Assembly (NCBI GenBank): GCA_035542415.1
Contig: DATKLM010000116.1
Location: forward strand, 12,129 to 36,128
DNA from: Spirochaetia bacterium
Lineage (GTDB): Bacteria > Spirochaetota > Spirochaetia > SZUA-6 > Fen-1364
DNA length: 24,000 nucleotides
Direction of reading: 5' to 3'
How positions within the stretch are numbered: position 1 is the first letter of the stretch; each line of letters begins with the position of its first letter. The notes beneath the pieces were generated by a model, which worked only from the letters and a program-made list of their open reading frames with translations, made no database searches and had not been told where the DNA came from. Shown here in pieces: positions 1 through 24,000 of this stretch. The position numbers were made by a program, and so were the translations under genes.

Positions 1-3000
1 CGAGCAGCTCGTCCCGCTGCGTGGTGAACGTCTCCCGCACGGTACCGATGGACGCCTCGGCTTCGCTGGCAAGCCGCGAAATCTTTTCCGCCGTGGCCAC
101 CTCCGTCTCCGACAACTGCTGACGCGCCCTGCCTTCCCAGGCAACCACCTCCCCCCGGGAAGCATCCAGGAGCTCGGTGAGCTCCTTCGTTCCGGACTCC
201 AGTCCCGCGGCGAGGTCCTTGAGCCGGCCTTCGATCTCCCGGTGCATCCGGCGCGTGCCTGCATCCAGATTGTCCTTGACGGCGGCGATTTCCTTTTCCA
301 CGGAGAGGGAGGATTCGCGGCGCGTCTTCTCCACGTCGGCCCGCAGAGTCTCGGCCATGGTCTCCACGGCGTGCTCGGAGGAGGCCAGCCGGATCTTCAG
401 ATCTCCTTCGAAAGCCCCGACCTTCTCTTCCAGGTCCGCCTGCCACGCCGTGAACTTCTCCACCATGGCCGTGGATCGCTGCCGCAGGTCCGCGAAGAAC
501 TCGTCTTCAAAGACCGTCAGCCTCTTCTCCACGTCCTGGTACGCCCGTGTCTTCAGATCCTCTAGGCCGGACTGCACTTCAGAGAGCCCGGCGTGCAGCT
601 GCTCCCGGGCATTCGCCGCGGCAGCCACTTCCGCCTGCCAGCCGCTGACGAGGTTCGCGGCGATTCCCTTCATCTCCGACCGGGCACCGGCGGCCATCTT
701 CTCCATGCTTTCCGACAGGGACGCGCGCAGCGCGTCAACGTCATGGGAGGATTCCTCCAGGCCCTTGATCCGGTAGTCCACGTCTCCCTGGTAGTCCGCA
801 AGGCGAAGCTCGATGGTTTCCACGCTCTTCGCGAAAGCGGCCTCGTTGGCCCGGATGCGGGCCGCGAGCCGGGAGAACACCTCGTCTTCCAGCGTTTCAC
901 CGCGCTGCGCCGCCCGGGTCAGCTTCTCCTTGAGGTCCGCTTCGAAAGCCTCCCCGCCCTTCGCGGCCCGGGCGAGCTTTCCGTTCAGCTCGGCGTCGAA
1001 TGCCTCGCCGAGCTGGCCGGCCTGCGCGAGCTTTTCGTTCAGCTCCGATTCCAGGGTCTTGCCGCGCTCGGCGGCCCGGGAAAGCCTCTCATTCAGATCC
1101 GCTTCGAACGCCTCCCCGCGCTCGGATGCCCGGGAGAGCCTCTCCTCAAGATCCTCTTCGAAGGCGTTGGCGCGCTCGGACGCCTTGGACAGCCTTCCGT
1201 TCAGGTCCGCCTCGAGCGCCTCGCCGCTGCCCGACACCCGGGAGATCCTCGCGTTCAGGTCTGCTTCGAGAGCGTTGGCCCGCTCCGCGGCTTTGGAAAT
1301 CCGCGCGTTGAGATCCGCTTCCAGTGCATCCCCGCTGCCGGCTGAACGTGAGATCCTGGCCTTCAGGTCGGCGTCCAGCTCCTCCACGCGGCCCGCAGCC
1401 TGGGACAGCTTTCCGTCCAGGTCCGCCTCGAAGCCATGTGCGCGCTGCACCGCCCCCAACAACTTCTCATTCAGGTCCGCTTCAAAGCCCTTGGCGCGCT
1501 CGGCTGCCTGCGAATACTTCCCGTTGAGATCTGCTTCGAAGCTCACGGCCCGTTCCGCGGCCTTGGCGAGCTTCCCGTTCAGGTCCGCTTCAAAGCCGGA
1601 TGCCTTCTCCACGGCCTTTGCAAGCTTTCCGTTGAGATACGCTTCATATCCCTTCGCCCGCTCGATGGCCTGGGCGAGCTTGCTGCCAAGATCAGCCTCG
1701 AATGCCTTGCTCCGTTCGGACGCTTTGGCCGTCGCGCCCTCGAGCTCGGCGTCGATGCCCTGTGCCCGCTCGGCGGCCTTGGACAGTCGTCCGTTGAGCT
1801 CCGACTCCAGCGCGCCGGCGCGCTCCATGGCCCTGGAAATCCTGCCGTTCAAGTCAGCTTCGAAACCGGACGTCTTCTCTACCGCTTTCCCTATCTTTCC
1901 GTTCAGGTCTGCCTCGAGGGCCTTTCCCCGCTCGGCTGCCTGCGCCAGCTTTCCATTCAGGTCCGCTTCGAAACCCGACGCCTTCTCCACCGTTTTGGCG
2001 AGCTTTCCGTTCAGGTCGGCTTCGAATCCCTTGCCGCGCTCGACCGCTCGCAGAAGCTTGGCGCCGAGATCCGCCTCGAACGCCTTCCCGCGCTCCGCGG
2101 CGCGCGCCAGCTTGCCGTCCAGCTCCGTTTCGAAGGCTTCGCCAAGCTGTCCCGCCTGGGTGAGTTTCTCCCTCAGCGCGGCCTCGATGGCTTCTCCATT
2201 CTCGGCGGCGCGGGAAAGCCTCTCATTGAGGTCCGTCTCAAAGGCGTCCGCCCGCTGAGCTGCCTGCTGGAACCTGTCGTCCAGGTCCGCATCGAGCTCT
2301 TTGCGCCGCTCCGCGGCGGCGTTGAGGCTGGAGACAAGCTCCGCCTCGAAAGCCTTGCCGCGCTCCGCCGCTGCGGCGAGCTTCACCGCAAGGTCCGCCT
2401 CGAACGTCTTCCCGTGCTCGGCGGCCTGGGACAGTCTCCGGGAGAGCTCCTCCTCCACCGCCTTGACGCGCTCGCCGGCCTTGGAGACCTTTCCGTTGAG
2501 ATTCGCTTCCAGGGCTTCGAGTGACTTCGACAGATAGGCGGCACGCTCCTTCTCCGCCTGCTCTTCACGGGCCTCCAGGCGCGCGATGTAGGCGGAGAAG
2601 TCCTTGAGCTTCTTCTCCGACGCGGCAACGCTCGCTGCGAGCGCACCCATCTTCGCCTCGACGGCGCCGACGAGTTCCTTCCGCACGCCCTCCATGGCCT
2701 GGCGGGCCCGCGCTGTCAGGCCGGCCTCCACCTCGGGGGCGCGCTTCTCAGCCTTTTCCAGGCGGGCCATCGTTTCACCGATCTTCCGCCCCACGGCGTC
2801 GGCCAAGTCGGACTCCTCTCGGAGCCTCCGAAGCGCCTGGTCCACGCGGCCGGACTGCGAGGCGAGCAGCGAAAGGCCGCGCTCGGAGTCCGCGATCCTC
2901 TTCTGAATCGCTTCCACCTCGGCTGACCTCTCGAGGAGAGCCCCCTCTGTCTGGCGCATGCGGGCTGCCATCTCCCGCCCGACCTTGAGGCTTTCCTGCA

Positions 3001-3190
3001 GTTCCTGCGCGAGGCTGCGAAGCTCGCCGGTGCGCTGTTCGACGAAGTTGGCGATGTTCTCGCTGATCTTGTCGCTGAATCTCTTCAGCTTTTCCAGTGA
3101 TCTGTTGTTTCTGTCGAGTGCTCGGAAGATGGCCAGGATTAGAAGGACAGCAACAAACGTGATCAAATTACCGATAGAGAAAATCGGCAT
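1..3190 (-). CDS. Membrane-anchored, repeat-rich alpha-helical (coiled-coil-like) protein; 3'-partial, at least 1063 aa, runs off window start
   Basis: Not in the supplied ORF track because there is no stop inside the window. Own minus-strand translation: ATG at 3190-3188 with GGGAGGGGGG 4 nt upstream, giving MPIFSIGNLITFVAVLLILAIFRALDRNNRSLEKLKRF... The frame stays open to position 2. I checked the start region, the whole 839-2512 repeat block, and 1-181 (...TELLDASRGEVVAWEGRARQQLSETEVATAEKISRLASEAEASIGTVRETFTTQRDELL). Composition is A/E/L/K/R-rich like a real protein, whereas the plus-strand ORFs over the same DNA are S/A/R-rich shadows. Confidence 0.85.
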   Translation of the reverse strand, partial: MPIFSIGNLITFVAVLLILAIFRALDRNNRSLEKLKRFSDKISENIANFVEQRTGELRSLAQELQESLKVGREMAARMRQTEGALLERSAEVEAIQKRIADSERGLSLLASQSGRVDQALRRLREESDLADAVGRKIGETMARLEKAEKRAPEVEAGLTARARQAMEGVRKELVGAVEAKMGALAASVAASEKKLKDFSAYIARLEAREEQAEKERAAYLSKSLEALEANLNGKVSKAGERVKAVEEELSRRLSQAAEHGKTFEADLAVKLAAAAERGKAFEAELVSSLNAAAERRKELDADLDDRFQQAAQRADAFETDLNERLSRAAENGEAIEAALREKLTQAGQLGEAFETELDGKLARAAERGKAFEADLGAKLLRAVERGKGFEADLNGKLAKTVEKASGFEADLNGKLAQAAERGKALEADLNGKIGKAVEKTSGFEADLNGRISRAMERAGALESELNGRLSKAAERAQGIDAELEGATAKASERSKAFEADLGSKLAQAIERAKGYEAYLNGKLAKAVEKASGFEADLNGKLAKAAERAVSFEADLNGKYSQAAERAKGFEADLNEKLLGAVQRAHGFEADLDGKLSQAAGRVEELDADLKARISRSAGSGDALEADLNARISKAAERANALEADLNARISRVSGSGEALEADLNGRLSKASERANAFEEDLEERLSRASERGEAFEADLNERLSRAAERGKTLESELNEKLAQAGQLGEAFDAELNGKLARAAKGGEAFEADLKEKLTRAAQRGETLEDEVFSRLAARIRANEAAFAKSVETIELRLADYQGDVDYRIKGLEESSHDVDALRASLSESMEKMAAGARSEMKGIAANLVSGWQAEVAAAANAREQLHAGLSEVQSGLEDLKTRAYQDVEKRLTVFEDEFFADLRQRSTAMVEKFTAWQADLEEKVGAFEGDLKIRLASSEHAVETMAETLRADVEKTRRESSLSVEKEIAAVKDNLDAGTRRMHREIEGRLKDLAAGLESGTKELTELLDASRGEVVAWEGRARQQLSETEVATAEKISRLASEAEASIGTVRETFTTQRDELL
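839..2512 (-). repeat. 31 tandem in-frame 54-bp repeats encoding 18-residue units, consensus about FEADLNGKLAKAAERGKA
   Basis: 1674 bp = 31 x 54 exactly. Units read off the minus strand include LEANLNGKVSKAGERVKA / VEEELSRRLSQAAEHGKT / FEADLAVKLAAAAERGKA / ... / FEADLKEKLTRAAQRGET / LEDEVFSRLAARIRANEA. Leu is at unit position 5 in 30 of 31 units. No insertion or deletion breaks the register. The DNA motif ttcaggtccgcttcgaa recurs at 54/108-bp spacing. Confidence 0.9.
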
Positions 3191-3217
3191 TTGTCCCCCC
3201 TCCCAGGAGTTTCCTAG

Positions 3218-3246
3218 ATAATAGACCTATCCCGGAGCGCTGTCAA
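3218..3246 (-). promoter_or_regulatory. Sigma70-type promoter for the repeat-protein gene: TTGACA, 17 nt, TATTAT
   Basis: Minus strand reads cgTTGACAgcgctccgggataggtcTATTATctaggaaactcctGGGAGGggggacaaATG. The -35 is at 3246-3241 and contains the TGA stop of the upstream gene. The -10 is at 3223-3218. The spacer is exactly 17 nt. The predicted 5'UTR is about 20 nt and carries the SD. Confidence 0.6.
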
Positions 3247-4649
3247 CGAGGTTCTGGGAGGAAAAAAGTGCCGTTCGAATCGACGCGGACGAGATTCACG
3301 TATTCATCGGGATAGCGAGAGGCGAGAGAGGCAGCGCTCGTCTCCTTGTTTCTTTCCATGACGACGAGACGGAAGTCCCCGTTCGCGTCGAACCACGGAA
3401 AGAGAACGACCACGTGATGGTGCCGGCGCAGGAGAGGACTCGAGCCGGCGGGAGCACCTTTCGCGCGGGCGTTCACGGAGCCCAGGTAGAAGGTCCCCGC
3501 CTGCTGGCGGGCTTCGAAGTACAGGAGGGCGCGCAGAGAGCCCACGGGATAGCCGACGTCACGCAGCCAGGGAATGCGGTCGGAGTCGCGGACGTCCAGC
3601 GCATCCGGCCCGGGCATGACTCCCGAACGCTCGCGCTGCAGAGCGCGGCCGAGCCCGCGGGACCAGTCCAGCCCGAAGTACGGGTCCTGCTCCTCCTCGT
3701 AGCGCGCGCTCCACGCCGTTCCCCTCTGGTCGGAGTCCCGGGATCTGAGCTCGGATATGTCGGTGAGGCTTCCGGTGAGCGGCGCGTAGAAGCCGTCGAT
3801 GATCCACTTGGCGAAGCCGGAGCAGTTGAATCCGCCCCGGCCGGCCGGCGCCCGTTCGCCGGTGGCGATGAACACGAGCCTGCCGGCAGCGTCCATCGCG
3901 CCATCGTCCATGTCGCGCAGTTGATGAAGCCGGGAGCGCACCGCGTCCACGATGGCGGCAATCCGCGCGTCGCCGGGTCCCTGCTCGGGAGAAAGGACGA
4001 GGCGCCAGTCCACCGAGGTGCGGCTCAGGTCGACGATCCGGGAGAAGGGCGCGGTCAAAAGCGTCTCGAAACGGGCAGGAAGGAGAACGTGCGTCTGGAA
4101 CTCCAGGCCGTACAGGACGACGTCCATGACGGTGCGGTCGGCCTGGGGGAAGATCCGCAGAAAGCAGCCGGGATCGTTCTGCACGAAGACTTTCGCCTGG
4201 ATGAAGCTTCCGTCGGCAAGGCTCCGCTTGATGATGAAGGTGCCGGCGTTGTCCAGGCGGAACCCCCGCGCGGAACGGTTGGAGAACACGAGGAACGCGG
4301 CCCCTTCCTGGAGATCCGCGCGGAAGGAGACCTCCGCCGTGGATTCCGTCTGGCGGATGACCCGCGGCGGCATGGCGGCAGCGTCCCGGACGGGAGCAAA
4401 GATCGTGTCCCGCATCAGGGAGCGCGCTTCCCAGTTCTCCGGAAGGGAACCCAGGGCAGCGCCATCCCCGAGCGGCGTTCGGGCGGACAGGGAAGGGGCT
4501 CCAACAAGAGCGAGCAGAGAAGAAAGCAGCAGCGCGGCGGGGCCTAGACAGGGACGTCGAGGGCGAGCCTTGCCAGGGACGGCGTACCCGCCGAACGGGT
4601 ACTCCCGTACGGCCGAAAGCGAGCCCCTAGACAAGGAGAGTGTCTTCAT
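3243..4649 (-). CDS. Secreted or periplasmic protein of unknown function (468 aa) with a possible NlpC/P60-like Cys...His motif pair
   Basis: Track ORF 3243-4919, trimmed to ATG 4649 (MKTLSLS...) because the upstream 270 nt lie inside the preceding gene in another frame. Signal-peptide-like segment: RRPCLGPAALLLSSLLALVGAPSLSA|RTP. GGFNCSGFAKWIIDGF (Cys276, TGC at 3824-3822) resembles the G-x-DCSGF nucleophile motif. RRHHHVVVLFPWFDANGD (His410-412) resembles the His strand. Confidence 0.7.
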   Translation of the reverse strand: MKTLSLSRGSLSAVREYPFGGYAVPGKARPRRPCLGPAALLLSSLLALVGAPSLSARTPLGDGAALGSLPENWEARSLMRDTIFAPVRDAAAMPPRVIRQTESTAEVSFRADLQEGAAFLVFSNRSARGFRLDNAGTFIIKRSLADGSFIQAKVFVQNDPGCFLRIFPQADRTVMDVVLYGLEFQTHVLLPARFETLLTAPFSRIVDLSRTSVDWRLVLSPEQGPGDARIAAIVDAVRSRLHQLRDMDDGAMDAAGRLVFIATGERAPAGRGGFNCSGFAKWIIDGFYAPLTGSLTDISELRSRDSDQRGTAWSARYEEEQDPYFGLDWSRGLGRALQRERSGVMPGPDALDVRDSDRIPWLRDVGYPVGSLRALLYFEARQQAGTFYLGSVNARAKGAPAGSSPLLRRHHHVVVLFPWFDANGDFRLVVMERNKETSAASLASRYPDEYVNLVRVDSNGTFFLPEPR

Positions 4650-6447
4650 CAATGCGGTCCCTGAGGCCTCCCCGTTTCGCGGCCAGGATTTCACGGTCCG
4701 CGGCGAACAGGGCGCTGATCTCGATGGCGTGAATGGACCTTCCGTCCTGATCCCGGGGAACCGTGACTCCGCAGGAGGAAAGCCACCGGGCCGCCTTTTC
4801 GACCTGGCCGCGGATGCACGTCTCCACGGAATCGAGGCCTTCGCGGTTCTTGAGCGGCGCGAACTCTTCCGCCCGGTCGGTTTCGAAAAAGAGAGCCTTC
4901 CGGGCAAGCGGGATGGCATCGAAAATGAACTTCTCCATCTTCACGGCTTCTTCTTCTACAGTGTCGGCGCCCGCGGATGCCGGTCTGAGCGCCTTCACCT
5001 TCTTGCGCGCGATATGGTAGGGAAGAGCGAGGCCGGGCCGTGAAAGGAAGGCGGCGTTCAGCGCATGAATGGCGATGGACGCCTGGGAATAGAGGAGCCT
5101 GCCGTCCTCTCCGCAGGCGCGCATGAGCCGTTCGTCGAGGTCGGAGTATTCGATGACCGCGGGCCTCCCGGCACGGGTCACGATGACTCCCAGCTTCTCC
5201 TCCGGATACGCCTTTGCAACGACCTTGGAAGAGATCTCGGAGCCTTCCCTGCGGTGGAAACCCAGGAACACGGGGTCCGGCACGCGGACGAGGGGATTGT
5301 CCACCTGGAAATACGACAGCTCCTCGATCCCCCGCTCGTGGATATCCGCCAGAGCGCCGGACTGCACCAGGGCGTCGATGATTCCGCCATGGCCGTCCGG
5401 ATTCAGGAGAAGCCCGCCGTCCGGTCCCATCACAAGGCCGCCGTCCGTCGAGAGAGAAGGAAGCGTCCCCTGGGAAAAGAAGATCACCGTGTCGCTCCCC
5501 AGCCCGAACCAGCGCTCGCCGCGGAAGTACTCCTCCGTGGCGGAACGGTTCAGCAGGCTGGTCATGATGAGCCAGGGAATCTGCGCGCCGTACCACCGCC
5601 GGGCGGCGAGAATCTTTTCCGCGTGGAGGGCGAAGAGGCTGAGCCGGCGGATCGGGCTGATGGGGTACATCCCCTTCGGTCCGTCGAATCCCAGCCGGGA
5701 TCCCTGGCCTCCCGCCACGGTGAGAACGGCCGTGCGGCCGCGACGGATCAGCTCTTCTCCGATGTCGCGCGCCTCGCGGTCCGCGGCGCTTGCGGACAGC
5801 GGCACGTAGGGCGCAGGCTCGGGGACATCCGGCTCGCGGGTCTCCCCCTCGGGCGCATCGCCAAGCCGGGCACGAAGCTGCTTGAGCCTCTCCACGTCGA
5901 GCGACGCGAGATCCTCCAGGAGCCTGCGCTTCATGGCCTTCGGACGGGAGTCCCAGTACAAGAACAGATGCTCGTGACCCAGAGCTGAGAACTTGTCCCG
6001 GATCTCTTTTTCCATCATGAGGTCTCCCAGCAATGCCTCCGCCTGCGTATCTGGCGTCTGACCGTCCGCCGCCTGTCCGTCTTCGGTGCGCCCTTCTTCC
6101 GTGCGCTCTTCGTCCGCGTGGCCGCCCAGCGGGCGCCGCATACGGCGAACCGTCATGAGGGCGTCGATGAGATCGGAGCGCACCTGGGCGAACCGGGCGC
6201 GCAGGTCCGGCTCCCCCGCTCCCAACTCCTCCCACATGCGCCGCTTCGCCCCTTCTATCGTGAACTTCCGCTCGTAGAGCAGGTGACGGAACCTCATGAG
6301 CAGCCTGATCTCGCTCGCCGTGTATTCTCGCCTGCCGGAGAGACCCTTGCGGGGCGAGAGCAGCGGAAGCTCGCTCTCCCAGTACCGGATGATGTACGGC
6401 TTGACCCCGAGGAAACGCGCCACTTCCCCGATGCTCCACGATCTCAT
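4627..6447 (-). CDS. MerR-type HTH domain fused to a eukaryote-type UDP-N-acetylhexosamine / UDP-sugar pyrophosphorylase (UDPGP/UAP family), 606 aa
   Basis: ATG at 6447. N-terminus WSIGEVARFLGVKPYIIRYWESELPLLSPRKGLSGRREYTASEIRLLMRFRHLLYERKFTIEGAKRRM is a MerR HTH plus wing. An acidic low-complexity linker follows. UAP/UDPGP signatures: GHEHLFLYWD, LTVAGGQGSRLGFDGPKGMYPI, NPDGHGG, YFQVDNPL, MEKFIFDA. Confidence 0.85.
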   Translation of the reverse strand: MRSWSIGEVARFLGVKPYIIRYWESELPLLSPRKGLSGRREYTASEIRLLMRFRHLLYERKFTIEGAKRRMWEELGAGEPDLRARFAQVRSDLIDALMTVRRMRRPLGGHADEERTEEGRTEDGQAADGQTPDTQAEALLGDLMMEKEIRDKFSALGHEHLFLYWDSRPKAMKRRLLEDLASLDVERLKQLRARLGDAPEGETREPDVPEPAPYVPLSASAADREARDIGEELIRRGRTAVLTVAGGQGSRLGFDGPKGMYPISPIRRLSLFALHAEKILAARRWYGAQIPWLIMTSLLNRSATEEYFRGERWFGLGSDTVIFFSQGTLPSLSTDGGLVMGPDGGLLLNPDGHGGIIDALVQSGALADIHERGIEELSYFQVDNPLVRVPDPVFLGFHRREGSEISSKVVAKAYPEEKLGVIVTRAGRPAVIEYSDLDERLMRACGEDGRLLYSQASIAIHALNAAFLSRPGLALPYHIARKKVKALRPASAGADTVEEEAVKMEKFIFDAIPLARKALFFETDRAEEFAPLKNREGLDSVETCIRGQVEKAARWLSSCGVTVPRDQDGRSIHAIEISALFAADREILAAKRGGLRDRIDEDTLLV

Positions 6448-6476
6448 GTCTCGCGCTTCCTCATGTCTCGCGCTTT
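6443..6476. repeat. 17-bp tandem duplication (16/17 identical) at the der stop / MerR-UAP start junction
   Basis: Plus strand: ctcatgtctcgcgcttc (6443-6459) followed immediately by ctcatgtctcgcgcttt (6460-6476). Each copy carries an ATGA on the minus strand. Confidence 0.9.
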
Positions 6477-7903
6477 CCCCCGGGGGCCGCGCGGGCGCTC
6501 TGCCGCAGCTCGATGGAAAGGGGCACGGCGGGGAACCCCAGGTCCCGCCGGATGCAGTTCTCCAGGTAGGAAAGGTAGGAACGCGGAAAACCGCGGAGCT
6601 TGTTGACGAACACGACGAATCGAAGCGGGTTCGCGCCGATCTGCGCGGCGTAGCGGATCTTGTAGTTCTTCCCCCTCACCGGCAGCTTGTACCGCGTGAC
6701 CCATTCTTCCAACGCCTGGTTGAGACGCCCCGTCCCCACCCGGCGGTGCAGCTGCTGCCAGAGTCCCAGCGCCGTGTCCAGGAGGGACGTGATCCCGTAC
6801 CCAGTTACCGCGGACACCGCGGCGATGGGCGCGAAACCGAGCACGGGAAACTGGAACCGGACCCGGTCGCTGACCTCCGCCAGCAGGCCGGGAGTCTTTT
6901 TGAGCAGGTCCCACCGGCTCAGCGTCAGCACGATCCCCCGGCCGGCCTTGATGGCCTGCGCCGCGATCTTTTTGTCCTGGTCCGCCAGGCCCTCCGCGGC
7001 ATCGATCATGAGAAATACAATGTCCGCCCGATCGATGCTCTCTATGGCGCGGTTCACGGAGTAGTATTCAACGGAGTCGGTGACCCGGCTCTTCCGCCTG
7101 ATGCCCGCCGTATCGAGCACCTCGAACTGCCGTCCTTTGTACTCGAAGCGCCCCGCCACAACGTCCCGCGTCGTCCCCGGCGACGGGGAAACGATGGAAC
7201 CTTCGCTGCCGGTCAGCTTGTTGGCAAGGCTGGACTTCCCCGTGTTCGGCTTTCCCAGGATGGCGATGCGGACCGGGCCGCGGGCGGACGCGCGCGGCGA
7301 TTCGGCGGGCGCCTCCTCCGGCGGCAGAAGCTCCGGCGTCTGCCGCTTCGGCCGCTGAGGCTCCGCCGACGCCCGTTCCTGGACGAGGGAGGCGATGAGC
7401 TCCTTCAGCTCGGGGAGGTTCCTTCCGTGCGCCGACGAAACTCCGAAGACTCGCGGGAACCCGTGCGCGTGGGCATTCCACACGAGGGCGTCCTTGTCGG
7501 GAGTGTCGACCTTGTTCACCACGAGGAGCAGCTTCTCCGACAGCGGCCTCAGGCGCGCCATGAAGTCCTCGTCCTCCGCCGTGATATCAGCGGCGTCCAG
7601 GACGAGCAGGACGAGGTCCGCGCCGCGCGCGCTTTCCAGGCTCCTCTCGGAGACGATCCGGTCCAGGTTTCCGCTCCCGCCGCTCACGGCGGTGAATCCC
7701 CCGGTATCGATGAGGGAGACGCGAAGCCCGCCGAGCACGCAGGTTTCCTCCACCGGGTCCCGCGTGACCCCCGGAGTGGAATGCGTGATGGCGCGCCTCT
7801 TTCCCACGAGCGCATTGAAAAGCGTGGACTTCCCGACGTTCGGCCGGCCGAGGATTGCCACCCGGGGAAGGGCGGTGCTCACCCTACCAGGAGGAGAAGC
7901 CAA
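6461..7903 (-). CDS. der: Ribosome-associated GTPase Der/EngA (tandem GTPase domains plus KH-like C-terminal domain)
   Basis: Two P-loops, VAILGRPNVGKSTLFNAL and IAILGKPNTGKSSLANKL, each followed by DTGG/DTAG and NKxD (NKVD). C-terminal KH-like region ...IRYAAQIGANPLRFVVFVN... The start is TTG at 7903-7901, with GGAGGAG (7914-7908) 4 nt upstream. It overlaps the ptsI 3' end by 20 nt. Confidence 0.93.
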   Translation of the reverse strand: MASPPGRVSTALPRVAILGRPNVGKSTLFNALVGKRRAITHSTPGVTRDPVEETCVLGGLRVSLIDTGGFTAVSGGSGNLDRIVSERSLESARGADLVLLVLDAADITAEDEDFMARLRPLSEKLLLVVNKVDTPDKDALVWNAHAHGFPRVFGVSSAHGRNLPELKELIASLVQERASAEPQRPKRQTPELLPPEEAPAESPRASARGPVRIAILGKPNTGKSSLANKLTGSEGSIVSPSPGTTRDVVAGRFEYKGRQFEVLDTAGIRRKSRVTDSVEYYSVNRAIESIDRADIVFLMIDAAEGLADQDKKIAAQAIKAGRGIVLTLSRWDLLKKTPGLLAEVSDRVRFQFPVLGFAPIAAVSAVTGYGITSLLDTALGLWQQLHRRVGTGRLNQALEEWVTRYKLPVRGKNYKIRYAAQIGANPLRFVVFVNKLRGFPRSYLSYLENCIRRDLGFPAVPLSIELRQSARAAPGGKRET

Positions 7904-9605
7904 GGCGCTCCTCCATCCACCGCCGCACGGCCGTCTCGATCTCCGCCCCCGAGCTCATGGGGATGAGGCCGCGGACGAACGCCTCCACTTCCATGACGCC
8001 GACGGAACGGATGATCCGCTTGATGAGCGGAATCCCGATGGGGCCCATGGAGAAGCTGTCCAGGCCGAGGCCGAGAAGGACGATGGTGGCCAGGGGATCA
8101 CCCGCCATCTCTCCGCACATTCCCACCGGAATGCCGCGCGCGTGGGCGTTCTCGATGGTCATGCGGACCAGGCGCAGGACTCCCGGATGGAAAGGTTCAT
8201 AGAGGTAGGCGACGCGCTGGTTCCCGCGGTCCACGGCGAGCGAATACTGGATCAGGTCGTTCGTACCAATGGAAAAGAAGTCCGCGCGCGCGGCCAGGAT
8301 GTCAGAGGTCATGGCAGCGGACGGCACCTCGATCATGATGCCGATGGGGATGTCCTCCCGGAAGCTGACCTTCTCCCGGCGCAGCTCCTCTCTCACCTCG
8401 CCGAGCATTGTGTTGATCCGGGCCAGCTCCTCCGCTCCCGAGATGAGGGGAAACATGATGCGCAGGCTGCCGTGGACGGAGGAGCGCAGAAGCGCGCGGA
8501 GCTGGAGACGGAACAGCTCGGGCCGCGAGAGGCAGAAGCGGACGGCGCGCCAGCCCAGGAGAGGATTCGCGTCGGTCTCCAGGGAAATGCCGGGCATCAC
8601 CTTGTCGCCCCCGAGGTCCAGGGTACGGATCGTGACGCTCTTTCCGCGCATGGCCTTGAGCACCGAGCTGTACGCCTGGTACTGGTCTTCTTCCGTGGGG
8701 AACCGGTTGGGCTGGAGGAACAGGAACTCCGAGCGGAACAGACCAATGCCGTCTCCCCCGTGGGTGAGGACGGAATCCACCTCGTCGGGAGTCTCGATGT
8801 TCGCCTCGATGGACACGAGCTTCCCGTCCATGGTCTCCGCCGGCAGCTCCCGCAGCTCCTTGAGAATGGCATACTTGCGCGCCCATTCACGCTTGCGCTC
8901 CTCGTACCGGGCGCGCGTGGCGTCATCCGGATTGACGATGACCGCTCCGGCGGTGCCGTCCACGATCACCTCGTCCCCGTTCTTCACGTGCCTGCTGATA
9001 TCGGAAAGACCGAGAACGGCCGGAATCTCGCTGGAGCGGGCCAGGATGGCCGTGTGGGAAGTCTTGCCCCCGACGTCCGCGGCGATGCCCAGGACGAGAG
9101 TCGGGTCGAGACCGAGCGTATCGGACGGCATGAGGTTGTGTGTGACAAGGATGACCTGCTCCCGCACGTCGGACAGCCGCGCCTTGGGTCGGTAGAGGAG
9201 ATGGCCCAGGATCCTCGTGCCGGCATCGCTGAAATCGATGGTGCGTTCCCGCAGGTACTGGCTGTCCGATGCGGCAAGTTTCCCGGACATTTCCTCGATG
9301 ATCTGCACGAGAACCCACTCCACGTTGGAGCGCGCCTCCTGCAGAGCGGTCCGGACCCGGCTCTTGAGATCGGGGTCGTCGAACATGAGGATCTGCGCCT
9401 CGAAGAGTTTCGCCTCCCGTCCTTTTGCGAGGGCTTTCACTTCGTCAGAGGCCTGGCGGAGAGCGGTCAGAAACCGTTCGTTCTCGTGATCGACCTGGGA
9501 GGCTGGGATTTCGTAATGAGGAATCGTGGGCTTGTCTTCGATGAACAGGAATGCCCTGCCCCGGGCAATGCCGGGAGAAGCGCTGATTCCCACGAACTCC
9601 ATCAT
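7884..9605 (-). CDS. ptsI: Phosphoenolpyruvate-protein phosphotransferase, PTS Enzyme I
   Basis: Active-site His motif GGKTSHTAILARS, PEP-utilizer C-terminal motif GMCGEMAGDP, and N-terminus MMEFVGISASPGIARGRAFLF, which matches the canonical EI start (M..GI.ASPGIA.G). I place the start at ATG 9605 or 9602 rather than the track start 9626, which lies inside the promoter spacer (see promoter feature). Confidence 0.93.
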   Translation of the reverse strand: MMEFVGISASPGIARGRAFLFIEDKPTIPHYEIPASQVDHENERFLTALRQASDEVKALAKGREAKLFEAQILMFDDPDLKSRVRTALQEARSNVEWVLVQIIEEMSGKLAASDSQYLRERTIDFSDAGTRILGHLLYRPKARLSDVREQVILVTHNLMPSDTLGLDPTLVLGIAADVGGKTSHTAILARSSEIPAVLGLSDISRHVKNGDEVIVDGTAGAVIVNPDDATRARYEERKREWARKYAILKELRELPAETMDGKLVSIEANIETPDEVDSVLTHGGDGIGLFRSEFLFLQPNRFPTEEDQYQAYSSVLKAMRGKSVTIRTLDLGGDKVMPGISLETDANPLLGWRAVRFCLSRPELFRLQLRALLRSSVHGSLRIMFPLISGAEELARINTMLGEVREELRREKVSFREDIPIGIMIEVPSAAMTSDILAARADFFSIGTNDLIQYSLAVDRGNQRVAYLYEPFHPGVLRLVRMTIENAHARGIPVGMCGEMAGDPLATIVLLGLGLDSFSMGPIGIPLIKRIIRSVGVMEVEAFVRGLIPMSSGAEIETAVRRWMEERLGFSSW

Positions 9606-9613
9606 GCGCGCAG

Positions 9614-9642
9614 AGTATAGCCGCATTCAATGGGCATGTCAA
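9614..9642 (-). promoter_or_regulatory. Sigma70-type promoter for ptsI: TTGACA, 17 nt, TATACT; predicts a leaderless or near-leaderless mRNA
   Basis: Minus strand reads ggtTTGACAtgcccattgaatgcggcTATACTctgcgcgcATGATGGAG. The -35 is at 9642-9637 and the -10 at 9619-9614. Only 8 nt separate the -10 from the ATG at 9605, and there is no SD in between. Confidence 0.55.
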
Positions 9643-9670
9643 ACCAACCGATCATCTAGGGAAGAGAGTC

Positions 9671-10456
9671 ATGGCCGCAAAACGTTCCTCACGCGCGAAA
9701 TCCTCCAACCTCCGGAGCCGGGGAATCGGCTGCCTGTTCTGGATCTGCCTCCTGGCCATCATCGTCGCGGTGGGGTACGTCGCGCGCGCGCAGATCGCGG
9801 ATACTTTTTCCCGCCTCTTCGGAGGAAAGCAGCAAACCGGCGCCGTGCAGCAGCAGCCGCACGTCACCACCGCTCCCCTTCCCCCGGGAGAGACGCCGGC
9901 GCGGGACAGCGCGCGGGATGCGGCCCCCCCGGCCGGGGCTCCGACATCCGGCATGCCGGCCGCGCCGGGAGCGCCGGAGGGGAAAACCGTCGTACAGACG
10001 CCGCCGGCACAGCCCCCGGAGAAGCCAGCGCTCAGAAAGACGCGCCTGTTCTTCATCTCCGTTGACCCGAACGGAAAGATCCTCATGAAGGGGGTCATCC
10101 GCCCCATTCCGCAGAGCGACTCTCCGCTTCATGACGCGCTGGAGACGCTGCTCAAGGGTCCCACGTCCCAGGAAATCAACCTCGGCCTCATGACGATGGT
10201 CCCCTCCGGAACGATTCTTCGCGGCGTGACGGTGAAGGGAGACACGGCGTTCGTGGACTTCAGCGAGAGCTTCCGGTTCAACTCCCTGGGGATCGAGGGG
10301 ATGACGGCGCAGCTGCGCCAGGTGGTGTACGCGGCCACGGATTTCCCGACCGTGAAGAAGGTTCAGATTCTCATCGAAGGAAAGAAAGTCGTGTACCTCG
10401 GCACCGAGGGCGTCCGCATCGACCAGCCCCTGGCCCGGTCATCCTTCGCGAACTAG
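9671..10456 (+). CDS. Membrane-anchored GerMN (Germane) domain protein
   Basis: ATG 9671 preceded by GGGAAGAGAG. N-terminal TM GIGCLFWICLLAIIVAVGYV, then a Pro/Ala-rich linker. The GerMN-type pattern is LFFISVDPNGKILMKGVIRPIPQSDSPLHDALETLLKGPTSQEINLGLMTMVPSGTILRGVTVKGDTAFVDFSESF... This is the only credible plus-strand gene in the window. Confidence 0.8.
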   Translation: MAAKRSSRAKSSNLRSRGIGCLFWICLLAIIVAVGYVARAQIADTFSRLFGGKQQTGAVQQQPHVTTAPLPPGETPARDSARDAAPPAGAPTSGMPAAPGAPEGKTVVQTPPAQPPEKPALRKTRLFFISVDPNGKILMKGVIRPIPQSDSPLHDALETLLKGPTSQEINLGLMTMVPSGTILRGVTVKGDTAFVDFSESFRFNSLGIEGMTAQLRQVVYAATDFPTVKKVQILIEGKKVVYLGTEGVRIDQPLARSSFAN

Positions 10457-11221
10457 GCGCTCTACATCCCCGCTTCCAAGCAGAGGCGGCCCCGACCGAA
10501 GCAGGAACAGGAGCTCGCGGTTCCCCCTGCGTCCGCGGATCGGCGACAGGAGCGCCTTCTCCACTCCGACCCCCTCGGCGGCAAGCGCGTCGATCAGCTC
10601 GTTCACGATGCCGACTACCGCGTCAGGCTCCCTGACCACGCCGGTGAAATCCGGGGGCGGGGACTTCCATTCGAATTGCGGCTTGACGAGGAAGATCCCC
10701 CAGGACTCGGATACAAGGCTGAGCAGATGGGCGGCGGCTCGGCGCAGGGATCGGAAGGAGAGGTCCGCGGCTACACACCGCGGACCCGGATCGAAGCTGT
10801 CCGGCCGCAGGTCCATCACGTTCGTCCCCTCCATGGGCTTCACTCGCGCGTCCCCGCGCAGGCGGACGTCGAGCTGGTTCACCCCGACGTCCACCGCGTA
10901 CACGAGGGATGCGCCGCGCTGAAGGAGACAGTCGGTAAAGCCGCCCGTGGAGCAACCGGCGTCGATCCACACCGAGCCGGCGCAGGAAACTCCCCAGGCA
11001 TCGATGGCGTGGGCGAGCTTCTCTCCGCCGCGCGAGACGAACGCGGGCGGGACGCGCGAGCTGACGCGGGCATCCGCGGCCACACGGAGGCCGGGCTTCA
11101 TGACGCGCTCACCGTTCACGATGATGTCGCCCCGAAGCACCTGCGCGAAGAGCTCCTTTTCCGGACGCCCGGGGTACGCTGACTTGAGCAGATCGATGAG
11201 GGGGACCCGCCGCGGCTTCAT
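10439..11221 (-). CDS. tlyA: TlyA-family rRNA 2'-O-methyltransferase (S4 domain plus FtsJ-like methyltransferase; historically 'hemolysin A')
   Basis: MKPRRVPLIDLLK...VLRGDIIVNGERVMKPG is the S4-like part. FVSRGGEKLAHAIDAWGV...WIDAGCSTGGFTDCLLQRGASLVYAVDVG is the SAM-binding part. ATG at 11221-11219 overlaps the ymdB TGA (11220-11218) as ATGA. The track start 11281 is an upstream extension into ymdB. Confidence 0.88.
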   Translation of the reverse strand: MKPRRVPLIDLLKSAYPGRPEKELFAQVLRGDIIVNGERVMKPGLRVAADARVSSRVPPAFVSRGGEKLAHAIDAWGVSCAGSVWIDAGCSTGGFTDCLLQRGASLVYAVDVGVNQLDVRLRGDARVKPMEGTNVMDLRPDSFDPGPRCVAADLSFRSLRRAAAHLLSLVSESWGIFLVKPQFEWKSPPPDFTGVVREPDAVVGIVNELIDALAAEGVGVEKALLSPIRGRRGNRELLFLLRSGPPLLGSGDVERLVREG

Positions 11222-12027
11222 ACCGCGGAGAGCTGGCGGATCCTTTCGATGCGCACCGCTTTGCCGCTGGACGGGTCGCACTCGATGAACACTCCCCAGA
11301 TCTCCGCCGCGGAGTTCTGCACTTCCATTTTCAGGGGCATCTGCGTGAGGCTGCGGCTCAGCGCGGTTTCACGGCGCATGCCGATGACGCTGTCCGTGGG
11401 CCCCGTCATCCCGATGTCGGTGATGTAGGCGGTTCCGCCGGGAAGGATCCTCTCATCCGCGGTCTGCACGTGCGTGTGTGTGCCGATCACCGCGGTGGCC
11501 TCCCCATCGAAGGACAGCCCGAGGGCCTCCTTTTCCTCCACGGCCTCGGCGTGGAAGTCCACGATGGACACCCGCGCCCGCCCCCGGTACTGCTTCAGGA
11601 TCGACTTGCCCACCTGGATAGGGTCCCGCAGGGGGGAGAGGTTCACCCTGCCCTCGAGGTTCACCACGAGCACCGGAATGTCCCGCGCGGTGACGATGCA
11701 GTGGCCCTTGCCGGGGATGGCGTCGGGCCCGGAGATCACGGGGTAGTTTTCCGGCCGCAGGAGCGTGTCGCTCGTCTTGAGCATTGGGTAGATTTCATGC
11801 TTCTGCCAGATGTGGTTGCCGGAAGTGATGACGTGGACACCGGATTTGAACATCCGCTCGGCAATCTCGGGAGTCAGGCCGAAGCCGTCCGCGGCGTTCT
11901 CCCCGTTGGCAATGACGAGGTCCGCGTGGAAACGCCGCGCGAGATCCGGCAGGCCGACAAAGAGGGCCCTGCATCCCGGCTGACCGACGATGTCTCCCAG
12001 GACGAGGACCCTCAGGTTTTCGGACAC
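11218..12027 (-). CDS. ymdB: YmdB-like metallophosphoesterase (2',3'-cyclic-nucleotide phosphodiesterase family, TIGR00282-like)
   Basis: LRVLVLGDIVGQPG, ANGENAADGFGLT, TSGNHIW, DFHAE, GTHTHVQTADERIL. GTG start at 12027 with GAGGG upstream. It lies directly downstream of rny, as in Bacillus. Confidence 0.88.
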   Translation of the reverse strand: MSENLRVLVLGDIVGQPGCRALFVGLPDLARRFHADLVIANGENAADGFGLTPEIAERMFKSGVHVITSGNHIWQKHEIYPMLKTSDTLLRPENYPVISGPDAIPGKGHCIVTARDIPVLVVNLEGRVNLSPLRDPIQVGKSILKQYRGRARVSIVDFHAEAVEEKEALGLSFDGEATAVIGTHTHVQTADERILPGGTAYITDIGMTGPTDSVIGMRRETALSRSLTQMPLKMEVQNSAAEIWGVFIECDPSSGKAVRIERIRQLSAV

Positions 12028-12044
12028 GCGCCCTCAGCCCGCCC

Positions 12045-13574
12045 TCAACGGGCGTACTCCACGACGCGCATCTCCCGGATGATCGTGACCTTGATCCTGC
12101 CCGGATACTTCAGCTCCGTCTCGATCCGCTTGGCGATGCCCTTGGCGAGCTCCTTGGCCTGCTCGTCACTGATCTTCTCATTGTTGACGAGGATGCGAAG
12201 CTCGCGGCCCGCCTGGATGGCGTAGGCCTTGTCGACCCCTTCGAAGTCCTCCGCGATGGCCTCGAGGTTCTCCAGGCGCTTGAGATAGTTGTCCAGGGTC
12301 TCCTTGCGCGCGCCGGGCCGGGAGGCGGAGATGGCGTCCGCGATCTGCACGACGACCGCCTCCACGCTCTCGGGCTCCACGTCTCCGTGGTGCGCGCCGA
12401 TGGCGTTGATGACCCGCGCGTCCTCACCGAGCTTGCGCGCGAGCTCCATGCCCACCTCGATGTGGTTGCCGTCCCCGTCCGTTTCTACGCCTTTCCCGAT
12501 GTCGTGGAGAAGGGCCGCCCGCTTGGCCAGGTCCACGTTCGCCCCGATCTCCGCGGCGAGCATGCCGGCGATGAGCGCCACCTCCTTCGAATGGGCGAGG
12601 ACGTTCTGCCCGTAGCTCGTGCGGTAATGGAGACGGCCAAGGGTCCGGATGGCCTCGGGGCTCATCGTGTGGATTCCCACCTCGAAGAGCACCCGCTCGC
12701 CTTCCTCGTAAATGGTCTGGGCGATCTCCTTGCCGACCTTCTGGACGATCTCCTCGATCCGCGCGGGGTGGATGCGCCCGTCGGAGATGAGGCGGCTCAG
12801 CGCCGTCTTGGCGATCTCCCGGCGGATGGGATCGAAGCAGGAGATGACGACCGCCTCGGGCGTGTCGTCGATGATGATGTCCACGCCGGTCAGTGTCTCC
12901 AGCGTGCGGATGTTGCGGCCCTCGCGGCCGATGATGCGGCCTTTCATCTCGTCATTCGGCAGGCTCACCGTGGTGACGGTGACCTCCGAGGCGACGTCCG
13001 TGGCAAGACGCTGGATCGTCGTAACGAGGATGTCGCGCGCCTTGCGGTCCGCGCTGAGCTTCGCCTCCTGCTCGATGACGTTGATCGTGACCTGGGCGTC
13101 GTGTCGGGCCTCGTTCTCGAGGCTCTGTATAAGCAGCTTCTTGGCCTCCGCCCTGGTAAGGCCCGAGATTCTTTCCAGCTCTGCGGCTATCCGCTCGCTT
13201 TCCTGCTGCAGTGCCGCTTCCTGTTCCGCGGCTCCCCTCTCCCGGTTGCTGATTGCCCTCTCTTGTTTTTCAAGAGACTCAATGCGCTTTTCTAGGTTTT
13301 CTTCCTTCTGAAGGAGGCGTCTTTCGGTGCGCTGGAGCTCGATTCGGCGCTCCCGCGACTCTTTTTCCAGCGTGTTCCGCTCCCGCAACAGCTGGTCCTT
13401 GCTCTCAAGTATCGCCTCTTTCTTCTTTGCTTCCGCTTCTCTTAAGGCCTCCGTGACGATTCTCGTCGCCCTTTGCTCTGCCGATGAAAGCTGAAAACGT
13501 GCGTAAAGCCATCGAATTAGCCAACCTAGAAATAAACCGGCGAGAGGAAGAATGAAGTACGCCAGAGTGCTCAT
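12045..13574 (-). CDS. rny: Ribonuclease Y (N-terminal membrane anchor, coiled coil, KH and HD domains)
   Basis: [24 protein letters not shown] anchor, K/E-rich coiled coil, KH motif [26 protein letters not shown], and HD motif HSKEVA...LLHDIGK. I place the start at ATG 13574 because GGAGGAAG sits 4 nt upstream. The track GTG at 13586 is itself part of that SD. Confidence 0.95.
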
Positions 13575-13606
13575 ATCTTCCTCCACTCGCGTGCTATGTA
13601 AAAGAC

Positions 13607-13635
13607 AGCTTAAATCACATGAGCCGGTTTGTCAA
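13607..13635 (-). promoter_or_regulatory. Sigma70-type promoter for rny-ymdB-tlyA: TTGACA, 17 nt, TAAGCT
   Basis: Minus strand reads cccTTGACAaaccggctcatgtgattTAAGCTgtcttttacatagcacgcgaGTGGAGGAAGATATG. It lies in the only clearly AT-rich intergenic gap of the window (13575-13699). Confidence 0.55.
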
Positions 13636-13699
13636 GGGAAGCCTTTTGGCGTTGATCTGGGATATCACGAAGAGTTTCGTATCATATTGATGTAAAAGG

Positions 13700-16600
13700 C
13701 TAGAGAACGATGAGTCTTTTCAGGATTGTTGAAATCACGATATCGCTGTCAGAGGCAAATGCCAGAAGAGCGTAGGCATCCTGGTTTCGGAATGTCACCG
13801 GCAGCATGACGATCCGCTTCATGTACCGCAGGTCCTCGAAGTCGAACAAGGCCCTCCAGTACTGGATCTCCGCCGGGTTCCGATTGACCGCTACTGCCTT
13901 CCGCTGGGACAGGAGGAGCTTGAACATCCGCCCGTCGACCAGGAAGCGCAGGGCATGACCGCTCTTTTCGCTGAGACCGACGGTCAGGTCGACAAGGAAG
14001 CCCTCCGGCTTTTTCAGAAGCAGGCAGGCGCTGACCGCCGACACTCGGCGGGATACCTCGACAAGGGACTTCATCTGCGACGAGTGCGTGAACGAACGTG
14101 GATAGAGAGACAGGAACTCGTCATAGTCGATGCCGTTTCTCTTGAGGTGCATGGAGGCGGTCTTCTCACGGTCTGCGGAAAGGACCTCCTCCCGCTCCTC
14201 GTCCTGCCTGTCTCCAACCTCTTCGGAAAGATCGATCGTCTGCTCTTCCCGGATCAGGTCCCCGATTCCGGCGAACAGGTCCTCATCCCGGGGTTCGCGC
14301 GCGTCCTCAGCCGCGTTCTTCACGACCTCCCGCGCAATCTCCAGAAGGCCGCCCTGGCGCGCGGCGCTCCGGGCGGCCGACACGTCGCGCGGCGGCTGCG
14401 CCGGGCTGGCGTACAGCTCGTCCTTGATCCTGAAGACGCCGTCCTCCATGACGATGGCGGACTTGGACTCGTCAACGATTTTCTGGAGCTCGGGGATGGA
14501 CCACGCCTTGATGGTTCCCCCGGCGATCAGGCCCGGGATCTCGTCCTCCGCGTCCTCCACGTCGTACCCGGGTTCCGTGCCGCCCTCGGGGATCTCTTCG
14601 AGCGCTTCCAGCTCTTCCACCTCCGCCTCGGCGACGGTCTCTTCCCGGGCAACGCTGGAAGCAGGGGGCTTGACCGCCGTGGCGATCGCTTCCGCCTCTT
14701 CTTCAGCCGCCCCGGCGGGACTTTCCCTGCCTTCGAAATAGCCGGGAGGGGCGTCGTCCGTGCCGAACGTGAGCAGCACGCCGCGCTCGTCCAGGACCCT
14801 CTCTTCCATCTCCTCCTCATCCGCCGGAGGAAGGAGCTCCAGGCCCTCCTCGTACGGGAGCGGCGGCAGGGGCTGGATCTCCTGGAGCGACTCGAGCTCT
14901 TCCAGGGACTCCTCGGGAGAATCGATCCGGGTGTCGTAAGATTGCAGGTCGCGAATAATGGCGGCCGGCTCGGGGGCCTGGCGGATGCCTGACCGCGCCT
15001 CGGGGAACGGGGTCACTGCCGTGAGAGGCGGGGCCTGCTCCGCGAGCTCGTCTTCCCCCACGGACTCGAGCTCTCCGATCTCCTCCGCCGGGGCGGGCTG
15101 CGCGGGCCCCGGAGCGCCGGGCGCTTCGGCGAAACCCGCCTCTTCCAGAGAGACCTCTTCGAGATCTGCCTCCTGCGCTGCCGCGGCTGCGTCGGTCACC
15201 TCGGAGGGAACCTCCAGCGTGCCGGCCTCGTCGAGGGCAGGCGCCTCAACGATCTGGGACTCATCCACGAGCTCGACTTCTTCAACAAATTCCGCTGAAA
15301 GCGGCTCCGCGGCTGCTTCCCTCGGGGCGGCAGCGGTTTCGTCAGACACCGCGAGAGCCTCAACAGCCTCGGCCTCTTCAACAGCCTCCGCTTCTTCGGC
15401 TTCGGCGGCTGGCGCTTCTTCGACAGCCTCCGCTTCTTCGGCTTCCGCCTCTTCTGCCTCCGGGACTGGTGCCTCTTCGGCAGCCTCGGCTTCCTCTACC
15501 GCTTCAGCTTCCTCGATGCCCTCAGCTTCCTCGACGCCTTCAGCCTCTTCAACAGCTTCCGCTTCTTCGACAGGAGCCTCTTCGACGGCCTCGGCCTCCT
15601 CAGCCGGCGCTTCTTCGACGGCCTCAGCTTCCTCTACCGCTTCGGCTTCCTCGACGCCCTCAGCCTCTTCAACAGCTTCCGCTTCTTCAAGCTCCTCGGC
15701 TTCGGCGGCAGGGGCTTCTTCCACCGGCTCGGCTTCTTCTACGCCCTCCGCTTCTCCGACTTCCTCGACAGCTTCCGCCTCCGCGGGAGCCTCCGCGGAG
15801 GCAATGGGCGCAGCCTCTGCCTTCAAGGCGCGCGCCGCCGGCTTCTGCGCCGGCCCGGCGATGCTGGCGTTCTGAAGCGCCGTCTTGATCAGGGACTCCA
15901 GCCGGGAGATGTCCAGCGCCCCGATGGCAGGCGCCTGGGGCGCCTGGGAGCGGCGCGAGATGAGGTCGATGATCTCGTTCCAGCTCTTGGCCATGTACTC
16001 GTCGATGACAGGCTTCTGCTTGCGGGACACCCTCCCGATCCCCCGCTGGATCTGCCACGTGATCTCTTCACGGCGGGACTCAAGCTCCCGCGACCACCTG
16101 CTCCAGTCCGCTCCGCCCGGCCCTTCGATCAGCTCCGTCATGAGCTGGATCTGGAAGCGCTTCACTCTCTGCCGAAGGACGTCCAGCGGATCGGAGCGGA
16201 GGTTGATAAGGAGGTAGACGATGAGGAAGACGGTGAGGAAGAAGGTGGCAAGCAGAAGTCCCTTCATCAGGTCCGTCATCTCGAAAACGGAGCTGGAAAC
16301 GAGGAGGCTCGCCACGCCTCCCGGATGCAGCCGGACGGCGAACGCCAGGAACGCCTGAGGCTTTCCTCCCTCTCCCGAAAGGGTCAAAGGGCTGCTGAAG
16401 GACGGAACGTCGGGATGGTCCCGCCACATCTGCACCAGGGCGGACGACACGGCATTCATGTCGCCGGCGCTGAAGTTCAGGAGGACGCCGTCGCTCTTGA
16501 TGAGAGAGACACTGGTAACGGCGATCTGCGGCATGAGCTGGAGGTCTGCCAGGAGGTCGAGGGCGCCCAGGTAGAAAACCGCCGTTCCGCGGTACTGCTG

Positions 16601-17149
16601 GGCGTTGCCGGCCCCGGTGGGCTGATACACGGGAGCGCTGTAGATCAGTCTCCCCTGGTCGCCGTCAATGAACAGCCGCGGATCGTCTCCCGGGCCCAGG
16701 AGCACCGTGGACACCGGGACGGAAGGCTCCACCTCCGTGTAGTTGCGGTAGGCGAACTTTTCGGGAGTCAGGTTCTTCGCGTCCGCGGCAATCGAGCTGA
16801 AAACGATCTTCTGGCCGTCGGCGGTGATGACGCGCACTCCCGCCACGTGAAGGGTGCCCAGGGCATCCGCCCACTGGCGCATGACCGCCGGGGTCAGGGT
16901 GGGCTCGAAGGAAGCTACGGCGAAGTCCTTCTTGGCCACCGCGGCGAACCGCTCGAGATTGGCGGAGTGGAACTTCTCGATCCGTCCGCCGAGGATCCCG
17001 ACCTGGGTGACGTAGCCCTGCTGGACACGGGGGAGGAAGAAGCTGGCCTGGAGGACGTTGAAGAGACCCGAGAATGCGAGGACGGCGAATCCCGCGAACA
17101 GGAGAACGGAAACGAGCAGACTGATCGCTACTTTGAGACCCTGCCGCAT
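13700..17149 (-). CDS. Large two-TM protein: Cache-like extracytoplasmic domain, long acidic disordered cytoplasmic region with hexapeptide repeats, GAF-like C-terminal domain; function unknown
   Basis: ATG 17149. TM1 is VAISLLVSVLLFAGFAVLAFSGLF. The ~260-aa outer domain has a Cache-like pattern (RLIYSAPVY...YRGTAVFYLGALDLLADL). TM2 is LLLATFFLTVFLIVYLLINL. An E/A/P/V-rich region of roughly 550 aa follows. The C-terminal ~150 aa has a GAF-like pattern (…RIVMLPVTFRNQDAYALLAFAS…). Domain names rest on pattern recognition only. Confidence 0.8.
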   Translation of the reverse strand: MRQGLKVAISLLVSVLLFAGFAVLAFSGLFNVLQASFFLPRVQQGYVTQVGILGGRIEKFHSANLERFAAVAKKDFAVASFEPTLTPAVMRQWADALGTLHVAGVRVITADGQKIVFSSIAADAKNLTPEKFAYRNYTEVEPSVPVSTVLLGPGDDPRLFIDGDQGRLIYSAPVYQPTGAGNAQQYRGTAVFYLGALDLLADLQLMPQIAVTSVSLIKSDGVLLNFSAGDMNAVSSALVQMWRDHPDVPSFSSPLTLSGEGGKPQAFLAFAVRLHPGGVASLLVSSSVFEMTDLMKGLLLATFFLTVFLIVYLLINLRSDPLDVLRQRVKRFQIQLMTELIEGPGGADWSRWSRELESRREEITWQIQRGIGRVSRKQKPVIDEYMAKSWNEIIDLISRRSQAPQAPAIGALDISRLESLIKTALQNASIAGPAQKPAARALKAEAAPIASAEAPAEAEAVEEVGEAEGVEEAEPVEEAPAAEAEELEEAEAVEEAEGVEEAEAVEEAEAVEEAPAEEAEAVEEAPVEEAEAVEEAEGVEEAEGIEEAEAVEEAEAAEEAPVPEAEEAEAEEAEAVEEAPAAEAEEAEAVEEAEAVEALAVSDETAAAPREAAAEPLSAEFVEEVELVDESQIVEAPALDEAGTLEVPSEVTDAAAAAQEADLEEVSLEEAGFAEAPGAPGPAQPAPAEEIGELESVGEDELAEQAPPLTAVTPFPEARSGIRQAPEPAAIIRDLQSYDTRIDSPEESLEELESLQEIQPLPPLPYEEGLELLPPADEEEMEERVLDERGVLLTFGTDDAPPGYFEGRESPAGAAEEEAEAIATAVKPPASSVAREETVAEAEVEELEALEEIPEGGTEPGYDVEDAEDEIPGLIAGGTIKAWSIPELQKIVDESKSAIVMEDGVFRIKDELYASPAQPPRDVSAARSAARQGGLLEIAREVVKNAAEDAREPRDEDLFAGIGDLIREEQTIDLSEEVGDRQDEEREEVLSADREKTASMHLKRNGIDYDEFLSLYPRSFTHSSQMKSLVEVSRRVSAVSACLLLKKPEGFLVDLTVGLSEKSGHALRFLVDGRMFKLLLSQRKAVAVNRNPAEIQYWRALFDFEDLRYMKRIVMLPVTFRNQDAYALLAFASDSDIVISTILKRLIVL
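15350..15796 (-). repeat. About 24 tandem 18-bp units encoding an (E-E-A-E-A/G/P-V)-type polyacidic tract, with higher-order ~120-140-bp duplications
   Basis: The protein reads AEAVEEVGEAEGVEEAEPVEEAPAAEAEELEEAEAVEEAEGVEEAEAVEEAEAVEEAPAEEAEAVEEAPVEEAEAVEEAEGVEEAEGIEEAEAVEEAEAAEE... In DNA, cttcctctaccgcttc[a/g]gcttcctcga ... cagcctcttcaacagcttccgcttcttc occurs twice (about 15488-15567 and 15625-15686). Confidence 0.85.
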
Positions 17150-17180
17150 GAGAAACGGTTTCCCTCTTCCTTCTCTATCG

Positions 17181-17205
17181 GCTCACGGGGTGATGCCCCG
17201 TGAGC
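17181..17205 (-). terminator. Perfect 10-bp GC-rich hairpin between rplQ and the downstream gene; possible terminator, attenuator or RNA-stabilising structure
   Basis: GCTCACGGGG tgatg CCCCGTGAGC. On the minus-strand RNA it sits 36 nt after the rplQ stop, but CGAUAGAG follows it, so there is no U-tract. A T4 run follows only in the plus orientation. Confidence 0.35.
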
Positions 17206-17240
17206 ACGATTTTCGGGGAGGCCCTGCGGCGTCGACTGAG

Positions 17241-17657
17241 CTAACCTTCCTTCTTCGCCGCTTCGGAGGCTTCCTTCTTCTTGCGTTTCCGCTCCCGCTC
17301 CTTGCGGTCCACGAGCTCCAGGATCACCATCTCGGAGGCGTCCCCGAAACGGCGGCCCATCTTCAGGATCCTCGTGTACCCGCCCGGCCTCTGATTATAG
17401 CGCGGCGCGATGTCGACGAAAAGCTTGTTCAGGATCATGCCGTCATTGATCGAACGGGCGGCCATCCGGCGGTTGTGCACGGAGTCCACCTTGGCCCTCG
17501 TGATGAGCTTCTCCGCGAGGCGGCGCGCCTCCTTGGCCTTCGGCATGGTGGTGCGGATCCGCTCGTAACGGAACAGGGCCTTGGCCTGCGCCTTCAGGAG
17601 CGCCTTGCGGTGGGCCGAGGTGCGGCCCAGCCGGTTGTAGCTACTGCGATGATTCAT
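17241..17657 (-). CDS. rplQ: 50S ribosomal protein L17
   Basis: ATG 17657 with [30 protein letters not shown]... aligns from residue 1 with L17. The Lys/Glu-rich C-terminal tail is [22 protein letters not shown]. The start overlaps the rpoA end by 17 nt. The track start 17687 is an extension. Confidence 0.95.
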
Positions 17658-18744
17658 TTTCCTCTCCAAGGGCCACCGCCCCGACACCCGGTACGGCCGC
17701 CGGAACCTCTCCTGCCAGCTGCTTCTTCAGCTGCTTCTTCAGCGCCGAGTAGTCCTTCATCCCCAGGTCCAGGCCGCGGGCCTGGAGCTTGTCCCGGATC
17801 TCCTGGAGGCTCTTCTTCCCGAAGTTCCGCGTCTTGGTGATCTCTTCTTCCGTCTTCTTCGTGAGATCTCCGATCGTGCGGATGTTCGCGTTGCGCAGGC
17901 AGTTGCTGGAGCGCACGGAGAGCTCCAGCTCCTCCACCGGCGTGTCCAGGAGCGCGCGGATGCGCTCCTCGTCCTCATCCACGTCCTCATCTCCCCCGGC
18001 CTCCGACTCGTCGAAGTTGATGAAGATGGTGAAGTGGTCCTTGGCGATCTTCGCCGCCTCCGCGAGGGCATCGTCCGGGGTGATGGTCCCGTCCGTCCAG
18101 ATCTCGAGGATGAGCTTGTCATAGTCCGTCCGCTGCCCCACCCGCGTGTTCTCCACGCTGTACTTCACCTTCTGGATGGGGGAGAAGATCGAGTCGATGG
18201 GAATGGTCCCAATGACCTCGATGTACTTCTCGTTTCTCTCCGCGGGCACGTACCCGCGCCCGAGGTTGATCTGGATCTCGAACTCCAGGTTGGCCTTGTC
18301 CATGAGCGTGGCGATGGGGAGCTTCTCGTTGAAGATCTCCACGTCGTTGTCCACGGCGAGGTCGCTCGCGGTGAGCGTCTTCGAGCCCTTCGCCTCCACG
18401 ATGATCGTCTTCTCCTCCAGGTCACCGCCGAGCCTCACCTGGACCTGCTTGAGGTTGTTGATGAAGTCCGGCGTATCCTCCACCATCTGGGGGATGGGCT
18501 CGTACTCACTCGCAATGGTGTGCGGGGTGCCGTCATCCTTGTACGTCGTGATCTTCACGGCGGAGACGGCGTATCCCTGGATGGAGGACAGGAGGATGCG
18601 GCGCAGGGTATTGCCGATGGTGACGCCGTAGCCGCGCTCGAACGGGTAGGCGACGAACCGGCCGTAGTTGGCCTCCACCTCGCTGTGCTCGAAGGTGATG
18701 CCCTTCGGTTTCTTGAATCCCTTCAGAAGGTTCTTTCTTACCAT
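17641..18744 (-). CDS. rpoA: DNA-directed RNA polymerase subunit alpha
   Basis: NTD motif [21 protein letters not shown] HhH motif [23 protein letters not shown]. Located between rpsD and rplQ. ATG 18744 with GAGG upstream. Confidence 0.96.
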
Positions 18745-18754
18745 CGAAAAAACC

Positions 18755-19390
18755 TCACTTCGAATACAGCTCGACGATCAGCTGCTCTCTGATATCCGCG
18801 AGGTCACTGATCTCGCTGCGCCGGGGAATGGCACGGACCTTGCCGACCATCCGATCCGGGTCGATTTCAAGCCAGGGTACGATCCCGGCCCGGGAGTACT
18901 CCTTGAGGCTCTCCTTGATCGCGGTGAGCTTCGTGCTGGGTTCCCGCACGGCCACCTCGTCGTTCTCCTTCACGAGTTGGGAGGGGATGGAGGCCCGCCG
19001 TCCGTTCACGGCGATGTGTCCGTGGAGCACGAGCTGCCGGGCGGACTTGCGCGACGGGGCCAGGTGCATGCGGTACACGACGTTGTCCAGGCGCCTCTCG
19101 AGCATCTGGATGAGGTTCTCTCCGGTGACCCCCTTGCGGCGGACAGCCTTGCCGAAGAAGAGATGGAACTGCCCCTCGAGCATCCCGTACATTCTCTTGA
19201 GCTTCTGCTTCTCCCGCAGCTGCACGCCGTAGTCCGAGATCTTCTTCGTGCGGCTTCGCGGGCCCTTGCCGGGGGCCCCCTTCTTTCTGGTCACGGGGCA
19301 CTTGGGGCCCTTGCAGCGGTCCCCCTTCAGATAGAGCTTATACCCCTGGGCCCTGCAGAGCCTGCACTGGGGGCCGATGTTCCTTCCCAC
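18755..19390 (-). CDS. rpsD: 30S ribosomal protein S4 (four-Cys zinc-ribbon type N-terminus)
   Basis: GTG start at 19390 with AAGGGAGGAGG upstream. ...SDYGVQLREKQKLKRMYG... plus an S4 RNA-binding domain. Cys9, Cys12, Cys26 and Cys31 form a CX2C...CX4C pattern. Confidence 0.96.
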   Translation of the reverse strand: MGRNIGPQCRLCRAQGYKLYLKGDRCKGPKCPVTRKKGAPGKGPRSRTKKISDYGVQLREKQKLKRMYGMLEGQFHLFFGKAVRRKGVTGENLIQMLERRLDNVVYRMHLAPSRKSARQLVLHGHIAVNGRRASIPSQLVKENDEVAVREPSTKLTAIKESLKEYSRAGIVPWLEIDPDRMVGKVRAIPRRSEISDLADIREQLIVELYSK

Positions 19391-19405
19391 GATTCCTCCT
19401 CCCTT

Positions 19406-19789
19406 TTATACGCGCCGCTTCTTCGGGGGCCGGCATCCGTTGTGGGGGATGGGGGTGATGTCCTTGATTGAACGCACCCTGATCCCCAGGACCCCGAACG
19501 CGCGGATGGCGGCCTCGGAGCCGACGCCGGGGCCGCGCACGAGCACGACCAGCTCCCGCAGTCCCTGCTCCATCGCCTTGCTTCCCGCGGATTCCGCGGT
19601 GGTCTGCGCGGCGAAGGGTGTCGATTTCTTGGCGCCTTTGAACCCCAGCGCTCCCGCGGACGCCCAGGAGATGGTGTTTCCCATGAGGTCCGTGATGGTC
19701 ACGATGGTGTTGTTGAAGGTGGCCTGGATGTAGGCCCTCCCTTCGGCTATGTTCTTCTTCTTTTCCTTTTTGCCCTTTGCTTTCGCCAT
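19406..19789 (-). CDS. rpsK: 30S ribosomal protein S11
   Basis: [49 protein letters not shown] 19789. Confidence 0.97.
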
Positions 19790-19792
19790 GGG

Positions 19793-20161
19793 TTATTTCT
19801 TCCTCTTCCCGGCCACGGTCTTCCGCTTGCCTTTACGCGTGCGGGCGTTCGTCTTGGTCCGCTGCCCCCTCACGGGGAGACCGCGGCGGTGGCGGATGCC
19901 GCGGTAGCAGCCGATGTCCATGAGCCTCTTGATGTTCAGGGAGACCTCGGTGCGCAGGCGCCCTTCAACCTTGTAGTCGCTCTCGATGACCGTCCGAAGC
20001 TTGTTCACCTCGTCGGCGGAGAGATCGTTCGTGCGCTTCATGGGATCCACACCCGTGGCCCCGCAGATCTTCCGCGCGGAGGTGACCCCGATCCCGTAGA
20101 TGTAGGTCAGGGCGACGTCCACGTGCTTGTTGGGAAGATCGACACCGGCAATACGTGCCAT
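19793..20161 (-). CDS. rpsM: 30S ribosomal protein S13
   Basis: [25 protein letters not shown]... ATG 20161 with AAAGGAGAG upstream. Confidence 0.97.
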
Positions 20162-20177
20162 CCATGCTCTCCTTTGT

Positions 20178-20291
20178 CTACCGCTGGCGCTGCTTGTGCT
20201 TGGGGTTCGAGCAGATGATGCGAACGACGCCCCGGCGCCTGATCACCCTGCACTTGTCGCAGATCGGCTTCACGCTGACGCGCACTTTCAT
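20178..20291 (-). CDS. rpmJ: 50S ribosomal protein L36 (zinc-binding CX2C...CX4H form)
   Basis: [37 protein letters not shown], 37 aa. ATG 20291 with GGAGG 7 nt upstream. This is only the last 114 nt of track ORF 20178-20606. Confidence 0.95.
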
Positions 20292-20304
20292 GTCACGGCC
20301 TCCG

Positions 20305-21624
20305 TTACAGGTTGCGGGAACGTATCTTGCCCCGCTTGACGATCCCGTCGTGGTGGTGCATCCGCAGGTACCCCTCGATCTGGGACATCGTGTCCAGGTC
20401 CACGCCGACGAGAATGAGGAGTGAGGTGCCTCCCATGAGGTAGGCCACCGCGCTGGGAAACCGGAACAGGGTCTGCACCAGCGTCGGGATGATGGCGATG
20501 AACGCCAGGAAGAGCGACCCGGGGAGGATGATCCTGTAGAGGATCCGCGAGAGGTACTCCTCCATCTTTTCGCTGCGGATCCCCGGGATGGACCCCCCGT
20601 TCTCACGGATGTGCTTGGAGATCTCCACCGGGTTCAGCGTGACCTGCGTGTAGAAGTAGGCAAAGAAGATGATGAGCATGGCGTACGCCACCACGTACGG
20701 CAGGCCCTGCGGGTGCAGCCACGCGGCGAAGCGGGAGAGCCACTCCACACGCGCGCCGAGGTTCTGCGCGATCTGGATGGGGAACACGAGCACGGAGGAG
20801 GCGAAGATCACCGGAATGACCCCGGAAGGGTTCACCTTGAACGGGAGATACGTGTTCTGCGCCCCGTACATACGGCGCCCGATGACCCGCTTCGCGTAGT
20901 GCACGGGGATCTTGCGCTGGCCCTGCTGCTCGATGATGACCAGGGCCACGACCACGACGAAGAGCGCCAGCACGATGATGACGAACACGGGGTTCAGCTC
21001 GCGGCGCTGGATGGCGAGCACGAGCGTCCAGAGCGCGCCCGGGATGCGGGCCACGATCCCCGCGAAAATGATCATGGAGATCCCGTTCCCGATGCCCCGC
21101 CGGGTGATCTGGTCACCGAGCCACATGAGGAACATCGTTCCCGTGGTTATGGTCAGCATCGCGAGGAGGATGAAGGGCAGCCTCTGCATGGAGATGGCGT
21201 CCGGGATGCGGTTGGCGTACACGGTGACCGTGTAGGACTGGACGATACAGACGAACACCGTCCCGTAGCGGGTCCAGCGGTTGATCTTCTTCTTCCCGCC
21301 CTCCTCCTCGGAGATCTTCTTCAGGCGCGGAAAGACGATGGTGACGAGCTGCATGATGATCGACATCGAGATGTAGGGCATGATGGACAGCATGAAGATG
21401 GAGAAGTTCTTGAATGCCCCGCCCGCGAAGAAGTCGAGGAAGTCCTCGATCCCCATCGCCCCCGACGTGCCCTGCGCGGCGAAGTACATCTTGAGCGCCG
21501 CGATGTTGACGCCCGGGACCGGAAGGATCGTTCCCAGGCGGTAGATCACGAGGATGCCGATGGTGAAGAGGATGCGGTCCCTCAACTCCTTGACCCGGAA
21601 GATGTCGACAATCGGATTCGCCAT
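20305..21624 (-). CDS. secY: Preprotein translocase subunit SecY
   Basis: 439 aa and polytopic. ...[15 protein letters not shown]... and [22 protein letters not shown] motifs. Located between rplO and rpmJ. The ATG shares one base with the rplO TAA (TAATG). Confidence 0.96.
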
Positions 21625-22088
21625 TATTTCGTCGGGGCCTCTCCCCCATTCCCGTCCGCGATGCGCCCGCCCATCTTTTCGATCTTGTCGCGCGCGGCCT
21701 TGGAGACCTTCGCGCCCTCAACGACGAGCTTGCGGGCAAGCTCGCCCATCCCCAGGATCTTCACCGGCAGGCTCGCCTTGCGCGCAAGCCCCCGGGCCCG
21801 GAGAGTGTCCGGATTCACCGTTTCGCCGTCGGAAAAGCGGTTGAGATCGGAGACGTTGACGATCTGATACACCCGCTTGAAATGATAGTTGGAGAATCCG
21901 CGCCGGGCAATCCTGCGGAACAGGGGCATCTGGCCTCCCTCGAAGCCCAGCCTGACCCCTCCGCCGGCGCGGGCCTTCTGGCCTTTCGTGCCCTTGCCCG
22001 CCGTCTTGCCGTGCCCGGACCCGACTCCCCGGCCGAGCCTCTTGTTCTTCTTGCGGCCTTTGGGCGCGCGAAACGTGAATCCTTCCAT
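21624..22088 (-). CDS. rplO: 50S ribosomal protein L15
   Basis: KRLGRGVGSGHGKTAGKGTKGQKARAGGGVRLGFEGGQMPLFRRI. ATG 22088. Confidence 0.96.
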   Translation of the reverse strand: MEGFTFRAPKGRKKNKRLGRGVGSGHGKTAGKGTKGQKARAGGGVRLGFEGGQMPLFRRIARRGFSNYHFKRVYQIVNVSDLNRFSDGETVNPDTLRARGLARKASLPVKILGMGELARKLVVEGAKVSKAARDKIEKMGGRIADGNGGEAPTK

Positions 22089-22090
22089 GG

Positions 22091-22279
22091 TTAATTGATC
22101 TCCTCGACGTCGAGCAGATAGGAGACGGAGCGGACCATCCCGAGGACGGCCGGCGTCGCCGCCTTTTCCACCACGGCGCCCAGCTTGCGCAGCCCGAGGG
22201 CGGCCACCGTCCTGCGATGAGACGGCACGCAGCCGATGGTGCTGCGAACGAGCTTGATCCGCAGAGTGTTGCCTGCCAT
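22091..22279 (-). CDS. rpmD: 50S ribosomal protein L30
   Basis: MAGNTLRIKLVRSTIGCVPSHRRTVAALGLRKLG...TPAVLGMVRSVSYLLDVEE. ATG 22279 lies 5 nt after the rpsE stop. The track GTG 22294 would overlap rpsE. Confidence 0.93.
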   Translation of the reverse strand: MAGNTLRIKLVRSTIGCVPSHRRTVAALGLRKLGAVVEKAATPAVLGMVRSVSYLLDVEEIN

Positions 22280-22284
22280 GATCC

Positions 22285-22794
22285 CTACCCCCACATGTCC
22301 TTCAGGCTCTTGCCCCGGTTCGCCGCGATGAGGCGGGGATCCATGAGAGAGCCGAGGCCCTGGAAGACGGCCTTCACCGTGTTGATGGCGTTGGAGGACC
22401 CGATGGACTTGGAGAGGATATCGTGGATCCCCGCCGCTTCCATGACGGCCCGCACCGGGCCGCCGGCAATGACGCCCGTGCCGGGCGCCGCGGGCTTCAG
22501 GAGCACCTGGGCGCTCTTGAACTTCCCGATGACCTGGTGGGGAAGCGTCGCCTTCTTCACCGGCACCTGGACCATGCTCCTCTTGGCCTTCTCGATGCTC
22601 TTGCGGATGGCGTCGGACACGTCGTTGGCCTTGCCGAATCCGTACCCCACGCGGCCGGCACGGTCCCCGACCACCGTGAGAGCGGAGAAGGAGAAGCGCC
22701 GGCCGCCCTTCACGACCTTGGCGACCCTGTTCAACTTCACCAGCTTCTCAAGGAACTCGCCCTGGCCCCGATCCCGATCCTGTTCTCCTGCCAC
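22285..22794 (-). CDS. rpsE: 30S ribosomal protein S5
   Basis: [44 protein letters not shown] start at 22794 with AAGGGAGAAGG upstream. Confidence 0.96.
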
Positions 22795-22805
22795 TGCCTT
22801 CTCCC

Positions 22806-23165
22806 TTACAGCTTCACGCCGGCCTTGCGGGCGCCTTCCGCCACGGCCTTGACCTTCCCGTGGTAGCGGTAGCCGTTCCGGTCGAACACGACCGCCGCGA
22901 TGTTCTTCGACTTGAGCCTCTCCGCGATGAGCTGGCCCAGCTTCTCAAGTCCTCCCACCTTGTTCCCCATGCCCTTCTGGTCCTTTTCCAGGTTGGAGGC
23001 GGCGGCGAGGGTCACGCCCTTCACGTCGTCGATGGCCTGGACGTAGGTGTAGCGGTTGGACTTGTAGACGCTGAGCCGCGGCCTCTCCGCTGTCCCGCTG
23101 ATCTTCTTGCGGATGCTCGCCTTTCTCTTCAAGCGCTTGCGCGCCTTGTCGTTGATCTTCTTCAT
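22806..23165 (-). CDS. rplR: 50S ribosomal protein L18
   Basis: [29 protein letters not shown]...[27 protein letters not shown] 23165. Confidence 0.96.
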
Positions 23166-23174
23166 GGCCTCTTC

Positions 23175-23714
23175 CTACTTGATGCCGGACTTCCCGACCT
23201 TGCGGCGCACGTACTCGTTTTCGTACTTGATCCCCTTGCCCTTGTACGGCTCCACGGGCCGGAAGGAGCGGATCTCGGAGCAGATCTGCCCGACCTTCTG
23301 CTTGTCCGAGCCCTTCACCACGATGCGGGTGTTTGCCTCCACGTCCATCGTGATCCCCGGCGGAATGGGGTACTCGATGGGTGTGGAGTAGCCCAGGGTG
23401 AGGACGAGGGACTTCCCCTTCACCTCGGCCTTGTAGCCGACGCCCGAGATGACGAGGGACTTGGAGAATCCATCCGAAAGGCCGATGAGGGCGTTCTTGA
23501 GGAGGTTGCGGTACAGGCCGTGGAGGCTCCTGCCCTTGATGGTGTCCTCCTGCCGGCCCACCATGAGGAGGTCTCCTTCGGTCTTCACGGTGACCTCCGG
23601 CGCGTAGCCCTGCACCACCTTGCCCTTCGAGCTCTCCAGGAGCACCTCGCCGTCCTTCACGGTGACCTTGACGCCCTTGGGGATCTTGACCGGTAAACGT
23701 CCGATTCGCGACAC
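23175..23714 (-). CDS. rplF: 50S ribosomal protein L6
   Basis: SRIGRLPVKIPKGVKVTVKDGEV...YKGKGIKYENEYVRRKVGK. GTG start at 23714 with AAGGAGAA upstream. Confidence 0.96.
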   Translation of the reverse strand: MSRIGRLPVKIPKGVKVTVKDGEVLLESSKGKVVQGYAPEVTVKTEGDLLMVGRQEDTIKGRSLHGLYRNLLKNALIGLSDGFSKSLVISGVGYKAEVKGKSLVLTLGYSTPIEYPIPPGITMDVEANTRIVVKGSDKQKVGQICSEIRSFRPVEPYKGKGIKYENEYVRRKVGKSGIK

Positions 23715-23730
23715 AGTGGGTTCTCCTTGC

Positions 23731-24000
23731 CTACCAGACGGTGCACAAGATCTCGCCGCCGGCCTTCTTCTCCAGCGCCTTGCGGCCGGTGGTCACCCCG
23801 ACGGACGTCGTGACGATCAGCGTCCCGAAGCCGTTGAGAACGCGGGGAAGCGTCCGGTAGCCCGCGTACATCCGGCGCCCGGGCGTGGAGATCCGCTTCA
23901 GGCCGTGGATGACCGGCTCGTTCTTCCCGTCATACTTCAGAAAGATCCGGATCAGGTTGCGCCCGTCCTGGCTCACCTTCTTGAAGGTCTTGATGTAACC
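23731..24000 (-). CDS. rpsH: 30S ribosomal protein S8, 5'-partial (start lies beyond window end)
   Basis: The frame stays open to 24000: [23 protein letters not shown]...[26 protein letters not shown]. The M in the track at 23976 is an internal GTG (Val). Confidence 0.94.

Follow-up and report, generated by a model that had tools for sequence, protein, structure and literature searches.

In EzrA and RNase Y, a single N-terminal transmembrane (TM) helix anchors a long helical cytoplasmic body. Among spirochaetes, proteins of the SpiroCoCo (LA_3659) family, represented by the models NF047514, NF047515 and NF047516, are widespread, often exceed 1,000 residues and are strongly conserved at both ends; no literature on SpiroCoCo or LA_3659, including experiments on any member, was found, and a broader search also returned nothing relevant. 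The DUF2802 protein FipA of gamma-proteobacteria, 163 aa in length, is a polar-flagellum determinant that recruits FlhF, and its DUF2802 domain binds this flagellar placement GTPase; its residues G110, E126 and L129 are conserved, the G and L being needed for FlhF binding, and no FipA homologues in spirochaetes were reported by the authors (PMC11620751). In silico analysis and topology mapping predict for FipA a short N-terminus outside, a TM helix, a cytoplasmic coil and a C-terminal domain, while its anchoring to the membrane by the TM has been demonstrated experimentally (PMC11620751). Cores of small residues are known from the rod proteins FilP and Scy, and an undistorted helix has 3.63 residues per turn (PMC9858780).

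The DNA analysed here (the window) is a stretch of 24,000 nucleotides, at the left edge of which the original prediction had placed a giant, edge-truncated minus-strand ORF of at least 1063 aa. This ORF was recovered: from the ATG at 3190-3188 down to window position 2 the minus-strand frame comprises 1,063 codons and no stop, which from base composition alone has a chance of ~2e-13, and the other five frames of 1-3190 contain 7-27 stops each. The GC content at its codon positions 1/2/3 (0.70/0.44/0.81) is typical of genuine genes in this window of 65% GC, and the product (A 18, E 14, L 11, R 9, G 7 and K 7%) is indeed the compositionally normal, A/E/L/K/R-rich protein that had been described. 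The ATG follows, at a distance of 4 nt, the Shine-Dalgarno sequence GGGAGGGGGG (3195-3204, minus strand; read directly from the sequence), as previously noted, and the start is unambiguous because an in-frame TAG lies 12 codons upstream with no ATG, GTG or TTG in between. Further upstream, a sigma-70-type promoter-like site (TTGACA-17 nt-TATTAT; 3218-3246, minus strand) matches the consensus in 11 of 12 positions, its -35 hexamer overlapping the stop codon of the upstream ORF; one such site was found, compared to 0.1 expected in shuffled sequences.

The list of ORFs over 177-2906 contains only plus-strand entries, as ORFs running off an end are left out by rule, and the minus-strand gene is missing from it solely because its frame runs off the window edge. 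Long spurious ORFs are common in high-GC DNA, and five plus-strand ORFs of 100-481 aa overlap the minus-strand frame, so that the latter might be a chance open frame and the true gene one of the former. This alternative is effectively refuted already, given the improbability of the open frame, its coding-type codon-position GC, strong HMM matches, homologues that number in the hundreds and are conserved at their ends, the conservation of synteny, and a second contig whose differences are all synonymous (see below). The plus-strand ORFs themselves display a shifted, shadow-type codon-position GC and S/A/R- or L/G/R-rich products, in keeping with the antisense shadows that they had been taken for. 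We conclude that the minus-strand frame is a genuine gene, encoding a SpiroCoCo-family protein of 1,586 aa in an uncultured spirochaete of soil or peat with 65% GC. An ORF listing limited to complete ORFs thus hides a 4.8-kb gene and offers antisense shadows in its place.

The leftward extension that had been proposed in order to find the stop was performed using the metagenome contig L007, which differs from window positions 1-947 by two mismatches in 947 nt, both synonymous. L007 carries the frame on to a stop at L007 2516-2518, 523 codons past the window edge, giving the full protein of 1,586 aa, of which the window holds codons 1-1063 (1-3190, minus strand, running past the left edge); the assignment of this coding sequence rests on the open frame, the codon-position GC, the unique start and the L007 extension. 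The C-terminal third is accordingly read from a different, near-identical contig outside the window. An earlier length estimate of ~1,746 aa, based on 683 residues missing by alignment to three orthologues, is superseded by this result.

Profile searches identified a SpiroCoCo_N / LA_3659-family domain at aa 9-222 (2525-3166, minus strand; NF047514 and NF047516) with 141 bits and an E-value of 4.1e-41, compared to cutoffs of 75 (NF047514) and 36 (NF047516), while the L007 continuation scored 301.9 bits against SpiroCoCo_C (NF047515; cutoff 125). The protein is therefore a member of an already named family and no orphan, with which it shares a TM helix at the N-terminus leading straight into the conserved basic motif 'R.LDRNNRSLEK.KR', a C-terminal head '...HQGWSV.EIAR.T.LSRGEVELILEL', and the synteny of the orthologues in Spirochaetia MAGs. 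The region aa 1-245 is matched by at least 366 cluster representatives, in every case from their own residue 2-3 onwards; a profile search with the N-domain returned just nine metagenome fragments. The six genome loci of relatives all belong to Spirochaetia/Spirochaetota MAGs and share the gene order, which points to a spirochaete origin for the window as well. Searches for a member that is published or comes from a cultured organism returned none. In the cluster look-up only 'hypothetical' and ATPase-type names appear, and the name 'SMC/SbcCD ATPase' is given to relatives by public pipelines purely because of coiled-coil composition: the SMC, Rad50 and SbcC models reach 22-36 bits in the coiled-coil regions only, not in an ABC-type ATPase head, against cutoffs of 567-729. 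Neither family membership nor the tandem repeat described below (31 units of 18 residues) had been part of the original prediction.

Members of the family range from 377 to 2,718 aa in length, and those across this range all pass both end models, the protein described here lying in the upper part at 1,586 aa. The ends are conserved and the rod between them is variable, its sequence not being conserved between lineages. Other members possess repeat periods of their own (40/80, 51/102, 58/116 and 98 residues), and mini forms of 377-393 aa retain both ends with almost no rod at the same genomic position. The predicted order of parts is two residues outside the membrane, a TM helix, a basic juxtamembrane motif, a helical and essentially proline-free rod, a linker and a small head, so that the family gains a concrete predicted architecture of an N-out anchor, a variable rod and an HTH-shaped, DUF6115/DUF2802-like head.

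The single TM helix, IFSIGNLITFVAVLLILAIF, occupies aa 3-22 (3125-3184, minus strand) and is conserved family-wide; residues 3-21 have a mean Kyte-Doolittle (KD) value of 2.63 over 19 residues, the only segment above 1.6, with values elsewhere of at most 1.31. It is followed by the basic motif RALDRNNRSLEKLKR at aa 23-37 (3080-3124, minus strand), which is nearly invariant in the family (R23, D26, R27, N29, R30, S31, L32, E33, K34 and K36). No K or R precedes the helix and six are present in the 15 residues after it, in agreement with the TM helix after two residues and the Arg/Lys cluster initially noted, and this design recurs in every family member inspected. The charge pattern supports the predicted N-out/C-in insertion, from which we infer, as was first suggested, that the rod is cytoplasmic and attached to the inner membrane. 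Given the elaborate periplasmic structures of spirochaetes and the N-terminal location of the hydrophobic segment, which recalls signal anchors, an N-in/C-out orientation with a body in the periplasm, for instance beside the periplasmic flagella, might be envisaged; we regard it as highly improbable, since the distribution of charges is family-wide, the h-region of 20 residues lacks both a cleavage motif and a lipobox, an acidic body of ~1,560 residues would need to be exported, and the related FipA layout is cytoplasmic. There is no Cys either. The likeness to EzrA and RNase Y that had been drawn is valid for the mode of anchoring only, in that one TM helix at the N-terminus holds a predicted long helical body, but the protein belongs to neither family: no EzrA (PF06160; spectrin-like repeats), RNase_Y_N, KH or HD domain was detected in the window protein.

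The rod comprises ~1,500 residues and is helical and essentially proline-free, the only prolines of the 1,586-aa protein being at positions 2, 152, 1544, 1545 and 1584. An AlphaFold monomer model of the window protein, of moderate confidence (pLDDT 67.5, pTM 0.25), consists of a helix from residue 6 to 1062, and a PDB fold search with this model gave no matches. Within the rod, 31 tandem 18-residue repeats without indels, with the consensus FEADLNGKLAKAAERGKA, were identified by repeat analysis at aa 227-784 (839-2512, minus strand). It is mainly this array that makes the protein unusual, being the only one of its kind among the SpiroCoCo members examined and absent from the orthologues, 187 homologues and 86 loci examined; relatives contain one or two copies of the 18-residue seed unit. 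The copy number of 31 derives from one assembly, because L007 spans just the last two units. The array is followed by a non-repetitive conserved segment (aa 785-1063; 2-838, minus strand) with the motifs DYQGDVDY and FEDEFFADLR, nearly invariant columns, 46-61% identity to orthologues and 101 metagenome relatives.

The units of the array show 45% identity at the protein level and 43% at third codon positions, and 52% of identical residues are encoded by different codons, indicating that the repeat is probably under constraint at the level of the protein. Recent slippage or an assembly artefact was rejected as the origin of the array, given a mean DNA identity between units of 59% and a best pair of 80%. 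At 18/5 = 3.60 residues per turn, the five helical turns of each unit would align F1-A12-L5-G16-L9 along a single straight seam, which K8/R15 border on one side and E2 on the opposite side. The rod would be expected to associate with further chains into a nearly straight coiled coil of the non-heptad type. A 36-residue helix-turn-helix solenoid was discarded as the default, as N6 and G7 of the 18-mer occur in just 17 and 14, respectively, of the 31 units and the autocorrelation at lag 18 equals that at lag 36. Spectral analysis of hydrophobicity along the array gives an even stronger signal at 160-180 degrees than at 100, but these peaks are harmonics of the 18-residue period; the A/E/L/K/R composition with few beta-branched residues and the AlphaFold helix, continuous through the N-G positions, likewise dismiss a beta-structure. 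An amphipathic helix lying on the membrane surface is unlikely with a seam ~80 degrees wide and flanking acidic residues. With its exact register retained at 59% DNA identity, the array represents a clean natural helical repeat of 3.60 residues per turn that may appeal to protein designers and to structural biologists working on coiled coils.

In sequence searches of PDB and Pfam, the rod resembled exchangeable apolipoproteins only, namely apolipophorin-III (E ~0.006) and apolipoprotein A1/A4/E (PF01442; 52.2 bits against a gathering threshold of 90). These share tandem amphipathic helical repeats rich in A/E/K/R/L, whereas the 18-mers of the present protein lack proline punctuation and form a narrow hydrophobic seam of ~80 degrees, which would fit helix-helix packing rather than lipid binding. 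Scy and FilP offer a further comparison: they too are rods of more than 1,000 residues with tandem non-heptad repeats of ~3.6 residues per turn and small residues in the core, lengthened by lineage-specific duplication. They differ in having hendecad-based units instead of 18 residues (3.60 per turn) and in belonging to a different phylum (Actinobacteria), while the protein described here is TM-anchored and devoid of a DivIVA-like N-terminal motif.

This resemblance raises the question of whether the rod itself is the functional part, polymerising or bundling along the inner membrane face as a self-assembling cytoskeletal element like Scy/FilP or EzrA-type scaffolds and influencing cell shape, stiffness, division or pole organisation, with the head merely a regulatory appendage. 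The great length of the proline-free, non-heptad rod and its small seam residues are FilP/Scy-like, lateral pairing in register is suggested by the 18-residue period being kept strictly through all 31 units, and at ~220 nm if fully extended the rod would fit a thin spirochaete cell only along the membrane or folded back. We nevertheless consider such a scaffold unlikely, as the mini forms dispense with almost the entire rod, it is the ends and not the rod sequence that are conserved between lineages, and the window protein yielded no match to a DivIVA, EzrA or intermediate-filament-like domain. The data as a whole, together with the predicted topology and coiled-coil pairing, are best explained by a cytoplasmic, membrane-anchored tether or spacer of lineage-variable length with a protein-binding head, a role that we consider reasonably probable for this protein. 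Its two conserved ends would do the specific work, one anchoring the protein in the membrane and the other, the head, binding a partner, whereas the rod would set the reach, its length being tuned in each lineage by tandem duplication; in the present lineage, the 18-residue unit would have been amplified from the one or two copies seen in relatives to 31.

Concerning the head, the model of the C-terminus contains a disordered linker followed by three short helices in an HTH-shaped arrangement. The L007 continuation matches DUF6115 (PF19610) with 29.0 bits (gathering threshold 27) and scores below threshold against DUF2802 (PF10975; 20.4 bits, E 5.7e-4, gathering threshold 33.5). Among 50 family C-termini, 46 match DUF6115 and 27 match DUF2802 at E <= 1e-3 (best 1.8e-7); the DUF2802 scores would indicate a related domain and not membership. 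The head also contains G-x15-E-x2-L (HQGWSV...RGEVEL), conserved in the family at 47/50 (G), 50/50 (E) and 49/50 (L), with the spacing of FipA G110/E126/L129, a correspondence that is derived from spacing and Pfam profile coordinates as opposed to a direct FipA alignment.

In a fold search, the best local matches of the head were all HTH domains (resolvase, Pax, DeoR, RcsB/LuxR and sigma region 4; ~1 A over ~40 residues), and faint Pfam matches were obtained to HTH_23 and Sigma70_r4_2. Such domains bind DNA, and a head of this kind could tether the membrane to DNA, anchoring or spacing the nucleoid relative to the inner membrane. We judge this improbable: none of the fold matches is significant (E >= 0.1), the helix that occupies the recognition position (RGEVELILEL) carries three (nearly) invariant Glu and no basic or polar DNA-contacting residues, and the related DUF2802 domain binds a protein. 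Since this third helix is acidic and hydrophobic, the ligand of the head is most likely a protein and not DNA.

For the tether favoured above, FlhF is the leading candidate partner, because the DUF2802 of FipA is the only characterised sequence relative of the head; this hypothesis can be tested, as there are specific residues to mutate. The resemblance to FipA extends to the order of the predicted parts, namely a handful of residues outside, a single TM helix, a coiled region in the cytoplasm and one small C-terminal domain, and to a C-terminal similarity that is weak but recurrent, with G, E and L at the same spacing. In contrast, FipA measures 163 aa versus 1,586 aa, the coil being ~50 times longer here; DUF2802 remains under the Pfam cutoff; and the gene is not beside flhF/flhG, with no flagellar genes, and hence no flhA-flhF-flhG-fliA adjacency, in the window or five related neighbourhoods. 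A more specific proposal, which we regard as speculative and rather doubtful, is that the head corresponds in spirochaetes to the domain with which FipA binds FlhF and that the family would be a membrane-anchored, length-tunable adaptor for the placement of FlhF and, through it, of the subpolar periplasmic flagellar motors. In that case the rod would act as a molecular ruler reset by lineage-wise repeat amplification, represented in this protein by 31 exact units of 18 residues (five turns) that would form an unsupercoiled coiled coil.

Division and chromosome-partition genes were likewise absent from the window and related neighbourhoods, and the gene context revealed no conserved functional partner beyond housekeeping synteny, which consists of DUF362-Fer4, PGI and grpE-dnaK-dnaJ downstream and MerR-UDPGP upstream. 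No tRNA or Rfam elements were found in the window, and its true RNase Y is encoded by a separate gene at 12045-13586 (TIGR03319, 726 bits).

The minus-strand frame that starts at the ATG at 3190 and runs off the left edge of the window comprises 1,063 codons without a single stop in the translated reverse complement (3190 to 1), and the remaining five frames of 1-3190 contain 7-27 stops. From the local base composition the chance of a frame remaining open for 1,063 codons is approximately 2e-13, while the GC content of its three codon positions (0.70/0.44/0.81) follows the pattern seen across the window (65% GC) in genes that can be recognised; these figures speak strongly against a non-gene explanation of the frame. 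The plus-strand ORFs overlapping it (177-776, 593-1345, 813-2258, 1436-2524 and 2604-2906) have frame-shifted GC patterns and S/A/R- or L/G/R-rich predicted products, as antisense shadows would. The ATG is preceded, at a spacing of 4 nt, by the Shine-Dalgarno sequence GGGAGGGGGG (3204-3195, minus strand), with an in-frame TAG 12 codons upstream and no alternative start codon between, and a promoter-like TTGACA-17-TATTAT element is located at 3246-3218 on the same strand (11 of 12 matches; 0.1 expected). The original prediction, which described an open minus-strand frame with a ribosome-binding site, missing from the ORF list and covered by spurious antisense ORFs, was thus confirmed in all details, the sole cause of the omission being that the listing excludes ORFs running off the sequence end.

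The leftward extension recommended with that prediction was achieved through a metagenome scan, in which the last 279 residues of the window protein served as query and a 4,077 bp contig, Ga0335070_10061467 (L007), was recovered at 100% protein identity. The first 947 bases of L007 correspond to window positions 947-1 save for two substitutions, both synonymous (GCG/GCA at Ala751 and CAG/CAA at Gln762), and the contig carries the frame 523 codons further to a stop at its positions 2516-2518, so that the full protein, as read across both contigs with its C-terminal third taken from L007, is 1,586 aa long. A length of approximately 1,746 aa, deduced from orthologue alignment, is wrong in light of this stop.

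Residues 9-222 matched NCBIfam models NF047514 ('SpiroCoCo family coiled-coil protein, N domain'; 141 bits, cutoff 75) and NF047516 ('LA_3659 family'; 141 bits, cutoff 36), while the L007-derived C-terminus matched NF047515 ('SpiroCoCo_C'; 301.9 bits, cutoff 125). Judged by its sequence, the protein belongs to the SpiroCoCo family by each testable criterion and is a fresh member of a named yet uncharacterised family, its rod being unusual and lineage-specific; a literature search found no paper naming SpiroCoCo or LA_3659. Membership of the FipA/DUF2802, EzrA, RNase Y, SMC/Rad50 or apolipoprotein families was not obtained, and Pfam searches of the rod yielded only coiled-coil noise below threshold (Apolipoprotein, 52 versus 90 bits). 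The names 'chromosome segregation ATPase' and 'SbcCD ATPase subunit', assigned automatically to relatives, are coiled-coil artefacts, since SMC/Rad50 models give 22-36 bits against cutoffs of at least 567.

Searched exhaustively with HMMER, residues 1-245 matched 366 cluster representatives, 238 of them at E <= 1e-10, and the alignment nearly always began at the extreme N-terminus of the hit, within its first few residues. As members of 377 aa to 2,718 aa moreover pass both end-domain models, the family is one of conserved ends and a freely variable middle. Three 'mini' proteins (P0253, P0250 and P0257; 377-393 aa) retain the C-terminal head as well as the TM/N motif, but hardly any rod between them; the locus was read for P0253 only (L091 6001-7179), which sits immediately upstream of grpE-dnaK-dnaJ, on a contig of 7.8 Mb, adjoined by MotA/ExbB-ExbD-type genes. 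The gene call itself is ordinary; of specialist interest are the architecture of the family, its FipA-like head and the exact repeat of five helical turns.

The sole hydrophobic segment spans residues 3-21 (mean KD 2.63; next best 1.31), with no K/R before the helix and six in the 15 residues after it, and the anchor region contains no Cys, lipobox or cleavage motif. This bears out the single N-terminal TM helix and basic cluster of the original prediction, and family-wide the N-terminus consists of 1-6 uncharged residues, a TM helix and then 'YRQLDRNNRSLEKVKRY'. According to the positive-inside rule, the placement of the K/R residues predicts a cytoplasmic body, as had been proposed, and this charge distribution speaks against the rival placement, a periplasmic rod. 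The likeness to EzrA and RNase Y that was also proposed is reasonable as an analogy where the anchor is concerned, and does not extend to membership of either family; the true RNase Y of the window is a separate gene at 12045-13586, 9 kb away.

Prolines occur only at residues 2, 152, 1544, 1545 and 1584 of the full protein, and in the AlphaFold model, which covers residues 1-1063, helix extends from 6 to 1062 with breaks only at 616-619 and 814-817 (pLDDT 67.5, a moderate value expected of a rod modelled as a monomer). Fully extended, the approximately 1,500 helical residues would measure some 220 nm, because of which the rod must lie along the membrane or fold back. Residues 227-784 form 31 consecutive 18-residue units without insertions or deletions, the copy number deriving from one assembly, with the consensus F-E-A-D-L-N-G-K-L-A-K-A-A-E-R-G-K-A, of which L5, E2, A12, D4 and K8 are the steadiest positions. 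The units are 45% identical in protein, 59% in DNA and 43% at third codon positions, no pair exceeds 80% DNA identity, and 52% of the residues identical between units are specified by different codons. Such divergence rules out an assembly artefact and marks the array, on sequence grounds, as old and maintained by protein-level selection.

Eighteen residues make five helical turns, placing F1, A12, L5, G16 and L9 at 0-80 degrees of a 100-degree wheel in a single straight seam flanked by K8/R15 on one side and E2 on the other. Since 18/5 (3.60 residues per turn) departs by only 0.03 from the 3.63 of an undistorted helix, the geometry, a mirror case of hendecads, predicts a nearly unsupercoiled bundle. 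Small residues in the core are likewise typical of FilP and Scy, whose rods are hendecad-based (PMC9858780), and this likeness speaks for a self-assembling scaffold, a less probable rival to the tether. Among the relatives examined the 31-unit array is unique to the window protein: the 187 homologues and 86 loci all lack it, and lag-18 autocorrelation is 0.31 in this protein versus approximately 0.10 in syntenic orthologues. The array represents amplification of a pre-existing unit, because orthologues hold one or two copies at the equivalent place (family consensus 'AFEAxLxGxLxxAAxRGETLEDEVF'). The rods of other members have their own periods of 40/80, 51/102, 58/116 and 98. Internal repeats of 51/102, 40/80 or 58/116 residues were observed in P0144, P0005, P0006, P0185, P0027, P0034 and P0087, and as these three periods all approach 3.6 residues per turn (51/14, 40/11 and 58/16), it is suggested that rods were built repeatedly and independently with a common near-straight helical geometry.

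The C-domain, in a model of a 74% identical homologue (pLDDT 83.8), consists of a single 270-residue helix, a disordered linker and three short helices. This head passed the DUF6115 threshold (29.0 bits versus 27), scored 20.4 bits against 33.5 for DUF2802 and gave faint HTH_23 and Sigma70_r4_2 matches; among 50 family C-termini, DUF6115 was found in 46 and DUF2802 in 27 (best E 1.8e-7). Foldseek against the PDB returned no significant match for the head, its top local matches all being HTH domains at approximately 1 A over some 40 residues. An HTH shape would accommodate a DNA tether; the 'recognition' helix, RGEVELILEL, has an acidic and hydrophobic make-up that speaks for a protein rather than DNA as ligand.

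We infer the topology, chain pairing and binding partner of the protein, and propose that it acts as a cytoplasmic tether held at the membrane by its anchor, in which the conserved ends would carry out specific tasks and the rod would determine reach, its length being adjusted via repeat amplification. In this general form the model is favoured, albeit with reserve. A more specific version invokes FlhF, since FipA, a protein of 163 aa in which five periplasmic residues precede a TM helix that leads into a cytoplasmic coil and the cytoplasmic domain DUF2802, binds FlhF through conserved G110 and L129 and assists polar flagellum placement (PMC11620751). The G-x15-E-x2-L spacing of FipA is equal in the SpiroCoCo head (G in 47, E in 50 and L in 49 of the 50 family members). 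We regard the FlhF version as improbable because no flagellar genes occur in any gene neighbourhood examined, the DUF2802 match is sub-threshold and, according to the FipA authors, the protein has no homologues among spirochaetes.

The closest genomes, with 48-65% identity across the N-terminus, belong to uncultured Spirochaetia recovered as MAGs from peat and soil; they share the order PtsI, Der, MerR-UDPGP, an unknown gene, SpiroCoCo, DUF362-Fer4, PGI and grpE-dnaK-dnaJ. The gene for a DUF362 and 4Fe-4S ferredoxin-domain protein lies within a few nt of the SpiroCoCo stop (L007 2524-3684, starting 6 nt past it; in relatives' loci, L001 14288-15457 and L087 10969-12114), and this conserved adjacency suggests co-transcription of the two genes. 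The adjacency is retained even for a member of 28% identity. Directly upstream of SpiroCoCo, the minus-strand ORF 3243-4919 (up to 558 aa) has no family match and probably starts later than first listed, as its first ~90 residues are R/S/P-rich; the SpiroCoCo promoter overlaps its stop codon with the -35 hexamer, and related loci hold a gene of 409-438 aa, likewise without a family match, at the same position (L001 8473-9789, L087 1124-2353). The adjacent fusion of an N-terminal MerR-type HTH to UDP-glucose pyrophosphorylase (4627-6447, minus strand; L001 6282-8495, L087 1-1089) is conserved beside the locus in several Spirochaetia.

Another giant orphan ORF, 1,149 aa long, lies between RNase Y and rpoA (13700-17149, minus strand), of coding-type GC pattern (0.73/0.43/0.78) and without a match in Pfam or NCBIfam, which has hydrophobic segments at its N-terminus and near aa 300, an acidic low-complexity tract of ~200 aa (EAEAVEEAEGVEE...) and then a non-repetitive C-terminal region. 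The GC content falls to 0.55 at 13001-14000, versus ~0.65 elsewhere, covering the 5' end of RNase Y, the 3' end of this ORF and the gap between the two genes. Only one clear gene lies on the plus strand amid the minus-strand housekeeping run (TlyA, YmdB, RNase Y, PtsI, Der); it encodes a GerM-like ('Germane', PF10646) protein at 9671-10456.

Follow-up and report, generated by a model that had tools for sequence, protein, structure and literature searches.

A gene read from the minus strand at the start of the 24,000-nucleotide stretch of DNA analysed here (the window) almost certainly encodes a member of the SpiroCoCo family in which one 18-residue unit has been amplified to thirty. Comparison with its relatives shows that the array is an ancient, stepwise, in-frame tandem amplification of a single five-turn segment of the membrane-proximal helix, and we think it somewhat probable that the amplified segment serves as a phase-preserving extension of a near-straight, inter-chain coiled-coil tether. 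The family itself, a membrane-anchored helical rod protein restricted to spirochaetes, is known; the 30-copy array of 18-residue units in one lineage is new.

An earlier note on this DNA described an uninterrupted block of 31 repeats at 839-2512, and mentioned neither its location on the minus strand nor the truncation of the gene by the window start. The minus strand of this block (1674 nt) is open throughout and encodes exactly 31 x 18 residues, as the note had it, and TRF independently reported 54- and 108-nt periods with 0% indels across most of the block. The 31 x 18 register stands, but the array proper has 30 units, the last being a flank kept in all orthologues. Translation begins at an ATG at 3190, and the full-length product on the source contig has 1586 residues; the full gene lies at L001:13258-18018, and the window protein matches the beginning of its product exactly. 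The features are as follows.

2..3190, minus strand: SpiroCoCo family coiled-coil gene, first 1063 codons, running off the window start (translation)
3195..3204, minus strand: Shine-Dalgarno-like GGGAGGGGGG, with the ATG 4 nt downstream (read from the sequence)
3122..3178, minus strand: N-terminal membrane anchor SIGNLITFVAVLLILAIF, residues ~5-23 (sequence)
2525..3166, minus strand: SpiroCoCo_N / LA_3659 domain, residues 9-222, conserved (NCBIfam match)
893..2512, minus strand: amplified array of 30 tandem 18-residue (54-nt) units, residues 227-766, consensus FEADLNGKLSKAAERGKA (unit HMM, anchor spacing)
839..892, minus strand: 'unit 31' of the earlier note, LEDEVFSRLAARIRANEA, a conserved flanking helix (alignment to the orthologue P0007 and other homologues)
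2..838, minus strand: downstream helical rod modules (ADYQGDVDYR..., FEDEFFADLR...), conserved and collinear with P0007 (BLASTP)
1970..1993, minus strand: helix break 1 in the AlphaFold2 (AF2) array model, low confidence, residues 400-407, TVEKASGF (DSSP gap)
1334..1345, minus strand: helix break 2 in the AF2 array model, low confidence, residues 616-619, SAGS, in unit 22 (DSSP gap)

Open reading frames on the plus strand over the block (813-2258, 1436-2524 and others) were rejected as shadow ORFs, as homology fits the minus-strand frame only. Unit conservation at the three codon positions (0.67, 0.70 and 0.43) follows a pattern that likewise fits only this frame. No Rfam family or tRNA was found within the window.

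The protein had been left without a recognised family, and two NCBIfam models now supply one. It scores 143 bits against SpiroCoCo_N (NF047514; cut-off 75) and 300 bits against SpiroCoCo_C (NF047515; cut-off 125), the latter over residues 1270-1580 of the L001 gene, beyond the window. The N-domain models NF047514 and NF047516 give 141-143 bits over residues 9-222, against cut-offs of 75 and 36; NF047516 is named after the Leptospira gene LA_3659. EzrA and spectrin, which had been put forward as candidates, gave no match in Pfam or PDB sequence searches. The best 80 genome loci, which hold the closest relatives, all come from Spirochaetota or Spirochaetia MAGs, with a top N-domain identity of 67%. 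SpiroCoCo is conserved across spirochaetes, and the 30-unit form comes from one uncultured peat/soil lineage. A full-text literature search on SpiroCoCo and LA_3659 found no published function for the family.

The protein is predicted to start with a short N-terminal anchor, to continue as a very long alpha-helical rod in the cytoplasm and to end in a small helix-turn-helix-like domain (DUF6115; DUF2802/FipA-like). A basic stretch, RALDRNNRSLEKLKRFSDK, follows the anchor and would place most of the protein in the cytoplasm, a topology that draws both on the positive-inside rule and on the identically built, experimentally mapped FipA (PMC11620751). The AF2 model of P0007 has a helix at the anchor (residues 6-22).

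Column counts over the 31 units bear out much of what had been said of the repeat. Leu occupies position 5 in 30 units and position 1 is hydrophobic in all 31 (F17 L10 I2 V1 Y1). For position 9 the note had counted L/I/F/Y in 30 of 31 units; this set gives 29 (L22 I5 F1 Y1), and 30 is reached if Val is included. Position 2 (E/D), which adjoins the hydrophobic stripe, is acidic in every unit. The core positions 1, 5, 9, 12 and 16 (F/L, L, L/I, A and G/A) lie at 0, 40, 80, 20 and 60 degrees on a 100-degree wheel, in agreement with the arc of about 80 degrees proposed earlier, and the stripe is flanked by basic residues on one side (K8, R15) and acidic residues on the other (E/D2). Their spacing of 4-4-3-4-3 is that of a hendecad plus a heptad, giving 18/5. 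This is an accessible coiled-coil periodicity, and an undistorted helix has 3.63 residues per turn (PMC4786415). The straight stripe of the earlier note is nearly, but not exactly, straight. The 'conserved' Gly was an overstatement, as 14/31 units have it at position 7, 14/31 at core position 16 and 8/31 at position 18; at positions 16 and 7 it is nonetheless unusual for a stable coiled coil, and Gly/Ser-rich variants of positions 16-18 recur along the array.

Fourier analysis of array hydrophobicity placed a peak at 3.60 residues, as had been anticipated, with a power of 394 vs a maximum of 93 in 200 shuffles, and the spectrum has no peak at the heptad value of 3.5. A larger peak at 2.25 residues, which could be read as beta structure, was discounted as the aliased second harmonic of 3.6; it is present in the non-repeat helical rod too. 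The downstream rod modules have a hydrophobic periodicity of 3.65, and the seam of the rod is of a non-heptad, hendecad/18-residue type with about 3.6-3.65 residues per turn. A canonical heptad coiled coil does not fit the missing 3.5 peak or the lengths of insertions in the family (Rayleigh R = 0.27 at period 3.5; see below), and a single-alpha-helix (SAH) domain was rejected on the conserved F/L/L seam. The proposal that the block is helical is upheld by its composition (no Pro, 21% Ala), by an all-helix AF2 model and by the ancestral unit falling within a continuous helix predicted in the orthologue.

The origin of the array is evident from its relatives. A unit HMM detects 30 units in the array protein vs none or one in 43 homologues and the 80 best genome loci, and the single unit of the homologues occupies the same residue position (about 226-243). 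P0007 is a syntenic orthologue, its gene sharing the neighbourhood MerR-UDPGP, hypothetical gene, SpiroCoCo gene, DUF362, PGI, GrpE and DnaK; it has one unit and is otherwise collinear (BLASTP, 67% identity over 913 columns). The anchor-to-anchor spacing in the array protein is 595 residues vs a baseline of 73, a net insert of 522 residues or exactly 29 x 18, such that the array consists of one ancestral unit and 29 extra copies. The DNA of 'unit 31' is 0.33 identical to that of unit 30. Block duplications at lags of 7, 2 and 21 units point to stepwise growth. The earlier note thought variation in repeat number likely, but none was observed inside the lineage; orthologues differ as 1 vs 30 units. 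In a library that lacks the window's own protein, a repeat-only, word-indexed search of 5.8 billion proteins returned only one protein (P0025, E = 3e-5). An exhaustive profile search with the repeat alone, over 1.84 billion representatives that likewise lack the window's protein, yielded 16 weak matches (best 75 bits), of which those inspected were all dismissed as unrelated repeat proteins. Metagenome contigs scanned with the degenerate motif FEADLNG[KR]L contained an array on a JGI contig of the same lineage only.

Other lineages carry insertions at the same site, ranging across the family from 29 to 804 residues. Their lengths (29, 40, 80, 91, 98, 109, 116, 142, 164, 171, 182, 222 ... residues) are whole numbers of helical turns with a best period of 3.64. 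The 12 lengths of 222 residues or fewer give a Rayleigh R of 0.96 at a period of 3.643, a value reached by 0 of 5000 jittered nulls; among the nine shortest, eight are no more than 0.12 turn away from an integer (null expectation 0.24). From this phase rule it follows that every insertion arose within an amphipathic helix, but not that the final structure is a single extended rod. Such quantised indel lengths are direct evolutionary evidence of selection on helical phase in a rod protein, and with the 30 old, diverged units free of indels they support the earlier suggestion of strong selection on register.

The copies are old and under purifying selection. Units are on average 59% identical at the DNA level (maximum 80%), their third codon positions are near random (43%) and synonymous sites near-saturated, and pS of 0.63 and pN of 0.32 correspond to a dN/dS of about 0.30, with no indel and no stop. 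Three collinear versions of the locus (the window, the ENA contig L001 and the JGI contig L002) differ by 4-14 SNPs and 0 gaps; within the gene, L001 and L002 are separated by four SNPs, each of them synonymous. Concerted evolution and assembly collapse, both of which the earlier note entertained, are therefore unlikely, given diverged copies and three collinear assemblies. That the array might be a neutral expansion or an assembly artefact devoid of structural meaning is a natural concern, as repeats are prone to slippage and mis-assembly and the JGI contig breaks off inside unit 30. We regard it as exceedingly improbable: units no more than 80% identical assemble uniquely, the three versions agree apart from SNPs, and 1620 nt of old copies under a dN/dS of about 0.3 hold neither a frameshift nor a stop.

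We modelled the array with AF2 (residues 200-830, monomer, single sequence) and P0007 with a 35-sequence alignment. Both models have a mean pLDDT of 63-64 and a pTM of 0.22-0.25. In P0007 one helix, 34-289, spans the ancestral unit with a pLDDT of 71-75, the highest of its N-terminal half. The array model is all helix, at low confidence, and divides into three helices of about 200 residues (H2-200, H209-416 and H421-629, model numbering) with breaks at Gly/Ser-rich unit ends (model 201-208, the end of unit 10, and 417-420) where pLDDT falls below 50. A Foldseek search of the array model against the PDB gave no match with E below 9.

In the reading we favour, units would have been added whole, making the helix longer without shifting the phase of its seam, which follows from the 4-4-3-4-3 spacing repeated in each unit. 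The array would then form a continuous amphipathic helix that pairs with the equivalent helices of other copies of the protein, presumably as a nearly untwisted coiled coil. It may thus act as a rigid spacer of up to about 78 nm (522 residues x 0.15 nm) separating the membrane anchor and N-domain from the remaining rod and the C-terminal binding domain.

Two other structural readings bear on this proposal. The three-helix AF2 model suggests, with all the caution its scores impose, that the array could fold back as a bundle and hence be a shorter spacer. In its fuller form this alternative has the array as an antiparallel multi-helix bundle, for example of three arms of about 11 units, making bulk or a stalk of about 27-30 nm in place of a 78-nm rod. 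The predicted turns at the KASG and SAGS unit ends and the recurrence of Gly/Ser-rich variants at positions 16-18 are what such a fold would use, and the core is near-palindromic, so that antiparallel arms would probably set large residues against small ones (F1/G16, L5/A12, with L9 on L9). However, the pTM of the model is 0.22, its turns are poorly scored, the model breaks the helix at only 2 of 30 unit ends, and antiparallel pairing would, judging from the columns, bring like-charged flanks of the stripe face to face. We hold folding back to be a serious but clearly less probable alternative to the extended rod.

The remaining reading, raised in general form in the earlier note, has the array binding a membrane or lipid surface as an amphipathic helix, much as apolipoprotein, perilipin, LEA or alpha-synuclein repeats do. 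It would lie flat against the inner membrane on the cytoplasmic side, beside the anchor. The straight stripe with its periodicity of 3.6-3.67 is shared with surface-lying 11-mer helices, and the N-terminal anchor would hold the array near the membrane. Members of the family also give sub-threshold matches to Pfam Apolipoprotein (52-70 bits, cut-off 90) and weak PDB matches to apolipophorin-III (E about 0.006). All of these matches, however, fall outside the array. In the array protein the Apolipoprotein A1/A4/E (PF01442) matches (52-60 bits, again below the cut-off of 90) have their best stretches at 939-1062 and 1028-1196, and LEA_4 and perilipin gave no Pfam match. The physical properties of the units also disfavour binding to lipid. 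The array has a mean <H> of 0.07, <muH> of 0.30, a net charge of -0.6 per unit (-19 overall) and a HeliQuest-type discriminant D of 0.09, with only one of 30 units above a threshold of 0.68. The apolar face spans just 80 degrees with Ala/Gly at two of its five positions, the acidic position 2 lies next to it in 31/31 units, and there is no Pro punctuation. A lipid-surface role for the array is accordingly quite improbable, and the inter-chain coiled coil remains our preferred reading.

The C-terminal domain offers a possible clue to what such a tether would carry. DUF6115 (PF19610) is matched above its cut-off of 27: the full protein scores 28.2 bits and its C-terminal 110 residues score 36, over profile positions 39-133 of 134, and 15/15 family members match it. 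DUF2802 (PF10975) is matched by the isolated C-terminus below its cut-off (26.5 bits vs 33.5, E = 7.5e-6), and by 15/15 diverse SpiroCoCo C-termini, with a best E-value of 2.3e-7. A PDB sequence search with the C-terminus gave weak Pax helix-turn-helix matches only, and a literature search on DUF6115 and DUF2802 found no paper mentioning DUF6115. FipA, a 163-residue polar determinant of gamma-proteobacteria that recruits FlhF, begins with about five periplasmic residues, followed by one TM helix, a coiled coil in the cytoplasm and a DUF2802-type motif at the C-terminus; in VpFipA, G110, E126 and L129 are fully conserved, and G110 and L129 are required for FlhF binding (PMC11620751). A gapless hmmscan alignment (C-terminus residues 76-106 to profile 36-66) places the invariant SpiroCoCo residues G83, E99 and L102 on profile positions 43, 59 and 62, and these would match VpFipA G110, E126 and L129 provided that VpFipA 68-135 corresponds to the full 68-position profile.

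By analogy, the FipA-like C-terminus suggests binding of a partner, perhaps FlhF. A bolder version, which we judge unlikely, is that SpiroCoCo proteins are giant FipA-type membrane tethers whose invariant, helix-turn-helix-like G...E..L motif at the C-terminus brings in FlhF or a different polarity or flagellar factor, the whole-turn length of the rod acting as a molecular ruler. Were this so, rod length (inserts of 29 to 804 residues; 522 here) would set the position of the partner relative to the membrane anchor and might, for instance, govern where subpolar periplasmic flagellar motors are placed or how they are spaced. No longer natural 18/5 'ruler' than the 30 x 18 array would then be known, and spirochaetes would have a FipA-like determinant although the FipA study reported none in them. 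Binding of FlhF would be a testable link to the placement of periplasmic flagella in spirochaetes. No flhF, flhG or other flagellar gene flanks the SpiroCoCo gene at the loci inspected (L001, L004-L006, L132-L134). Aside from function, the array presents a 540-residue, perfectly in-register 18/5 repeat in 30 diverged copies, a ready alignment with which to study near-straight coiled coils; these are much more poorly understood than heptads and relevant to protein design.

Among known systems the closest is the SpiroCoCo family itself. The array protein passes both of its terminal domain models and shares with it the motif FSIGNLIT...RALDRNNRSLEKLKRFSDK at the N-terminal anchor and QGWSVQEIxRVTQLSRGEVELILELAPK at the C-terminus. 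It differs from its relatives in having 30 copies of the 18-residue segment where they have 0-1, and in its length of 1586 residues against their median of 1081. Sequence and AF2 models together give it the plan of FipA, in which a short N-terminus on the outside leads through a single TM helix to a coiled coil in the cytoplasm and a domain at the C-terminus, although it is far longer than the 163 residues of FipA, its DUF2802 score falls short of the Pfam cut-off, and the FipA authors reported no spirochaete homologues. Apolipoprotein A1/A4/E, apolipophorin-III, perilipin and LEA 11-mers also have tandem amphipathic helical repeats with a near-straight stripe; their units are of 11 or 22 residues as opposed to 18, and the array differs from apolipoprotein-type repeats in its lack of Pro punctuation, its narrow apolar face and its weak, acidic amphipathicity. 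Scy and FilP of Streptomyces, which are DivIVA-related, are dimeric hendecad rods with Ala-rich cores, and resemble the array protein as very long bacterial rods with a non-heptad periodicity (~3.64-3.67) and internal duplication (PMC9858780), the SpiroCoCo insert period being 3.64. A Pfam search (E <= 1) gave no DivIVA match in the array protein, and thus no DivIVA-like N-terminal motif. The array protein is set apart from these rods by its membrane anchor, by its phylum and by its unit, which is of 18 residues (11+7) where theirs are of 11 or 51.

Translation of the minus strand, which is the coding one, from window 2512 to 839 yields 31 consecutive 18-residue units without stops or indels, at the coordinates that the earlier note had laid out. 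TRF sees periods of 54 and 108 nt in most of the block, with an indel rate of 0%. The open reading frame leaves the window at its start after 1063 codons, and the full gene was recovered through a look-up of the MerR-UDPGP protein next to it. It encodes 1586 residues on ENA contig k141_561715 (L001), and the window protein is an exact prefix of these. The features are as follows.

Window 3190, minus strand: ATG start of the SpiroCoCo-family gene carrying the array, with a GGGAGG-type ribosome-binding site upstream.
Window 3243-4649, minus strand: 468-aa protein with no Pfam match, immediately upstream of the SpiroCoCo gene.
Window 4627-6447, minus strand: 606-aa fusion of a MerR-type helix-turn-helix and a UDP-sugar pyrophosphorylase (PF01704).
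Window 13700-17149, minus strand: predicted membrane protein of 1149 aa, no Pfam match on record.
L001:17665-18015, outside the window: invariant C-terminal motif QGW...LSRGEVELILEL, aligning without gaps to the part of DUF2802 that would hold the FlhF-binding residues of FipA.

The window shows 14 SNPs against the ENA contig in 16,447 bp and 4 in 5,930 bp against Ga0335070_10032339, an independent JGI contig, with no gaps in either comparison; between the ENA and JGI contigs there are four SNPs within the gene, all synonymous. Three collinear versions thus exist, so the array cannot be put down to an assembly artefact, and the assembly collapse suspected earlier finds no support. As to the neighbours, the 468-aa gene begins before the MerR-UDPGP gene has ended, and the latter is kept at the same position in related genomes; the protein directly upstream of the SpiroCoCo gene has 325 residues in the syntenic locus L004 versus 468 in the window. 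Window 15360-15760, within the gene for the 1149-aa predicted membrane protein, encodes an array of acidic hexapeptides, (EEAEAV/EEAEGV)n, repeating every 18 nt.

The protein, whose family had gone unrecognised, is no orphan. Residues 9-222 match the NCBIfam models SpiroCoCo_N and LA_3659_fam (141-143 bits; the cut-offs are 75 and 36), residues 1270-1580 match SpiroCoCo_C at 300 bits (cut-off 125), and the C-terminus matches Pfam DUF6115 above threshold; Pfam Apolipoprotein matches are sub-threshold and all lie outside the array. The homologues are Spirochaetia MAG proteins, with complete genes encoding ~890 to 1866 aa (median 1081) that have in common an N-terminal anchor and a near-invariant C-terminus, ...KLxHQGWxxxEIxRxxxLSRGEVELILEL. 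A literature search for SpiroCoCo or LA_3659 found no paper. The array is a real and unusual feature of a named but uncharacterised family, and does not define a new fold family. Close relatives of the gene share housekeeping synteny, and distant ones come after ExbB/ExbD/TonB-like, TPR and HAD genes. Upstream of three distant loci (L005, L133 and L134) a large TPR protein, ExbB/MotA-like and ExbD-like genes and a HAD hydrolase recur, together with a ~300-aa protein (a weak TonB_C match is seen in L005 only), and GrpE-DnaK often lies downstream.

The array arose by amplification of a single ancestral unit from one copy to 30. A unit HMM finds 30 units in the window protein and none or one in 43 homologues and 80 species-level genome loci, always at residues ~226-243; the 31 x 18 register holds, but the 31st unit counted previously (LEDEVFSRL...) is conserved flank. 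The syntenic orthologue P0007, flanked by the same genes, has one unit (FQADLNGKLSQAAKRGET) and is collinear with the window protein on both sides of it. The distance between two conserved anchors is 73 residues in 48 of 89 proteins and 595 in the window protein, so that the insert is exactly 522 residues, or 29 x 18. The copies are old: DNA identity between units averages 59% pairwise (maximum 80%) and runs 0.67, 0.70 and 0.43 by codon position, with pS of 0.63 (near saturation at GC3 = 0.80), pN of 0.32 and dN/dS of ~0.30. These figures indicate purifying selection on unit sequence and length, as opposed to the concerted evolution proposed earlier. Residual block similarity at lag 7 (units 9-12 versus 16-19, 72% mean amino acid identity, rising to 81% for units 10-11 versus 17-18), at lag 2 (units 22-25) and at lag 21 (units 6-9 versus 27-30) points to growth through multi-unit duplications.

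Searches for a comparable array elsewhere found none: a sequence search with the repeat alone gave no convincing match, an exhaustive profile search of 1.84 billion representatives peaked at 75 bits with the inspected matches being unrelated repeat proteins, and JGI metagenomes scanned with a degenerate DNA pattern returned the same lineage only. One unrelated protein from the profile search (P0048, 515 aa) has a few 18-residue repeats, AEADLDNKIKEEIKRAKK, whose motif E-x-DL-x-x-K-I resembles the window unit.

In other lineages, too, the array site (between family residues ~190 and 275) is a hot spot of expansion. Surveying loci L007-L086 and proteins P0001-P0043, we found inserts of 29, 40, 80, 91, 98, 109, 116, 142, 164, 171, 182 and 222 residues, and longer ones of 273, 284, 309, 348, 394, 400 and 804. 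Insert lengths come in whole α-helical turns. Among those of 222 residues or fewer, 12 in number, the Rayleigh R peaks at 0.96 at a period of 3.643, a value reached by 0 of 5000 jittered null sets after an identical period scan; at the heptad period, 3.5, it is 0.27. At 3.63, eight of the nine shortest inserts deviate from an integer by no more than 0.12 turn (null expectation 24%). Inserts 394 and 804 do not fit, and at least the former involves a duplicated anchor. Other internal family repeats (11, 22, 29, 40, 44, 58, 102, 120 ... residues) conform to the same arithmetic, with quanta of 11 and 18 residues, and hydrophobic periodicity is 3.63-3.65 over most of the rod, falling to ~3.45 near the C-terminus only. 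Selection on register, correctly surmised for the array, is therefore a property of the entire family. Two loci of the Spirochaetes bacterium RBG_16_67_19 clade (L024 and L033) have separately expanded their own diverged 18-residue repeat at the array site, EAEARAGKMKEALAQAGA, in ~6-8 copies at protein residues ~300-450, in which the window-unit HMM detects nothing.

Within the unit, Leu occupies position 5 in 30 of 31 copies and a hydrophobic residue position 1 in all 31, both as first counted, while position 9 is L/I/F/Y in 29 (not 30, unless Val is included). Ala is found at position 12 in 27 units, Gly or Ala at position 16 in 25, and an acidic residue at position 2 in every one. The Gly residues described as conserved are less so (14/31 at each of positions 7 and 16, 8/31 at position 18). 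On a 100-degree wheel the core of five positions does cover 0-80 degrees, and Fourier analysis gives a hydrophobicity peak at 3.60 (power 394; the highest value in 200 shuffles is 93). The spectrum also has a larger peak at 2.25, the aliased second harmonic that a narrow stripe produces, which recurs in the part of the rod outside the repeats. An undistorted helix has 3.63 residues per turn, and 18/5 is listed as an accessible periodicity arising from a delocalised stutter (PMC4786415). Eighteen residues are therefore 4.96 turns and the seam lags by ~15 degrees in each unit, so a supercoil with a very slight left-handed twist and a pitch near 65 nm is expected. The earlier intuition of a near-straight 18/5 helix with its register under selection was largely right, though the stripe is not exactly straight. 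The Ala-rich cores of the dimeric hendecad rods Scy and FilP (PMC9858780) fit the core positions A12 and G/A16.

Helical propensity and conserved helical phase are established, and we propose that the array forms a continuous amphipathic helix that would self-associate between chains as a near-straight coiled coil. Alignment to P0007 reveals no compensating insertion elsewhere in the protein, so the array would be unable to pair with a distal arm of its own chain and would have to find its partner in itself or in further copies of the protein. The stripe lies between a basic flank (K8, R15) and an acidic one (E/D2), which would favour parallel, in-register pairing, an arrangement that the shared membrane anchor would also impose; fully extended, the 522 extra residues would add ~78 nm. 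A lipid surface, the alternative partner suggested earlier, is disfavoured by the low amphipathicity (<H> 0.07, <muH> 0.30, D 0.09), the net charge of -19 over the block and the invariant acidic residue at the stripe edge.

A fold-back bundle is a serious rival to pairing between chains. Single-sequence AF2 of residues 200-830 predicts all helix, split into three helices of ~200 residues where two of the units have Gly/Ser-rich ends (TVEKASGF and SAGS), and the F:G and L:A steric complementarity of such a bundle is attractive; confidence in this model is low (pLDDT 64, pTM 0.22), and a Foldseek search of the PDB with the AF2 model found no match. AF2 of P0007, from a 35-sequence alignment (pLDDT 63, pTM 0.25 overall), places a TM helix at 6-22 and one continuous helix at 34-289 through the ancestral unit (pLDDT 71-75, the best of the N-terminal half), followed by a break at EGSGGD, further long helices and three short C-terminal helices (pLDDT ~74). 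The NG and RGE of the unit leave the helix unbroken in both models.

A lead on function comes from the C-terminus. All 15 diverse family C-termini examined match DUF6115, at a best E of 5e-9 and above cut-off for the window protein, and also DUF2802, below cut-off at a best E of 2e-7. In general character the motif resembles a helix-turn-helix as well, and HTH_23, sigma-70 region 4 and Pax give weak matches, so DNA binding is an alternative. No flagellar link was found in the neighbourhoods of the close and distant family loci examined, and the FipA authors report homologues to be absent from spirochaetes (PMC11620751). FipA, a 163-aa protein defined by DUF2802, recruits FlhF to the pole via the conserved residues G110 and L129 (PMC11620751). 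The DUF2802 hmmscan match is gapless, placing C-terminus residues 76-106 on profile positions 36-66, and if residues 68-135 of VpFipA, the version used for numbering, span the 68-position profile, then G110, E126 and L129 fall on the invariant G, E and L of QGW...RGEVELIL. The two motifs are likely to be homologous, and an FlhF-related function of the SpiroCoCo family is possible. FipA and the SpiroCoCo protein also agree in layout; FipA has 5 external residues at its N-terminus, then a TM helix, a coiled coil in the cytoplasm and DUF2802 (PMC11620751).
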